Source: a bacterium (GTDB lineage Bacteria; UBA10199; 2-02-FULL-44-16; JAAZCA01). Taken from it: a stretch of 64,000 nt of DNA. The position numbers and the translations under genes are program-made. Shown here piece by piece: positions 1 through 64,000 of this stretch. The notes beneath the pieces were generated by a model, which worked only from the letters and a program-made list of their open reading frames with translations, ran no database searches and was not told the origin of the DNA. Positions within the stretch are counted from its first letter, which is position 1; each line of letters starts with the position of its first letter. The stretch is taken from positions 512,001 through 576,000 of the forward strand of contig CAXXGI010000001.1 in NCBI GenBank assembly GCA_963674695.2, read 5' to 3'.

Positions 1-3000
1 CCTGCGTCTCACACACCGGCCAGGCCCCCATCATGGTCGACTGGATCGTGAAGGCCTCCTCGCCGAAACGATGCCAAACGACGCGATCGGTAAAGCTGTA
101 GGCAAACACCGTGAAGGTCTGGCCCAGTGCATCGGTGATCGAGAGCAGGTTGTGGTTGAGCATCTCCTTGTCCTCCGAAAACCCGGAGGAATAGGCATAG
201 GTCATCGTTGCCCCGCTGGGAGCAGCGGGGGTTGCCGGCTCGCGCGCCTCGATCAGGTTATGCGAGGCATCATAGGCAAACTGCACGCGGCGACCGCTGA
301 AGTCCTCGACCTCGACGAGGCGCCCATCGGCATAGCGAAACGCGATGGCCCTCCCGAGCGTATCGATGACCCGCGAGAGGCGTTTCTCCGCCCCTTCGCC
401 CTCGTATTCCAGGGCGATGCGATTGCCGAAACGATCCTCGATGGCGGTGCAGAAACCGTCGGCGCCATAGCGGTGGACGAGCCCCTCGCGGTCGCGGATG
501 ACAACGCTCCCGTCCGGCTGCACCCGCAGGCGGTCGAAGAACCCGAGCGGGGCTTCAAAATAACCGCCCTCATCATGATACGTGTAGGCATCGTAGCGCG
601 CGCGGCCATCGAAACGGATATAGCAGGCGGCATATCCTTCGGGCTTTTCCTCCCACTCCACCCCTGCGCAACAGGCATCGAGCGGATGCTCCTCGCAATA
701 GGCGGCGTCGACCCTGAGCAGACGCTTGTTAAAGCTGTGGTCCCAGTTGTATCCCATGGGTCCGTCGTATTCGATGCGACTGCGATAAGTGCGCACAAAC
801 TCGAAGTCGATTCCGCGCCCGGGCACCTTGAGCGCCCGCTCGACATGCAACACCTCGCCATTGTGCAACATGATGGGGTCGGTGCGATCGACCACGGTGG
901 GGTCACCATTTGCAGCACGATCCTGCGAACTCTTGTCTCCCATATCATCCTGTTTCAATAATCCTCCGGCCGTTTCGGATTTCCCCTCATCCCCTACACC
1001 GAGCGCCTCATCGATATCCTTCTCGACCTGGTCGGACAAATCATATCCGGTATCATCAGCCGGGTTATTTTCGGCCCAGTTCCCATCCTCATTCGCCGTC
1101 GTTGCGGGGGCGTCATCGATGGCCGGTCCATTTCCACCGGAGTCATCCCCTTCCAGATCATCATCACCAGAAAAATCCAGCCCCCCAAGACGCCACCACT
1201 CATTTGAATCGCCATCACCGGTCGCACTCAAGCCTATAGAATCATCACGATTCAATTCGTCCAGCAGTGCTTCGTCATCCTCTTCGCCATCATCGCACTC
1301 ACCCTCTTCACAGCGGCGCTCCTCGGCGCCCATGCCGAAGAGGAAGGGATGCTCCAAGGGATTGGGCTGATCGATCGACAGATCGACGCCGACAAACGAC
1401 GGCAAATTGAAGAGGAAACCGGCGATGATCCCCACAAACGGCGAAACCGACATGCTCGGCCCATCCATGAGGCCACCGCCGCCCAGCGAATCGTTGAAAA
1501 AATCGCCCGCACCACCGATGTCGACCGGACCATCCATCCCCCCGCCGCCCATACCGCCACCGATGGGGCCACCGCCGAGGGAAAACCACCCGAAGACATC
1601 CTGCGCCCCGAAGGGATTGTTGCTCAGAAAACTATAGGGGTTGACGCCCTCGCCCGCAGGATCCGGCGAGATAAAGCGCCCGACCGTCGGGTCGTAATAG
1701 CGTCCGCCAAAGTAGAGAAAGCCGGTTTCATCATCGTAGTGTTTCCCCGCAAAACGATAGGCGTTCTGATCGTCAGCAATCGAGAAAAGGACATTTCCAA
1801 ACGGATCGTAGCGATAGCCGCCGGTCACCTTTCCTCGCTCATCGGTCGTGAGCAACGTGGAGCCGGATTCATTGACGTGATAATAGTCGATGCGCTCGCC
1901 ATCGATGGCGGCAAGACGATAGCCGGAGAAATAGATATAATCCCGTTCAACCTCGCCTGCTGCATTCATCCTCGAGAGCGGATCGAGCGATTCCCCATAG
2001 AGCGCATAGGAGGCAACACCCGAACGAAGCCGCTTTTCCCGGCGCCCGAGGGAATCATAGGCGTACTCGTGAATCGCCTGGACCGCTCCATCCGAATCGA
2101 GCGTCTCCACCTGGATGAGATGCCCCGCATTGTTCCACTGAAAGCGCTGCCCCTGGGTGAGCACACCGTTTCGAAAATGGCGGCGTTGGATAAGCCGACC
2201 GAAGTCGTCATAGTCATAGCGCCAACCCTCACCATCGCTATATTCCGCCCGAAGCAGAAAACCCGTCTGTGGATCATAGGTATACGAGAGCGTCTTGAAC
2301 GCATCGCTGGAGCTGATGCGATTTCCATCCGCATCGTAGGCATAGCGCTGCACTGCATGCGGCTCCGATTCGTTCGCCTTGTAATAGGCCGCTTTCGTCA
2401 GCCGGTCAGCATCATCATAGGCATAGGTCACCCGGGAGCTGTCATGATAGATCGCCTCGATGCGCCGCCCGCGTTGATCGTAGGTGAGTTCCTCATGATA
2501 GTATTCCTCGGCACCCTTTTGGGTGAACACCTCCACCAAGAGATCGCCCACATAGCGATAGATCGTCGCCGTACCATTTCCGTAATCGATGCGCTCCACG
2601 CGCCCACGATCGTCATAGGAAAGAGAGGCAACGATAGGGCCATCGATACGCATGAGTCGTATCTCAGAGACACGCCCCTGGGCATCGGTCATATAATAGA
2701 CTGATCGCCCATCGGCATAAGTGAGTCGATAGGGCTTTCCATTCACATCCTGCACCATGCCGATGCGATAGGTCGTGTCCAACTCATCGATCGTACGCTC
2801 GAAGAAAGCGAGCGAACCGGATGGGGTATAGGTGAAATCCGTCTGCCCAAGGGGATCGTCGATGTTCGTCAGACGCCCCTTTCCGTTTCGCGCGTCCTCT
2901 TCGGCATCATACGCATAGGTCACATCATAGGGAACGCCGCTGCCGCCGAGCGCCACCGCAGCGACATCGTTCCAGACCTGATGATAGTTGAACGACTGGC

Positions 3001-6000
3001 GCTGGTCGGTACCATCGAAGACGATGGCCGCAGCTCGGCCGTTCGGAGCCCACTGTTCGACCTGCATCGAAACACCGGTGGAGAGCGAGGCCGAGACCGT
3101 ACGCGAAAGCCCATCGACAACCCAGGTGGAAGCACGCCCTGCCGGCGTCTTCTTTTTGATGCGTCGACCGAGGGCATCATAGGAATAGTCGACGGCCAGA
3201 GGGCCACTGGGAAGCATGCGCTCATCGCGCAGGAGTTTTCCTGCGATATTGAAATAACGATTGCGAAGGTTTACTGCGCCCACATGGGCTGCCTGGCGCA
3301 AGGATGTCGTTTGGGCCCCCTCGGAACCAATATTGACCGCATCATAGGTGAACTGCACCGTCCCGGTATCGGAGCGGGTGATAGCCGAGAGGCGATCATG
3401 AACGTCATAATGATATACTGCGCTGGCTTCGCCCTCTTTAACCCTCTGGATCTTACCTCGATCGTTGTAAGTATATTGGCGATCGACACCGTCGCCGATC
3501 TCGCGAACGATCCTCCCGAAACCATCGAGATGCCGTTGTGTTTCGGTTGTCTGCGCCCGCACCTGGTCAAATCGCGTAACGACGACTTCGGGCTGCAAAA
3601 TTGTCTGCAAACCGGTGTCGTCCTTGCGCGTCATGGAATAGGCATATTCGCGGAAGGATCCGTTCGTCCCATACAGCACACGATGCAAGCGTCCAGCACC
3701 ATCATAATGATAGGACTTCCACGCCCCGTTCGGGTTCTCCTCGCGCCTGAGATGCCCAGAATCATCATATTCGAACAACCAGGACGCCTCGGCGACCGTG
3801 TTCTCTGTCGGAAACAGTCGCTTCTCATCATAGCCGAAAAGAATCGACTCCTGATCGTGCACCCCGCTTCCATCTTCATATGAACGTCTTTTTTCGGTGA
3901 CGTTTCCCTGTGCGTCGTAGCAAAAGGCCGTAACCATGGCATCGCCGCCATCAGATGTACGCACACGAGCGAGCACCGTATTCGAAAGCAGATTGCCACA
4001 GGCATCGGCCCCACCCCAGGCATACTCCGTGCGGCGCTGGTGCTGAATGCCGTTAGCATCGGTAAAGAGGTCAATGCGTTCACCAGGCTGCGTGGAATCC
4101 TCAAATGTAATCTGCACTTCCTCTTCCGTCATCGGTGAGCGATAGGTGAACGTGGTCGCTCCCGGATAGGAAAATTGGGTCTGGCTTCCATCGGGTCGTT
4201 TTATGAGGGTTGGGTGTCGTGAAATCGTCGCCTTATCATAGGTCGAATCGAGGATAAAATTCTGATTTTCGTAGCGAATATTCTGCGTTTTTGGCCCGCG
4301 CACGAACCACTGTTTCCCGTCGTTATCTGTGCGTACACCCCAGGCATAGTCGAACGTCGTTTCACGATACGATGCATTCGACTCCTTATATGGTTCGATA
4401 CGAAACTTCGGACTCCCCCCAACACGGCTGGCAATCTTTTTTAAAACCGGCACATCATTCTTCTGTTCGAAGAGATGCGCCCGCTCAACCCCGCTCGTCT
4501 CGAACGTGATGCTCGCCCGATGGATATCTTGCAGATCCTCCCACGCGGGATCAATGACGACCATGCGTTGCTGAAAAACAGTCTCATCGGATGCATTCGG
4601 CCAGGCCGTGACAAAGACGGTCCGACTCGTCCTCTTCTTCTCATTCGGATCACCTGTTTTCTCATACTGCTCATAGCGCAGAACCGCGTTCGTTGGATAC
4701 TGTGCTTCAAAAAAAGCGCGCATTCCTCCCACATCATCCTTGTTGGGGCCATGGCTGAAGGCCAATGGCGTCTGCACGGGAAGTGAAGAGGATTCCACCT
4801 GATAGGAAAAATGCGTACTCTCGTTCGCTCCGTTTGCATGACGAACGATCTTTCCCTGATCGTTGAGAAAATAACGGTTTATCGGACTAGCCGTTCCCTC
4901 CCCTGAAAATGTCGGTCCGTGGACACTCCAGGCGAGCATATTCTTGCTGATCGATACATTCCTCGAAAGCCCCTCGTCAGCAACTCCAAGATGGTCCTGG
5001 ATTTCCAGACTGCGGTTGTCATCGGCATATTCATAGGTCCGTTTGTTGCCGAAGGCATCCTGCGTGGAGACGAGGCGATAGGAATCGATACGAAAGAAGG
5101 GGATGTTCCTGGCGTGAACGATTTTTGTCTCTGTGCTCAGAGGGCTATTTTGCCCTGAGAATGCATCTTGACCATCATATCTCGCATCCATGCCATTCAT
5201 GCATGTCCCAGATCCGGCATAGCATGCATCCAGCCTTCTAACGCCGACCGTAAGAAGATATCCTTCCTTCCCCTCAAACGCATATACATTTCCATCTGAC
5301 GACACATATTCAACGCCATCGACGGCATCATCATGCCACTGAACATTCCGTCGTTCACTACAATCAACCGAATAACCCTGAATATCGGGGTCAGCACACT
5401 CCGCATACGGTTGATCCCCGACGGAATCAGACCCATGATAATAACGCATGACGCCATCGCCCTGGGGATGGCCGGAGACGTTCATTCCCTTATGATCGAA
5501 GAGTTCCAGGCGGCCATCGTTGTGAACGAGATAAGCTATGCGTTTCCCCTGGAGCGGTTTTTCGGAATCGTCCTCCTCCTTCGGCGCATAGGGATAGATC
5601 TGCGTCATGATGATGATGCCAGCATATTCCCCCCACCAGAGATACATCCCATCCGATGCACTCGGCTTCCACCGAAGAACATTTTCAGTTGCATTCGTCT
5701 CGTAGGTGAGCACACCCAACGGTGCGAGCGGATCAAGCAGAAGATCGTGTTGAACAGGTTCGGCATCATAGGCCGGAACGTAGTCCTGCGTCGACTGAAT
5801 CGACTCACTGACGGCATGTGCGGCATGGCCATCGAAGGCAATGCGATAGCTATTTTCATGTTCAACACCCAGCGTGCTCAGCTCAACCGTTTCGGTCGCA
5901 TAGGTGTGACCAATGGCAAGATCTCTTGAGAGTCGTCCTGGTATCTGAATATCAGTTTTCGAAATAACGAGACCACCCGAATACATATCGATGCGTTCGC

Positions 6001-6193
6001 CGTTGGAGAGCACATCGAATGGTTCTTCGAGAAAAGATTCGGTGCTGCCAAAACCAAAGAGGGGGATATCGACGAAGGGATCGGATGATGCATGAGCAAA
6101 CCACGCGCAGGTCATGGCGATCAGGAGCACAGTGAAATGAAGTCCCGCTTTGCGAATGATGGTTTGCGCGATATGTCGAAAACCAGGGAACAT
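1..6193 (-). CDS. Giant secreted Rhs/YD-repeat protein with two tandem Rhs units (3'-truncated by window edge)
   Basis: Not in the ORF track because there is no stop inside the window. My hand translation from ATG 6193 is open to base 1. It shows a signal peptide (MFPGFRH...LLIAMTCAWFAHA), YD repeats, the Rhs core RYYDPTVGRFISPDP...NPYSFLSNNPFGAQDVFGW at ~1586-1705, then a second DUF6531-like start DPIMLHNGE...PGRGIDFEFVRTYRS...GPMGYNWDHSF at ~880 and more YD repeats. Confidence 0.9.
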   Translation of the reverse strand, partial: MFPGFRHIAQTIIRKAGLHFTVLLIAMTCAWFAHASSDPFVDIPLFGFGSTESFLEEPFDVLSNGERIDMYSGGLVISKTDIQIPGRLSRDLAIGHTYATETVELSTLGVEHENSYRIAFDGHAAHAVSESIQSTQDYVPAYDAEPVQHDLLLDPLAPLGVLTYETNATENVLRWKPSASDGMYLWWGEYAGIIIMTQIYPYAPKEEDDSEKPLQGKRIAYLVHNDGRLELFDHKGMNVSGHPQGDGVMRYYHGSDSVGDQPYAECADPDIQGYSVDCSERRNVQWHDDAVDGVEYVSSDGNVYAFEGKEGYLLTVGVRRLDACYAGSGTCMNGMDARYDGQDAFSGQNSPLSTETKIVHARNIPFFRIDSYRLVSTQDAFGNKRTYEYADDNRSLEIQDHLGVADEGLSRNVSISKNMLAWSVHGPTFSGEGTASPINRYFLNDQGKIVRHANGANESTHFSYQVESSSLPVQTPLAFSHGPNKDDVGGMRAFFEAQYPTNAVLRYEQYEKTGDPNEKKRTSRTVFVTAWPNASDETVFQQRMVVIDPAWEDLQDIHRASITFETSGVERAHLFEQKNDVPVLKKIASRVGGSPKFRIEPYKESNASYRETTFDYAWGVRTDNDGKQWFVRGPKTQNIRYENQNFILDSTYDKATISRHPTLIKRPDGSQTQFSYPGATTFTYRSPMTEEEVQITFEDSTQPGERIDLFTDANGIQHQRRTEYAWGGADACGNLLSNTVLARVRTSDGGDAMVTAFCYDAQGNVTEKRRSYEDGSGVHDQESILFGYDEKRLFPTENTVAEASWLFEYDDSGHLRREENPNGAWKSYHYDGAGRLHRVLYGTNGSFREYAYSMTRKDDTGLQTILQPEVVVTRFDQVRAQTTETQRHLDGFGRIVREIGDGVDRQYTYNDRGKIQRVKEGEASAVYHYDVHDRLSAITRSDTGTVQFTYDAVNIGSEGAQTTSLRQAAHVGAVNLRNRYFNIAGKLLRDERMLPSGPLAVDYSYDALGRRIKKKTPAGRASTWVVDGLSRTVSASLSTGVSMQVEQWAPNGRAAAIVFDGTDQRQSFNYHQVWNDVAAVALGGSGVPYDVTYAYDAEEDARNGKGRLTNIDDPLGQTDFTYTPSGSLAFFERTIDELDTTYRIGMVQDVNGKPYRLTYADGRSVYYMTDAQGRVSEIRLMRIDGPIVASLSYDDRGRVERIDYGNGTATIYRYVGDLLVEVFTQKGAEEYYHEELTYDQRGRRIEAIYHDSSRVTYAYDDADRLTKAAYYKANESEPHAVQRYAYDADGNRISSSDAFKTLSYTYDPQTGFLLRAEYSDGEGWRYDYDDFGRLIQRRHFRNGVLTQGQRFQWNNAGHLIQVETLDSDGAVQAIHEYAYDSLGRREKRLRSGVASYALYGESLDPLSRMNAAGEVERDYIYFSGYRLAAIDGERIDYYHVNESGSTLLTTDERGKVTGGYRYDPFGNVLFSIADDQNAYRFAGKHYDDETGFLYFGGRYYDPTVGRFISPDPAGEGVNPYSFLSNNPFGAQDVFGWFSLGGGPIGGGMGGGGMDGPVDIGGAGDFFNDSLGGGGLMDGPSMSVSPFVGIIAGFLFNLPSFVGVDLSIDQPNPLEHPFLFGMGAEERRCEEGECDDGEEDDEALLDELNRDDSIGLSATGDGDSNEWWRLGGLDFSGDDDLEGDDSGGNGPAIDDAPATTANEDGNWAENNPADDTGYDLSDQVEKDIDEALGVGDEGKSETAGGLLKQDDMGDKSSQDRAANGDPTVVDRTDPIMLHNGEVLHVERALKVPGRGIDFEFVRTYRSRIEYDGPMGYNWDHSFNKRLLRVDAAYCEEHPLDACCAGVEWEEKPEGYAACYIRFDGRARYDAYTYHDEGGYFEAPLGFFDRLRVQPDGSVVIRDREGLVHRYGADGFCTAIEDRFGNRIALEYEGEGAEKRLSRVIDTLGRAIAFRYADGRLVEVEDFSGRRVQFAYDASHNLIEAREPATPAAPSGATMTYAYSSGFSEDKEMLNHNLLSITDALGQTFTVFAYSFTDRVVWHRFGEEAFTIQSTMMGAWPVCETQ

Positions 6194-6271
6194 GAGCACC
6201 CTATCGATTACCTCTGGTCATATCGCATATGACAGAAGTGTAAATGTGACAGATGTCTCTTCAACCCATAT

Positions 6272-6299
6272 TTATCGGCATGTTACACAGAATGTTGCG
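6272..6299 (-). promoter_or_regulatory. Sigma-28 (FliA)-like promoter
   Basis: CGCAAC-N14-GCCGATAA on the minus strand ~80 bp upstream of the Rhs ATG; GCCGATAA is the canonical sigma-28 -10 element. Confidence 0.6.
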
Positions 6300-6442
6300 T
6301 GAGAAACGCCGGATAAGTGTCATTTTGTTCATTTTCTCTATTCGTTGCTCATTTCAAATGACATCAGGGCCATTCTTGAGAATCACTGACGGTGAATTGG
6401 ATAAAAATCCATCCATCATCCCTCTACTGAAGAGGCCCTCAA

Positions 6443-6940
6443 TCATTCAGAGCTCATGAGGTTGAACCGATAGACGACCATGTCGATGGTGGGGGTGATG
6501 TAACCCTGCACACCGCCGACCTTCGTGAAGCCCATGTGTTCATAGAAGCTGCGCGCTTGGGCGAAGGTGTCGTCGGAGTAGGTCTCGACGAAGAGGGCGC
6601 GGTAACCGTTTGTGCGCGCATCGTCGATGGTGTGCTGTATGAGGCGTCGACCGATTCCGGCGCCGTGTAGCGATGGGGCGACGGCAAACCAGCCCAGCCA
6701 GGTGACGTCGGGCGGACCCCAGCTATAGGTGTGCAAGCCCGTCATCCCGATGACGGCGTCGCCCTTGCGACCGACGAAATAGCGATGGCCGTCGTCCTTT
6801 CCGTTGCGCGCGCAGAAGAAGTGAAAGTCGATCGTCTCCTTTGCCCATCGCGCTTCATCCTCGTTCATGGCGTTGGCGATGAGCGACACGGCCGCATCGG
6901 TGTCGCCCTCCGTCATCGGGCTGATCTGCATCTCGTTCAC
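6443..6940 (-). CDS. GNAT-family N-acetyltransferase
   Basis: WFAVAPSLHGAGIGRRLI acetyl-CoA motif, ARSFYEHMGF, GGAGG RBS. Confidence 0.9.
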   Translation of the reverse strand: MNEMQISPMTEGDTDAAVSLIANAMNEDEARWAKETIDFHFFCARNGKDDGHRYFVGRKGDAVIGMTGLHTYSWGPPDVTWLGWFAVAPSLHGAGIGRRLIQHTIDDARTNGYRALFVETYSDDTFAQARSFYEHMGFTKVGGVQGYITPTIDMVVYRFNLMSSE

Positions 6941-7133
6941 ATGGACCTCCTTGTAGTGTGGCCTTCACTGAAGCAATTTCCGTGCCGATGAGAGCCCACC
7001 GCAGCCATTTCATCAATGCGTTCTATTTCAGTGGGTTAGCAGAAAGCATGCGTGACGCATGCGTCGCGCATTCGAGAACGCGAACACACCCCTGTTCGAC
7101 ATCCCGAAATCTGTCCCAATTTCGACACACCCA

Positions 7134-7384
7134 AAAAGTGGTCGATTTACTACCACCACGAAGGCCGTTCGTGGTGGTCGGTTTGCTACCACTGGGAAGG
7201 AGGTTTGGAGTGGTAGGGAAATGACCAGTTTTGGGCAGGGGTGTTGGGAAGTGGTAAAAGGCGACCACTACGAAGGCCGTTTGTGGTGGTCGGGTTTTGC
7301 CAGTTTTGGGCAGGAGTGGCGAAAAGTGGTAAAAAGCGACCACTACGAAGGCCGTTCGTGGTGGTCGGTGTTGACCAGTTTTTG
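7134..7384. repeat. Cluster of ~75-bp hairpin-containing repeats (left)
   Basis: Three copies of GACCACYACGAAGGCCGTTYGTGGTGGTC with conserved flanks; copies at 7262 and 7337 are 75 bp apart. Confidence 0.85.
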
Positions 7385-7519
7385 TAATGGGCGACGAATC
7401 GTTACAAATGCATGATATTGCAGGAAATATCTTCATTTCCCTCGATTTTGGGCAAGAAATATTAACACTTGCACTACAAAGATTTGGACGAATCTTTGTA
7501 GTTGTGTTACAAACATTAC

Positions 7520-8647
7520 ATGATTCCGAGAGCATATGACCACCTCGAAAAGTACCTCAAACCACAGCGGGTGCTCGTGATCTATGGACCGCGACGCGTC
7601 GGCAAGACCACCCTGCTGGGCAGCTTTCTCAAGCAAACATCGCTCAAATACCGCCTGGAATCGGGAGACAACATCCGCGTGCAACAGACGCTCGGTTCGC
7701 AGCGATTCGAAGATATCCTGGAATTTGCCCAAGGCTATGACCTGATCGCCATCGACGAAGCGCAACAGATTCCCAACATCGGTATGGGGCTCAAGATCAT
7801 CGTCGATCAGATCCCCGGCATTCGTGTGATTGCCACCGGGTCGTCTTCATTCGATCTCTCCCACCAGGTCGGCGAGCCGCTCACCGGCAGGAAGCAGACG
7901 CTCGAACTCTATCCCATCGCACAGATGGAACTGGCGAAGACCCACAATCCAAATGAATTGAAGGAACGCCTCGAAACGTATCTCGTCTATGGATCCTACC
8001 CAGAGGTGGTCACCGCTTCTTCACAAAAGCAGCGCCGCACCTATCTCCGAGAGATCGCCGATTCGTATCTTATGAAGGATATCCTCGCGCTGGAGAATAT
8101 CCGCAACCCCCGTTCGCTCTTGGATCTGCTCAAACTGCTCGCATTTCAGGTCGGGCAGGAGGTGTCGGTGCATGAACTGGGCACCCAGGTCGGCTTTAAC
8201 GACAGAACCGTGAAACGCTACCTGGATCTGTTGGAGAAAACGTTCGTTATTGTTCGTTCGGGAGGATTCTCTCGAAACCTGCGGAAAGAAGTGACGAGCA
8301 AGTGCAAATACTACTTCGTCGACAACGGCATTCGCAATGCGGTGATCTCACAGTTCAATTCACTCGATTCGCGCAACGACATCGGCGCGCTGTGGGAAAA
8401 CTTCATCTTCATCGAACGCATCAAAAAGCGCGCCTACAGCGACATCTTCGGCGACGCCTATTTCTGGCGGACCTACGATCAGAAGGAGATCGATATCATC
8501 GAAGAGCGCGACGGGAAGCTCTTCGGCTATGAATGCAAATGGTCGGAGCAAAAGAAACCGGCACCACCAAAGGAATGGACCGACGCCTACCCCAACGCCA
8601 CCTACGACGTCATCACCCCCAAGAACTACCTGTCATTTGTGGGCTGA
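7520..8647 (+). CDS. AAA+ ATPase (AAA_14 + DUF4143 type) with C-terminal PD-(D/E)xK-like motif
   Basis: GPRRVGKTT Walker A, IAIDEAQ Walker B, TGSSS, LTGR, KYYFVDNG, EIDII...YECKW. Confidence 0.92.
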   Translation: MIPRAYDHLEKYLKPQRVLVIYGPRRVGKTTLLGSFLKQTSLKYRLESGDNIRVQQTLGSQRFEDILEFAQGYDLIAIDEAQQIPNIGMGLKIIVDQIPGIRVIATGSSSFDLSHQVGEPLTGRKQTLELYPIAQMELAKTHNPNELKERLETYLVYGSYPEVVTASSQKQRRTYLREIADSYLMKDILALENIRNPRSLLDLLKLLAFQVGQEVSVHELGTQVGFNDRTVKRYLDLLEKTFVIVRSGGFSRNLRKEVTSKCKYYFVDNGIRNAVISQFNSLDSRNDIGALWENFIFIERIKKRAYSDIFGDAYFWRTYDQKEIDIIEERDGKLFGYECKWSEQKKPAPPKEWTDAYPNATYDVITPKNYLSFVG

Positions 8648-8650
8648 AGC

Positions 8651-8936
8651 AAAAGTGGTCGACTTGCTCCCACTTCGAAGGCCATTCGTAATGGGAGCAA
8701 AGTGACCACTACGAAGGCCGTTTGTAGTGGTAGTAAAACGACCACTACGAAGGCCGTTTGTGGTGGTCGGGTTTGACCAGTTTTGTGCGGGGGGTGTTGG
8801 GAAGTGGTAAAAAGCGACCACCACGAAGGCCGTTCGTGGTGGTCGGTGTTGACCAGTTTTTGGCATGGGTGGCGGAAAGTGGTAAAAAGCGACCACCACG
8901 AACGGCCTTCGTGGTGGTCGGTGTTGACCGGTTTTT
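8651..8936. repeat. Cluster of ~75-bp hairpin-containing repeats (right)
   Basis: Five copies of the same hairpin core at ~8664, 8704, 8739, 8815 and 8890, in the same orientation as the left cluster. Confidence 0.85.
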
Positions 8937-8944
8937 GGCGCGGG

Positions 8945-10534
8945 TTAGCGGCGGCGGCTGATACGGGCGTGGGCCAGACGCACTGTGGCGAGGCTTAGGA
9001 TCGTGAGGCCGATGATCCACCAGAGGCCGAGCGGGCCCCAGGGAATGCGGGCGCTGTCGGTGGGCATGAGCTGCGATTTGCCGCAGCCGCTAGCCATGGA
9101 GCTCGCTGAGACCAGACCGCTGCCGCCGTCGGTGCCTTCGGCACCGTCCATGCCGCTGCCGCCGTCGACTTCGACGATCTCTTCGCCCTCGTCATCGGTG
9201 CTGCCGGAGGTCATCTCGGGCTCGCTGCCGTCCTGCACGTTTCCACCCGTGGTCGGGATGTCGTAGGGCGTTTGGACGAAGGCGATAGGATACTCATTTT
9301 CTGCCGTAATAGAAAACTCCTGCGATATGGTCGTGGTCCCATTCATGGAGTCGGTGAAGACCATGACCAATGCCCTATTGCGATATTCCGGTGGCAAATC
9401 GTATTCCGTCACACCCTCGCCAACAGCCACCTGAATAGGGAGTCCACCGGACTGATAATGCTCGTCTGAGAAAATAGCTTCAACCTGATGACTTCTGGCA
9501 TCCGAAACAAACAACTCCACACGTCCGAATTCGGTCGGCTCATTCTCAGGAAGGTGGATAAAGACTTTTTTTATTCCGTATTCAATGCTCTCCTCATCAG
9601 CGTCAATATAACTCCACGAATCATCGACGAGTTCCGTAAAGCGTACGTCGCGCATCGCCGCGGAATCGACGCTAATGCCATCAAGGCGAGCCGAGTGGTC
9701 GCCCAACTCTTCATCATAATTATCCTTCACAATCGTCTTAAGCAGACTCGTTCCCCTAAAACCGTTATAGACATGAACACCACGTCTGTTGTTCTCACTC
9801 GCTGAATTGCGAATCTGCACATCGTTCGCTTCAATCCGAATGCCATCGACACATTGCGATGCCGTCACGCCGTCGATAACCGCGGCACTGGAAGCAACGG
9901 TGAGGCAGTTGCTGCCCTCGGCCTTTTCGCCATCGCCGGTGATAGTGACGTCATCCTGAATGGTGATTGTTCCCGAGCCTTCCAGCTTCATGCCGCCCTC
10001 TGCCTGGACGTTTTGAACGATGATGTCAGAGAGAAAAACATCGCCCTCTCCTTCAGGGCTTGCAACGGTCAGAAGGGGCGCAGTTCCTTCATATGAATTA
10101 TCCGCTCGTTGAATATTGATACCACCGATATAGACATCGTCGTTGGTCAACCGAGAAAATGAAAGCCCTTCCGAAAGAGAGAGCGGCTCACTCATGACAA
10201 AGCAGAGGAACCAGGCGGTGACATCCTGGCCATCGATCTGCTTGGTCTGCATGCTTCGCGGACAACTGGGGATGGATTCGTCAATGGATGTATAGTTTTC
10301 GAGAATATGGTCGATCAATTTCTGCTGCGTCCATTGACATTCTGGCTTCATTTGCCAAAATGGAATATCTGCACATTCCGGTACTGGAGTTTCAAGCGCC
10401 GCAAGAATCTCCGCAACATCAATCTTCAAAACATTCTCTGCACAGGGATCCTCTGCGGCAAAGGATTGAACGGGCAGAAACAGGAGCAACAGCACAAATG
10501 GAACCAGAACAGTAGTAATGATGTGTCTCTTCAT
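8945..10534 (-). CDS. Secreted surface protein with right-handed beta-helix region and C-terminal GC-TM-basic sorting tail (MYXO-CTERM-like)
   Basis: Signal peptide; pectin-lyase-like repeats (DGIRIEANDVQIRNS..NNRRGVHV); acidic G/S linker; SGCG, then a TM helix, then RISRRR. Confidence 0.7.
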   Translation of the reverse strand: MKRHIITTVLVPFVLLLLFLPVQSFAAEDPCAENVLKIDVAEILAALETPVPECADIPFWQMKPECQWTQQKLIDHILENYTSIDESIPSCPRSMQTKQIDGQDVTAWFLCFVMSEPLSLSEGLSFSRLTNDDVYIGGINIQRADNSYEGTAPLLTVASPEGEGDVFLSDIIVQNVQAEGGMKLEGSGTITIQDDVTITGDGEKAEGSNCLTVASSAAVIDGVTASQCVDGIRIEANDVQIRNSASENNRRGVHVYNGFRGTSLLKTIVKDNYDEELGDHSARLDGISVDSAAMRDVRFTELVDDSWSYIDADEESIEYGIKKVFIHLPENEPTEFGRVELFVSDARSHQVEAIFSDEHYQSGGLPIQVAVGEGVTEYDLPPEYRNRALVMVFTDSMNGTTTISQEFSITAENEYPIAFVQTPYDIPTTGGNVQDGSEPEMTSGSTDDEGEEIVEVDGGSGMDGAEGTDGGSGLVSASSMASGCGKSQLMPTDSARIPWGPLGLWWIIGLTILSLATVRLAHARISRRR

Positions 10535-10578
10535 CGGCTCACCCCCATGAAACCGTTAACATCAGCATAACTCTATAC

Positions 10579-10594
10579 AGCAACAAGCGTGCCA
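10579..10594 (-). promoter_or_regulatory. Sigma-54 promoter (-24/-12)
   Basis: TGGCACG-CTTG-TTGCT, an exact consensus match, 45 bp upstream of the 10534 ATG. Confidence 0.8.
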
Positions 10595-10759
10595 ACGTTG
10601 AAGTGACCGTGGATCGGAATAAAACAGCGTCATTTCAGGGGGATAGAAATTGTCGGATAAACGCGAGGGGTAGGTTTTGCATTCTGAAAATGTCGGGGCG
10701 TCAAAATGATACCGATGGTAAGGAGATGGGTTGTATAGAGGGAAGACGAATGCAAAAGC

Positions 10760-10840
10760 GAGATCCCCGCTTTCGCGAGGATGACAAAGACACTCGGGGA
10801 TGACAGCAAGCAGGAGATTCTTCGCTTCACTCAGAATGAC
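10760..10840. repeat. REP-like palindromic half-elements
   Basis: GAGATCCCCGCTTTCGCGAGGATGAC and GAGATTCTTCGCTTCACTCAGAATGAC, matching elements elsewhere in the window. Confidence 0.7.
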
Positions 10841-10866
10841 ACAGGCGCGTTCATTGCCGATGCAAC

Positions 10867-13854
10867 CTAGTTAAGATCGCCCATGTCGACGGGGATGGGC
10901 GGAGGAATGCCCGGACTCATCTGCTGAGAAAAATCGATCACCTGTTTCACATAGGCATAGCTCAGCCCGCCGGGATACGAACGGCCTGGAAGCGTAAAGA
11001 CATCGGCATCATATTCAAGATCAATCGTTCGCAAGCTGCGACCATCTCGCAGGAAGGAAAAGGTATCACCCGAATAGGCAATACGCCATTCATCCGGGCA
11101 CATCACGGCGCGGTCATCCTTTCCATCGCCATCAAAATCTGCCGCCATCGGATGACACTTACCCCCGCCATAGACGTTGTCCGGAGGAAGGAACGTAAAC
11201 GAAGCAAAATAATCGCTGACAAACGCCACGCTCCACTTTTCAGATGTATTATCCTTGATCGCCGGAGCGCTCCAAGAGCTGTCAGGATCAAAACGACCAG
11301 GAACCGGAATCGCTTCATTCCCGCCATAGATTGGGTTCGCATACTCCATGATATTAAATGTTCCATTTGGATATGTCAGCCCTACCATTGTCCCTTCATC
11401 GACCAAACCATCCGGATATTTATAACTGAAATACGGAGAATGTTCTGTCATATTCGAATAGTCATGGCCAAAGGCGAGATATGCCCAACCGGGGGCCTGC
11501 GCCAACTCTTCATCGGACAGATATTCGAATTCAAATTCATATCCCGAAAAATTGCTTTCGTCCGTACCACCATAATCGACGCGCCATATGCCATCGGAGC
11601 AGGCAATGGCGATGTCCATAAAACCATCTTCATCGTAATCACCCAACGCTGGGCGGCTGTAGTTGGAGCAGTTCGGACCTGTACGTGTGGTGCAGGAGAG
11701 CGGGTCGAGTTTGAGGTCATCGACCCATTGGGCGCTGTAGTCGAGTTCCCAGTCCCAGCCGTGCCACTCGTTACGGCGCAGGATATCGACATCGGTGAAG
11801 GCGATATAAAAGGTGCCGTGTTCCTTGTCGTAGACCACGAAGTCGCTGCGACCGTCGGCGTTCACATCTTCCACATAGGGCCAGACCCAGCGTCCGTCGA
11901 TGGGATCGTGTGCGATCTCGACATCCCAACTGCCAAACCCATCAGCCGCCTCGCCGATGGACGAGAGGTCGAGCTTCCAGGTGCCGTTGGTCCACTGCAC
12001 GAGGTCAGCACGCCCATCGCCGTCGAAGTCGTAGTGATCGGCAAAGCCGGTCTGCGGCGTGAAGAGCTCTTCGTCCGGACAGATCGGATCGGAGTTCACA
12101 AGATCACCCTCTTTGCAGATGATGCCGATGCCCGCCTGGCGCAGGGCGATCATGCGCTCTTCGGTGAGGATCTCGCCGGAATCGAGCTCGGGATATTCGG
12201 CGCGCATCTGGGCGAGAAAGGTATCGACCGCTGTCATCGCCACATCGATGCGCGGCTGCGTGCCGATGTTGCAGCCCGCATCGGTCTGATTGACCCCCGA
12301 GCCAACGATGATCTCGCGCATCTTGGGCGGCATGAGGTAGCGCTTGTAACCGAGGTCATTGCGCGCATAGCTCTGCACGAGCACCGCCGCACCGCCGACG
12401 ATGGCCGCCGCCGACGAGGTGCCGCCGAAGTTATCGATGAAGTAGCTGTTGATCTCGTCGTTGGGCGGGATCGGTCCCTGCGTGCCGTTCCAGGCATAGA
12501 GACCGTATTCATACCCCGTGGTCACAACGCCCTGCCCCCAGGAGAAACTATTCACGCGGGAACCGCAGTTGGAAAACGAGATCTTCGATTCATTCGCGCC
12601 TTCGCTCGCGCCGACGAGAATGGAACCTGAGTCTTCCACCGACAGATCTTTTGCAAAGGCCCACTCTTCACCGCTGTAGAGTTCGGGGTTATCAAAATCC
12701 ATTGAACCATTGGCAGCGGCGGAAATGACCGTCACACCGTAGGCCGTGGCCTGCTCAATCGCCGCAAAGTCCTCAGGCCACAGCTCGCGCGGCATACATC
12801 CATACTGATCGCTCGCATACACACCGGAACAACCGTCAGCAAACTTCCCCGGGAGCTGCATCTCGATCACCCAGATGGATCCAGGTTCGAGGTCGTCGTC
12901 TAAAATGGTATTTGGATCATCTATGCCGTCCGTCGACGAATTGATCAGACCATATGATCCACCCGACTCATGCAACAAAAACGCATCCGGCGCAAAGCCC
13001 GTGACGCCATGACCGTTATTGAGCGCCACCATCACGCCCGCCACGGCTGTGCCGTGTGCAATGGCCGATTCACAGTTGGGAATCTGTGGTTCAAAGCCCG
13101 GCGCGCAGTCCGGATAGAGGAAAAAGTTTCCGCCCTCGCTATGCCGAGTAGCGATGAGACCCAGGTCCTCGTGGTCGAAGTTCATGCCGTGTTCATTGTC
13201 GACGACGGTCACACCTTCGCCCGTCGCCCCCGCGTTCCAGGCGGCGTGGGCGTTCAACCCCCCGTGTGTCGATTCGGGAAAGAGATATCCCTGCAGGCCG
13301 TCGAGCGCAGGGGTTGCGGCCAGCCCCGAAGGCGAGCCCTGCATGCCGGGATAGACCTTGGTCACGCCCTCCATGCCGCGCAGCTCGTTCAAGAGCGCGA
13401 TGGCGTCCTCGGCGCTGTTCGTCTCGATGTGATAGATGGAATTCCAATCGGTGAGCTGCTTGCCCGAGAGCCGCTCGAGCTTGGCGCGCCGCGCGTCGAC
13501 GATATCGGCGTCGGCTTCAACCGTGCGCACGATGCGCGATTCCGGAAAACGCTTGATCGCGTTTTCAACCGAGGCGATGAGCGCCGCTTTGTTCGTGGAG
13601 GTGGTGAGGGCTTTGGATTCGTTCATGCGCACCGCGAGCGCGTCGTCGAAGTGGACGACCAGATGACCCGCGTAGGCATCGGACTGAATGAGCGCCGCCA
13701 TCGTCGTGTGCTCGCCCGCACCCACGTCCGGTTCCGGAGCACTTTCTGGTGAAGGATTACTTCCGCCACCGCAGGATGCGGATGCGATCATCATCGCCAT
13801 CGCACATGCCAGCAGCGCGGACCGTGTTCCCGTCACATCGGTCAGATGTGTCAT
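10867..13854 (-). CDS. Subtilisin-like S8 serine peptidase lipoprotein with C-terminal FG-GAP/VCBS repeats
   Basis: Lipobox ASASC; catalytic D (VVDNE), H (AHGTAVAG) and S (FGGTSSAA); DFDGDGRAD-type repeats. Start chosen at ATG 13854 after a G-rich RBS. Confidence 0.9.
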   Translation of the reverse strand: MTHLTDVTGTRSALLACAMAMMIASASCGGGSNPSPESAPEPDVGAGEHTTMAALIQSDAYAGHLVVHFDDALAVRMNESKALTTSTNKAALIASVENAIKRFPESRIVRTVEADADIVDARRAKLERLSGKQLTDWNSIYHIETNSAEDAIALLNELRGMEGVTKVYPGMQGSPSGLAATPALDGLQGYLFPESTHGGLNAHAAWNAGATGEGVTVVDNEHGMNFDHEDLGLIATRHSEGGNFFLYPDCAPGFEPQIPNCESAIAHGTAVAGVMVALNNGHGVTGFAPDAFLLHESGGSYGLINSSTDGIDDPNTILDDDLEPGSIWVIEMQLPGKFADGCSGVYASDQYGCMPRELWPEDFAAIEQATAYGVTVISAAANGSMDFDNPELYSGEEWAFAKDLSVEDSGSILVGASEGANESKISFSNCGSRVNSFSWGQGVVTTGYEYGLYAWNGTQGPIPPNDEINSYFIDNFGGTSSAAAIVGGAAVLVQSYARNDLGYKRYLMPPKMREIIVGSGVNQTDAGCNIGTQPRIDVAMTAVDTFLAQMRAEYPELDSGEILTEERMIALRQAGIGIICKEGDLVNSDPICPDEELFTPQTGFADHYDFDGDGRADLVQWTNGTWKLDLSSIGEAADGFGSWDVEIAHDPIDGRWVWPYVEDVNADGRSDFVVYDKEHGTFYIAFTDVDILRRNEWHGWDWELDYSAQWVDDLKLDPLSCTTRTGPNCSNYSRPALGDYDEDGFMDIAIACSDGIWRVDYGGTDESNFSGYEFEFEYLSDEELAQAPGWAYLAFGHDYSNMTEHSPYFSYKYPDGLVDEGTMVGLTYPNGTFNIMEYANPIYGGNEAIPVPGRFDPDSSWSAPAIKDNTSEKWSVAFVSDYFASFTFLPPDNVYGGGKCHPMAADFDGDGKDDRAVMCPDEWRIAYSGDTFSFLRDGRSLRTIDLEYDADVFTLPGRSYPGGLSYAYVKQVIDFSQQMSPGIPPPIPVDMGDLN

Positions 13855-14079
13855 GGGACCCCCCTTCAAAAAATCCGCTTGCTTTTTGCACTATTAGCAC
13901 CCATGTCGCACCGCGGCAAGAGTTTTCCACAGGCTGGGCACCTCCCCTTTTCGCGAGTTTTTTCAAAAAGTTGCGTAGTTTTTGGGGGGAAGTGGGGGTT
14001 GACGGGCGTTATCAGGCAACACAACGTCTTATTCATTGAAATATAAGGAGATATTACAGGCATCGCCGATAACAGCTGT

Positions 14080-15840
14080 CTACGAAAAGAGGCGGTTGAC
14101 GCGCTTTTCATCGATCGGCTTGGGGATGACTGAATCGGCACCGGCGGCTTTGGCGCGGCGTTGGATCTCTTCATCGTCATAGAAGCCCGTGCAGAGGTGA
14201 ACGCTGCGCACGCCCTTGGCCTTGAGATAGGCCACGAGGTCGACGCCGTTGAGGGTGAAGCCTTCGTAGTTGTAGTCAACGATCGCGGTATCGACCCGAG
14301 CATAATCGATATCGCTGCGCGCCTGGACCTCTTCCGCACTTCCGGCGGAACAAACGATGGAACCTCCCTGGGCATCGACGATCCGTTCCCAGTTGCGACG
14401 AACGTCGGCATCGTCATCGGCGATGAGGACGTTCATATGACTGACGTTGATGCTCACCACATCGGCGGTCGTTCTCACGCGATCATCGGCCACCCGATCC
14501 GTGACGACGCAATTCGGAATCCGAATCGTGAACGTCGTGCCCTTGCCCACCTCACTCTCGACAGTGATCGTGCCACCATGCGCCTCGACCACCTGTTTGC
14601 AGTACGCAAGACCAAGTCCGGTGCCGTGTTGTTTGTCGGTGGTGAAGAACTGGTCGAAGATCTTGAGCAGGTTTTCAGGTGAAATTCCACAGCCGGTGTC
14701 AGTGACGGTTATCGACAGCCCCATACTCTCTCGAGTGACATTTACACGCACATCACCACTCGTCCCCCTGATAGCCTTGACCGCATTGCCCATAATATTC
14801 ACCAGGACACGTCCGATTCGGTAGGCATCAAGGCTGGCCGCTTCCAGGCCATCAGCAATGTGACACACAATCCTGACCCCACGATTGCTCACCTTTCGCC
14901 GCACCTCTTCAACCGCCTCATTCAGAACTGTGCGCACATTGACATTGAGTCGCTCGATACGTGAGGCCTTTGAATAATCGACTAATTCATCGGCCATCAG
15001 CTTGAGCTTTTCCACACTTCGACCTGCGGCGGAAGACAAAGCCTGCATGTCCTCATCATCACCTTCATATTTCCTGCAATCAATAAAGGTCTTCAGCACA
15101 GACAGTGGCGAGCGGATATCGTGGGCAATGTGGGAGGACATTTTGCCCATTTCAAAGAAACGTCTATTATCATACGCCTTCTTCGTCAGCATTCGTTCTC
15201 GGTCAATAATTTCAAGCACAGCGATCATTACTTCCTGAATTCTTTTTGACCGAATTTTTCTCGAAAGTGTAATCACTCGCTGTTGCGCAATTCCATCTTC
15301 AGAACATTGCGACAACAACCCAATCATTCGAGACAGATTATATGTATATATGAATAGAGGAAGTTGACCCGCAGCTATAAGCACCGCAACAAGAACCATA
15401 ACAACAACTAGAAGCAAGCTATATTGCCGTAGCGTAGCAGCAATAAAACCCCAACGATCTATCAACACACTAATATTTGCATACTCATGTCCATATGCGC
15501 GAATGACATAGTTATGCTTACGAATAGAACGCTTAGCAGAAGTTTCAGCTGGATATATATTTCCGGCTATCACAGGGGCTAACATTGAATCACCCACACG
15601 CAATTCAACAGCATCGATTCGTGAAGATTTGATTATTTTCAGAAGAGTAACAAGCCTTTCACTATCACTCGCCTTTATGGCATCGACAAACTCATCATTC
15701 AACGTCTCAACCTTAACGCTGGTAGCATCTAATACGCTCTTCTTCTCCAAATGCACAATCACCCCACTTGCTATGACGGTTACCATGAGAGCAAGGAGAG
15801 CTACAGTAACACTGCATACTATGATCTGCCTTCTATTCAT
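14080..15840 (-). CDS. Membrane hybrid sensor histidine kinase (2 TM, HisKA, HATPase, receiver)
   Basis: AHDIRSPL H-box, NIMGNAVKA, DTGCG, GTGLGL, C-terminal VLIADDD..IVDY..PKP receiver. Confidence 0.93.
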   Translation of the reverse strand: MNRRQIIVCSVTVALLALMVTVIASGVIVHLEKKSVLDATSVKVETLNDEFVDAIKASDSERLVTLLKIIKSSRIDAVELRVGDSMLAPVIAGNIYPAETSAKRSIRKHNYVIRAYGHEYANISVLIDRWGFIAATLRQYSLLLVVVMVLVAVLIAAGQLPLFIYTYNLSRMIGLLSQCSEDGIAQQRVITLSRKIRSKRIQEVMIAVLEIIDRERMLTKKAYDNRRFFEMGKMSSHIAHDIRSPLSVLKTFIDCRKYEGDDEDMQALSSAAGRSVEKLKLMADELVDYSKASRIERLNVNVRTVLNEAVEEVRRKVSNRGVRIVCHIADGLEAASLDAYRIGRVLVNIMGNAVKAIRGTSGDVRVNVTRESMGLSITVTDTGCGISPENLLKIFDQFFTTDKQHGTGLGLAYCKQVVEAHGGTITVESEVGKGTTFTIRIPNCVVTDRVADDRVRTTADVVSINVSHMNVLIADDDADVRRNWERIVDAQGGSIVCSAGSAEEVQARSDIDYARVDTAIVDYNYEGFTLNGVDLVAYLKAKGVRSVHLCTGFYDDEEIQRRAKAAGADSVIPKPIDEKRVNRLFS

Positions 15841-17228
15841 TGGATATTCTTTATATCAATGTACCCCAGCATGAGATCATCTGAGCTGATATTCTTTATT
15901 CTTTTCGAAATCAGGATTTCACTTTCAACTTGAAATAATGGAATCAGCTGATAATTATCAAGTAACGCTTTATTGGCGCTCCTAAATAATGTCTCTTTTT
16001 TATCTACATCCATTTCTCGCATTGCGGCTGCAATAATAGCTTCATAACGATCATTTTCGATTGTTGTGCATGTAGCATTGTTATCTCTCATGAACATGTT
16101 GAATATATACATCGGGTCAGATAGAACGGCATCAACGCCAAGCAAGACGGAGCCGTAGTTTTTTTCTGGAGAACGGAGATGCTTCTCAAATTCATACATA
16201 TCGACATGTTTAACTGTTACACTCAATCCGGTCGTCCGAGAAAATTTATCGAAATATTGTTTCAACTCGCGAATTTTGTCCGCATAAAGCGTTATCAAGG
16301 TAATCTCTGTTTTTCCTTCATATTTCCTTGCGGGGCACACTTGTTCTATTCGCCCACCAATTGCCCCTGATATTCCAACTGGGAGAACTCCCCCGACATC
16401 ACGATACACTTCCTTTCTTGGAAAAAAGAGTGTGCGCAATTTATCCACATCAGCGCAATTATAAAATACCTTTCTCGCCTCAATGTCTGGCGTATTAAGA
16501 AGAATGATATAGTTTTTCATGATCAAGACATTATATGCGTTCATTTTGTCACTCAGATTTACATCTTTATTATCCTGAGCGACAAATGTTATATCATCAT
16601 AATCATGAAGGGGCTTACCTAATCCAGGACTCCACTTTTCAAAAATAACCGTTCTATACCGAACATTGTCATTGGATTTCAAAACAATACTTTGCTCATC
16701 GAAACTTTCCACATGATATGGAGAGATACCAATCACCACTCTCGAATTAAATGTTTCTGGATCAGCAATGGCAGCTTCATATGACGATAGCTCACCAAGC
16801 AATGAGTGGTAAGGGTTCTGATATTCTATGATGACACATCTTCCACTTATTGCCTTTTTGTGAATTCCATTCGTAAGAACTCTTCTTTCGAACGCACGCT
16901 GTAGATTTGCTATAACATCAGATGCAGTAACCTCCTTTTCGTTGGAGAATTTCACTCCTTCCCTTACGCAAAAACTAAACCGTTTGAAGTCGTTGCTAAC
17001 ACTCCATTCCTTCAGGATATTTGATCCATATGTGTATTTGGTTTTTTTGTAGAATAAGGGTTCATGCAATTGTTTTAATATGTACAATTTATAATTTGCA
17101 TTCGCGTCAAGGGGATCAAGTACGGCTGGATAAAATGTCATAGCGGCTCTAAATACATTGCCACCCGTATTGCACGATGCAATCACGGCGATCATTGCGA
17201 TGACGATGGCTCTTTTTATTATTTCCAC
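15837..17228 (-). CDS. Orphan family-5 (Opp/Dpp-like) solute-binding lipoprotein
   Basis: Lipobox IASC; LDP..LHEPL..W.VS.D...F.VREGVKFSN..VTASDV; IPLFQ. No permease or ATPase gene is adjacent, and it overlaps the HK start by 4 bp. Confidence 0.85.
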   Translation of the reverse strand: MEIIKRAIVIAMIAVIASCNTGGNVFRAAMTFYPAVLDPLDANANYKLYILKQLHEPLFYKKTKYTYGSNILKEWSVSNDFKRFSFCVREGVKFSNEKEVTASDVIANLQRAFERRVLTNGIHKKAISGRCVIIEYQNPYHSLLGELSSYEAAIADPETFNSRVVIGISPYHVESFDEQSIVLKSNDNVRYRTVIFEKWSPGLGKPLHDYDDITFVAQDNKDVNLSDKMNAYNVLIMKNYIILLNTPDIEARKVFYNCADVDKLRTLFFPRKEVYRDVGGVLPVGISGAIGGRIEQVCPARKYEGKTEITLITLYADKIRELKQYFDKFSRTTGLSVTVKHVDMYEFEKHLRSPEKNYGSVLLGVDAVLSDPMYIFNMFMRDNNATCTTIENDRYEAIIAAAMREMDVDKKETLFRSANKALLDNYQLIPLFQVESEILISKRIKNISSDDLMLGYIDIKNIQ

Positions 17229-17995
17229 TTAGACATCCTTACAAAAAATGGTTGAAAGCCGTTGTTCATAAAATAACGCAATGACAACTTATGAACAGCA
17301 TTGATACCGACAAAGAATGGTGGCTTATGTTCTGCCATTACCCTGGCAACTGACAAGGCAGCGCTATGATGTACAGCATTTTGCACGCGATCTGACAGCC
17401 ATATATAGGTTATAAGATTGTATTTTTCGAGATACTTATATGCCTGCATTTTCATAACACCGACATAACCCACAAGCTCATCGGCGTACATGACGAAACA
17501 ATGATCGATATCCTTTGCTGTTGGCTCAAAGATATCCATCACCGCTTTGTTGATTTCTTCGTATCCCTTTATCATGTAGCGCCTATCATTACCTAGCTTA
17601 CGGAGAAATTCTCTGCCCAGCTCACTTGAATATTCCGTGATGCATTTGACAGCAACAGACTCTCCATTGGTGTCCGCAACCTCAATGCCTGAATGCTTGA
17701 GACACATGATCTTGTTCACAGTGTGATCATCGTCTCGAAATAATGCCGAAACATTTGGAATTGGTTTGTTAAACTTGAGATTCACATCAATCCCATCACG
17801 ACGTTGCATAGATCTGAAGTCATCAACAATGCCACCGTTCAGCACGAAGTCTTGATCAAGGCAATACGCATCAATTGATGCGCCTGTATTTGTCCATACT
17901 AGTGGAGCATCAAAATGAATTGAACTTTCATTGATGCTGTTCATAAACGAATGAACAAATGATGACCCAATATTACCCACATGATAGTTCATCAT
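17219..17995 (-). CDS. Hypothetical protein with C-terminal GNAT-like fold
   Basis: ELVGYVGV...ITYIWL...INAVHKLSLRYFMNNGF resembles degenerate GNAT motifs; AAGGAG RBS. Confidence 0.55.
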   Translation of the reverse strand: MMNYHVGNIGSSFVHSFMNSINESSIHFDAPLVWTNTGASIDAYCLDQDFVLNGGIVDDFRSMQRRDGIDVNLKFNKPIPNVSALFRDDDHTVNKIMCLKHSGIEVADTNGESVAVKCITEYSSELGREFLRKLGNDRRYMIKGYEEINKAVMDIFEPTAKDIDHCFVMYADELVGYVGVMKMQAYKYLEKYNLITYIWLSDRVQNAVHHSAALSVARVMAEHKPPFFVGINAVHKLSLRYFMNNGFQPFFVRMSKWK

Positions 17996-18016
17996 ACTAA
18001 AAACTCCTTCACCTTA

Positions 18017-18050
18017 GGAGCCTCCTTTCGCGTGATTGAAAGGAGGCTCC
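18017..18050 (-). terminator. 13-bp stem-loop directly after the small peptide gene (attenuator or mRNA stabiliser)
   Basis: GGAGCCTCCTTTC...GAAAGGAGGCTCC perfect stem with no immediate U-tract on the minus strand. Confidence 0.65.
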
Positions 18051-18081
18051 CTTGCGTTTTGACGACAACAGCGGTCGCCAT

Positions 18082-18165
18082 TCAGCAATACCCATAATTA
18101 CAAACTATTTTTGGTTTTACTCGTTTTACCTTAGTTTCTTTTGCCTTCTTTTCCTCTTTTTTCAT
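18082..18165 (-). CDS. Putative RiPP precursor peptide, 27 aa: MKKEEKKAKETKVKRVKPKIVCNYGYC
   Basis: Below the ORF-track cutoff. Strong GGGAGG RBS 4 nt before the ATG, 20 bp after the rSAM stop; Lys-rich leader plus CNYGYC core; followed by a stem-loop. Confidence 0.8.
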   Translation of the reverse strand: MKKEEKKAKETKVKRVKPKIVCNYGYC

Positions 18166-18185
18166 GACGCCTCCCTTGTTGGTGG

Positions 18186-19871
18186 TTAACTGTATATTTC
18201 TATGTAATCATTTTTTTTCGTAATGGTAATCGTTCTCTCTTTAGGATATTTTAGCACATCCCTCATCTCGATAAATCTATCTACATCGTAAGCACATTTC
18301 ATTGCTATAGAATCATCTATGCAAGATTGAGATAGTTTGCCAATTGCCATTTCATATCCAAAGACATCGTCTATAATGCTGCTTTTTGTCGTATAAAGGG
18401 TAAGTGTATCTGTCATTATTTTCCACATATCAGTGCACTTAAATTCATGTAGCATATCCTCATTACCGTCATGCATAGTCCTCACAATATCCAATACTTT
18501 TACACCCCCCACCGACGTAATAGATGAGATGGTAAATGGATAATATTCCACGAGATGAGCAAGGACATTCCTTACGGTCCTCAACGGAACACCATTTACA
18601 GATCTCCGGCAAATCGCATTGAATGAATACAGCCTTCTTTGGTCCCGCATTGCAACTCCTGCGGAATATTTTGTACTATCATCCACACGCATATTATAGG
18701 TCGATAGCATCTCGTCAAATGCCGCCGTATTGGGATATGGATCAAGCATTGACACTTGAATATTCCCCACCCCCTCGTGTTTCATATCAATTATACGGGC
18801 TATATCAGCTTCAATGTCATCATCCGATTGACTCGGTAGCCCAATTATAAAATTCCCTGCTACTTCGATGTCATTTTCCACACAATCTTTAATCAACTCG
18901 CGCACCTTCTCATAATCATACACCTTACCAACACCCCTCTGCACCTCCGATGACATCGTTTCAAAACCAATAAACACTTTAGTGCAGCCCGCCTGCGAAA
19001 GAATCGAGGGCAGGCCCTCCTCATAGTCATCAACTCTCATATAGCATTCCCACTGAATGGCCAGACTCGATTCTCGAATTTGATTACATAGATCAAACAC
19101 CCTTTTCCTATCAAAAAGAAACTGGTCGTGAGTAAAGCGATATCGTCTAATGCCTCTTCCGTAGAGCGTACGAATATCGCTCATGACTTTATCAATGGAG
19201 CAGTATCTACTTTTATTTCGCCAAAATGATGAAGATGCGCAGAAGGAGCATTTCCCAGAACACCCACGACCCGACTCAACCCAGCACACCTCATTAAACA
19301 ATGGCGACTGTATATACCGTTCAATATCAACATATTTATAATCAATGGGAGGCAATTCAGCCAAATCCAGCAACCGCTCATCTGTACTACTAACGACAAA
19401 TCCAGCCCTCCTATATGTCAATGAATTCACCCCGGCAAAAAAAAGCTTGTTCTTCATTAGATTGTAAACAACATCACACAACACCTTCTCCCCTTCTCCC
19501 CTTACAACGGCATCAACAAATGGCATATTATTAATTATCTCTAAGTGGTTTGCAGTTGCATGTATCCCACCGAGCATAACGATTGAATTAGCTGATATTT
19601 CTTTCGCCCGCTGTGCAATACTAAAAGCCTTTTGTATGTTCCTATAATGGACCGTTATACCAACCACATCATAGATTTCGGAGCCCAATCGTTTACAAAG
19701 CACATCCTCATTGTCCTCAACAGCCAAGTCCACTACCTGGATATTCACTTCAGGCATTCTTCTCGCAAGATAACTTGCAAGCGTAAGAAGACTTAAAGGA
19801 AAATCGATATTCTTCTCAACCATCTCGTGGTCGACAATGCCTGGATTTATGAGTAGAATATTCATCGACAT
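18186..19871 (-). CDS. Cobalamin (B12)-binding radical SAM enzyme (class B type)
   Basis: N-terminal B12 domain (PLSLLTLASYL, DVVGIT, LGGIHAT, VVRGEGE); SGRGCSGKCSFC CxxxCxxC motif; IGFET; NFIIGLP. Confidence 0.93.
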   Translation of the reverse strand: MSMNILLINPGIVDHEMVEKNIDFPLSLLTLASYLARRMPEVNIQVVDLAVEDNEDVLCKRLGSEIYDVVGITVHYRNIQKAFSIAQRAKEISANSIVMLGGIHATANHLEIINNMPFVDAVVRGEGEKVLCDVVYNLMKNKLFFAGVNSLTYRRAGFVVSSTDERLLDLAELPPIDYKYVDIERYIQSPLFNEVCWVESGRGCSGKCSFCASSSFWRNKSRYCSIDKVMSDIRTLYGRGIRRYRFTHDQFLFDRKRVFDLCNQIRESSLAIQWECYMRVDDYEEGLPSILSQAGCTKVFIGFETMSSEVQRGVGKVYDYEKVRELIKDCVENDIEVAGNFIIGLPSQSDDDIEADIARIIDMKHEGVGNIQVSMLDPYPNTAAFDEMLSTYNMRVDDSTKYSAGVAMRDQRRLYSFNAICRRSVNGVPLRTVRNVLAHLVEYYPFTISSITSVGGVKVLDIVRTMHDGNEDMLHEFKCTDMWKIMTDTLTLYTTKSSIIDDVFGYEMAIGKLSQSCIDDSIAMKCAYDVDRFIEMRDVLKYPKERTITITKKNDYIEIYS

Positions 19872-19910
19872 TTATAGCCCATCCTGATTCTTGGCCTTAT
19901 GCAACCATCC

Positions 19911-21071
19911 CTACCCTTGGTCCTCCACCCTTCGGGCGCGGCTCCACAGCTGCGGAGTATAAAATATACCTGAAAGTATGATGGTGGCACCTACGAAGAG
20001 CCAGATGAAGAGTGGCTTCAGTGTCGCATAGGTGTTGGCCTTGGCGATGAAGACGCTGGTGAGCAGACCGAACTGCATGAAGAGCTGTCTCAGAATGAAG
20101 GCGTTGGTGCGCTGCGTTTCGCCCTTCTCTTCTTGAAAGATGCTCGTCTGGGCAAGGTTGATCAGACCGATCGATGCGCCGATGAAGAAATTGAGCACGA
20201 AGAGCCAGCCAAACTGCGGGATCAGTAGGAATACCGCATGCGTCGCAAAACAGAGAATGCATGCCATGAGAAAGATCACGGCGGATCCCCGTTTGATCCA
20301 ATCGACGCGCACGATCCCCATCGCGATAAACATCGCGCCCAAACCAACACTGTAAAAGAGGGATATCTGATAGGAACTGGCCTGGAATTGATCCATGAGG
20401 TAGGGCACTTCGATCACATTGAAGATGCCAGCAACGATGAAGACGAGGAAGGTTCCAACGAGCGTCTTAAGGGAGGGAAGGCTTGGCCACTCAAACCGCG
20501 TACGCGCTTCAAGCATTCCCTTTGCGCACGACTGTGCCTCGGCTTTCCTCAGCCCAAGCACACCCAGGAGCAAGAACAAAGAGAACCCGCCATCGATGAG
20601 GAGAATTCCGCGAAAACCCAGCGCGGTGGCCACAACAGGCCCAACAATAAATCCCGTCATGATCGCCGCCATGCCACCGATCTGCACGCGCTTATTGAGC
20701 GTGATCTTATTGTCCCCCGCAATGATGGGAACGAGCGTCAAAATCCGCGCGAAGAGCCATGTGCCGGCGAAATTGCGAACCAGAAAACAGATCTTCCACA
20801 CCATCGTCTCTGGATTGATGAAGGCGATACTCACCGACATGACAAGCCCCAGGACAACCAACGCAACATTGAGTGAACGCGCCTTGAATACCTTCATCTG
20901 CGCACACCCGAGCGCAATGAGCGCTCCCAGCGCCTGAATGAGCACGATCATACTCGTGCCCGCGATGCCTCCGAAATCGAGGGCCGCGGAAACGGTGGCG
21001 CCAAGCGTGATAAACCCAGTGGCGAGACGAAGAAGAAAGAAGCTGACGATGAGGACCCAAGCTGCTGACAC
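19911..21071 (-). CDS. MFS transporter (putative peptide exporter)
   Basis: About 12 hydrophobic segments, GFIVGPVVA-type motif, AAGGAGA RBS with GTG start. Confidence 0.8.
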   Translation of the reverse strand: MSAAWVLIVSFFLLRLATGFITLGATVSAALDFGGIAGTSMIVLIQALGALIALGCAQMKVFKARSLNVALVVLGLVMSVSIAFINPETMVWKICFLVRNFAGTWLFARILTLVPIIAGDNKITLNKRVQIGGMAAIMTGFIVGPVVATALGFRGILLIDGGFSLFLLLGVLGLRKAEAQSCAKGMLEARTRFEWPSLPSLKTLVGTFLVFIVAGIFNVIEVPYLMDQFQASSYQISLFYSVGLGAMFIAMGIVRVDWIKRGSAVIFLMACILCFATHAVFLLIPQFGWLFVLNFFIGASIGLINLAQTSIFQEEKGETQRTNAFILRQLFMQFGLLTSVFIAKANTYATLKPLFIWLFVGATIILSGIFYTPQLWSRARRVEDQG

Positions 21072-21201
21072 GATATGATCTCCTTCGTGATGTGGAAAAC
21101 GGAGACAGCTTTCATCACTATCGTCATTCCGGAAAAAAAGTTACGTGGTTTTTTATCAAAAATGTCACTTCGTTTTTGACATGACGATTGGGGATTGAAT
21201 A

Positions 21202-21217
21202 AGCAAAATGCGGGCCA
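21202..21217 (-). promoter_or_regulatory. Sigma-54 promoter for the MFS-rSAM-peptide-SBP-HK operon
   Basis: TGGCCCG-CATT-TTGCT. Upstream are an AT-rich tract and the inverted repeat CCGAACACGG...CCGTGTTCGG (21289-21328), a candidate enhancer. Confidence 0.72.
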
Positions 21218-21357
21218 AAAGTGGCGAACATGATATGATGAGTGATATCAATATATTATAAATTTCACCCCTACTAAAGTCCGGATTTCCGAACACGGGC
21301 ATGTTCGATTTTCCGGATTCCGTGTTCGGCAAGTGGGACAGAAAATCCCAGCGCCGA

Positions 21358-21612
21358 TCACATGCCAGCAATCCGTTCCACTACCTGATCACAAAACCGA
21401 CCGGTGTTGCAGACACAGCGGGGCAGGTTCCCACCGATGTGCTCCTTCACATCGACGAAGCGCGATGCAGTGATCGACTTCCATCCCACGTCAAAGGGAC
21501 TGCGCCACAAGACCTGCTTCGGCAAAGAGATCCACTCCGCCTTTCGGATGGACTGGGCAACGGTCGTTACCGATGCCTCCGTCTTTCTGTTGTTGCCGCT
21601 CATCTTCCCCAC
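21358..21612 (-). CDS. Small precursor-like protein (84 aa) sharing motifs with the Cys-rich precursor
   Basis: Starts 7 bp after the S41 stop. KAEWISLP and CVCNTG match KVEWIAMP and CTCNSG of 23254-23523. Confidence 0.55.
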   Translation of the reverse strand: MGKMSGNNRKTEASVTTVAQSIRKAEWISLPKQVLWRSPFDVGWKSITASRFVDVKEHIGGNLPRCVCNTGRFCDQVVERIAGM

Positions 21613-21619
21613 GCGCCCC

Positions 21620-23215
21620 TCACAAACCCAGATCGTTCAACACGGCACGCACATCCGGGTCGTGCTGCAGTAGGACAGTCCGCGCCTCGTCCTCGTCCGA
21701 AACCATGTCGGCGCCGATGCGTTCGCACCGCTGGCGCCAATCGCCGATCGACCAACTCGTTCGGATATCCGGAGTCGTTCGCATCTCCTCGCTCATCGAC
21801 CCATCCGGCGACATACCCATGTCGAACGGATAACGGATCAGCATGAGGCTGTTGGGCAATACCGTCATCGACGGATCGAATCCAATCCCGTCGCCGCCCG
21901 TCTGTTCGCCCACCAGGACCGCCCAGCCAGTTGCCTTCGCCCAGGCCGCCAATGCCTCCGACGAGGAATACACATATCGATCGACCAACAGATAGATCTT
22001 CGGCCCATAGCGAACCGCGCGTTCGGGATCCGCCCTATACTCGAACGCATAGACATGATCGACGACGCCACCGAGCACCTCGGAAGGCATTTCCATCAGA
22101 TAGTTTTGACGATCGACGCGCTCCAACCCATAGCGATCGACCAGCTCATCCTCGTATCCGCCGTCATACTCGCCACTGCGAATCCCTACAAAGAAGGTCG
22201 CCTGTAACCGCTCATGGAGAGTGGGAGAGACCAGCCCCTCCCGCCAATAGCGCGTGCTGCCCCCTCCGTTTCCCCGAATGTCGATGATGATGGCCCGCGC
22301 GTCCTCATGCGCATCGAGAAAATCAGCGAGGATATCGAAATCCAACTCTTCGCGTTCCGAGGAGAAGGTGTTGAGCTTGATATATCCAACCTCGTTCGAC
22401 ACCAGATCGACGGTCGTTCCGTGATCCAGCCATCCGACATGCTCGAAACAGGGCACAACCTCCTCCATGGCATCCGCTGTGAACCGGAGCGAACGAGTCG
22501 GATTCTTCAGTTGAATCGACAGCTCATCCCCTTCATCGAACATGCGAAACAGTCCCCACGAGATGACCCCACCGGTTTGCAGATCGCGCTGAAGATACAT
22601 CTGATCGCGATAGCGACGGATGTGCTCGTCCACCGCAAGGTCATCGATCGAAGCGACTTCAGCACCGATGGAAAGCTCTGTTCCGTCCGGAAGACGGAGA
22701 CTCGACCCAAGATAGTAGCGACCGTTGAGATAATGCGTGTAGACGCGCGGATGCGACCACCCCGCCCGCGACCCAACCTCATCCCAAAACGCCGCCGCGG
22801 GGAGCGCCTTTTGGGCCGCCTCCCGCAACGGCCGTTTGGCGCTCTCGGTCGCATAGAACTGCGCCGTATCCTGCCCGACAATTCCGCTGTGCAAATTGTG
22901 CAGTTTCCAGAGGATGCTGCGAACAGCACGATAATACGCTTCAGGCGTTTTGGCCTGGGACATCATCTTCTTGAAGGCCAACTTCTCGCTTCTCCAGTCC
23001 ACATAGCCCAGGCGGCGTTTCTGCCAGAAATACGGATAGTGTGTATTAATCACGCGAAAGAGATGCTCGAAATCCTCCTCGCGCTGCTGCGGGGTGAGAA
23101 ACGTTTCGTCGAAACGTACTTCGGCACTCGTTGCATATGCAGGTTCACCACAAAAAACGACAAGCAGCGTCACCATCGAAACGATCATCACTCGCAATAC
23201 GCACAAGCTCCGCAT
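21620..23215 (-). CDS. Secreted S41-family peptidase
   Basis: Signal peptide; GYIKLNTF, IIIDIRGNGGG, LVDRYVYSSSE, LVGEQTGG. Start chosen at ATG 23215 after GGAG. Confidence 0.9.
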   Translation of the reverse strand: MRSLCVLRVMIVSMVTLLVVFCGEPAYATSAEVRFDETFLTPQQREEDFEHLFRVINTHYPYFWQKRRLGYVDWRSEKLAFKKMMSQAKTPEAYYRAVRSILWKLHNLHSGIVGQDTAQFYATESAKRPLREAAQKALPAAAFWDEVGSRAGWSHPRVYTHYLNGRYYLGSSLRLPDGTELSIGAEVASIDDLAVDEHIRRYRDQMYLQRDLQTGGVISWGLFRMFDEGDELSIQLKNPTRSLRFTADAMEEVVPCFEHVGWLDHGTTVDLVSNEVGYIKLNTFSSEREELDFDILADFLDAHEDARAIIIDIRGNGGGSTRYWREGLVSPTLHERLQATFFVGIRSGEYDGGYEDELVDRYGLERVDRQNYLMEMPSEVLGGVVDHVYAFEYRADPERAVRYGPKIYLLVDRYVYSSSEALAAWAKATGWAVLVGEQTGGDGIGFDPSMTVLPNSLMLIRYPFDMGMSPDGSMSEEMRTTPDIRTSWSIGDWRQRCERIGADMVSDEDEARTVLLQHDPDVRAVLNDLGL

Positions 23216-23253
23216 CTTTCTGCTCCGTTCAGAAATCGTTCTCAACAAACCAG

Positions 23254-23523
23254 CTAACACCACTCATGCTTCGTGCATGGCACCTTGTTGGTACAGGAAC
23301 AATGCGCGCTCACACAGAAACAGTCGCTGTCGCCACTGTTGCACGTGCATTTTTTCTTACAGGATTTTGCGATGGCTTTTCCACACAAATCGTCGTTATC
23401 GCCCATCCGGAAGATGGTTTCATCATAGTGACTATCCTTCATTGGCATCGCAATCCATTCCACCTTCTGCTGCTTCTTCTCCTCCACCCGCTGACCACCA
23501 TAGATTCTGTTCACACTCACCAT
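23254..23523 (-). CDS. Cys-rich RiPP precursor (89 aa, 10 Cys)
   Basis: AAGGAGG RBS before ATG 23523; the C-terminal half has CTC, CFC and CSC motifs; directly downstream of rSAM-SPASM. Confidence 0.8.
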   Translation of the reverse strand: MVSVNRIYGGQRVEEKKQQKVEWIAMPMKDSHYDETIFRMGDNDDLCGKAIAKSCKKKCTCNSGDSDCFCVSAHCSCTNKVPCTKHEWC

Positions 23524-23579
23524 TGGTTCCTCCTTTGTTGGCATTGCGAAAAACAATGCATGTCATTTCAATGTTGAAT

Positions 23580-24950
23580 TCATGATGCCGCACAGCACTC
23601 CGCGGATTTCGCATGCCGCTTCAGAGCATGCGTCAATTTCAACTCTTCGATGAGGTTGTACTTCACCCGAAGGCACGACTCCGCATTACGATCATCCTTC
23701 ACCTTGTCCGGGCACCATCCCATACAGAGCGGAAGAACCTTGCATGAACGGCACTTTCGAAATTGTAGAGCATCAAAATTGATCCATTTGAGATATATAT
23801 CGTTGATCCGCACCCCTTCGTGAATGGTGCCTATCTGCTCGCTCTCCACCCCGATCGTTTCACTACACTTATAGAGATCCCCTCGGGCATCGATGACGAG
23901 GCTATTGGGAAAGGTCGCCCCGCAACTGGAACAGGTTGGCCCATGAGCCGGCTCGATGCGAAAACCCATATCGTGCGTCATCATCTTGAGCTGTGATTCC
24001 AATCGAGCGAATTCCTTCTGCGAATAGATCGCCCGACACCCCTGTCCTGCATCTGCACAGCATTCAGCCCCATTGTGAACCGGGCTATAGTAGAGCCGAA
24101 TGTACTTCGCGATGCCGCGACCATGCAGGATCTCGGCCAAATCTCGCACAAAACGAATATTGTCCTTATCGACATTACACCGCACCGACACATTCACAAT
24201 ACGGCAGACGTCTTCGATGTTTTTCAGGATTCGATTGAACGTACCCTTTCCACTGACATAAGGGCGACGTCGATCATGAATCTTCGGAGGCCCATCAAGT
24301 GTTACCTGCACGGCGTTCACCTTCAATCGCGCAAGGTCTCGAGCCACGCTTTTGGTCAGGAGGGTCCCATTAGTAATCATGCAAGCGGAATAATGTGCGC
24401 CGTGCCGGCGACAGAGGTTCATAATACGCGATGACAGCGCTTTGATCATGGGAACACAGATGAGCGGCTCCCCGCCAAACCACTCGATTGCAACATCCTT
24501 GCATCCATTTTTGAGCCGCGCGCGAATGACATCGACAATTTTGTCCTGAACTGCCTTTGACATCACGACATTCGCCTTGTTGTGCTCAAAACAATATGAA
24601 CAGTTCATATTGCATTTGTTCGTGGGAATAATGACCAGCGACAATGATCGATCCGACATGCTCCGCACCTGCTGCGCTTGATATCGAATATACTCGATTT
24701 CATCGATGTCAGATGGAATCACAAAACCGCCATCCTGGAGAGCCTGACGAACATCGGCATCCATTCCGGCAGGAGGTCCATTGCGCGAGGCACTCTGCAA
24801 CAACCATCGATAATCAGAGCAGCGCGTATCCGTGAGGCGCAGAAAAGCACCCGTTCTCGTGTTATACAGGAGCAGATCGTTGCCTTCCTTGTAGCCAACA
24901 TTGAACCTCGAGTTCTTATACGCCTGTTGCGCATCACATCGTTTCCGCAT
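23580..24950 (-). CDS. Radical SAM/SPASM peptide maturase
   Basis: CNMNCSYC, WFGGEPL, TNGTLL; SPASM C..GDLYKC..CRSCKVLPLCMGWCP..C; N-terminal LLYNTRTGA (RRE-like). Start at ATG 24950 after GGGAGG. Confidence 0.93.
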   Translation of the reverse strand: MRKRCDAQQAYKNSRFNVGYKEGNDLLLYNTRTGAFLRLTDTRCSDYRWLLQSASRNGPPAGMDADVRQALQDGGFVIPSDIDEIEYIRYQAQQVRSMSDRSLSLVIIPTNKCNMNCSYCFEHNKANVVMSKAVQDKIVDVIRARLKNGCKDVAIEWFGGEPLICVPMIKALSSRIMNLCRRHGAHYSACMITNGTLLTKSVARDLARLKVNAVQVTLDGPPKIHDRRRPYVSGKGTFNRILKNIEDVCRIVNVSVRCNVDKDNIRFVRDLAEILHGRGIAKYIRLYYSPVHNGAECCADAGQGCRAIYSQKEFARLESQLKMMTHDMGFRIEPAHGPTCSSCGATFPNSLVIDARGDLYKCSETIGVESEQIGTIHEGVRINDIYLKWINFDALQFRKCRSCKVLPLCMGWCPDKVKDDRNAESCLRVKYNLIEELKLTHALKRHAKSAECCAAS

Positions 24951-24993
24951 ATCGCCTCCCTGATGATTCTTGTGATTGACACCACATCGGGAC

Positions 24994-25009
24994 TGCACAA
25001 AACGGGCCA
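24994..25009 (-). promoter_or_regulatory. Sigma-54-like promoter for the rSAM-SPASM operon
   Basis: TGGCCCG-TTTT-GTGCA (GG-N10-GC) 44 bp upstream of the ATG; palindrome ATGTTCAG..CTGAACAT at ~25092-25111. Confidence 0.6.
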
Positions 25010-25334
25010 ACGCCCGAGCATGCGAAATCATTTCAGTTTTTTTGCTGACGGAACGGCGTGTTCGGATTTGATGCACTCAGATTGCAACAAATGTTCAGAA
25101 TGCTGAACATGTGAATTCCGCGATGGAGTGGGGATGACAATCGATCAACCGAAAACAACACACTTCTTTTCACTCCACCACATAGAACGTATCGACGCGG
25201 CGAGGATTAGAAGTACTCCAGAGAAACCGTCACACCATCACACGTGAATGATGAGCGGGTATTGGGGACGAAGGTCGACGGTTCGGTTCAGCGTGCGCAG
25301 TGAAAAGGAGCGTTCCTTGCGATAACGCGCTCCT

Positions 25335-25937
25335 TCACTGAAACTGCGCCTTGAGGCTCACGATGTCGCCATGATTTTGGGTGAGCATCGCTTCTACGCG
25401 CGCAAGCCGAGCATCATGACCTTCGATGGTATGACCATTGCTTTCAATCGCTTGGCGGTTACCTTCGATGGCTTGGCGATTACCTTCAATGGCTTGGCGA
25501 TTGACCTCGATCGCCTTGCGGTTTTCTTCAATGGCTTGACGATTGACCTCGATCGCCTTGCGGTTTTCTTCGATGGCTTGGCGATTGACCTCGATCGCCT
25601 TGCGGTTTTCTTCGATGGCTTGGCGATTGACCTCGATCGCCTTGCGGTTTTCTTCGATGGCTTGGCGATTGACCTCGATCGCCTTGCGGTTTTCTTCGAT
25701 GGCCTTGCGGTTCTTGATAATCTCTTCGCGGTTGGACTTGATCGCCTGCCGATTGAGCATGATCTCGCGGAGCAGATCCTCGCGCAGGCCAGCGATATCA
25801 CCCTTGACCTCCTGACGCAGGGCATTCATCCCCTCCACCAGCAGATCCATCTTCTCTTGAAAGGCCTCGAAGATCACATTCACGTACGACTCCTCCGTTC
25901 CCACCTCAATCGTCCTGCTCCGCTTTTTCGCGTTCAT
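25335..25937 (-). CDS. Coiled-coil protein with tandem IxxNRxA heptads
   Basis: (NRKAIEV-NRQAIEE)n encoded by 42-bp tandem repeats at ~25440-25712; GGAGG RBS. Confidence 0.8.
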   Translation of the reverse strand: MNAKKRSRTIEVGTEESYVNVIFEAFQEKMDLLVEGMNALRQEVKGDIAGLREDLLREIMLNRQAIKSNREEIIKNRKAIEENRKAIEVNRQAIEENRKAIEVNRQAIEENRKAIEVNRQAIEENRKAIEVNRQAIEENRKAIEVNRQAIEGNRQAIEGNRQAIESNGHTIEGHDARLARVEAMLTQNHGDIVSLKAQFQ

Positions 25938-26072
25938 CCTTCTCTCCTCCATAGCCATTGAACCGGAGCCCTGTCAATGCGGGCCTTGATTGCGTTGATT
26001 TTCTGCATCTTTTAGGACGTGTCCTCAGTTGACCATAACTCCCTAAGACAAAAGGAGATCTCTGTGAAAAGC

Positions 26073-26098
26073 GAGATTCCCGTTTTCACGGGAATGAC
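26073..26098. repeat. REP-like half-element
   Basis: GAGATTCCCGTTTTCACGGGAATGAC. Confidence 0.7.
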
Positions 26099-26121
26099 AC
26101 CTAACGAAATGAGGACATGCC

Positions 26122-29100
26122 CTAGTCCACCACATGTATCGTATCGACCGGATCGCCGAGGCGGTCGAGGGCGATCATGGAGACGGCAAGCGATTCGATC
26201 TGGTCGTCGTCGGCGCGCAGACAGCCGAAGGTGGGATGGCGGAAATCGCGGCGGCCGCCGTGGAGGAAGAGCGCGCGGCGCTGGGCGATGGCATCATCGG
26301 CCTCTGTCCCGAGCTCGCCGGCGAAGAGGCGAACGCGGCCGAAGCTCACGGCATATTCCTCCACGCCCGCACCCTCGCGACGGCTCGTCCACGCCGCGCC
26401 GCCGGCGCGGCTCTCGCCCGCGATCACCTCGCGCAGGCCATAGCGATCGTAGACCTGGGCGCGATACTGCGCGTTGATGAAGTCGGGGACGCCGATGGAA
26501 TAGGTGCCGTTCGGAAAGGGACCGTTGGCGCCGATCGCGAGCGGGTCGGCCTTGGGTCGCGTCACGTTGTTGGCCACATCGTATTCACCGAGGGGACCGT
26601 AGTCTTCGCTCATGAGCCACATCCGTTCGACCGAGCGCTGAAAGAGGATCCAGGCCAGGCCCAGGATATCGACAAAGCGCGAAGGATCGGCGTTGGCATA
26701 TCCATAGCGATTCGCATCGGGCGCACGCGAATCGAACTGCGGCCGCGCAAAGAGGCGACCGAAGGGAAGGACGCCGTAGTCGGCGGAGATGTGCATCGGC
26801 CGATTGGGGAAAGTCGTGCGCGCCGCGCCCCCCTGTCCGGCGTGCAGGGAGAGCGCGGGCACGATGGCGAGCGAGACCCGCGCCCGATGCGGCGTCTTGA
26901 TGCCGAGCGGATCCGGCGTGAAAAAGCGCGCATGCTGCGGGCTGTAGACGCGCTCGCGCATATCGACGAGACCCGTGCGACGATCGAGGTCGTGACCGGC
27001 GAATGACGCGGTCCCTTCGCAATCGGGCAGCGGTTCGCCATACGGGGCATACCGACAGCGCGATGCGATGGCGCCGTCCTGCACGGTGGCGATGCGCGAA
27101 CCGATGCGATCGCGCAGGAGCAGGCGCGTCTCATCGCCGTCGAGCGTTGCGAATGGAAACGAGGCGCCCTCGGCGAAGAGATGCGCGGCACTCGTCTCGG
27201 CACCCTCGTCGGCGATGCGCAACCAACCGTTCCAGAGGTGACGACGCTCTCCCTCCGACGTCACCGAGCGCACGCGGCGGTCGAAGGCATCGTAGAAGTG
27301 GTGCGCGATCTCCCCCTCGCCTTCGAAGACATGCGTCAGACGATTGAAGGCATCGTAGACATACCGGCGCGACCCGTCGGCGATGAGGTTTCCGCTTGCA
27401 TCGGAGCGCTGCACATCGGCATTCGAAGCAGAAACCCCTTCGATCAGGTTGTCGGCGGCGTCATAGGCATAGCGCCAGGTCTGTCGAGCACCCGGAGATT
27501 CGTCGGTAACTCCGACAAGCCGTCCCACGCCATCGCGCTCGAAGCGACGCACGTGATCGTCGATGCGCTCCTGCGCGAGGAGACCGTCGGCGCCGAAGGC
27601 AAGCTCCCTCGTCAGGAGTGGCTTTGCCCCTGCAACGGTCGCGCGCTGCACATGACCGATCGCGTCGCGCTCGAAACGCTCTTCAACGCCATGGGAAAAT
27701 TGGACGCGTGCAATTGCACCGCGCGAATCGGAGGTGAACGACGCCACGCGATCGGCGCCAACCATCACGCTCACCAATCGTCCCGCCTGATCGCGCAGAT
27801 ACGAGACGGTCGGCCCCGTCGGAGAGTGAAGCGCCACCATACGCCCTGCGTCGTCGAAGGTACGCGTGATCCACGCATCATTTTGCATCTCGGCCACAGG
27901 GCGTGAGAGGGAATCGTAGCGGATGTGCACGCGCGCCATTGCGATGGGATCGGCGATGGCGCCGGCATCCACCGCGCGCGTCAGGCGCCCGAGACCGTCG
28001 TAGGTGAATTGCTGCATTCCCGAGACCGCCCGACTCTCCGCGCGATAGATCTCGCGGCGCATGAGATGTCCCCCCTCGTCGAAGCGTTGGCGCAGGCGCG
28101 AGCCGTCGCGCATCTGCGCACCCACGACGTGATCCTCTTCGTCGTAGGCCAGGCGCGTGCGAGCGCCATCCGGAAGGATCGTCTCGATCAGACGCCCGAG
28201 GGCATCGTAGCCAAACTGCGTCGCATCTCCCATGGCATCGATGAACTGCACGAGGCGATCGTCGGCGCCCCAACGCTGGCGCATCGTCGTTTTGATCTCG
28301 CCCCCCGCACGCGTCACCGTGACACGCCGGCCCAGGTCATCCATCGCAAAACGCAGCGCCCTGTCGCCGGGGGCAATCGCCTCGCGCAAAAAGCCCTGAT
28401 CGTCGTACGCATAGCGCCAGGCGAGGTCTTCCCCCACCGTCACTGTCCGCGGAAACCCCGCATCGGAGTAGGCGATGCGCATCCGATCGAGGCACTTGCC
28501 CTCGGCGTCGATGCAGCTCTCGGTGACGCGCCCGCTCGCATCGCGCTGGAAGACTCGCCGCACACCGGCGGCATCGATCCGGGCGACGAGCAAACCGCGC
28601 GCGTCATACTCGAAGCGTTCCACCGCGCCGGTCGGATCGATCGATGCGATGAGCCTGCCCGCACCATCGTAGCGATAGTGTTCATCGACCCAACGACCGC
28701 GGGCGGGATCCTCGCGCCAGAGCAGGCGTGAGCGCCGCACGAGATTCCCATTCTTATCGTAGACGGCGCGCGCGTGTGCGAGGAGCACACCCTTGGCATC
28801 GACGTCCCGTCGTTCGACGATGCGACCGAGCTTGTCGCGGGCGTATTCCGTGCGGTTCCCCCGAGCATCGATGACAGCGATCACCTCGCCGAAACCGTTG
28901 CGCTGCATCCGCGTGCTGTTCCCGTTTCCGTCGATGAGGGCGATGACCGCACCATCGACATCGCGCTCCACGCGGCGTTCGGAGCGCTCGAGCGAATCGG
29001 CCCCGCGCACGACGCCGCGCACGCGTCCGAGGGCATCGCGCTGCCACACGGTGACGCTTCCACCCGGGGCGATGGCGCGCACCATCCGTCCGGCGCCGTC

Positions 29101-32100
29101 ATAGACCAATCGCCTTTCGCGCATCTGTTCGGGCGCGACCTGCTCGCGCTGTACGGTCAACCGATCGAGCACATCGCGGGCGAACTCCCAGCGCAGCTCG
29201 TGGCCCTCGCGCTCGGTGATGACGGCGACGAGGGCGTCGTTGGCATCGAAGCGATAGCGCAGGCTGGCCAACCCCGGGCGATCCTCGCGCACGATGCGAT
29301 TGCGGGCGTCCAACTGAAATTGCTGCACGGAACCGTCGGGATGGTTGATCGAGGTGATATTCCCCACCGGGTCGTAGGCGAAGCGGCGTTCATCGCCCGC
29401 ACCGCGATCGATGGCGGCGAGATAGCCGCCGGCCTCCGACGCATCGGCGAACGCGTCTCGCGCCAGGTCGTCGCCGTCCGGATCGGCACTCGGATAATAG
29501 CGATACGCGATCGCGACATGCGCGCCGTCGACTTGGCGCGTGAGCTGGCCGAAGCGATCGTGCGCGAACGTCCAGAGGCGCTGCCACTTCCCCTCGTCTT
29601 GCGCGCGTCGCTCGATGGCCATGAGGTCAGCCGCCGCGTTTTCCGCATACACGAATCGCGTCTCGACATGCTCCGGATTGCGCATCAGGTGGGGGCGACC
29701 AAAGCGCGGCTCATAGGCGATGCGCGTCACACGGCTCGCGCCGCCACCGGCGGGTTCATCGACGATGCGCACAGGGCGGTCGATCTCGTGTCCATAGCGA
29801 AAGAGGCGGCAGCGCCCCGATGGGAGGCAGTCGCGCGTGCGCTCACCGCGCCCATTATAATGATAGCGTCGAATGAGGCGATAGGTCCCCTCGTCGAGCC
29901 ACCAGAGGCGCGTGAGGTGCCCGGCCGCATCGTGCTCGTAGAGGCGCGTGGTGCCCACCGCATCGGTGATCCAGGTGCGCGAAGCGACCATGCCCTGCCC
30001 CGGCCCATAGCGCGCATGCATCCAGGAGGCTCCGCCATAGCGCTGCGCGACGATGCGGCGCTGCGCATCGAAGCGATTCTGCAGATAGACCTCCCCCTTG
30101 GCATCCATGATGAGGGTGAGCAGGTGCGCGCGCGGATCGTTCTCGGGCACGCGCGTGTAGCGATAGGCGGTGGTGGTGCCCTGGGGGAATCCCGGAACCG
30201 CGGGCGCGGTCACGCCGATGAGCTCGCGCCGATCGTTGTAGGCATACCGAAAGGTGCGGTCGGCGAAGTCGGTGAGCGATGCGATGAGACCGTCGGCGCG
30301 ACGCGCGATGCGAATGCGCCGACCGAAGACATCGATGATCGTGGCGAGCAGACCCGCATCATTATAATGGAAGGCCAGACGATTGCCGTGGCGATCGATC
30401 GTTTCGATCAGGCGGCCCTCGCGATCGAAGCGCGTGATGAGGCCATCGCGCGCGCGCAGCTCGAAACCGCCCGGCACACGCACGAGCTGCGCATCGCTCC
30501 CGGGCGGAGAGACAAACCCCTCGCCATCGGCACGGAAGAAAAATTTAGCACCGCGCGCGTCGATATGCGTGAGCCCGTCGTGCGTGCCGTCGTTCCAGGG
30601 ACGCAGGTGCTGGGCGTAGCTGTGCGTCCAGCCCCAACCGAACTCGCCGAGGAAGGGACGCGCGCCGCGATAGATGCGCGCGAAGGACAGGTTGAGCCCG
30701 CGCCCGGGGATGACGAGGTCGACCGTCTCGTTGACATACATGCCCGTGGCGGTGAGCACCGGGTCGAGCTCCTCGGAGACGCTCGGGTTGAGCGCGGGCT
30801 CGGCCTCGACCTCCATGATGTCGGCCACGGGACCCAAAACGCGCAGATCGTCGAGCGCCTCGGTTGCGATCTCGGCGATCTCTTCGGAAACCGCGTCGTT
30901 GGCTGCATGCAATGCATCGCGCACCGCCTGCACTTCATCACCGATCTCATCGATCGGGCGCCAGTTGCCGTCCTCACCCAGGAGCCCCCCTTCGAGACCC
31001 GCGCGATCGAGGAGTTCATCCCAGGAGGCGGGGATACCGTTGAACGCATCCGGCACCAGGTCGGCCAGTTCATCCGCACCGCGATCCATCGCGCGCGCGA
31101 GTTCATCGATGCGCTCGCGCATCGGTCCGACAATGCGCTCCTGAAGATCGGTGAGTTCGCGCCCAATCTCATCGGTCACGCGTTCGAGTTCAGCGCTGAT
31201 TTCATCGAGCGGTTCGTTGAGCAGGGCATCGATGCGGTCGGCCTGTTGCTGCAGACGATCGAACGGCTCGGCCAACTCCTCGAGGATCCCGTCGAACTCG
31301 GGCGCAAAGCCGGCGACCCAGGCGACATCGCGCGCAAGAGCGGCCAACTGCATGAGCGAGAGGTTGATCGCTTGGCGATTGCGCACCTGCCAGAGCATGA
31401 CGCGCATGACCTCCATACCGCGACGCAGCTCAAAGGGATCGACGGTCATCCCCATATACGCACGTGCGAAATGAGCTGCTGCCGAGGCAGCGAGCATGGC
31501 GGCATAAGCGGGCGTGGGGAGTTTTATCGCCGGGCGATTGAGGATGGAGTCGCGTAGGTTCTGCAACGCCTCGCCCGGAAAATATTGGCGCGCCTCATCC
31601 ACATATCGCTCGAACGCTTCGGGTCCGGCCTGCAATGCCTGCATGGCCTCGGGCGGAAGATTTCCCTCAAGGGCATCGCTGATGCGCGCGCGCAGAGCCG
31701 CAACCGTCCCCTCGCCCACGAGCGCCCCCGTACTCGCAGCGAGATAATCGGCGAAGGTGTCGAGCGAAAGACCGGTGCGGATCGTCTCGCGCAGGTCGGT
31801 GAGCTGCACCCAACTGGGCACGCCGCGCTCACGCGCGAGCGCTTCGAGACGAGAGAGAGCCTGGTCATAGAAACCGGATGCAAGCGCATCGACCTGGTCA
31901 TTGAGGGATATTTCGAGTTCAGCGACGACGCGTTCGGCAATCGCCTCCGCCTCACGGGCGACCTCCTCGCCCACCGCGCGCGCGAAGAGTTCGTCGACCA
32001 CGAGGCGTCGGACCTGGCCGGGCAGCCACGCTCGGAGACGCTGCGCAAACTCCGCCTTCACGGCCTCTTTGAGCGCCACGTCGACGCGGCCGAAGAACGG

Positions 32101-32424
32101 CGCCGACGACGCGCCGCTGCGATGGCGCTCGGCCGCGGTCGCGATGGCATCGACCATCCAGGTGCGCCCCTCCTCGGAGAGCGCGCGAGCGAGCGTGCGA
32201 CGCGCGAGCCCCTCGACATAGCCGGCAACACCGTCCATGGCAGAGCTGTTTGCAATGGCGGTGACATTGCCATCGGTCAGCCCACCAAATTCAACCGTTT
32301 CGGCGGAAGAGGCGAAACCCACCCCTGCGATGAGCACGACTGCGCTCGCGACGACGCCGACACACCACTGTACGACCCAATTCATGCGCGCATGCAATGC
32401 AAGAACCAAGCCAACAAGGCTCAC
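26122..32424 (-). CDS. Rhs/YD-repeat protein with N-terminal signal and helical region and C-terminal L,D-transpeptidase-like (Tlde1/YkuD-type) domain
   Basis: DUF6531-like DPVLTATG..PGRGLNLSFARIY..GWGWTHSY; YD repeats; core ending DPSRFVDILGL; tip GPFPNGTY...LFLHGG..HPTFGCLR. Confidence 0.9.
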   Translation of the reverse strand: MSLVGLVLALHARMNWVVQWCVGVVASAVVLIAGVGFASSAETVEFGGLTDGNVTAIANSSAMDGVAGYVEGLARRTLARALSEEGRTWMVDAIATAAERHRSGASSAPFFGRVDVALKEAVKAEFAQRLRAWLPGQVRRLVVDELFARAVGEEVAREAEAIAERVVAELEISLNDQVDALASGFYDQALSRLEALARERGVPSWVQLTDLRETIRTGLSLDTFADYLAASTGALVGEGTVAALRARISDALEGNLPPEAMQALQAGPEAFERYVDEARQYFPGEALQNLRDSILNRPAIKLPTPAYAAMLAASAAAHFARAYMGMTVDPFELRRGMEVMRVMLWQVRNRQAINLSLMQLAALARDVAWVAGFAPEFDGILEELAEPFDRLQQQADRIDALLNEPLDEISAELERVTDEIGRELTDLQERIVGPMRERIDELARAMDRGADELADLVPDAFNGIPASWDELLDRAGLEGGLLGEDGNWRPIDEIGDEVQAVRDALHAANDAVSEEIAEIATEALDDLRVLGPVADIMEVEAEPALNPSVSEELDPVLTATGMYVNETVDLVIPGRGLNLSFARIYRGARPFLGEFGWGWTHSYAQHLRPWNDGTHDGLTHIDARGAKFFFRADGEGFVSPPGSDAQLVRVPGGFELRARDGLITRFDREGRLIETIDRHGNRLAFHYNDAGLLATIIDVFGRRIRIARRADGLIASLTDFADRTFRYAYNDRRELIGVTAPAVPGFPQGTTTAYRYTRVPENDPRAHLLTLIMDAKGEVYLQNRFDAQRRIVAQRYGGASWMHARYGPGQGMVASRTWITDAVGTTRLYEHDAAGHLTRLWWLDEGTYRLIRRYHYNGRGERTRDCLPSGRCRLFRYGHEIDRPVRIVDEPAGGGASRVTRIAYEPRFGRPHLMRNPEHVETRFVYAENAAADLMAIERRAQDEGKWQRLWTFAHDRFGQLTRQVDGAHVAIAYRYYPSADPDGDDLARDAFADASEAGGYLAAIDRGAGDERRFAYDPVGNITSINHPDGSVQQFQLDARNRIVREDRPGLASLRYRFDANDALVAVITEREGHELRWEFARDVLDRLTVQREQVAPEQMRERRLVYDGAGRMVRAIAPGGSVTVWQRDALGRVRGVVRGADSLERSERRVERDVDGAVIALIDGNGNSTRMQRNGFGEVIAVIDARGNRTEYARDKLGRIVERRDVDAKGVLLAHARAVYDKNGNLVRRSRLLWREDPARGRWVDEHYRYDGAGRLIASIDPTGAVERFEYDARGLLVARIDAAGVRRVFQRDASGRVTESCIDAEGKCLDRMRIAYSDAGFPRTVTVGEDLAWRYAYDDQGFLREAIAPGDRALRFAMDDLGRRVTVTRAGGEIKTTMRQRWGADDRLVQFIDAMGDATQFGYDALGRLIETILPDGARTRLAYDEEDHVVGAQMRDGSRLRQRFDEGGHLMRREIYRAESRAVSGMQQFTYDGLGRLTRAVDAGAIADPIAMARVHIRYDSLSRPVAEMQNDAWITRTFDDAGRMVALHSPTGPTVSYLRDQAGRLVSVMVGADRVASFTSDSRGAIARVQFSHGVEERFERDAIGHVQRATVAGAKPLLTRELAFGADGLLAQERIDDHVRRFERDGVGRLVGVTDESPGARQTWRYAYDAADNLIEGVSASNADVQRSDASGNLIADGSRRYVYDAFNRLTHVFEGEGEIAHHFYDAFDRRVRSVTSEGERRHLWNGWLRIADEGAETSAAHLFAEGASFPFATLDGDETRLLLRDRIGSRIATVQDGAIASRCRYAPYGEPLPDCEGTASFAGHDLDRRTGLVDMRERVYSPQHARFFTPDPLGIKTPHRARVSLAIVPALSLHAGQGGAARTTFPNRPMHISADYGVLPFGRLFARPQFDSRAPDANRYGYANADPSRFVDILGLAWILFQRSVERMWLMSEDYGPLGEYDVANNVTRPKADPLAIGANGPFPNGTYSIGVPDFINAQYRAQVYDRYGLREVIAGESRAGGAAWTSRREGAGVEEYAVSFGRVRLFAGELGTEADDAIAQRRALFLHGGRRDFRHPTFGCLRADDDQIESLAVSMIALDRLGDPVDTIHVVD

Positions 32425-32496
32425 TTGTTTTTCAGGGAGTTATGGATTCGCCACCGCCGCCAATTGCAGCAGTTGATGCAAAACGCAGCAGCGCCG

Positions 32497-33885
32497 TTAC
32501 GGATGAATCGGCAGATCGATCAAATAGACACCCTTCTGGTCACAGCCACTCCACGAAAATCTCACGACGACATATTCCCCACCGTCTGCCCAGAAACTGG
32601 TTCCATACGTATCCATATGGCAGGTTTCCGAACGATCCCCAAACACCGGAAGCTCGCGCTGCATCCACGACCACAGACCGCTGCCTTGATCATAAGCCTT
32701 ATAGGCCAACGAATTATCATTGTCCCTGATCATCAAAGGCATAATCGGGACGCCGAGCTCGAAACCGGGGAAGTGAATAAGATCACTATTGCGATTATGA
32801 TAGAGGTAATTCGCGTTTCGAGCTGTTCTCCAATCATCGAGAATGCCCTGATCTTCGATCGCCTCCCAGGAGGCATCCGCCTGATCCGCTCGACGGCGGT
32901 ATAGGACAAAGGAATGATCCTGCGTTGTTCCTCCGAAAAAGAGATAGGGCTGCACGATCTCCAACAACGGATATGTATTCTCATCCGATGGCCGTTCAAA
33001 GACCGTACCATGCGTGATATCCCTCAATTCATAAGAGGAATCGCCCATCGCAAGCTCATAAATCTGATTTGAACCACCGACCAAATAGAGTCGCTTGTTC
33101 ACATCATCGAATCGAATCGCATAGGGCATAGCGAGATAAAAGAAATTCTCGGGGAGTGACACTTGAGTAATACGATCTCCGGGTGCCTTCTGCGTGGAAA
33201 CAATTTGTTGAAAAAAGGATAACTGAGAGCGCTGCGAAGCATTGCCCCGTTCATTTTGTTTCCACATTTCAAGCACGCTGCCATCACGGTTATAATATTC
33301 AACGAGAAACACGGCCCGTTTATCAACAAGATACATCCCGAAGACATTTGCGTCCCGGAAGCGCTCGATCGGCACCCACATGTTCCCCTTCGGATCCAGC
33401 TGAAAGGCGTGCCCATAGAATGACGCGTAGTACATGCCATTGAACTCAAAGACATTGATATAATCCTCATTCATATTCACAACCGGGGGAAGCCCCCTGC
33501 CAAGACGTCGAAAATTTGACAGCCGAGGCCTTTCCCATCCAGAATGATCACGGGCGTCGATGGCCAGCTGAAAGGTCACGGCTTCTTCGTTGAGTTCATA
33601 GATTCCATTAAGAGAGGGATCGATCTCGTCAGCCACAACGAAAAAAGTGCGATCCCCGTTGAAACGAATGGCACGAATAGCATTCGACCGAAATTCAGAG
33701 GCAATATGATGCCATTTCCCTCGCTCTCGCTTCCGATCGAACGCGATATAATACGGTCTCTGCATGGAAATCTGCGGGGGCTCCTTACGCGGCGTGTGCT
33801 TAAGCGATTGCGCCTGCACACCGGAGACACTTCCAAAAACGATGACAAATGCCGCTATCCCGACAATTCCTGTCCGTATCTTCAT
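32497..33885 (-). CDS. Secreted hypothetical protein, probably beta-propeller-like
   Basis: GGGAGG RBS with MKIRTGIVGIAAFVIVFGSVSGVQA signal peptide; aromatic, beta-rich sequence; lower GC than its neighbours. Confidence 0.7.
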   Translation of the reverse strand: MKIRTGIVGIAAFVIVFGSVSGVQAQSLKHTPRKEPPQISMQRPYYIAFDRKRERGKWHHIASEFRSNAIRAIRFNGDRTFFVVADEIDPSLNGIYELNEEAVTFQLAIDARDHSGWERPRLSNFRRLGRGLPPVVNMNEDYINVFEFNGMYYASFYGHAFQLDPKGNMWVPIERFRDANVFGMYLVDKRAVFLVEYYNRDGSVLEMWKQNERGNASQRSQLSFFQQIVSTQKAPGDRITQVSLPENFFYLAMPYAIRFDDVNKRLYLVGGSNQIYELAMGDSSYELRDITHGTVFERPSDENTYPLLEIVQPYLFFGGTTQDHSFVLYRRRADQADASWEAIEDQGILDDWRTARNANYLYHNRNSDLIHFPGFELGVPIMPLMIRDNDNSLAYKAYDQGSGLWSWMQRELPVFGDRSETCHMDTYGTSFWADGGEYVVVRFSWSGCDQKGVYLIDLPIHP

Positions 33886-34008
33886 ATCCGCCTCCCGTGA
33901 GAACCAAAGCAGTATACAAGCAACAACCATGCCAACAGCTACTGACATTCCTTCAGCCGAAATGCGATATTGAATCCTATCAGAGGAAAGCGGCGTGATC
34001 AATCATCG

Positions 34009-35637
34009 TTACTGCTGACAGACCAGGCGCGCCTCATCTACGAAGTCGGCCCGGCAGCGCGTGTTCGTGCCGGCGGCCAACTGCAGGCGGCGCGATACGC
34101 TCCGGCCGGTGGGCGGATGATGCACGCGCACCTCGTGGGCCCCGGGGGCAAGCGTGAGGTGCAGCGGCGCCTCGCGACCGCGCGCGGCCCCCGCGACATC
34201 GACCATCCCCCACGGGCGCGCGGTCACGGAAAGGCGCGCATGCCCGCGTCGCGCGAGCGAAACATTCGCCACCATCGCGGGGCTCTCCGGCGTCAGGCGA
34301 AAGGTCTTCGTGGCGGGGACATGTCCGGGGAGCGAGAGCGTGACGCGACCGTCGATGCCATCGCCCAGATCGATGGCATCCTGCACGAAGGGAGTGGTGA
34401 TGGCGCGGCGCTCGCCGCCAAAGAAGAGCGTCCCGGTCGCGCCGGTGGGGGTGCTGTCGATCACGATGCGGCCGCTGACCGGGACGGTCGGCGATGGGGC
34501 GGACGCTGCCGCCACTTCCTGCGATATGCTGCTCGGCGGCACCTCTACCGACACCTCGCGCGAACCGACCGGCGGCACCGCCGCGAGCAAAAGGAGAATG
34601 ACCGCTGCCCCCATCAGGCGCAGGCGATGCCACGACCACTTCCGGAGTCTCTGGCCCACCTCCACCGGCATGACGCGCGTGCCGTCGCCCTCGGCCTCTG
34701 TCCCGAGTGTCGCACGCGGCGCGCACGCGAAGCGCTCGTGCAGGAGGCCCGCCATCTCCAACGAGGTACTCATCGCCCCCAGGATCTGCATCGCCTGCCG
34801 CACGTCGGCGAGCATCTCCGAGGCATGCTGGTAGCGAACATCCGAGTCGGCCGCGAGGGCGAGGAGGAGGATCGCGCGCAACTCCGGTGGCAGATGCGCC
34901 ATGCGTTCCTGCGGCAGATCGACCGAACGCACGCGCTCGAGGACCTCGATGTCGGTCGGCGCATCGAAGAGGCGCGAAGCGGTGAGAAGCTCGAAGAGCA
35001 TAATGCCGCAGGCGAAGAGATCGGCGCGGCAATCGACGGACTCGCCGCGCGCCTGCTCCGGCGCCATGTAGGCGTACTTGCCGCGCGGCGCCCCCATCGC
35101 CGTGACGTGCGTGCGATGCCCTCCCTTGGCGATGCCGAAGTCGGTCACCTTCACCTCGCCGTTGACGGAGATGAGGATGTTCGAGGGCGAAATATCGCGA
35201 TGAACGATATGGAGGGGCGTGCCATCGGCGCCGACCGAGCGATGGGCAAACTCGAGGGCGACGAGCACCTGGGCCGTGATGAAGAGCGCCTGCGCCATGG
35301 GCAGGGGTTCCTCATCGCGCAGGCAGAAACGCAAGAGCTGCCCCGCGTCGATGCCGTCGACATATTCCATGGCGATGAAGGGGACCGACGCGTCGCGACC
35401 CAGTTCATAGACCTGCACGATCGCCTGGTGCTGCAGGTGCGTGAGCACGCGCGCCTCGTCGATGAGGAGCGTGCGCAGCTCGGCGTTGCCGCACCAGTTG
35501 GGCAGCAGGCGCTTGATCGCAACGGTCTTGACGAACCCATCGGAGGACTCAAACCGGGCGCGAAAGACCTCGGCCGTCCCCCCGCGCGCGATGCGCTCCA
35601 GGAGCGTATACCGGCCAAACCGATGCGGGAGTTTCAT
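34009..35637 (-). CDS. Hanks-type Ser/Thr protein kinase with TM and PEGA-like domains
   Basis: ARGGTAEV, VAIK, HRDISPSN, DFG, YMAPE, then TM and DSTPTGA / ARPWG repeats. Confidence 0.93.
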   Translation of the reverse strand: MKLPHRFGRYTLLERIARGGTAEVFRARFESSDGFVKTVAIKRLLPNWCGNAELRTLLIDEARVLTHLQHQAIVQVYELGRDASVPFIAMEYVDGIDAGQLLRFCLRDEEPLPMAQALFITAQVLVALEFAHRSVGADGTPLHIVHRDISPSNILISVNGEVKVTDFGIAKGGHRTHVTAMGAPRGKYAYMAPEQARGESVDCRADLFACGIMLFELLTASRLFDAPTDIEVLERVRSVDLPQERMAHLPPELRAILLLALAADSDVRYQHASEMLADVRQAMQILGAMSTSLEMAGLLHERFACAPRATLGTEAEGDGTRVMPVEVGQRLRKWSWHRLRLMGAAVILLLLAAVPPVGSREVSVEVPPSSISQEVAAASAPSPTVPVSGRIVIDSTPTGATGTLFFGGERRAITTPFVQDAIDLGDGIDGRVTLSLPGHVPATKTFRLTPESPAMVANVSLARRGHARLSVTARPWGMVDVAGAARGREAPLHLTLAPGAHEVRVHHPPTGRSVSRRLQLAAGTNTRCRADFVDEARLVCQQ

Positions 35638-35660
35638 AGAAGCGTTCTTTCGTAAAGTTC

Positions 35661-35735
35661 GTCATTCTGAGCGCAAGCGAAGAATCCCGATTTCAGATCG
35701 TCAATCGGTATCCTTCGCTTCCAGCTCAGGATGAC
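35661..35735. repeat. REP-like doublet (GTCATTCTGAG type)
   Basis: GTCATTCTGAGCGCAAGCGAAGAATCC...CCTTCGCTTCCAGCTCAGGATGAC. Confidence 0.75.
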
Positions 35736-35814
35736 TCACCCTGGAAACCGAGTTTTTGGAAATGTCCCTCATTGCACATCCACACGACTACAGAACGACG
35801 CAGCCCCCTGGTAA

Positions 35815-35830
35815 AGCAAGGGGCGTGCCA
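35815..35830 (-). promoter_or_regulatory. Sigma-54 promoter upstream of the kinase / secreted protein / Rhs genes
   Basis: TGGCACG-CCCC-TTGCT, an exact consensus match. Confidence 0.75.
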
Positions 35831-35978
35831 AGGAGGGCGATTCATTTTCGGCAATCATTTCAGCACACGCATCGGCAGACCGGGGGCGAATGCGTTCGCG
35901 GGATGAAACAGTGTGCGTCGGATGAAACAGTCAGCCGCATTGACCGGACGAGTCCCCTTCATTATAGAGGGGATGACC

Positions 35979-36779
35979 ATGTCGATTCCCATCCTCATCG
36001 GGCTGGCCGTCGCACTCGCCATCGTCGCCTTTGCGGCTGCCATCCTCGGCATCGGCGGGGGGGCGGCCTACACGCCGCTGCAGGTCATCGCCGGCGTCGA
36101 GATCCACACCGCGGCGGCCACGAGCCTCCTGCTCATCGCGGTACTCTCGCTCTCGGCCACGCGCGTCTATCGGCGCGCACGCAGAATCGACTGGGGCATG
36201 GCACTCGTCTTCGAGACGGCCACCGTCATCGGCGGATTTCTGGGAGGCTACGGCTCGCACCTGATTCCCTCGCGCCCGCTCACCATCCTGCTCATCGCGG
36301 CAATCACCTTTTCCGGCATCCTGATGCTCAAGGGACGGCTGTACACGCACGAAATACGGCCGCGCCGAATGCGCTTCTACCACTGGCAGCGCAGGCTGGG
36401 GGATGAGCGCTACAGCGTGAACCTCCTGCTCGCGCTGCCCCTCTGCCTCATCGCCGGCATCATCGCCGGGCTCGTGGGGATCGGCGGCGGCATCCTCAAG
36501 GTGCCGATGATGGCGCTGCTGCTGGGCGTGCCGATCGACATCGCCATCGCGACGAGCGCCTTCATGGTGGGGCTGACCGCGCTGGGAGGATTTGCGGGAC
36601 ACCTGAGCGCGGGGCACGTCGACTGGCGCAGCGCGGCCGTGCTCGCCCCCACGGTCTTCATCGGCGCGCAGATCGGCGCCCACTGCATGCTGCGCATCCC
36701 GAAGGGACGCCTCAAGCGTATCTTCGGCATCGCCATGCTCGTCATCGCCGCGGGGCTGGCGTGGAAGGTGCTGAAATAA
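35979..36779 (+). CDS. TSUP (TauE/SafE) family transporter
   Basis: Two GIGGG motifs, AIATS, about 8 TM segments. Confidence 0.9.
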   Translation: MSIPILIGLAVALAIVAFAAAILGIGGGAAYTPLQVIAGVEIHTAAATSLLLIAVLSLSATRVYRRARRIDWGMALVFETATVIGGFLGGYGSHLIPSRPLTILLIAAITFSGILMLKGRLYTHEIRPRRMRFYHWQRRLGDERYSVNLLLALPLCLIAGIIAGLVGIGGGILKVPMMALLLGVPIDIAIATSAFMVGLTALGGFAGHLSAGHVDWRSAAVLAPTVFIGAQIGAHCMLRIPKGRLKRIFGIAMLVIAAGLAWKVLK

Positions 36780-36826
36780 CAGAAGATTTTAAGATATACG
36801 GACGTTGTTGAAATATTCTTTTTCCA

Positions 36827-36854
36827 CACAACTTTTTCGCGTCTTCGCCGATGA
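36827..36854 (+). promoter_or_regulatory. Sigma-28-like promoter
   Basis: CACAAC-N14-GCCGATGA, the same layout as other copies in the window. Confidence 0.5.
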
Positions 36855-36901
36855 GGAGAAGAGCGCAGCACCCGAGCTCCAAACGAGAGAAAGTGACACC
36901 G

Positions 36902-38173
36902 ATGACGACCTTCGCGATAACCCCAGGAACCTCAGCGTCCGCGTTCATGGCGTTTGACTCCAACCTGGGATCTGCCGATGGCAGCTCAAGCGAGGTGGGA
37001 AATGTCGGGTCCGTACCGATGGAGACCGACGCCTTCGATGACGCCCCCATCCTGGCCGAAGCGCAACCGATCAAACTCGTCGCCCTGGGGGACGTGCATA
37101 AGAAGTGGGGCCCGGTCCAACAGATTCTCGACCATGAATTTCCTGAAGGCAACGGCGTCGCCCTCAGCGTGGGGGATCTCATCTCCTATCCGCCGTTGGA
37201 GAACGGCCATCGCATCCTCTTCACGCATGGCAATCACGAAAACTTCGGGGCACTCGAAACACTCCACGAGGATTCACGCGGGCAGTATCAACCGATCTTT
37301 GCAGGACAGTCCCTCGCAATCGGCGGACTGACGCTCGCCGGCATTCCGGGCATCTTTTTGCAGCGCTTCTACGATAACCCCGATCTTACATCCCTCAAGT
37401 ATTTCACTCGATCACAGGTCGAGACGATGAGGGCGATGGAGCGCTCGGTCGACATCCTGCTCATGCATGACGCGCCGTCGAGAGTGGGGTTTCAAAAAAA
37501 TGGCACCGCCCGGGGCGACCCGTTACTCACGGGCATCATCGAATATCTGCGCCCGCGCCTGGTCCTGTTTGGCCATCATCATCAATCATTTCAGGGACAG
37601 CTGGGAGAGACGCGCATCGTGGGCCTTGATTACCCACACCGATCCTACGGCGTCATCGAGTTCGATCCCAAAACGGAATTACTCCGGATGACGCGACACA
37701 ACGCCAAACTCGAGAAGGGCCCCGGCAAAATGCTGGTGTTTCATTATGCCTGGCAATCTGATAAGAACGTTGGTGGATCAGAGGTTCTCTTCAAGGGGAG
37801 GATTGCCGTGGGACGTGAACAGGAGTTACAGGAACAGCTCATCACCGCACATCGCGATCGCATCATTGCGGACCTCAAAGGACGGATTCAATCCGGCCTC
37901 ACAACGACCGACGCGGACACACTCGCCCAGCGACGCGCGACGCTTGCCGTCAACAGCGCACTCCCCTTCGCCGCACGCTATGCGGCAGCGATCGAGAAAA
38001 ATCCAAATATGTCGAAGGAAGAAAAAGAAGATCTGCTCAAAGAAATATATTGCCGCATGTGCACAACGCCCTTTCCCGAAGCCTCGGACGAGACGCTGCT
38101 GGCTTTTCAGGAAGCTCTCAAGGCGCTGGGGATGGTGCAAAACATTGCGGATAGACCATCTCAGCTGACATGA
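36902..38173 (+). CDS. Calcineurin-like metallophosphoesterase with low-complexity N-terminus and helical C-terminal domain
   Basis: GDVH, VGDL, HGNHE, MHD and FGHHH motifs. Confidence 0.88.
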   Translation: MTTFAITPGTSASAFMAFDSNLGSADGSSSEVGNVGSVPMETDAFDDAPILAEAQPIKLVALGDVHKKWGPVQQILDHEFPEGNGVALSVGDLISYPPLENGHRILFTHGNHENFGALETLHEDSRGQYQPIFAGQSLAIGGLTLAGIPGIFLQRFYDNPDLTSLKYFTRSQVETMRAMERSVDILLMHDAPSRVGFQKNGTARGDPLLTGIIEYLRPRLVLFGHHHQSFQGQLGETRIVGLDYPHRSYGVIEFDPKTELLRMTRHNAKLEKGPGKMLVFHYAWQSDKNVGGSEVLFKGRIAVGREQELQEQLITAHRDRIIADLKGRIQSGLTTTDADTLAQRRATLAVNSALPFAARYAAAIEKNPNMSKEEKEDLLKEIYCRMCTTPFPEASDETLLAFQEALKALGMVQNIADRPSQLT

Positions 38174-40547
38174 GCAGACGCTCACCCGCATCCGGAAAGA
38201 ATGGACTCTCCGGTGTCATCACGGAAAATTGTACGTTGCGATCCCATCCCGATTCCCGCATCCGAGCACGCGTGTGATTGAACGCATCGCGCATGCGCTG
38301 ATCGCAATTGAATTCATCCAGCCTACTCTGTTTATTCACCACACGATCGAACTTCTTATATTGTTTGGTGACACCAATACTTCCGTCGGGCAGCTGCCGC
38401 TGCCACCACTCCAATCCCTGCATCTCCGCGCCACTGTTAGCTGACTGCCATGATCGAATCGATTCGATCGTTCGCGCCACAAAGCCATCAAACCGATCTG
38501 GTGTGACGACCACGGCGATATCGATGTCGCTGGCCTTTGCCGCCCTTCCCTCGATCCCCAGGTGAGAAACCCAGCGAAAGGGAATATCCGTCCCGGACTT
38601 AAACCCCGTCACGGAACTACCCTGGACGTAAACGGCAACGCCGGACTCATAGAGCGGCACGCCAGCTGCATGAAGCTCCGCCATCGCAACGCATTGAAAC
38701 TCCTGATACTGCGCAATCGATTCAAACCCGAGGGGCAACTCCGTTCCGTACCCCAGAAACTGTTGCATCCCCTTCACGCCGATGAGGGATTGCAACTCCT
38801 CTCCCGTCCAACGCTGTGCACCGATAAGGTGATCGATGAGATCGGACTGCTCCTGCACCGAAAGTCCATTCAGCTCGCGCGCACCGAGCCAACCTTCTAC
38901 CTGGGAACGCCGCTCGACGGTGAGCTCGCCCAGACGAAAGGCACCTGTCTGTTCGGGATTGGAGAGATTGATTGGTCGCGCAGAGCCCATCGCCCTCGTC
39001 TCGATGACATCATCAGCGAGCTTTGGAGGAGGAAGATTCTTTTCGAGAACGGCACTCGAGGCCCGCCGTGATTCAACACGCGTGATCCAGTCCGGAATGG
39101 CGATGAACCCGCGCTCATCGGCGAGCGCCGTCTTGAGATACGTCACAAACTCCGACCGACTCATCGCGCCGATACGATCGACACCGAGGCGCACAACACG
39201 CATGCCACCGCCGGCGGCACCGCGCACGGTCGCATAGGCCGCGCGGCCCACCAGATCCAGGCCAGACAGATGCCACGCGCCGATCGCCGTTTGACGACCG
39301 AGGTGCGCCGTGGTCGAAAACGCCACGCGCGCTCGTGAAGCACCGCTGCGCGAGAGTGCTCGCATCATGCTATACGTGGAGCTCACCGCCTCGTTTGCAC
39401 GCAGTGCAAGTACCGGCGCCTCCAACGCGCAGACCGCGAGCGCCGTATACATGATGAGCTGCGCGGTCTCCTCTGAGCGATCCTGGGCGACGCTCCATTC
39501 AGCGTTATTCAATGCATCGGGCTCGTCGGGCAGTTCATCCGTCGCCCAGCGATAACAATAGACCGCTCCATCCTTCATGAGCACGAAGGGATCGGTAAAG
39601 AAACGCACCACCCCTTTTCCGGCAACATAGTTTTGATCCGAAATGCTCGCATGTCCTAAACCTGTCTTCCAGGTCTTCTTGTGCAACTCCTTCGCCAACC
39701 TCACAACCCCTTCATGAACGGCAGGGGAATCAACATCGATCTTTGCCCCCAATATTTTTTCATCCAAACCCGTGCGAAAGGCGAAGCGCTTGAATCGCAT
39801 CACGGCATCGACGAGCACCCCCTCCAACGCGGCGACGCGATCCTCTTTTTTTTCAGGGACACAGATCTCAATGTGCCCGTTTGCATTCCAGGCCTCGAAC
39901 ATCCCGATAGATTTAGGGTCGAGAATCGGCGTGACGATTTCAGGGTTATGCTCCAACGGCAGGGCAATCTGCGTCAGCATGTGCCCGAGTTCAAAGAGAT
40001 CACGGCGACGCGCAGGACCGGGCTCGATGCGATCTTCAGCATAATCCCAGACGCTTCCTGTCTGTTCGAGATGGGAGCGCACCTCATCGTCATCCATTTC
40101 GAAAATCGCTTCCGCCCTGAGCAGTTGATGTTCGAACCATTCCTGCAGTTCTGGTACCACCGCGCTTGTTGTAAAATGCTCGATCGCAACCGCCAACGCT
40201 TCGCGGGCACGCACACTCTCTTCGCCACACGCGATGAACCGAAACAGGTTATCGAGTGCGTCTCCCAATGCATCATAGCGGCGGGCAAACGTCGGCGAGA
40301 GATCATAGCCAACCGCCTCCGGTATTTCCGAATCGGAAATGGAAATGGAATCAGGAGACCAGATGACGTGATCGGCATGCGATGCGGAGCACGAAAAAGC
40401 ATCTGGGGTTGATAGCTCGAAGCCATCTCCGGGATCGATCGCTTCATAGGCGAGCGATTCGGCTTCGATCTCGGGCGCAAGGGGAGCGACGACTGAACCG
40501 GCATCAGTCGCATCCTTTTTGATCAGATTGTCGCCGCCGGAATGCAT
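38118..40547 (-). CDS. Hypothetical protein with C-terminal nucleotidyltransferase-like motif (polymorphic-toxin-like)
   Basis: About 810-aa ORF; central hydrophobic G/A-rich helices; VYVQGSSVTG...SDIDIAV (GS..DxD). Confidence 0.65.
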   Translation of the reverse strand: MHSGGDNLIKKDATDAGSVVAPLAPEIEAESLAYEAIDPGDGFELSTPDAFSCSASHADHVIWSPDSISISDSEIPEAVGYDLSPTFARRYDALGDALDNLFRFIACGEESVRAREALAVAIEHFTTSAVVPELQEWFEHQLLRAEAIFEMDDDEVRSHLEQTGSVWDYAEDRIEPGPARRRDLFELGHMLTQIALPLEHNPEIVTPILDPKSIGMFEAWNANGHIEICVPEKKEDRVAALEGVLVDAVMRFKRFAFRTGLDEKILGAKIDVDSPAVHEGVVRLAKELHKKTWKTGLGHASISDQNYVAGKGVVRFFTDPFVLMKDGAVYCYRWATDELPDEPDALNNAEWSVAQDRSEETAQLIMYTALAVCALEAPVLALRANEAVSSTYSMMRALSRSGASRARVAFSTTAHLGRQTAIGAWHLSGLDLVGRAAYATVRGAAGGGMRVVRLGVDRIGAMSRSEFVTYLKTALADERGFIAIPDWITRVESRRASSAVLEKNLPPPKLADDVIETRAMGSARPINLSNPEQTGAFRLGELTVERRSQVEGWLGARELNGLSVQEQSDLIDHLIGAQRWTGEELQSLIGVKGMQQFLGYGTELPLGFESIAQYQEFQCVAMAELHAAGVPLYESGVAVYVQGSSVTGFKSGTDIPFRWVSHLGIEGRAAKASDIDIAVVVTPDRFDGFVARTIESIRSWQSANSGAEMQGLEWWQRQLPDGSIGVTKQYKKFDRVVNKQSRLDEFNCDQRMRDAFNHTRARMRESGWDRNVQFSVMTPESPFFPDAGERLLMSAEMVYPQCFAPSPAP

Positions 40548-40618
40548 GAAACCCCCCAAATGAGGTGCACAGGAGGCGCGGATGAGGATTCACACACGCC
40601 CCTGCCGTTACCTCTTTA

Positions 40619-40648
40619 TTATCGGCAGGTTGGGGGGAGAGAGTTGCG
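40619..40648 (-). promoter_or_regulatory. Sigma-28-like promoter
   Basis: CGCAAC-N16-GCCGATAA, ~70 bp upstream of the start. Confidence 0.55.
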
Positions 40649-40705
40649 TGGGAGGACAAGAAAATGCGTACGACGATTATCACGTAACCATAGGGAATAA
40701 TATAA

Positions 40706-41587
40706 CTATTTCTTCTTTTGGATGAGACCCAGCAACGTGCGGAGATTCTTGGAGTCGTGGGCAGTCGGATTCTCGGCCTTGGGGGTCTCCAGGATCATGG
40801 GGAGGGGGGCGAGCGCGGGGTCGTTCATGAGGAGGCGAAAACCGGAAAGACCGATTTTTCCCTCGCCGATGTGCGCGTGGCGATCGCGATGCAAACCCAG
40901 ATCGAACATCGAGTCGTTCAGATGCAGGGCGGCGAGTTTCTTCATGCCGACGGTGGAACGAAACTGTCGCCAGGTTTCATTCCATCCCTTCTTCGTGCGC
41001 AGCTCATAGCCGGCCGCGAAGACGTGTGCGGTGTCGAGGCAGACGACGACGCGTGAGGAGTCGGCGACCCCGTCGATGATGGCGGCGAGCTCCTCGAAGC
41101 GGCTGCCGATCGAGGTGCCCTGACCGGCGGTGGTCTCCAGGGCGATCTTTGTGGAGAGGGCCTTCGTCTCGTCGAGGATGCGGTCGATCGAATCGATGAT
41201 GCGCGCGATCCCCCAGTCGAGGCCGCGATCCTTGTGCGCGCCGGGGTGGACGACGACGAAGGGGAGCGAGAGCATCGCGGCGCGCTCGATCTCTTCGCGC
41301 ATGCCGCGGAGCGAGCGCGCATAGGTCGTGCGGTCGGGGGCAGCGAGATTGATGAGATAGCTGGCATGCGCGATGGCAACGCGGATACCACCCGCCTTCA
41401 TCTCCTGCGCGAAGGCCTCGGCGTCGTCGTCGGAGATCGGGCGCGTGCGCCACTGCTGGTTGCTGGAGGTAAAGAGTTGAATCGCGGTGCAGCCGAGTTC
41501 CGCACCCGTCTTCGGTGCGTTTGCCACGCCGCCGGCGATGGAACAGTGCACGCCGATGAGGCGCCCCTTGTAGCGATCTTTTTTCAT
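40706..41587 (-). CDS. nfo: Endonuclease IV (AP endonuclease 2)
   Basis: GVHCSIAGG, HASYLINL, VHPG, LETTAGQG, CLDTAH, HLNDS, DRH, LETP. Confidence 0.95.
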   Translation of the reverse strand: MKKDRYKGRLIGVHCSIAGGVANAPKTGAELGCTAIQLFTSSNQQWRTRPISDDDAEAFAQEMKAGGIRVAIAHASYLINLAAPDRTTYARSLRGMREEIERAAMLSLPFVVVHPGAHKDRGLDWGIARIIDSIDRILDETKALSTKIALETTAGQGTSIGSRFEELAAIIDGVADSSRVVVCLDTAHVFAAGYELRTKKGWNETWRQFRSTVGMKKLAALHLNDSMFDLGLHRDRHAHIGEGKIGLSGFRLLMNDPALAPLPMILETPKAENPTAHDSKNLRTLLGLIQKKK

Positions 41588-41672
41588 GGGCGTTCGATGA
41601 CATCGCCCGCACAAAAACGCAAGGCGATCTCTCCAATATGGGCGCATCTCTAAACCGCATCTTACGAAGCCT

Positions 41673-41746
41673 GTCATTCTGAGTGTAAACGAAGAATCCC
41701 GATGAGCCGCGTCACATCGGGATCCTTCGCTGACACTCAGGATGAC
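41673..41746. repeat. REP-like doublet (GTCATTCTGAG type)
   Basis: GTCATTCTGAGTGTAAACGAAGAATCC...GATCCTTCGCTGACACTCAGGATGAC. Confidence 0.75.
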
Positions 41747-41778
41747 ACATCCTGGAAATCACGTTTTTCGATATGCGA

Positions 41779-42543
41779 TCAATCGAAGTGCGGCGCGACG
41801 CCATCGGGCATCGACTGGGAGCTGGAGTCAATCGTGGAGGGCTCCTCCGTGGCAGCTGGATTTCCGACTTCGATCGAGGAACCCTCCCCCTCGTCGAGCG
41901 AGATAAGCGTGAAGGAGATCGCCCCATCGCTGACGGTATAGCCCATCACCGCCACATCGCCATCCTTGTCGAACTCGATCTGTCCGGGTTCGAGGATGCG
42001 CCACCCACCGCGCGTGATCACATCGCCCCCCTCGTCGACGAAGAAACCGGAGGGGAGGAAGGTGATGTAGGGCGAAGAGGCGGTGACGGTCATCAGCTCT
42101 TCGCTTTCGGCCGCCGGCAACGAGCCTTCATCGGCACTTTCTGAACTCGGCACCGCATCCCAGCTATCCATCACATCGTCCTGCGCATTGACCTGTTTGC
42201 CCTTGCGCTGTGCCGCGACGGGATCATCACCCTCATCCGGCGCGACCGTGCCGCCGACGGTTTCCTCTACGGGATCATCATCTCCGTGCTGCGGCCGTTC
42301 ATAGTCCGGAACCGGCTGGATGCGCCCCTCGTAGGACTCGGACATCTCGACGACCGTGTCGGCATCGACATTCTCGCCCACCCCGACCTCGCGCGCGCTC
42401 AGGTTAAACCCGCTCATGGCAGCGATGCGATAGCGACCGCCCTCGATGAGCTTCGTCTCATCCTCGCTCATGCCGCCCTTTTCACAGGCGGTGAAGATGA
42501 AGGCGATCGTTGCGATCAGGATGACGATTGCGTTGCGTTTCAT
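41779..42543 (-). CDS. Acidic lipoprotein of unknown function
   Basis: Lipobox FTAC; GGAGG RBS; imperfect sigma-54-like site TGGCACGATCATTGAG at ~42598-42613. Confidence 0.8.
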   Translation of the reverse strand: MKRNAIVILIATIAFIFTACEKGGMSEDETKLIEGGRYRIAAMSGFNLSAREVGVGENVDADTVVEMSESYEGRIQPVPDYERPQHGDDDPVEETVGGTVAPDEGDDPVAAQRKGKQVNAQDDVMDSWDAVPSSESADEGSLPAAESEELMTVTASSPYITFLPSGFFVDEGGDVITRGGWRILEPGQIEFDKDGDVAVMGYTVSDGAISFTLISLDEGEGSSIEVGNPAATEEPSTIDSSSQSMPDGVAPHFD

Positions 42544-42667
42544 TTGGTACCTCCATGATTTCGTCTCTTTTTACATCCGACACCACACCGTATTACTCTC
42601 AATGATCGTGCCAACACGCCGATTATGTATCTCGTCTGTCTGGAAAAGACGATTTTTACCGATTGTT

Positions 42668-42763
42668 GTCATTCCCGCGAAGGCCGGAATCCCGAAGTAC
42701 TTGAAAAATCGAGATTTTCGCCGGAGTTTACCCTCGAGTGATTTAATCGGGGGCGGGAATGAC
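42668..42763. repeat. Composite REP-like element (GTCATTCCCG type)
   Basis: GTCATTCCCGCGAAGGCCGGAATC...GGGAATGAC with a nested insert in one arm. Confidence 0.8.
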
Positions 42764-42846
42764 AACAAAACCCTATTCGACAGGCTCTATTTGTTCAATA
42801 AACGGGGCAAAGATTCCACTCATTCTGAGAATCTCACCTTCAGCCG

Positions 42847-43425
42847 TCATCCGTTTGACGCCCCTGCCAACTCCTCATCGGTAAAAAGCAGCGATTCGAC
42901 GATGGAGATAAAGTCGTCCATGATCGCCTGACCCTGGGCCTCGGTCGTGGCGACGATCTCGATGCGCAGGATCGCGATCTGCGTCCCGTCGGTGGCGTAA
43001 TAGAAGAAGGGATAGGCGCCGTTTGCCTCCGGCGTCTGTTGCGAAACGCCCGCGCCCTCCATCCCCTCCTCGGAAAAAAATTCGACGACATCGTCGGCAT
43101 GGCGCGCGTTGACATAGTCGGTGAAACTCGTGCCCGCTGGCAGCGTGTCGATGAGCGCCACGAAGTTGGAATCATCCTTCGTAAAATACGCGACGATCTT
43201 CGCGCTGCCGAGCGGATCGGTATAGACCTCCGGCCCCGGCGTCCCCTCCACCGTATAGTCCACATACGTCCAGCCCGGCGGAAGGGTGAGCTGTACGCCA
43301 TCCTCCTTGTCGATGTAGACCGAGCTCTCGTCGATCGGGTTGGTCACCTCGGTCCCGCGCTGCGTACAGGCCGACAGAGAAAGAATGATGACGAATACGC
43401 CGATGATGATGCGTTTCAATTCCAT
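42847..43425 (-). CDS. Lipoprotein, translationally coupled to the TIGR02147-like gene
   Basis: Lipobox LSAC followed by GTEVTNP. Confidence 0.8.
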   Translation of the reverse strand: MELKRIIIGVFVIILSLSACTQRGTEVTNPIDESSVYIDKEDGVQLTLPPGWTYVDYTVEGTPGPEVYTDPLGSAKIVAYFTKDDSNFVALIDTLPAGTSFTDYVNARHADDVVEFFSEEGMEGAGVSQQTPEANGAYPFFYYATDGTQIAILRIEIVATTEAQGQAIMDDFISIVESLLFTDEELAGASNG

Positions 43426-44258
43426 TGGGCCTCCGAGAGCGGAAAGAGCTGAAAGTTCATCTGACAGACGACGTCTTTGCGTTCGGCCTTCGACGCCAGG
43501 TCGTGGATCTCGTGACGACAGCGTTCGATCGCCGCGCGCATCTTCTCGAACGTGGCGCGATCGATGCCGACGGTGAGTGCGGAGAGATCGCGGTCGGCGG
43601 CGCGACTCCCATCGATCGACTCGATCGCCTTGGCAAACATCTGTCGATAGAAGGCGTTGACCGCCACCGAAAAGAGGCGCGGCTCGCAGACGATATCGGC
43701 CTCGGTTTGCGTCAGGCGACCATTCGTATCGCGCGCGAGAAGCCCCAGGTCGATAAGCAGCGCGATGGCGCGATCGACGGCCACAGCAGAGAGCTTTGTG
43801 CCGAGCTGCGCGTTGATCCAGACGGCATTCTCTTCAAACTCGGAAAGTCCCACGAGTTCGCGGATGGCCACGTGATACCACTTGGCCAGATACTCGTAGC
43901 GCTCGGCCTCGACCGCCTTCACCTGCGTGCGATGGCGCAGGCGCGAAATGATCGCCATCTGCGCCGCGCGCTCTTGGCCCGTCTTGGCCTGTTCAAACCC
44001 GACAAGCGCCGTGAAGTATTCGCGTTCGAGCCTATTGAGTTTGAGCGCCCCTAACAGTTTTTCCTGTGCGCGCCTTCCCAGATTGCGTTTGCCGTCCATG
44101 ACGAGTTTTAAAAAGTTGGGGGAAGCAAACCCACAGGTGCGCACGAAGACGCGGTGCGAAAATCCTTTCTGCGTGTTTTTTTTCAGTTCGTAGAGATCGC
44201 GCAGATAGATGCGATAGCTCGTATACTCGAAAAGGTTGATATCGATTGCGGGCATCAT
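43416..44258 (-). CDS. TIGR02147-family protein (HTH + DUF4423-like)
   Basis: LFEYTSYRIYLRDLY..FSHRVF..GFASPNFLKLVMDGKRNL; WYHVAIREL; RDLSALT; QMNFQLFPL. Confidence 0.9.
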   Translation of the reverse strand: MMPAIDINLFEYTSYRIYLRDLYELKKNTQKGFSHRVFVRTCGFASPNFLKLVMDGKRNLGRRAQEKLLGALKLNRLEREYFTALVGFEQAKTGQERAAQMAIISRLRHRTQVKAVEAERYEYLAKWYHVAIRELVGLSEFEENAVWINAQLGTKLSAVAVDRAIALLIDLGLLARDTNGRLTQTEADIVCEPRLFSVAVNAFYRQMFAKAIESIDGSRAADRDLSALTVGIDRATFEKMRAAIERCRHEIHDLASKAERKDVVCQMNFQLFPLSEAQWN

Positions 44259-44333
44259 GCATCCCCCATGCAGGCCCGCCCACCCCGCGTTTGCGGCGGG
44301 GTGAACGGGGGCTGCGTCTCCATTATACTGTAC

Positions 44334-45035
44334 TCACAGCATATCCGCGCCTGAAAAAACGGTCTCCGAGCCCTCGATGTAGGTGAGCGCAATCTCGCTG
44401 CCGTCGAGCGTATAGGCGAAGGTGAACTCGTAGCGCTCCAGCGTGATTTCGAGAACGCCCTCGCTCGTAACGCTCCACTCCGTGCCTGTGACCGTCTCGC
44501 CCGCATCCCGGTCGCGGCCGAACTCATAGCCCTGCTCGCCGAACTGGATGGTGAGCGGGATCGCATCCTCGGAGGAAACCGCATCGCTTCCGGTCTGGTG
44601 TGAAACCTCGGCGCAATCCACCGGTTCATCATGTACGTCCCGGTCACAGCGGCAGTCGCAATGACAGCAGCAACCGCGCTCAACTCCCTCGGCCGACGGC
44701 GTCGGATCCAACGCCTGATCCTCGTCCGTCGGCATCGCCTCCGGAATGTCAGTGCCGACCACGTCGCCGTCGTTTTCGGGCAAAACGTCGTCATCATATA
44801 AGCGCTGTGCCGAAACGCTGTTGCTGCTCGCGGAATCTTCGAAATGCAGGCCGCTCGCGTCGATCGAAAATCCGTTCGTCTCGACGATGGTCAGCCGCCC
44901 CGCGTCGATGAGCGCCTGTTCGGCATCGATGAGACCGGATGGAGTGCCGCCTCCCATGCCACAGCCCATGAGCCCGAGCCCTGCGATAACTGTTGCCGCC
45001 ATCCCGACCATCCGTTTCGTCCATATCCTTTTCAT
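44334..45035 (-). CDS. Acidic lipoprotein with CCCHCDCRC cluster
   Basis: GGAGG RBS; lipobox LMGC. Confidence 0.8.
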   Translation of the reverse strand: MKRIWTKRMVGMAATVIAGLGLMGCGMGGGTPSGLIDAEQALIDAGRLTIVETNGFSIDASGLHFEDSASSNSVSAQRLYDDDVLPENDGDVVGTDIPEAMPTDEDQALDPTPSAEGVERGCCCHCDCRCDRDVHDEPVDCAEVSHQTGSDAVSSEDAIPLTIQFGEQGYEFGRDRDAGETVTGTEWSVTSEGVLEITLERYEFTFAYTLDGSEIALTYIEGSETVFSGADML

Positions 45036-45084
45036 GACCGCCTCCTGGTGTTGGTGAAGATATTCCCCCCGATTCACACCTGGA

Positions 45085-45149
45085 TTATCGGCCGTCGTCC
45101 AGCGCGAGTTGCGCCCAAAAAGAACAATATGTATTCATTTTTGAATACA
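45085..45149 (-). promoter_or_regulatory. Sigma-28-like promoter plus upstream palindromic operator
   Basis: CGCAAC-N15-GCCGATAA (45085-45113) and TGTATTCA-TTTT-TGAATACA (45130-45149). Confidence 0.6.
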
Positions 45150-45315
45150 AGATTTGAGATGAATACATAATAACACATATAAAATCATATTGTTATAACA
45201 ACTTCGCCTTAATTAATAAAAATAACAGCCTGAATATGAATACAGCCACCGCTGGTCAAGTCCGGCTCAATCGTTTGACAACTCCCATCCGAAAATGACG
45301 ATTTCTCCGATTTTT

Positions 45316-45636
45316 GTCATTCCCGCTCCCGATTCAATCATTCGAGGGCAGGCTCCAGCGGGAATCTCGAAGTACTTGAAAAATCGAGATTCCCGCCTCC
45401 GCGGGAATGACAACCTTCGGTTTTCGGGAATGACAACCTTCGGGTTCGGGAATGACAACCTTCGGGTTCGGGAATGACAACCTTCGGGTTCGGGAATGAC
45501 AACCTTCGGGTTCGGGAATGACAACCTTCGGGTTCGGGAATGACAACCTTCGGGTTCGGGAATGACAACCTTCGGGTTCGGGAATGACAACCTTCGGGTT
45601 CGGGAATGACAACCTTCGGGTTTCGGGAATGACAAC
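45316..45636. repeat. REP-like element followed by ~10.5 tandem copies of 22-bp CGGGAATGACAACCTTCGGGTT
   Basis: Units start at 45402, 45425, then every 22 bp to 45601, with a partial unit at 45624. Confidence 0.92.
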
Positions 45637-45728
45637 ATGAGCCGCCTCCCGGACAGGAACGAGATAACGCCGGGGCATCGATGCGATTCACTCGACAAAC
45701 CGAGCAGTTTTCGCGATGACCCTCTTCC

Positions 45729-46628
45729 ATGTATGCCATCGGAATAGCGGCGGGTTTGGCCACCGCCCTGTGTTGGGCCGGCTGCGCGATGTTCTTCACC
45801 TCGAGCTCGCGCCGCATCGGCGTCTTTGCGATGAACAACTGGCGCGTGCTCTTCGGCGCGCTGATGCTCATCGTCGCGCACCTGATCATCATGGGCACGC
45901 CGATTCCCACGGCAACGCGCGAGCAGTGGATCCTGCTCATCGCCAGCGGACTGATGGGCATCTTCATCGGCGACACCTTCCTCTTTCAGGCCCTGCACGA
46001 TCTCGGCCCGCGCATCGGGCTGGCGCTCTTCAATATGATGCCCTTCATGACCGCGCTCCTGGCGTGGGCGATCCTCGGCGAAACGCTTTCGGCGCAGGCC
46101 TGGATCGGGATCGCCGTGACGGTTGCGGGCGCAACCCTCGTACTCTTCGAGGAACACCGCAGCGATCCGGCGGTGCGCAAACCGCGCATCCTGCGCGGCG
46201 TCCTGCTGTCGCTGGCCGCCTCGATCACCTGCGGTCTGGGCTATGTCATCGCCAAGCCGGCGCTCGAAGGAACCGCCGGCGCCGATCCCCTCTCGGCCAC
46301 ACTCATCCGCGTGGCCGCAGCGGTCATCGGCTACTGGCTGGCCGCCCTCACGGGCGGACGCGTGCGCCGCGTGGCCGGCTTCGCCCGCGACCGCCGTGCG
46401 ATGACCTACCTCGTCGTGGGCGCCCTGCTGGGCCCGTTCGGCGGAATCTGGCTCTCGATGGTGGCGCTCAAATTCGTACCGTCCGGAATTGCCTCGACGC
46501 TCTTTGCCACCATGCCCGTCCTCATCCTGCCGATGGTGGCCATCGCCTACCGCGAGCGCATCACCTGGCGCGCCGCGCTCGGTGCGGTCATCACCGTAAT
46601 CGGCGTGGCGGTCCTGGCCAACGCTTGA
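45729..46628 (+). CDS. DMT/EamA family transporter
   Basis: About 10 TM segments in two EamA-like halves. Confidence 0.9.
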   Translation: MYAIGIAAGLATALCWAGCAMFFTSSSRRIGVFAMNNWRVLFGALMLIVAHLIIMGTPIPTATREQWILLIASGLMGIFIGDTFLFQALHDLGPRIGLALFNMMPFMTALLAWAILGETLSAQAWIGIAVTVAGATLVLFEEHRSDPAVRKPRILRGVLLSLAASITCGLGYVIAKPALEGTAGADPLSATLIRVAAAVIGYWLAALTGGRVRRVAGFARDRRAMTYLVVGALLGPFGGIWLSMVALKFVPSGIASTLFATMPVLILPMVAIAYRERITWRAALGAVITVIGVAVLANA

Positions 46629-46726
46629 GTCAGAGTTATCCGACCGCGCAAACCAAATGAAATCGCCGCACTTTCCTGCACGAGATGCTTGTCGTGAGCG
46701 TCCAAGACGTATAAAACAATAGTGCT

Positions 46727-49700
46727 ATGCCTTCCGAAATGCCCCCGCGGCGAGACACGAGCATCGAGCTGAGCATGGACGAGTCGCAGAACCGTCGACT
46801 CGCTGCCATCATGTTCACCGACATCAAGGGGTTCTCGTCCATCATGGAGACGGATGAGAGCACCGCCGTCGGGATGGTGAAAGCCCAGCGCGAGATCATC
46901 CGCCGACAGATCGCTCTGCATCAGGGGGAAGAACGCGAGACGATCGGCGATGCGTTTCTCGTCATCTTCGAGAGTGCGATCAACGCCGTCCAGTGCGCCA
47001 TCGACATCCAGCGCGAAATTCTGAAGTATAATCAGGAGCGCGAAGAGGAGAAACACGTCTGGGTGCGCATCGGCATCCACCTGGGCGACATCATCGTCGA
47101 GGAGGGCTCGATCTTCGGCGGCGGCGTAAACCTGGCCGCGCGCGTGGAACCGCTGGCCGAGCCCGGCGGTGTTTGCATCACGCAGCAGGTCCTCGACCAG
47201 GTCAAGCACCACATCGACATCGCGGTCAAACGCCTCTCGATCAAAGAGCTCAAGAACATCACCGACATCCCGGCGCTCTATCACATCATCCTGGATACGG
47301 TCGCGCCGCGCGGACCGCTCACCATCAAGGAACGCCTTCAGGAGTTCTTCGAATCGCCGCTGCACATCGCGCTCGTCGCGGGCGGAGGGAGCCTGCTTCT
47401 GCTCATCCTCCTCTGGTGGTTCTTCCTGGCGACCCATACGAGCTATGCCCGCCAAATCGCTCTCCTGCGTCACGAACCCAAGGCACGCTTCACCATCGGA
47501 AGCGGACAGGCGCAGAAGCTGACCGACTTCTATCGGCTGACCAAGCGTGGCACGCGCGTGAAGCAGGTGGATCACATCACAAAACCCAAGACGACGCCGG
47601 AGCAGAACCATCCACAGTGGCGCGTCGGCATCATGCGTGCGGTCCATCGGGACGACCCGCTGACCCACTACGCCTATGACCGCGGGCGCATCTCCGAACA
47701 GAGTTTCTCCGATGCCTTCGGAGCATTTCACTATAAGCTCATCTTCACCGAGGGCGGGAAGCTCTCGACGGCGCGGGACAACTCTGGTTTTGTCATGACG
47801 TTTGAAAACCAGATCGCAGGCTATCGCTACGACTTTGACGATCGCGGCCGCGTGATCGAACGACAGAACCGCAACGCCTTCGGATGGCTGCGCGACGACA
47901 ACGACGGTGTGGCGATCTATCGCTATCGCTACAATAGCGACGACCTGCCCACCGACATCAGCCGCTTCGACGCCAGCGGAAACCCGATCGAAGACAAACA
48001 GGGCATCTCGGTTACGAAACTCGCATATAACGACCAGGGGCTGGTGACCAAAGAGACCTATCACGATCGCTACGGCTCGGTGCGCGAGGCGCGCAACGGC
48101 GTGGCCATCGTGGAGCGACTCTATGACAAACCCGGACGATTGGTGCGAGAGAGCTATTTCGACCGTTCGGCCCGTGCCGCGACGAACACCGATGGTGCCT
48201 GCGCGCTGCTCTTTATACGCGACAAGGCCGGACGCGCGACGCGCGAAACGACGCTGAGCTGCGCTGGTCAACCCAAGACCTCGCGGCAGGGCTATGCCAT
48301 GCGCGCCCTCGAATACGAGGGCGACAACCTCGTGGGCATTCGCTATCTCGATCAGGAGGGAAAACCCGACGACGACGATCGCGGCGTGTCCATCGTGCGC
48401 ATCGCCCATGACGATGCCGGACGCATTACGGAATTGAACTTCTTCGGCCCCGATGAACAACCGGTCGCCGCCAGCGACCAAGCGCATGCCATCCGTTTTC
48501 GCTATAACGAGGACGGCCGCCCGTTGAGCTCCACCATCATCGGACTCAACGGAAAGCCGACGATCGGCGCTGAGGGATATGCGCAGTTTCGTTTCCAGTA
48601 TAACGACCGTGGCGATGTGGTCGAATGGGCCTACTTCGACGCCGAGGGGGATCTCACCAACATCCATGAGGGATTTGCGGTCGTCAAAACCCTCTACGAT
48701 CAATTCGGCAACCAGGTCTCAAAATCCATGTTCGATCGTGAAGGCAATCCCGCCATGGGGCGTGCGGAGAGCTGCCATCGGATGGAATTCACCTACGACA
48801 ACAAGGGCAACCTCGCCGAAACGCGTTGTTTCGATGGAACCGGAAGTCTGACCCCCGGCCTCAAGAGCTGCGCGATTACCAAGACAGAGTACAATACCAT
48901 CGGGAAGCTCTCGCGCGTGGAGTGTTACGTCGATGAGGGCAAGCTCATCGACGTCCCCAACCTCCCCTCCGTGCTCACGGCCAAATACGATAAACACGGC
49001 TACACCTCTGAGGTGCGTGCCTTCGATGCGGAGGGCAACCCCGCCGAGCGCTATCAGGGAGCGGCTATCTGGCGCGCCAAGTCCGATGCCTACGGCAACG
49101 AAATCGAGATCGCCACCTATGACGGCAACGGCAACTTAATCGACAACCCGCGCTACGGCGCGGCCATCTTCCGTCGCGAATTCGACAACCGCGGAAACCA
49201 ACTGCGCATCCAGGCCTTCAACATGGAGAATAAGCCCACCCGCGGCAATTGGGGTTTTGCCGAAATCAGATCCACCTACAACGAGCGCGGGCAGCAGACC
49301 TCCGAGGCCTATTTCAACGAGGAGGGAGAGCCGACGGAGAACTGGCAGGGCGTGCACGATTCGCGGCGTGCCTACGACGATCGTGGTCGCCTGGTGGAAC
49401 ACGCCTTCTTCGACGATGAGGGAAAACCCGTAGAGAACGCCCAAGGGGTCGCCGCCATTCGCTATACCTACGACAAGTGGGACTGGGTCACCGGCATCGA
49501 CTATCTGGGCGACGACGGCCAACCAGCCGTCAACCTATCGTTGCACTGCGCATCAGAACACTACACCAACGATGATCGCGGCAACGTGATCAAGATCGAG
49601 CGCCTGGATACTGCAGGCGCTCTCTGCCGCAATGAAAACTGTATCCCGGTGGTCGAGCAGACCTTCGACACCAACAACCTGATGAACAAGCAGCGATTTC

Positions 49701-50137
49701 ACAGTGCCGATGGAGGGCCGGCCCTCGATGACGAGAATGCCGCCGGCTATGACTATCAGTATGACCAGCAGCGGCGCATCAGCACGGAAGCGGTGATCAG
49801 CGCCGACGGTAAACCAGGGCATGACCGCAGAGGTGTGCACGCCTACCACATCCACTACCGACCCGAATTCGATGACAGCCTCTGGTTTATGACGTTCACC
49901 GACCTGGACGACACACCCATGCGCGCGAAGAACGGCGCGAGCCTCAAGCTCTTTCTCTACGACAAGGCTTACCGTCATCGCCTCATCGCACGCGTCTTCG
50001 TTACCAGCGCTGGGAAAATTGTTGAAACGGAATGCGTGGACAACGCGGGAAACGTCACCGCTGAGAAGGCATGCGCCGACCCCAAGACCGTGAGCGAGGA
50101 GCTCGCGCGAATCAAACCCCTGCTGGAAAAGCCGTAA
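46727..50137 (+). CDS. Class III nucleotidyl cyclase - TM - extracytoplasmic YD-like repeat protein
   Basis: IMFTDIKGFS, TIGDAF, RIGIHLGD, GVNLAARVE; a single TM; then many YDxxGNxxxxxxFDxxGxP repeats. The start may be ATG 46775. Confidence 0.9.
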   Translation: MPSEMPPRRDTSIELSMDESQNRRLAAIMFTDIKGFSSIMETDESTAVGMVKAQREIIRRQIALHQGEERETIGDAFLVIFESAINAVQCAIDIQREILKYNQEREEEKHVWVRIGIHLGDIIVEEGSIFGGGVNLAARVEPLAEPGGVCITQQVLDQVKHHIDIAVKRLSIKELKNITDIPALYHIILDTVAPRGPLTIKERLQEFFESPLHIALVAGGGSLLLLILLWWFFLATHTSYARQIALLRHEPKARFTIGSGQAQKLTDFYRLTKRGTRVKQVDHITKPKTTPEQNHPQWRVGIMRAVHRDDPLTHYAYDRGRISEQSFSDAFGAFHYKLIFTEGGKLSTARDNSGFVMTFENQIAGYRYDFDDRGRVIERQNRNAFGWLRDDNDGVAIYRYRYNSDDLPTDISRFDASGNPIEDKQGISVTKLAYNDQGLVTKETYHDRYGSVREARNGVAIVERLYDKPGRLVRESYFDRSARAATNTDGACALLFIRDKAGRATRETTLSCAGQPKTSRQGYAMRALEYEGDNLVGIRYLDQEGKPDDDDRGVSIVRIAHDDAGRITELNFFGPDEQPVAASDQAHAIRFRYNEDGRPLSSTIIGLNGKPTIGAEGYAQFRFQYNDRGDVVEWAYFDAEGDLTNIHEGFAVVKTLYDQFGNQVSKSMFDREGNPAMGRAESCHRMEFTYDNKGNLAETRCFDGTGSLTPGLKSCAITKTEYNTIGKLSRVECYVDEGKLIDVPNLPSVLTAKYDKHGYTSEVRAFDAEGNPAERYQGAAIWRAKSDAYGNEIEIATYDGNGNLIDNPRYGAAIFRREFDNRGNQLRIQAFNMENKPTRGNWGFAEIRSTYNERGQQTSEAYFNEEGEPTENWQGVHDSRRAYDDRGRLVEHAFFDDEGKPVENAQGVAAIRYTYDKWDWVTGIDYLGDDGQPAVNLSLHCASEHYTNDDRGNVIKIERLDTAGALCRNENCIPVVEQTFDTNNLMNKQRFHSADGGPALDDENAAGYDYQYDQQRRISTEAVISADGKPGHDRRGVHAYHIHYRPEFDDSLWFMTFTDLDDTPMRAKNGASLKLFLYDKAYRHRLIARVFVTSAGKIVETECVDNAGNVTAEKACADPKTVSEELARIKPLLEKP

Positions 50138-50174
50138 TCCGTGAACCGTAAACAAGATCGTGTTATACTGCCAA

Positions 50175-50328
50175 GTTCACCGTTCACCGTTCACCGTTCA
50201 CCGTTCACCGTTCACCGTTCACCGTTCACCGTTCACCGTTCACCGTTCACCGTTCACCGTTCACCGTTCACCGTTCACCGTTCACCGTTCACCGTTCACC
50301 GTTCACCGTTCACCGTTCACCGTTCACC
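50175..50328. repeat. Perfect heptamer tandem repeat (GTTCACC)x22
   Basis: Directly visible between two convergent genes. Confidence 0.97.
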
Positions 50329-50331
50329 GCA

Positions 50332-51582
50332 TTACGGCAGTTCGCGGGCGACGGTCGCGAGCGAGGCGCGGATGATGTCTGCGGCTTCGTCGAGATCGGC
50401 ATCGGTGTGACGATGGGCGATGTAGGAGTGGTGATAGGGCTGCATGAAGAGCCCGCGCCGGATCGCCTCGGTGAAGAAGAGCGTGCGGCGTTTTTTGTAG
50501 GTCTTGTCCGGATCGGACGGAAACGTGAAATAGGGCATCGGCGGAATGCCGGAGAGCTCGGCCTTGGCCCCCGTCTCGTCGATGATGGCCTGCAACTTCT
50601 TGAGAAAGACCGTGCCGCGCTCCCAGATGGAATCACAGACGCGCTCGCGTTCGAGAATTTCAATCGTCTTGAGCGCCGCCACCATCTCCAGCGAATTCGG
50701 AAAATAGGTCGAAGAGACAAAGACCGTGGCATCGGCTAAAGCCTTCATGATGTCGCGGCGACCGCTCACGGAAGCGATCGGATAGCCGTTGGCCATCGCT
50801 TTCCCCATCGTGGTCATATCGGGTGTGACGCCATAGCGCGCCTGCGCGCCGCCGAGCGACACGCGAAAACCGGTGCGGATCTCATCGAAGATGAGCACCG
50901 CGCCGTGATCGGTGGCGAGCTTGCGCACACCCTCCAGGAACCCCGGCGCCGGCTCCTGCACCGGCTTGGCCAGTGGATGACCGATGGGGGTCACGATGAT
51001 CGCGGCAACCTCCCCTTTATTTTCGGCAAGGATCCGCTCGAGCGAGGCCGCATCATTATATTGGAACTCGTGCGTGAGCCCGGCCACCTCATTCGGAATG
51101 CCGCCGTGCACCTCGGCACACCAATCGTGCCAGCCGTGATAGCCACAGCGTGCGATCTTTTCGCGCCCGGTAAAACCACGCGCGATGCGGACAGCGGCGG
51201 TAGTCGCGTCCGACCCGGTCTTGACGAAGAAGCTCTGCTCGGCACACGGGATGAGCGCGCGCAGTTTCTTGGCCAGCTCGTTCTGCACCGACTGACAGAG
51301 GTTGAAGCAAAACCCCCTCTTCGTCTGTTCGGCCACCGCCTGGTCGATCTCCGGCTCGCAGTGCCCGAGGATGATCGGCCCATAGGCACAGAGCAAATCG
51401 ATGTATTCGTTGCCGTCGACATCCCAGACGCGCCCACCGCGCCCCTCCTTCAGAAAGAGCGGGTACTGGCCCGGCACGAAGTTGTAGGGACGGCGAATGC
51501 CCAATACCCCACCGGGAACGAGGTCGAGCGCCTCCTCCCAGAGGGCGTTGGATTTGGTGAGATTGAGCGGCGTTGATTCCAT
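50332..51582 (-). CDS. Class III PLP aminotransferase (GSA-aminomutase-like)
   Basis: WDVDGNEYID, GPIILGH, TGSDA, YHGWHD, LIFDEIRTGFR, GKAMANGYP. Confidence 0.9.
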   Translation of the reverse strand: MESTPLNLTKSNALWEEALDLVPGGVLGIRRPYNFVPGQYPLFLKEGRGGRVWDVDGNEYIDLLCAYGPIILGHCEPEIDQAVAEQTKRGFCFNLCQSVQNELAKKLRALIPCAEQSFFVKTGSDATTAAVRIARGFTGREKIARCGYHGWHDWCAEVHGGIPNEVAGLTHEFQYNDAASLERILAENKGEVAAIIVTPIGHPLAKPVQEPAPGFLEGVRKLATDHGAVLIFDEIRTGFRVSLGGAQARYGVTPDMTTMGKAMANGYPIASVSGRRDIMKALADATVFVSSTYFPNSLEMVAALKTIEILERERVCDSIWERGTVFLKKLQAIIDETGAKAELSGIPPMPYFTFPSDPDKTYKKRRTLFFTEAIRRGLFMQPYHHSYIAHRHTDADLDEAADIIRASLATVARELP

Positions 51583-51673
51583 GGAAAACTCCTTTCAGCA
51601 CCGAGAAGTATCAACCCCTCGCCCAAAGGTCAAAGCTGAAAGCTTTCAGGCTGATGATAACCCCTTGAATGTT

Positions 51674-51742
51674 GTCATTCCCGCGAAAGCGGGAATCTCG
51701 GTGTGCCGTAACAAGCGAGATTCCCGCTTTCGCGGGAATGAC
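51674..51742. repeat. REP-like doublet (GTCATTCCCG type)
   Basis: GTCATTCCCGCGAAAGCGGGAATCTC...GAGATTCCCGCTTTCGCGGGAATGAC. Confidence 0.85.
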
Positions 51743-51821
51743 AAAAACTCAGGTTTGTCATCAGCCTCTGGTTAAAACTTTCAGCTTTGACCTTCTGTCC
51801 CCGCTGTTTTACACAGGGGGC

Positions 51822-54758
51822 ATGGTTTTCGCCCAAGACAAGCGCCTGATGCAAAAACGCATCTCGGAGGTACTGCTGGTCTCCTCCCCGTATGACCTCT
51901 ACCTCATGGAGGAAGAAGGGTTCCTCTCCGATCGCATCTCGGACGAATATGCCCTGCTGCACCTAACGCACGCACCAGCGGTCACGCGCGTTTCCACCGC
52001 CGAAGAGGCGCTGGAGGCGATGGAGAAGCGCCACTTCGATCTGGTCGTGACCGGCATGCGCGTCGGGAAGGCAATGAACGCCTTCGAAATGAGTCGGCGC
52101 ATCAAACAGGATCACCCGGAAATACCCGTCGCACTGCTCACCTCGGAGACCGGGAGACTGGCCACCGCAACGGCGAGTCAGCGTCGCGACATGAGAAGCA
52201 TCGACAAGATCTTTCTCTGGCACGGCGATACCCGTCTCTTCATCGCGCTGATCAAGCTCTTCGAAGATCGCGTCAACGCCGAACACGACTGTCTCAAAGA
52301 ACAGGTGCGCGCCATCATCCTCGTGGAGGACTCGCCCCACTTCTACAGCACCTACCTCCCCTTCATCTACACCGAGATCCTGGAGCAAATGCGCGCGCTC
52401 ATCCTGGAGGGAACGACCGACGAAGAAAAGCTCTTGCGCATGGCCAGCCGCCCAAAGATTCTGCTCGCCAGCAACTACGAGGAGGCTTGCACCCTCTATC
52501 AACGCTATCACGACAGCGTCCTGGGGGTCATCAGCGACATCCGTTTTCCGCGCGCCGGCGTCCTCGATGCCGAGGCCGGATTTGCCATCACCGAGATGGT
52601 CAAGAATGACAACCCGGACGTGCCGGTGCTGCTGCAGTCGAAGGATTTGGAAAAGGCCTACCGCGCCGCCGCCATGGGTGCCGAATTCGCCGATAAGAAC
52701 TCCCCCCACCTCCTGCAGAGCCTGCATCGGTTCATCACGGAATATTTTGGCTTCGGCGACTTCGTCTTCCGGCTTCCGGGAGGAGGAGAGGTGGGACGCG
52801 TTTCCACGATGCGCGGCATGGAGCGCACGCTCGAGGACGTTCCCGAGGCGGCCATCGAATATCACGCCCAGCGCAATCATTTCTCCAACTGGTTCTTCGC
52901 GCGCGGCGAGTTCGAACTGGCGGCGGGATTGCGCCCGATGAAGATCGGCGACTTCGACGACATCGAGGAGGTCCGAAACCTCCTCATCTCGCGTTTGCGT
53001 TCGGTGCGCCTGGGACGGCGACAGACGCGCATCGCCCGATTTTCCGAACGCGACTTCGACCCGACCACGCCCTTCATCCGCTTTGGCGAGGGGTCGATCG
53101 GGGGCAAGGGACGCGGCATCGCCTTCATGAGCCGCATGCTCGCCGATCCCAAAACGGCCAAACGTTTTGAAGGATATCGCGTCGGCGTGCCCCGCACCGC
53201 CGCCATCGGCACGGACATGTTCGACCGCTTTCTGCACCGCAACCGCCTCTATCGCATCGCCATGGAGGGCACCGACGATGCGGCGATCGCACAAGCGTTT
53301 CTGAACTCGGAACTCGAATCGAAATTGGTGGGAGAGCTGACCGCGTTTTTGCGCCGGGTGGAGCAACCGCTGGCCGTGCGCTCCTCGTCCCTTTCGGAGG
53401 ATTCCCTCTCGCAGCCATTCGCGGGGCTCTATTCGACCTACCTCATTCCGAACAACCACCCGGATTTCAACGAACGGCTCGCGCAGTTTTTAGCCGCCGT
53501 GAAACTCATCTATGCCTCGACCTTCTTCGCCAACCCCAAGGCCTATATGGAGGCGAACAACATCGCCATCGAGGGCGAGAAGATGGCGATCATCATCCAG
53601 GAGGTCGTGGGAACGCCGCACGGGCGATACTTCTACCCGGACATGGCCGGCGTTGCCCAATCCTACAACTATTTTCCCGTCGGCTATCTCAAACCCGAGG
53701 ACGGAGTGGCACAACTGGTCATGGGCCTGGGCACGCTCGTCGTGCGCGGCGAACGGGCGCTGCGGTTTTCGCCCCGCTATCCGCAGATCCTGCCGCAATT
53801 CACCAAGGCGCGCGACATCGTGGCCTATTCACAGCGTTCCTTTCAGGCGCTCGATCTCGAAAGCGCCAATACGACGCTCTTCACCGATGAGTCGGCGACG
53901 ATCGCCACGCTCGAATTGAGCCAGGCCGAGCATGATGGCGTGCTGGCAAAGGTCGGCGGCGTCTACGAGCCGGAGGACGACGTCGTCTACGACGGACTCT
54001 CGCGACCCGGGAAACGCGTGGTCTCCTGTCGACAGGTGCTCGCCGGTTCGCGCTTCCCCCTTCCGAATATCCTATTGGAACTCCTCGACATCGGATCCCA
54101 CGGCATGGGCTGCCCGGTCGAGTGCGAGTTCGCCTGCCAGCTCGGCGATGCCGACACGCCCCCCGCCTTCTCGCTGCTGCAGATCCGCCCGCTCGTCACC
54201 GGCGGCGAGGCCGATGAAGTGCGCATCGACGAGGTCACGACGCCGGAGTGCATCGTCACAACCAACCGCGCCATGGGCAACGGCGTCTTCGACGAGATCA
54301 CCACCATCATCGCGGTCAAACCGCAGACGTTCGACCTGTCGCGCACGAGTGAGATCGCCCAGGAGGTCGGCCGCTTCAACGCCGAGATGGTTCGACGCGG
54401 TGAAACCTATATTCTGCTCGGATTCGGACGATGGGGAACGGTGAACCCTCTGCTCGGCATCCCGGTGACCTACGCGCAGGTCTCGCATGCGAAGGTAATC
54501 GGCGAAATCTCCACAGAGGAAATTCACATCGAACCCTCGCAGGGGACGCACTTCTTCCACAACATCGCTTCCTGCCGCATCGGCTACCTCTCGATCGACA
54601 CCACCGACGGCGACGACGAGTTCGTCGACTGGAACTGGATCGCCGCGCAGCCCGTCGAGATGGAATCTCAATTTGTTCGGATGATCCGCTGTGCAAAACC
54701 GGTGGTAACGCGTGTCGATGGACGCACGGGGAAGGGCGTGATTTTGAAACCGCACTAA
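51822..54758 (+). CDS. Receiver-like domains fused to PEP synthase / pyruvate phosphate dikinase nucleotide-binding domain
   Basis: GSIGGKGRG, PLAVRSSSLSED...FAGLYST, MAIIIQEVVG, LLQIRP, SQGTHFFHN. Confidence 0.88.
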   Translation: MVFAQDKRLMQKRISEVLLVSSPYDLYLMEEEGFLSDRISDEYALLHLTHAPAVTRVSTAEEALEAMEKRHFDLVVTGMRVGKAMNAFEMSRRIKQDHPEIPVALLTSETGRLATATASQRRDMRSIDKIFLWHGDTRLFIALIKLFEDRVNAEHDCLKEQVRAIILVEDSPHFYSTYLPFIYTEILEQMRALILEGTTDEEKLLRMASRPKILLASNYEEACTLYQRYHDSVLGVISDIRFPRAGVLDAEAGFAITEMVKNDNPDVPVLLQSKDLEKAYRAAAMGAEFADKNSPHLLQSLHRFITEYFGFGDFVFRLPGGGEVGRVSTMRGMERTLEDVPEAAIEYHAQRNHFSNWFFARGEFELAAGLRPMKIGDFDDIEEVRNLLISRLRSVRLGRRQTRIARFSERDFDPTTPFIRFGEGSIGGKGRGIAFMSRMLADPKTAKRFEGYRVGVPRTAAIGTDMFDRFLHRNRLYRIAMEGTDDAAIAQAFLNSELESKLVGELTAFLRRVEQPLAVRSSSLSEDSLSQPFAGLYSTYLIPNNHPDFNERLAQFLAAVKLIYASTFFANPKAYMEANNIAIEGEKMAIIIQEVVGTPHGRYFYPDMAGVAQSYNYFPVGYLKPEDGVAQLVMGLGTLVVRGERALRFSPRYPQILPQFTKARDIVAYSQRSFQALDLESANTTLFTDESATIATLELSQAEHDGVLAKVGGVYEPEDDVVYDGLSRPGKRVVSCRQVLAGSRFPLPNILLELLDIGSHGMGCPVECEFACQLGDADTPPAFSLLQIRPLVTGGEADEVRIDEVTTPECIVTTNRAMGNGVFDEITTIIAVKPQTFDLSRTSEIAQEVGRFNAEMVRRGETYILLGFGRWGTVNPLLGIPVTYAQVSHAKVIGEISTEEIHIEPSQGTHFFHNIASCRIGYLSIDTTDGDDEFVDWNWIAAQPVEMESQFVRMIRCAKPVVTRVDGRTGKGVILKPH

Positions 54759-54779
54759 CGAAGTATATGGACTTGTGTT

Positions 54780-54849
54780 GTCATTCCCGCGAAGGCGGGA
54801 ATCTCGACTTTTCAAGCACTTCGAGATTCCCGCCTTCGCGGGAATGACA
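54780..54849. repeat. REP-like doublet (GTCATTCCCG type)
   Basis: GTCATTCCCGCGAAGGCGGGAATCTC...GAGATTCCCGCCTTCGCGGGAATGAC. Confidence 0.85.
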
Positions 54850-54886
54850 AAAATCGGCATAATCAACTTTTTCGGACAGACACTGT

Positions 54887-55444
54887 TTACGTTTTCATCC
54901 GCAAATCGATGTCCACGATCTGGTCGGCAAATTCGATGCCCGCCTCATAGACGCGTTCGAAGACGGTGGGATGGAACATGCGCACCCAGCGTACGGTTCC
55001 GTGCAGGGCGCAGGCCGCGAGATTGGGCGGCGCGATGACGAGGTGCCGACCCTGTTCGATCGGTTCATGCGACTGAAAACGTATCCCCAACGTGGAGACA
55101 TCCTTCACCCGAGCCGTGTGCCATTGCGAATCGTGATCAAAGCAATAGGAGATCGTCGCCGCGATATCATGACGAGGCACGCGGCGGCGCTCCGGTCCGG
55201 AGGCAACCGCAGGCACCTGTTTGTGCTGATCGAGTTTGACCAACAGGTCATAGCGCGCACGACGCGACGCATCCGAGAGCGTCTCATAGGCCAGATTGAT
55301 TTCGGCCGCCTCGTCGGTGTCGCCCCCCCGGTCGGGATGCTTGCCCATGGTCGACATGAGCGTCCGGTAGGCCGCAGTGATCATCTCCGGCTCAGCATCG
55401 GCGGAGATTTGAAGGATGTCATAGTAGGTGCGTGTTTTGTCCAT
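54887..55444 (-). CDS. DnaJ-domain + PilZ-domain protein
   Basis: YYDILQI..HPDRGG..INLAYETLSD J-domain; ERRRVPR..DVSTLG PilZ motifs. Confidence 0.9.
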   Translation of the reverse strand: MDKTRTYYDILQISADAEPEMITAAYRTLMSTMGKHPDRGGDTDEAAEINLAYETLSDASRRARYDLLVKLDQHKQVPAVASGPERRRVPRHDIAATISYCFDHDSQWHTARVKDVSTLGIRFQSHEPIEQGRHLVIAPPNLAACALHGTVRWVRMFHPTVFERVYEAGIEFADQIVDIDLRMKT

Positions 55445-55453
55445 GATGACCCT

Positions 55454-55481
55454 TTATCGCATCTTCTTCAAAAAGGTTGCG
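55454..55481 (-). promoter_or_regulatory. Sigma-28-like promoter, near-leaderless transcript
   Basis: CGCAAC-N14-TGCGATAA ending ~10 nt before the ATG; no RBS visible. Confidence 0.45.
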
Positions 55482-55676
55482 CAAAAAAACACCCCCACAC
55501 GAATTATTGAAAAACAGAATAAAATTCAATGGGATCGCCATCCTCCCCCCCGATCCGACAGGGGGAATATCATCGCGGGCAAGTCCTTTACAGTTATCGG
55601 AACATCCTTTATATCCATTTGGATTCGCCGATCGCAGCGGAAATGCCGCATTCTCGATCCGGCGGGGGGTTTTCAC

Positions 55677-56690
55677 GTGGTTTCCAGCAAGGCCAAACGA
55701 ATTGCCGTCATCGACGACTCGGAGACAACGCGCGCCTTCATGGGCGTGATCCTGTCGGAGGCGGGCTATAGCGTACTGACGGCAAATGACGGCCGGGAGG
55801 GGCTCAATCTCATCGAGCAGGCCAAGCCCGACCTCATCATCCTCGACCTGGTCATGCCGAATCTCTCCGGATTTGCCGTCCTCAACATCCTGCAGGCCAA
55901 GGGCATTACCACCCCCGTACTCGTCATCACCGGCATTGCCGAAATCAGCGACGATCTCGCGCACTTGGGCATTGCCGGGCTCATCGTCAAACCGATCGAT
56001 GCGGATCGCCTGCTGCGCCACATCGATGCCATCTTCAAACTCCAGGAAGTTTCCGAGGAGATGGAGACAAACGTCGAGGATATCTGGGAGTCACAGGAAC
56101 GCTCCATCGACGAGGAGTCCTGGCCGGAACCACTGGCGCACGTGGAAGGCAAACCCCTCCACCACAGCGGTTCGATGATCCGACCCAATCAGAAGCCATC
56201 GGCTGATTCCTCGAAGATCGAGACGGAGTCCCCGCCTGCATCGCTGCCACCGGATGTCGCATCTCCCCCTCCGATCGAACCGGAGGAGGTGGACCCGAAC
56301 AAACCAAAACCGCTGGTTCTCATCGTCGAAGACGAGGAGGACCTGCGCAGCATGCTCTCACAGATGCTCGAGTTCTCCGGCTTTCGCGCGGCAACGGCTG
56401 CCGATGGACAGGAGGGACTCAACAAGGCGCAGGAACTGACCCCGAACGCCATCATCCTGGACCTGATGCTCCCCAAACTGGACGGCTTTCAGGTCTGCCG
56501 ACTGCTCAAGTTCGATGAGAAATACCGCGAGATCCCGATCATCATCCTCACCGCACGCAGCCAACCGGAGGACCAGAGACTTGCCGAAGCCTCCGGTGCG
56601 GATGCCTACATGACCAAACCCTTTGAGACGGATGTCCTGCTGGAAACACTGCACCGCGTGATCGTCAATCGGGCACATGCGCATCACTAG
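55677..56690 (+). CDS. Response regulator with two receiver domains and a Pro/acidic linker
   Basis: AVIDD..ILDLVMP..VKP and LIVEDE..ILDLMLP..TKP; GTG start inferred. Confidence 0.88.
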   Translation: MVSSKAKRIAVIDDSETTRAFMGVILSEAGYSVLTANDGREGLNLIEQAKPDLIILDLVMPNLSGFAVLNILQAKGITTPVLVITGIAEISDDLAHLGIAGLIVKPIDADRLLRHIDAIFKLQEVSEEMETNVEDIWESQERSIDEESWPEPLAHVEGKPLHHSGSMIRPNQKPSADSSKIETESPPASLPPDVASPPPIEPEEVDPNKPKPLVLIVEDEEDLRSMLSQMLEFSGFRAATAADGQEGLNKAQELTPNAIILDLMLPKLDGFQVCRLLKFDEKYREIPIIILTARSQPEDQRLAEASGADAYMTKPFETDVLLETLHRVIVNRAHAHH

Positions 56691-56704
56691 AGATGGATTT
56701 TGTT

Positions 56705-56773
56705 GTCATTCCCGAGAAATCGGGAATCTCGGTGTACTTGAAAGATCGGGATTCCCGCTTTCGCGGGAATGAC
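56705..56773. repeat. REP-like doublet (GTCATTCCCG type)
   Basis: GTCATTCCCGAGAAATCGGGAATCTC...GGATTCCCGCTTTCGCGGGAATGAC. Confidence 0.82.
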
Positions 56774-56843
56774 AAAAATATTTTCAATCGCCATTTCCCG
56801 ACAGGTTCTCACGAACGAGCAGCAACGCGGCATAAGATGTGCT

Positions 56844-57212
56844 TTACGTCACCACCTTGGCCATCTGATCGAAGACGAAGGACATGAAGCGATTCTTGTC
56901 GACGTCGGGCATATTCTTGATCATGACGCCGGTTTCATAACTCGTATTCGTGATCTTGCTCTGCCAGACCACCTCGCCCTCCGCCGTGATCGGATCACCC
57001 TCGTCATCGCCCAGCACGATATCGAGCGCCAGCATGGTTCCGTTGGCGAGCGCGGTGGGCGTCATCAGACGAAGACCGCCGATGCTCACATCGCTGGAAA
57101 TCCCCTCGCGCGGATCGGGCGCCATCTCCGACTGCCCGATGATGCGATAGCTGACGGTGAGCGCCAAATCGAGGCGCGCAAACTTTCTTCTCTCCGAACC
57201 CGATGGTGACAT
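56844..57212 (-). CDS. Stand-alone PilZ domain protein
   Basis: ERRKFAR and DVSIGG motifs; GGAGG RBS. Confidence 0.9.
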   Translation of the reverse strand: MSPSGSERRKFARLDLALTVSYRIIGQSEMAPDPREGISSDVSIGGLRLMTPTALANGTMLALDIVLGDDEGDPITAEGEVVWQSKITNTSYETGVMIKNMPDVDKNRFMSFVFDQMAKVVT

Positions 57213-57438
57213 GATGCTCCTCCATTTCACGCTTCACGCTTGAACACCTCTAAAAACTCATACGAGCCGCCGCGAGGGGAAATCATGTGCGTCTGGAACA
57301 AGCTTCATCTGTGAAGATGCACATGATTTCCCCGGGAGGCGGCATTCGAACCCACGTTTTTTAGAGGTGCCCGCTCCACCCCTATAGTCCCTCGGTGGAT
57401 TGTTGACAATCATCTTCTCGACCACTATCCCCGCGCCC

Positions 57439-58188
57439 ATGCCTATCGACACACTCACCATTGTGCTCGTCGAGCCCCAGGGCGATGCCAACATCGGTGC
57501 CGTCGCGCGCGCGATGAAGAACTTCGACATCGAGGATCTGCGACTCGTCGGCGGCGTGCCGCACATGACGCCCAACGCCTTCAACTGGGCCGTGGGCGCA
57601 CGCGACCGACTCGAGCGGGCGCAGCGCTTCGACGATCTCGCCTCCGCACTCGGCGATGTCGACTATGCCCTGGGACTCACCCGTCGCATCGGACGCAACC
57701 GCCGCCGTCACGAGACGATGCACACCGCCGCAATGGAAGCGGCCACACGGTGCCGATCCGGTCGCGCCGCCATCGTCTTCGGCCGCGAGGACGCGGGGCT
57801 CACCAACGACGAGATCGCGCACTGCGACGCGATCGTCTCCATCCGCACGAGCGAACACTTCCCCTCGCTCAACTTGGCACAAGCCGTCCTCATCGCCTGC
57901 CGCGACATCTTCGAGGCCGCCGCAGATGAATCCCCCTCGACGACAGAGACCCTCGAGGAACCCTTCCTGCCGCGCTCCGAGTGGCAACCGATCATGGACC
58001 GCCTCGAGGGCATGCTCGGGATGCTCACCTACGAGGACATCCCCGATCATCCGCTCAAGACGAACATCCTCGAGCGGTGGCGCAAGCTTTTCGGCCGCGC
58101 CGGCCTGACCGAACGCGACCTGAACATGCTCGAAGGCCTCATCAATCGAATTGAAACCTCCATCACACCCGATGAAAGCAAGCGCTGA
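57439..58188 (+). CDS. TrmJ/LasT-family SPOUT RNA methyltransferase
   Basis: IVLVEP..NIGAVARAMKNF, VFGREDAGLTNDE, SLNLAQAV. Confidence 0.92.
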   Translation: MPIDTLTIVLVEPQGDANIGAVARAMKNFDIEDLRLVGGVPHMTPNAFNWAVGARDRLERAQRFDDLASALGDVDYALGLTRRIGRNRRRHETMHTAAMEAATRCRSGRAAIVFGREDAGLTNDEIAHCDAIVSIRTSEHFPSLNLAQAVLIACRDIFEAAADESPSTTETLEEPFLPRSEWQPIMDRLEGMLGMLTYEDIPDHPLKTNILERWRKLFGRAGLTERDLNMLEGLINRIETSITPDESKR

Positions 58189-58209
58189 AATACGTGCACG
58201 CTATGAGAG

Positions 58210-58351
58210 GCCAACATCCAGGAGAGTAGTGCTCTTCGGGGATCTCTTCTTTCATCGCAATCGAAGCCTCTGATAATGCGATGAAAGAAGAAAAAGCCGT
58301 CGAAGGCTGAGACGGCGGTCCCCGAAGAGCACTACTCTCCTGGATGTTGGC
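58210..58351. other. 142-bp element with 33-bp perfect terminal inverted repeats enclosing two hairpins (MITE or structured RNA)
   Basis: 58210-58242 pairs with 58319-58351; 58245-58259 pairs with 58277-58291; GCCGTC/GACGGC stem at 58296-58316. Confidence 0.75.
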
Positions 58352-58418
58352 ATCCGATGAGAGCAGCACAAACGGATCAATCTCTTGCCTCGCACCCTCC
58401 GCTCCGATATGAAGGGGT

Positions 58419-60602
58419 ATGGCCCCGCCCACCATGACCTCGAAGGTCAAACGCCTGGCCGCCCTACCCGAACAGCTGCGCGGGAAGCTTCGCCAGCATC
58501 GGCGCATCCGCGCGATCTGGGCCGTGATCATCGCTCTGGTCAGCACGGGGATCTTCGCCCTCTTCATCGATTCCCCTTTTCTCACCACCTGGGAGCTCAA
58601 GACCTACGACTGGCGCATGATGGCCACGCGCCCGCACGCCCCAGGCGAAGGGGAAAACGTCGCGCTGCTCTACGTCGATGAACCGTCGCTGACCACGATG
58701 AAGGAGATGGGGATCTCCTGGCCCTGGCCGCGCGAACTCTATGCCAATATGCTCGACTTCTGTCGGCGGGGAGGCGCGCGCGCGGTTCTCTTCGACCTCT
58801 TCTTCTCGGAGGATTCGATCTATGGCGTCGAAGATGACGAGGCCTTCGCGGCCGGGGTGACGCAGTTCGACCCGGCCTATTTCGTCCTCTTCGCCAGTCG
58901 GCAGGATGCCGGCGGACCGCCCCCGCCGAAGGCAGTGTTCACCAAATCGCGCGTTCCGTTCGAGGACCGCATCCCCCGCTTCATGCCTCACGCCGCGTCG
59001 CTGGCCTCGCTTCCGCTGCCGTCGCTCGTCGAAGCCGCAACCGGTCTGGGAAATGTGCGCACCGACCCGGACGTCGACGGCATCTACCGGCGCGTTCCGC
59101 TGCTCACGCGTTTGGGGCAAGCGGTCATCCCGCACGTCTCGCTCAAGGTGGTCAGCGATCTCACCAACGTTGAGGCCATCGTTTGGCCCCGACGGACGCG
59201 CCTCTTTGTGGACGGCCGCCCCGTTCCGCTCGACCGACACGGCAACCTGATGATCAACTATATCGGCGGCGTGGATAGCTATCCGAACTATCCCCTCGCG
59301 CAGGTCCTCATCTCCGCCCAGCAGCTCGCCGAGGGAAAGGAGCCCGACCTGAATCCTGCGGTGCTCGCGGGTCGCGTCGTCGTGGTGGGCGTTGCAGCCC
59401 CCGGCCTCTACGATCTCAAACCCACGCCGCTGGCGCGCGTCTATCCGGGACCCGAGATCCACGCCACGCTCATCGATTCGCTCCTGCGCCGTGATTTCAT
59501 CCGCCCGGTCCGGCCCTGGGTGACGGCCCTCGTTGCGTTGGCCATGGCGCTAGCCGCGGCCTTAGGGATGGCGCACCTGGAACGCCTGGGGCTGATCGCG
59601 GCGTGGCTGGGGGGATTTTTCGGTCTCATCATCGGCGTCTCGGTGCTGCTCTTTTGGCTCAACATCTGGATGCCGATCATCGCCCCGGTGGGGGCGGGAA
59701 TGTGCGCGGCTTTCACGATGCTGCTGCGCCGCTATCTCACCGAGGGACGCAAGCGCCGCGCCATCCGCAAGGCGTTCGGCCAGTACCTCTCGCCGGAGGT
59801 CGTCACCGAGATCGCCAAGGATCCGGAGAACGTCCGACTCGGCGGCGAGGAGAATATCGTCACCATCTTCTTCTCCGACATCGCGAACTTCACGACCACC
59901 GCTGAAACGATGTCACCATCGGAACTGGTGGCTCTGCTCAACCGCTATCTCACCGAGGTCAGCTCCATCATCGTCGGCCACGAGGGGACGCTCGACAAAT
60001 ATATCGGCGACGCCGTGATGGCCTTCTGGGGCGCGCCGCTCAAGCTCGAGGATCACGCCGCGCTCGCGGTGTTGACCGCACTTGAAGTCCAGGAGAAGCT
60101 CGTCGCCTTTCCGGAGCTTCCCACCCGCATCGGCATTCACACGGGGCAGGCGGTGGTCGGCAACATCGGCTCGGACATGCGTTTCAACTACACCGCCATC
60201 GGCGACACCGTGAATCTCGCCAGCCGCCTGGAGGGGGTCAACAAACAGTTCGGCACGCGCATCATCATCAGCGAAACGACCTATGCCCGCGTGGGCACCG
60301 CCATCGAGGCGCGCCAGATCGGACGGGTGCGCGTGAAGGGACGGGCCGAGCCGATCGCTATCTATGAACCGCTCTGCCCGAAGGGGATGCTCGACGATGC
60401 CCAACGCGCGCGGCAGGAAACCTTTGCAGACGGCATGGAACAATTCTTCGCCGGAAACTTCGAAGCGGCGCATAAGATCTTCGACGGCCTGCGCGGAGAA
60501 GAGGATCCGGTGGTTGCAACCTATCGGACCATATGCGATAGATTCAAATGCGAGCCGCCGCCAGAACCCTTCGACGGCGTCATCACCTTCACGACGAAAT
60601 AA
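58419..60602 (+). CDS. CHASE2-domain adenylate cyclase
   Basis: WPWPR, DVDGIYRR, PGPEIHA; 3 TM segments; FSDIANFT, DKYIGDA, YTAIGDTVNLASRLEG. Confidence 0.93.
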   Translation: MAPPTMTSKVKRLAALPEQLRGKLRQHRRIRAIWAVIIALVSTGIFALFIDSPFLTTWELKTYDWRMMATRPHAPGEGENVALLYVDEPSLTTMKEMGISWPWPRELYANMLDFCRRGGARAVLFDLFFSEDSIYGVEDDEAFAAGVTQFDPAYFVLFASRQDAGGPPPPKAVFTKSRVPFEDRIPRFMPHAASLASLPLPSLVEAATGLGNVRTDPDVDGIYRRVPLLTRLGQAVIPHVSLKVVSDLTNVEAIVWPRRTRLFVDGRPVPLDRHGNLMINYIGGVDSYPNYPLAQVLISAQQLAEGKEPDLNPAVLAGRVVVVGVAAPGLYDLKPTPLARVYPGPEIHATLIDSLLRRDFIRPVRPWVTALVALAMALAAALGMAHLERLGLIAAWLGGFFGLIIGVSVLLFWLNIWMPIIAPVGAGMCAAFTMLLRRYLTEGRKRRAIRKAFGQYLSPEVVTEIAKDPENVRLGGEENIVTIFFSDIANFTTTAETMSPSELVALLNRYLTEVSSIIVGHEGTLDKYIGDAVMAFWGAPLKLEDHAALAVLTALEVQEKLVAFPELPTRIGIHTGQAVVGNIGSDMRFNYTAIGDTVNLASRLEGVNKQFGTRIIISETTYARVGTAIEARQIGRVRVKGRAEPIAIYEPLCPKGMLDDAQRARQETFADGMEQFFAGNFEAAHKIFDGLRGEEDPVVATYRTICDRFKCEPPPEPFDGVITFTTK

Positions 60603-60610
60603 GTGATCAT

Positions 60611-60743
60611 AAATCCAAAAACCGAAATCAAAATGTCTAAACAAATCCAAAATCCCAATGTCCAAAGCACAAACATCAATATGGGCATTTGAAATTTGGA
60701 AATTAGGGTTTGCTTAGATATTTGGATTTCGGATTTTGGATTT
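60611..60743. repeat. Degenerate heptamer repeats in inverted arrangement
   Basis: AAATCCA/AAATCCC-type units followed by TTTGGAT/TTCGGAT-type units. Confidence 0.6.
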
Positions 60744-60791
60744 CCCCCGGCTCCTCACTTGATTCCAGCTACGCCGGGTTAGGAGGTTCAC

Positions 60792-61286
60792 ATGAAACGC
60801 ACCATCCTCTTCACCTTCCTGATCCTGCTCGTCGCTACATCCGCATCGGCGGTCAAACGACAGAAGGCCTCAACGCAAAAAGGACCACAACAGGTCTCGG
60901 TGCAGGTGCGCGAGGCCGCGGTGAAGGCCTCGCCCAATTACATGGGCGCCACCGTTGGAACGGTGCGCTACAGCGATCGCCTGACGATCCTGGGCGAACA
61001 GGGAAGCTGGTACCAGATCAGCGCTCCGGCAGGATGGATCCCCAAAAATGCCGCGCGCAAAGGAACGGTGAAAGTCGATTCCGACAAGCGCTATGCCGGC
61101 AGCGGCGTGCGCCACGACGAAGCCGCGCTCGCGGGAAAGGGCTTCAACCCGACGGTCGAGCGCCAGTTCAAAGCCGACCACGCCGATCTCGCCGCGGCCT
61201 TCGGCCAGGTCGACCGCGTCGAGCGAATGACCGTTTCGAATGCAACCCTGCGCGCTTTCGCCCAGCAGGGAAAACTCAACCCCTGA
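60792..61286 (+). CDS. Secreted SH3-like domain protein
   Basis: Signal peptide; LTILGEQGSWYQI..GWIP; ALAGKGFNPTVE; AGGAGG RBS. Confidence 0.85.
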   Translation: MKRTILFTFLILLVATSASAVKRQKASTQKGPQQVSVQVREAAVKASPNYMGATVGTVRYSDRLTILGEQGSWYQISAPAGWIPKNAARKGTVKVDSDKRYAGSGVRHDEAALAGKGFNPTVERQFKADHADLAAAFGQVDRVERMTVSNATLRAFAQQGKLNP

Positions 61287-61304
61287 TCTCAAAAGTGAAT
61301 AATC

Positions 61305-61349
61305 GAGATTCCCGCCTTCGCGGGAATGACAAGAATTGGTGGGAATGAC
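61305..61349. repeat. REP-like half-element with duplicated arm
   Basis: GAGATTCCCGCCTTCGCGGGAATGACAAGAATTGGTGGGAATGAC. Confidence 0.7.
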
Positions 61350-61372
61350 AAAAATTGGAAGGAATTCACGTT

Positions 61373-62245
61373 ATGTTACGACATATCATCACCCTCTTGG
61401 TCATCATCATCATCGCCATTCCGTTTGGAAAGGCACACGCCTTCGATCTCGGCCAGGCAATCGGTTCGGCCATCACCGGCGCGCAACAGCTCCACGAGGC
61501 CGCTAAGGAGATCACCCCGTCAGAGGAGCACTACATCGGACGCGCGGTAGCAGCGATGGTGCTGGCCAAGTATCCGCTGCTGGGCAATGCCGCGCTCGAC
61601 GCCTATGTCAGCAAGGTGGGAACGCTCGTCGCTTATCGATCGGAACATCCCGTCACCTACGGGGGCTATCACTTTGCCGTCCTCAACAGCAGTGAGGCCA
61701 ACGCGTTTGCCTGCCCCGGTGGATTCATCTTCATCACCAAGGGACTGCTCAAGACGATTGAAAACGAGGATCAGCTCGCCAACGTCCTCGGACATGAGGT
61801 CACCCACGTCGCCAAGCGCCACGGCATCAAGGCGATCAAGAAAGCGCGCTGGACAAAATTTGCTTTCTTCGCGGCGGGCGAGGTGGGCAAGCAGTATACG
61901 CCGAGCGAACTGACGCAGCTCACCCAGGCCTTTCAGAGTGTGGTCACCGATGTGGCCAAGCAGGTCATCGACAAGGGGTACAGCAAAAAGGATGAGCGCC
62001 AGGCCGACGATCTCGGCATGCGCTATGCCGCGCTGGCCGGCTATGACCCTCAGGCGATGGCAACCTTCATCCAGCACGAAATCGCGCTCGGAATGGGAGA
62101 ACACTCCGGCCCATTTTCCTCCCATCCAACGCCAAAAAACCGCTTAAAACAGGTCGATTCAGCCATTACTGCAGAACATCTGGCGGGAACGGTCGCCTCT
62201 GTGCGTACGGCCCGCTACAAACGCTCGACCGCCTCGGTGCGATAG
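61373..62245 (+). CDS. M48-family metallopeptidase
   Basis: NAFACPGG, LGHEVTH, ERQAD, SSHP; signal peptide. Confidence 0.92.
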   Translation: MLRHIITLLVIIIIAIPFGKAHAFDLGQAIGSAITGAQQLHEAAKEITPSEEHYIGRAVAAMVLAKYPLLGNAALDAYVSKVGTLVAYRSEHPVTYGGYHFAVLNSSEANAFACPGGFIFITKGLLKTIENEDQLANVLGHEVTHVAKRHGIKAIKKARWTKFAFFAAGEVGKQYTPSELTQLTQAFQSVVTDVAKQVIDKGYSKKDERQADDLGMRYAALAGYDPQAMATFIQHEIALGMGEHSGPFSSHPTPKNRLKQVDSAITAEHLAGTVASVRTARYKRSTASVR

Positions 62246-62417
62246 CGCTTTTCCGTTGCCAATGGAGAGGAACTGACATAGCCTTTTATCAGTATTGAGC
62301 TTGTCCGGTGGGTCCAGCACGCGACGTAATGGTACGTTCGACCGCAGGCCACCAAAACGGTGCCTGTTTTTTTTGCGTTGCGGTTTCACCGGGCGAGGGC
62401 AGAAAGGAAGGGTCGGC

Positions 62418-62624
62418 ATGAAGAAAGGAAAGGTAAAGTGGTTCAACGATGCAAAGGGATTCGGATTCATTGAGCCGGATGATGGCGGCGAGGACGTTTT
62501 CGTCCACTTCTCCGTGATCACAGGCGAGGGATTTAAAACCCTCAAGGAGGGAGAAGCCGTCGAATTCGAGGTCACCGAGGGTCCGAAGGGCTTGCAGGCA
62601 GCAAACGTACAGAAAGCATCATAA
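62418..62624 (+). CDS. Cold-shock protein (CspA family)
   Basis: [32 protein letters not shown]. Confidence 0.97.
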
Positions 62625-62646
62625 CCATCACTCCTACAGACATCGA

Positions 62647-62681
62647 ACCCCCCGGTCGCAGGTGCGGACGGGGGGTTTTTC
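62647..62681 (+). terminator. Rho-independent terminator
   Basis: ACCCCCCG...CGGGGGGT stem followed by a T-tract. Confidence 0.75.
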
Positions 62682-62767
62682 TGTGCCCACACAACATTCC
62701 AACGGTTTAGGGTTGAACCCGTCACCGCACGCATCTAGAATGGCCCCTTCGAGTCAGGGGGTATGGG

Positions 62768-64000
62768 GTGAGCATTCTCATCGTCGGCGGCGGCGAGATC
62801 GGCCGATTCATCGCCGAAAAATTGATCCAGGAAAAGAAGGCCGTCGTCATCATCGAAAAGAGCGAGCGCGTTCTCGACGAGATCGAGGAGTCGCTCGACG
62901 CCAAGTTCGTTCTGGGGAACGGAGCCTCCCCGCGCGTGCTGCGCGAAGCGGGTCTCGAAAAAGCGGAGATGGTCGTAGCGGTCACCAATAGCGACGAAGC
63001 CAACATCCTCGCGACGATCATCGCCGGCATGGAAGCGCCGCAGGCGGTGCGCATCGCGCGCATTCGCAATCCCGAATTCGACCTGGAGGGAGAGACCTTC
63101 CAGGACGCCATGCGCATCAACCTGCTCATCAACCCCGAGAAGGAAGCGGCGAGCGCCATCCTCAAAGTGCTACAGATGCCGGGCGCCATCGACATCCTCG
63201 ATTTCTTCGATGGCGAGATCAAACTGGTCGGAACCACCGTGTTGCGTTCAAGCCCGCTCATCAACCGACCGCTACAGGAGCTCGACGACCTGCGCGACAG
63301 GGGGCACTTCCTCATCGCGGCCATCTTCCGCGGCAATCAGCTCATCGTCCCTTCGGGGGAGAACCGCATCATGCCCGGCGACACGGTCTACTACGTCGCT
63401 GACAGCGAATATGTCTCAAAGGGCATGCGGCTGCTGGGCCACCGGGGTGAGAAGACGGGTGAAGTCATGATTCACGGCGGCACCTTCATCGGCATGAACC
63501 TCGCGCGCTCGTTAGAAGAACGCGGCCTGCACGTGAAGATCATCGAATCCGATCCAAAACTCTGTTCCGCCCTGAGCCGCCAGCTCGATCACACGCTCAT
63601 CCTCAACGCCGCCGGAACCGACGAGGAGGTTTTGGAGCAGGAGAACATCGCTCACATGGATGCCTTCGTCGCCGTGACCAAGGATGACGAAGACAACATC
63701 ATCAGCGCGCTCTTGGCAAAACGCCTCGGCGCCCCCATGGCCATTGCCCTTTCGCACAAATCGGCTTACCGACAGTTGATCTCTTCGATCGGCATCGATG
63801 TGGTGGTCAACCCGCGACAGCTGGCCAACAACGTCATCCTGCAATACATCCGGCGAGGAAAGGTGTTGCACGTCTCGAATCTTCGCGAACAGGCCGAGAT
63901 CATCGAAGCGGAGGCCCTGGAGACGACGGATCTCGTCGGCAAACCGCTGGCGGATCTCAAGCTGCCCAACGGCACGCTCGTCCTCTCGCTCAAGCGTGGC
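62768..64000 (+). CDS. trkA: Trk potassium uptake NAD-binding subunit (3'-truncated)
   Basis: Not in the ORF track (no stop). GTG start gives MSILIVGGGEIG...GNGASP...AVTNSDEANI...INPE, with a second RCK domain IHGGTFIG...VTKDDEDN. Confidence 0.93.
   Translation, partial: MSILIVGGGEIGRFIAEKLIQEKKAVVIIEKSERVLDEIEESLDAKFVLGNGASPRVLREAGLEKAEMVVAVTNSDEANILATIIAGMEAPQAVRIARIRNPEFDLEGETFQDAMRINLLINPEKEAASAILKVLQMPGAIDILDFFDGEIKLVGTTVLRSSPLINRPLQELDDLRDRGHFLIAAIFRGNQLIVPSGENRIMPGDTVYYVADSEYVSKGMRLLGHRGEKTGEVMIHGGTFIGMNLARSLEERGLHVKIIESDPKLCSALSRQLDHTLILNAAGTDEEVLEQENIAHMDAFVAVTKDDEDNIISALLAKRLGAPMAIALSHKSAYRQLISSIGIDVVVNPRQLANNVILQYIRRGKVLHVSNLREQAEIIEAEALETTDLVGKPLADLKLPNGTLVLSLKRG

Follow-up and report, generated by a model that had tools for sequence, protein, structure and literature searches.

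A single bacterial gene was found to encode one probably secreted chain with two complete Rhs cages and a linker between them that is predicted to be disordered. The gene lies on the minus strand and crosses the left edge of the window, by which we mean the whole 64,000-nucleotide stretch of DNA that was analysed. On the genome contig it forms one ORF of 3,396 aa without stop or frameshift, and within the window the frame 2..6199(-) is open over 2,066 aa. The encoded domains follow in the order probable signal peptide, Rhs unit 1 (1,472 aa), linker (235 aa), Rhs unit 2 (1,456 aa) and a low-GC C-terminal domain (CT) of 167 aa. As a preliminary description of the window had remarked, the gene is absent from the ORF track; it is listed only if open-ended ORFs are allowed, because the ORF crosses the window edge. 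The features are as follows, where plain numbers are window positions and numbers preceded by C1 are contig positions.

G000:C1:508009-518199, minus strand: whole tandem Rhs gene, with the ORF start at window position 6199 and the stop at C1:508009
1..6199, minus strand: part of the gene inside the window; 3,991 bases of the gene lie left of the window
6086..6199, minus strand: initiation codon and probable Sec signal sequence (aa 1-38, with the end AHA-SS, read by eye)
1811..6001, minus strand: start and YD shell of Rhs unit 1 (weak Pfam DUF6531 match at aa 67-118, local HMM match)
1586..1810, minus strand: core 1, Rhs-associated core, aa 1464-1538 (TIGR03696)
881..1585, minus strand: linker, aa 1539-1773, predicted disordered, no Pfam family
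1385..1441, minus strand: hydrophobic Gly-containing 19-mer of the linker, aa 1587-1605 (Kyte-Doolittle mean 1.76)
707..883, minus strand: unit 2 start, TDPIMLHNGE (aa 1773-1782), with DUF6531 at aa 1774-1831 (Pfam, E = 6.7e-15)
2..706, minus strand: first YD repeats of unit 2, the shell continuing left of the window (Pfam RHS_repeat)
Left of the window, minus strand: remainder of the shell of unit 2, followed by core 2, CT and stop codon
C1:508513-508767, minus strand: core 2, aa near 3145-3229 (TIGR03696)
C1:508012-508512, minus strand: CT, 167 aa, low GC
C1:507794-508012: candidate immunity ORF of 72 aa with two TM, overlapping the stop codon of the tandem gene

Leftward extension and a domain count placed two TIGR03696 cores (80.6 and 77.0 bits, at a cut-off of 32.5 bits) and two DUF6531-type starts (Pfam and a local HMM) in this single ORF. 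YD/RHS repeats were detected in both units (Pfam RHS_repeat, 15 stretches, E = 1.4e-107; TIGR01643, 9 stretches). From the window alone, the preliminary description had proposed a tandem double Rhs in one polypeptide, in which the first unit ends in a full core with both Asp residues present and a stop-free, Gly/Asp/Glu-rich linker of about 235 aa leads into a DUF6531 start and further YD repeats. All of this was borne out: the 80.6-bit core carries D1513 and D1534, the linker occupies aa 1539-1773 of the minus-strand ORF, and in each unit a DUF6531-type start leads into a YD shell and on to a TIGR03696 core, that of unit 2 being the 77.0-bit match in the same frame. Parts of each unit were also modelled with AF2 (aa 640-1525 for unit 1 and aa 1786-2663 for unit 2), using input alignments anchored on core 1 and DUF6531. 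Block pLDDT was mostly 80-93 for unit 1 and 75-95 for unit 2, the best Foldseek match of both models was RhsA 7q97 (E = 6.2e-39 and 5.2e-38, respectively), and the RhsP structures 8h8a/8h8b were among the structure matches of both.

Rhs genes are repetitive and often adjoin one another, and a second Rhs gene lies in the window at 20 kb from the tandem gene. These points lend some plausibility to the reading that the double protein reflects a misassembly, a lost stop between adjacent Rhs genes, or a unit 2 made from an internal start. Against it stands the recurrence of the same unbroken frame in different assemblies. Of the phylum's 93 species genomes, 10, representing 7 of 24 families, had a core and a DUF6531 start in a shared open frame at a distance of about 1 kb (class-level and phylum-level searches covered the same 93 genomes), and at least 15 further two-core proteins were present among the 120 listed of 336 matches. 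The linkers have diverged strongly, yet remain open in all 19 sequences compared; by our estimate, a random stretch of 235 codons would stay open with a chance of ~3e-4 at about 58% GC. A Logan contig from run X1 spans window positions 1-2400 with 0 differences, and Logan pieces from runs X2 and X3 show 0 differences and no indels; these independently assembled contigs thus reproduce the junction exactly. The three runs belong to a single study, and run X1 may be the source sample. Repeat collapse is implausible because units 1 and 2 are only ~25% identical. Misassembly or a lost stop was rejected on the strength of the Logan contigs, the 10 species genomes and the other database proteins, and we regard the artefact reading as a whole as highly improbable. 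Conservation of the layout excludes both an artefact and a chance event of recent date. Nor is the layout common, as it occurred in one clade only within the proteins listed and the phylum genomes searched. A locus search with the junction protein was uninformative, returning 2 loci, the G010 contig and an unrelated Variovorax Rhs. In the freely accessible articles searched, no single chain with two complete Rhs cages was described; the nearest cases were WapA-CT1 and the RhsP dimer.

The two units seem to come from separate lineages. Comparisons among unit 1 sequences gave 278-1321 bits and those among unit 2 sequences 626-1676 bits, whereas no match across the units exceeded 132 bits; the fusion is accordingly of long standing, and the two units have both been preserved. 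A recent tandem duplication was ruled out by the ~25% identity and by the fact that each unit is nearer to other Rhs lineages than to its partner. Unit 2 scores up to 485 bits against ordinary single-cage Rhs proteins versus 113 bits against unit 1, and the protein thus looks like a side-by-side fusion of two Rhs lineages rather than a nested arrangement. The preliminary description had carried in its title the idea that the second Rhs protein is the cargo of the first cage. That idea had to be abandoned, because a cage of ~1,450 aa cannot fit inside a cage of the same size. Rhs cargo toxins are typically about 100-300 aa. Known cocoons hold a C-terminal toxin domain, which in RhsA is largely disordered inside (PMC8765631).

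Unit 2 has the hallmarks of a conventional toxin container. At its start, D-P-x-x-L is invariant and an acidic residue lies 7 positions past the Pro in 19/19 sequences, which matches the cleavage signatures published for other Rhs proteins (PMC7170923, PMC12704120). TseI (PMC7170923), RhsA (PMC8765631) and WapA-CT1 (PMC12704120) are all described as being cut directly before the equivalent Pro. Two glutamates matter in TseI and PSPTO_5438, the second being the essential one, and the unit 2 start carries only one of the two, a point against the proposed cleavage (PMC7170923). The bond between D1774 and P1775 is a putative N-terminal self-cleavage site of unit 2. At the other end, core 2 is canonical, with D3202, D3225 and a DPMGL end; DPxG was present in 17/17 core 2 sequences, and core 2 would cut between L3229 and F3230.

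The CT that follows differs from its surroundings in base composition (GC 43.3%, with 37.0% for the 72-aa ORF and 58.5% for the genome). It matched no Pfam family, a sequence search of the PDB gave nothing at E up to 1, and among proteins of 1,867-5,943 aa it had no relatives but the tandem protein itself. The C-terminal domains of homologues include Ntox10 and TNT. Given its position, its composition and these homologues, we take the CT to be a probable toxin; it is probably horizontally exchanged and probably membrane-acting, and the 72-aa two-TM ORF probably neutralises it.

Unit 1 departs from this pattern at both ends. Its start is a degenerate DUF6531-type sequence, GERIDMYSGG (aa 67-76), without the Pro and without the acidic residue, and neither D-P nor the acidic residue 7 positions past it was found in any unit 1 start (0/13). 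In core 1, the motif RYYDPTVGRFISPDP (aa 1500-1514, window 1658-1702) is followed by the end QDVFGW (aa 1533-1538, window 1586-1603), in which DVFGW is a Pro-less variant of DPxGL. Motif comparison showed that the first Asp and the motif Gly are kept in 19/19 sequences and that the second position is acidic in 19/19 (Asp in 15, Glu in 4), while the Pro of DPxGL is missing from all 19. The putative self-cleavage site of core 1 would lie between W1538 and F1539. Core 1 may nevertheless be proteolytically inactive, because the Pro is absent in 19/19 and Glu replaces Asp in 4/19.

The last point bears on a teneurin-like alternative. Teneurin has one shell, and its chain exits past the core and continues outside. 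By analogy, unit 1 would be a non-cleaving structural or adhesion shell that stores nothing, with the chain leaving it and the linker serving as a spacer that presents unit 2. Besides the altered end of core 1, the closest single-core relatives of unit 1 speak for this: P0038, P0054, P0066 and P0095 (157-176 bits) all have an internal core, which in P0038, P0066 and P0095 is followed by ~1,870-2,320 residues with adhesion-type domains that could not be enclosed (laminin-G, cadherin-like, F5/8 type C or Ig-like in Pfam) and in P0054 by about 900 further residues. A linker that is predicted to be disordered and belongs to no known family would also suit a spacer, as would the 6 of 19 linkers in which no hydrophobic segment scoring at least 1.2 was found. 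However, retention of the first Asp, the acidic residue and the Gly of core 1 in 19/19 would be unexpected if proteolysis were dispensable, and the conserved acidic residues argue for cleavage by core 1 over an uncleaved teneurin-type shell. Moreover, a single-cage Rhs protein encoded in the same window has a terminal core that ends in VDILGL, also Pro-less, so that this variant is not limited to internal cores. Conserved Gly-rich and hydrophobic elements immediately past core 1 likewise count against a mere spacer, and we consider the teneurin-like alternative somewhat unlikely.

The linker consists of 19% Gly, 24% Asp+Glu and 4% Lys+Arg. It carries G-G-G-M-D-G-P motifs (aa 1551-1558 and 1575-1581), has an acidic middle of low complexity and approaches unit 2 through a conserved C-terminal stretch; its N- and C-terminal elements are conserved also among distant members. 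Its length is 222-292 aa in 19/19 sequences and its pLDDT is 20-37 in both AF2 models, which do not give its placement. The 19-mer at aa 1587-1605 is a candidate for an element that acts on membranes or binds in the lumen. Similar segments (KD19 of at least 1.2 within the first 80 linker residues) occur in 13/19 sequences; the 6/19 in which no segment reaching that score was found include the close relatives P0006/G010 and P0007/G001. Searches with the linker gave no Pfam family at E up to 0.1, and a set of 1.84 billion representative proteins yielded 0 matches at E up to 0.001; in the latter search, composition filters may suppress such a low-complexity query, since close homologues do align over the linker.

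The preliminary description had also raised the possibility that the acidic linker is itself the first cargo. In its full form, this reading makes the tandem protein a two-cargo polyprotein, with the whole linker as a first toxin inside cage 1 and the two containers separating fully after cleavage. The linker does occupy the exact cargo position and is flanked by cleavage motifs at both ends, its length range resembles that of the CTs behind core 2 (98-275 aa, omitting P0008, whose record ends 2 residues past core 2), and its Gly-rich hydrophobic segment recalls pore-forming Rhs cargo such as Tse5 (abstract of PMC10684867). The pattern of evolution points the other way. Linker GC is native (57.9% versus 58.5% for the genome) whereas that of the CT is not, the linker ends are conserved in distant members, and there is no abrupt break in identity past the core. 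Orphan core+CT cassettes downstream of relatives were of the core 2 type in 5/5 cases and of the core 1 type in 0/5, and no orphan linker cassettes were found there. Behind the gene stands one small candidate immunity ORF only. Among the best 8,000 word-sharing candidates, a low-complexity query with aa 1500-1773 matched no protein of 30-1,866 aa, and thus no form consisting of unit 1 and linker only. The analogy with RhsA would place the C-terminal end of the linker inside cage 2 and not cage 1. We therefore judge a two-cargo polyprotein to be quite unlikely; the view of the linker as first cargo would likely hold at most for its N-terminal Gly-rich and hydrophobic part.

A clue to how the protein might leave the cell comes from its N-terminus, where inspection by eye revealed a basic n-region, a hydrophobic core and the AHA-SS end. 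The database gene call begins 2 codons later, at a Met (P0003, 3,394 aa). By eye again, an N-terminus of this basic-hydrophobic-AxA kind is seen in about 10 of 16 homologues; P0004, P0009, P0014 and P0018 have no such N-terminus, and P0019 and P0013 differ from this type. In the genome, rated 100% complete, there were 0 matches to PF05943 (VipB/TssC) and 0 to PF05488 (PAAR), and Pfam detected no PAAR, prePAAR or VgrG linkage in the tandem protein. The host genome encodes secretins. We tentatively take export of the tandem Rhs protein to be Sec-dependent and T6SS-independent.

Several known systems share elements with the tandem protein. The large YD cocoon of Tc BC components (TcdB2-TccC3, YenBC) is one cage made from two proteins, in which the cargo is kept unfolded after cleavage by the core domain. 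Pfam detected neither SpvB nor TcdB-middle nor beta-propeller domains in the tandem protein (P0002). The closest published case is WapA-CT1 of S. suis, a Sec-dependent Rhs polymorphic toxin of >3,000 aa reported to have 'two Rhs domains' and to be cut at three conserved sites into four fragments (PMC12704120). Its first cut, between E735 and PINLNTGNF before the DUF6531 Pro, has its counterpart in the tandem protein between D1774 and PIMLHNGE. However, WapA-CT1 was modelled as one beta-barrel column with one DUF6531 lid and one TIGR03696 core, and its middle cut falls at a TDPSG site, with no linker described there, unlike in the tandem protein (PMC12704120). Having two DUF6531-type starts, two TIGR03696 cores and a 235-aa linker, the tandem protein would form two closed units, unlike WapA-CT1. 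WapA-CT1 also carries LysM and cell-wall-binding domains in a Gram-positive host (PMC12704120), whereas Pfam detected none of these domains in the tandem protein, whose genome encodes secretins.

The T6SS effectors RhsA of P. protegens (PMC8765631) and TseI of A. dhakensis (PMC7170923) have a YD cocoon that a plug closes at the N-terminal end and an aspartyl-protease core at the C-terminal end, with autocleavage at both ends. In RhsA, a TMD and a linker/seal lie upstream of the N-terminal cut, and this order is matched by the hydrophobic segment, the linker and the D-P ahead of unit 2 (PMC8765631). Unlike T6SS Rhs effectors, the tandem protein has a probable signal peptide in place of prePAAR/PAAR and a whole extra Rhs cage ahead of the container region. 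For RhsP of V. parahaemolyticus, in which likewise two Rhs cages work jointly, dimerisation after proteolysis is reported to be important for killing; the RhsP cages are identical and pair non-covalently as an antiparallel homodimer, while the cages of the tandem protein are diverged and on one chain (PMC10433429).

The reading that we favour, tentatively and at a little under even probability, is that of a Sec-exported two-cage toxin in which unit 2 is the toxin container and unit 1 with the linker is a conserved accessory module. Unit 2 would be a conventional container with a canonical DPxGL aspartyl autoprotease, enclosing the 167-aa CT, and unit 1 plus linker would stand in for the PAAR/TMD/VgrG-binding N-terminus of T6SS Rhs effectors. 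Core 1 would first cut behind W1538, and the first ~70 linker residues, Gly-rich with a hydrophobic segment, would stay protected inside cage 1. The linker's acidic central part would then exit cage 1, and the linker's conserved C-terminal end would pass the plug of cage 2 and be cut before P1775, as in TseI, RhsA and WapA-CT1. A final cut by core 2 behind L3229 would yield four pieces, namely cage 1, thread, cage 2 and toxin, which would stay joined in a dumbbell up to the encounter with a target. The architecture and its conservation, the states of the motifs, the predicted linker disorder and the lack of PAAR and of a T6SS sheath gene are results of the analysis, whereas all three cuts, the topology and what the hydrophobic segment and the 72-aa ORF do are inferred; self-cleavage into separate containers, which the preliminary description had envisaged, would fit the conserved motifs.

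A bolder version of the two-cage toxin, which we think unlikely, assigns cage 1 the part of an intramolecular chaperone with an Eag-like role, shielding a Gly-rich insertion segment. Two self-cleavages would then turn the linker into a free thread with its ends lodged in both lumens of a T6SS-independent dumbbell, and release of the thread from cage 1 would anchor or open cage 2 at the target membrane. Rhs proteins with an internal core, including the cage-first proteins with adhesion domains of ~2,000 aa, would on this proposal form an unrecognised class.

To our knowledge, solved Rhs cocoons are always single containers with the core domain directed into their own lumen. A second complete cocoon past core 1 therefore raises a structural question, namely how the chain exits from a closed cage and whether the first cage contains anything, and what. 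The tandem Rhs proteins widen the known repertoire of an uncultivated phylum, and the family offers a natural system for the study of Rhs toxin delivery without a T6SS, a question that is open even for WapA. If it is true that cage 1 shields a membrane-active segment, the Rhs fold would here serve a new purpose, that of a chaperone within the same chain instead of a container for a toxin.

The tandem Rhs gene lies on the minus strand, with a GTG start at window position 6199 (the database gene call begins at a Met two codons later). Its frame crosses the left edge of the window (G000:C1:512001-576000, where C1 is the contig and G000 the genome) and stays open in the genome sequence as far as C1:508009, giving a protein of 3,396 aa (P0002). 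NCBIfam reports two TIGR03696 matches in P0002 (cut-off 32.5 bits), and the genome-level profile search placed both cores within one 3,402-codon open frame. Pfam adds 15 RHS-repeat stretches, a DUF6531 domain at aa 1774-1831 and a weak DUF6531-like match at aa 67-118. The motifs, coordinates and linker composition of the preliminary description were all correct, and a complete core is present in the second unit, in the same open frame.

Features of the tandem Rhs locus, minus strand (GC content of the G000 genome, 58.5%)
aa 1-38: probable signal peptide, by eye, ending AHA|SS
aa 67-1538: unit 1, the first cage; GC 54.1%
C1:513589-513810, minus: core 1 (TIGR03696, 80.6 bits)
aa 1539-1773: linker; GC 57.9%
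aa 1774-3229: unit 2, the second cage; GC 62.1%
C1:508513-508767, minus: core 2 (TIGR03696, 77.0 bits)
aa 3230-3396: C-terminal domain (CT); GC 43.3%
overlapping the stop codon: 72-aa ORF with two hydrophobic stretches, candidate immunity gene; GC 37.0%

At the junction, a Logan contig of sequencing run X1 spans window 1-2400 in one piece with 0 differences, and the pieces from runs X2 and X3 likewise show 0 differences. Since the three runs come from one study and X1 is possibly the source sample, this match shows only that a second assembler produced the same sequence; conservation is the stronger evidence that the layout is real. A search with the 381-aa junction found core and DUF6531 matches spaced by about 1 kb within a single open frame (2,911-4,128 codons) in 10 of 93 species genomes of this single-class phylum, spread over 7 of its 24 families. 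When the same junction was searched against a 5.8-billion-protein collection, 336 matches were obtained. Among the 120 listed, a local HMM found two cores in the window's own protein and 15 others, one core in 102 and none in one, while P0006 is cut by a contig end after its second DUF6531. The two-core proteins top this ranking with at least 168 bits each, the next match scoring 92 bits, and the named sources among the matches listed are MAGs labelled Deltaproteobacteria, 'Patescibacteria group' or 'bacterium'. Given this conservation, an artefact is hardly credible, even if the Logan contigs by themselves speak only to assembly.

Judged from sequence, the swappable module appears to be the CT behind core 2 together with its small membrane-protein neighbour. 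This is indicated by the GC contrast, by five orphan core+CT cassettes downstream of tandem genes in the relatives G001, G031 and G014, all five of core 2 type, and by homologue CTs that include Ntox10 (P0018) and TNT (P0019).

Loci of orphan core+CT cassettes
L017 (G001:C5) 318-2940
L018 (G031:C3) 669-4434
L019 (G014:C3) 2220-3476

No such cassette was found at the window's own locus, and no relative of its CT in Pfam, PDB or the proteins of 1,867-5,943 aa. Eight homologue CTs (P0010-P0012, P0015-P0019) open, straight after DPxG[LF], with an STSAG..N.GAGNP-like motif, perhaps a shared pre-toxin element, which the window's CT lacks.

The linker behaves like a native carrier part. In 19 of 19 sequences compared (the window's protein, 16 database proteins, and those of G014 and G020) it is 222-292 aa long, with 10-22% Gly and 1-10% Lys+Arg. 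The alignment shows conserved pieces at both ends, namely G-G-G-M-[DE]-G-[PG] motifs with a hydrophobic Gly-rich stretch at the N-terminal end and a ...GGL..D.P...VQ...N... approach followed by D-P at the C-terminal end, around a variable middle of low complexity. In 13 of the 19, the first 80 linker residues contain a hydrophobic 19-mer with a mean Kyte-Doolittle value of at least 1.2; the six without it include the two closest genus-level relatives. No Pfam family matched the linker, which had 0 matches among 1.84 billion representative proteins; for aa 1500-1773 (mid-core 1 through linker), the best 8,000 word-sharing candidates held no match shorter than 1,867 aa. That the linker is a separate toxin, an option raised earlier, is improbable: the conserved ends and near-genomic GC speak against it. 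In AF2 models from anchored alignments of 18 and 19 sequences, most 10-residue blocks of both shells reached pLDDT 75-95, while aa 1526-1785 stayed below 50 (linker 20-37). Foldseek placed T6SS Rhs cocoons nearest to both shells (7q97, E 6.2e-39 and 5.2e-38).

Core 2 is canonical, with DPxG in 17 of 17 sequences. Core 1 retains the first Asp (xDP) and the Gly in 19/19 and an acidic second catalytic position in 19/19 (Asp 15, Glu 4), and all 19 have Gln or a hydrophobic residue in place of the Pro of DPxGL. This exchange would fit a non-cleaving, teneurin-like first shell, which the retained acidic positions make rather unlikely; the core of the single-cage Rhs at window 26122-32424 likewise ends without the Pro (VDILGL). 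That second Rhs gene (minus strand, 2,100 aa, DUF6531 at aa 554-627) matches only TIGR03696 model positions 1-55, an insert of about 55 aa separating RFFTPDP from VDILGL. In G001 (L017) a similar 2,064-aa gene is the immediate upstream neighbour of the tandem gene. At the start of unit 2, D-P-x-x-L is invariant, with Asp/Glu seven positions after the Pro in 19/19. This agrees with PVSMVTGEELL, the signature after the N-terminal self-cleavage site of TseI, of whose two glutamates unit 2 has the first only (PMC7170923), with RhsA cleavage at P305 (PMC8765631) and with cleavage at E735|PINLNTGNF in S. suis WapA-CT1 (PMC12704120). Unit 1 starts read GE-x-[IV]-[ND]-L-x-x-G-[NG]; the Pro occurs in 0 of 13 recognisable cases, and the acidic residue likewise in none.

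The G000 genome, rated 100% complete, holds three secretin genes; PAAR and the T6SS sheath family had 0 matches in it. Among the genes near the tandem Rhs are those for S8 proteases and an FG-GAP/FlgD-Ig/CHU_C protein, so secreted or surface proteins are frequent in the surroundings. The tandem gene is flanked by two large genes for subtilisin-like S8 proteases, and the protein with FG-GAP, FlgD-Ig and CHU_C domains (at least 1,383 aa) is encoded further downstream.

Flanking S8 protease genes
G000:C1:505178-507706, minus: 842 aa, signal-peptide-like N-terminus by eye
window 10867-13869, minus: 1,000 aa, with FG-GAP repeats

One subclade has an apolipoprotein N-acyltransferase (LNT_N + CN_hydrolase; P0019 aa 17-463) N-terminal to the tandem Rhs and in an unbroken frame with it, and the open frames of G014 (L019:3674-16057, minus) and G020 (L020:1522-11019, plus) start with similar membrane-helix sequence. 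Either Lnt and Rhs are truly fused, which would anchor the protein in the inner membrane, or two neighbouring genes share one frame. Members of this subclade carry Glu in place of Asp in core 1, and their linker segment is the most hydrophobic.

Our preferred mechanism, held tentatively, is drawn by analogy with T6SS RhsA, whose order is TMD, linker/seal, N-terminal cut, cage, core, C-terminal cut and toxin (PMC8765631). P0002 would parallel it with hydrophobic segment, linker, D|P, cage 2, core 2 and CT but, unlike RhsA, has in front a further cage that bears a protease core of its own. This front cage could shield the hydrophobic linker segment, and three cuts would yield four fragments, as shown experimentally for WapA-CT1 (PMC12704120). 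No protein with two complete cages in a single chain was found described in the main texts of the freely searchable literature. The closest published cases are WapA-CT1, whose 'two Rhs domains' its authors modelled as a single column that has one DUF6531 lid and one core (PMC12704120), in contrast to the two TIGR03696 cores of P0002, and the RhsP dimer, which is non-covalent (review PMC10433429), whereas in P0002 both cages are encoded on one chain.

Across the 19 sequences, unit 1 matched other units 1 at 278-1321 bits (25-46% identity) and unit 2 other units 2 at 626-1676 bits (32-57%), whereas unit 1 matched unit 2 at no more than 132 bits (about 25%). Ordinary single-cage Rhs proteins are nearer to unit 2 than unit 1 is (485 bits to P0028, 322 bits to the 2,100-aa Rhs), and the nearest to unit 1 are a few Rhs proteins that also have an internal core. 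From these comparisons, the tandem architecture appears to have arisen by ancient fusion of two separate Rhs lineages, with both halves maintained. The observation of a double cage in the preliminary description was thus borne out and its interpretation only in part: the Russian-doll reading, with unit 2 as cargo of cage 1, fails on size and phylogeny, while two cages side by side are well supported. The closest single-core relatives of unit 1 (P0095, P0034, P0066 and P0038) carry the cage first, with DUF6531 at about 60-160, the core at about 1100-1200 and 1,870-2,320 residues beyond it. In P0095, P0038 and P0066 the core is followed by a hydrophobic segment no more than about 50 residues on, directly behind it in P0095 and P0038; none is evident in the P0034 stretch viewed. 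Domains of the laminin-G, cadherin-like, F5/8 type C or Ig kinds occur in the three tails scanned with Pfam (P0095, P0038, P0066). These cage-first proteins suggest a wider, undescribed class of internal-core Rhs proteins.
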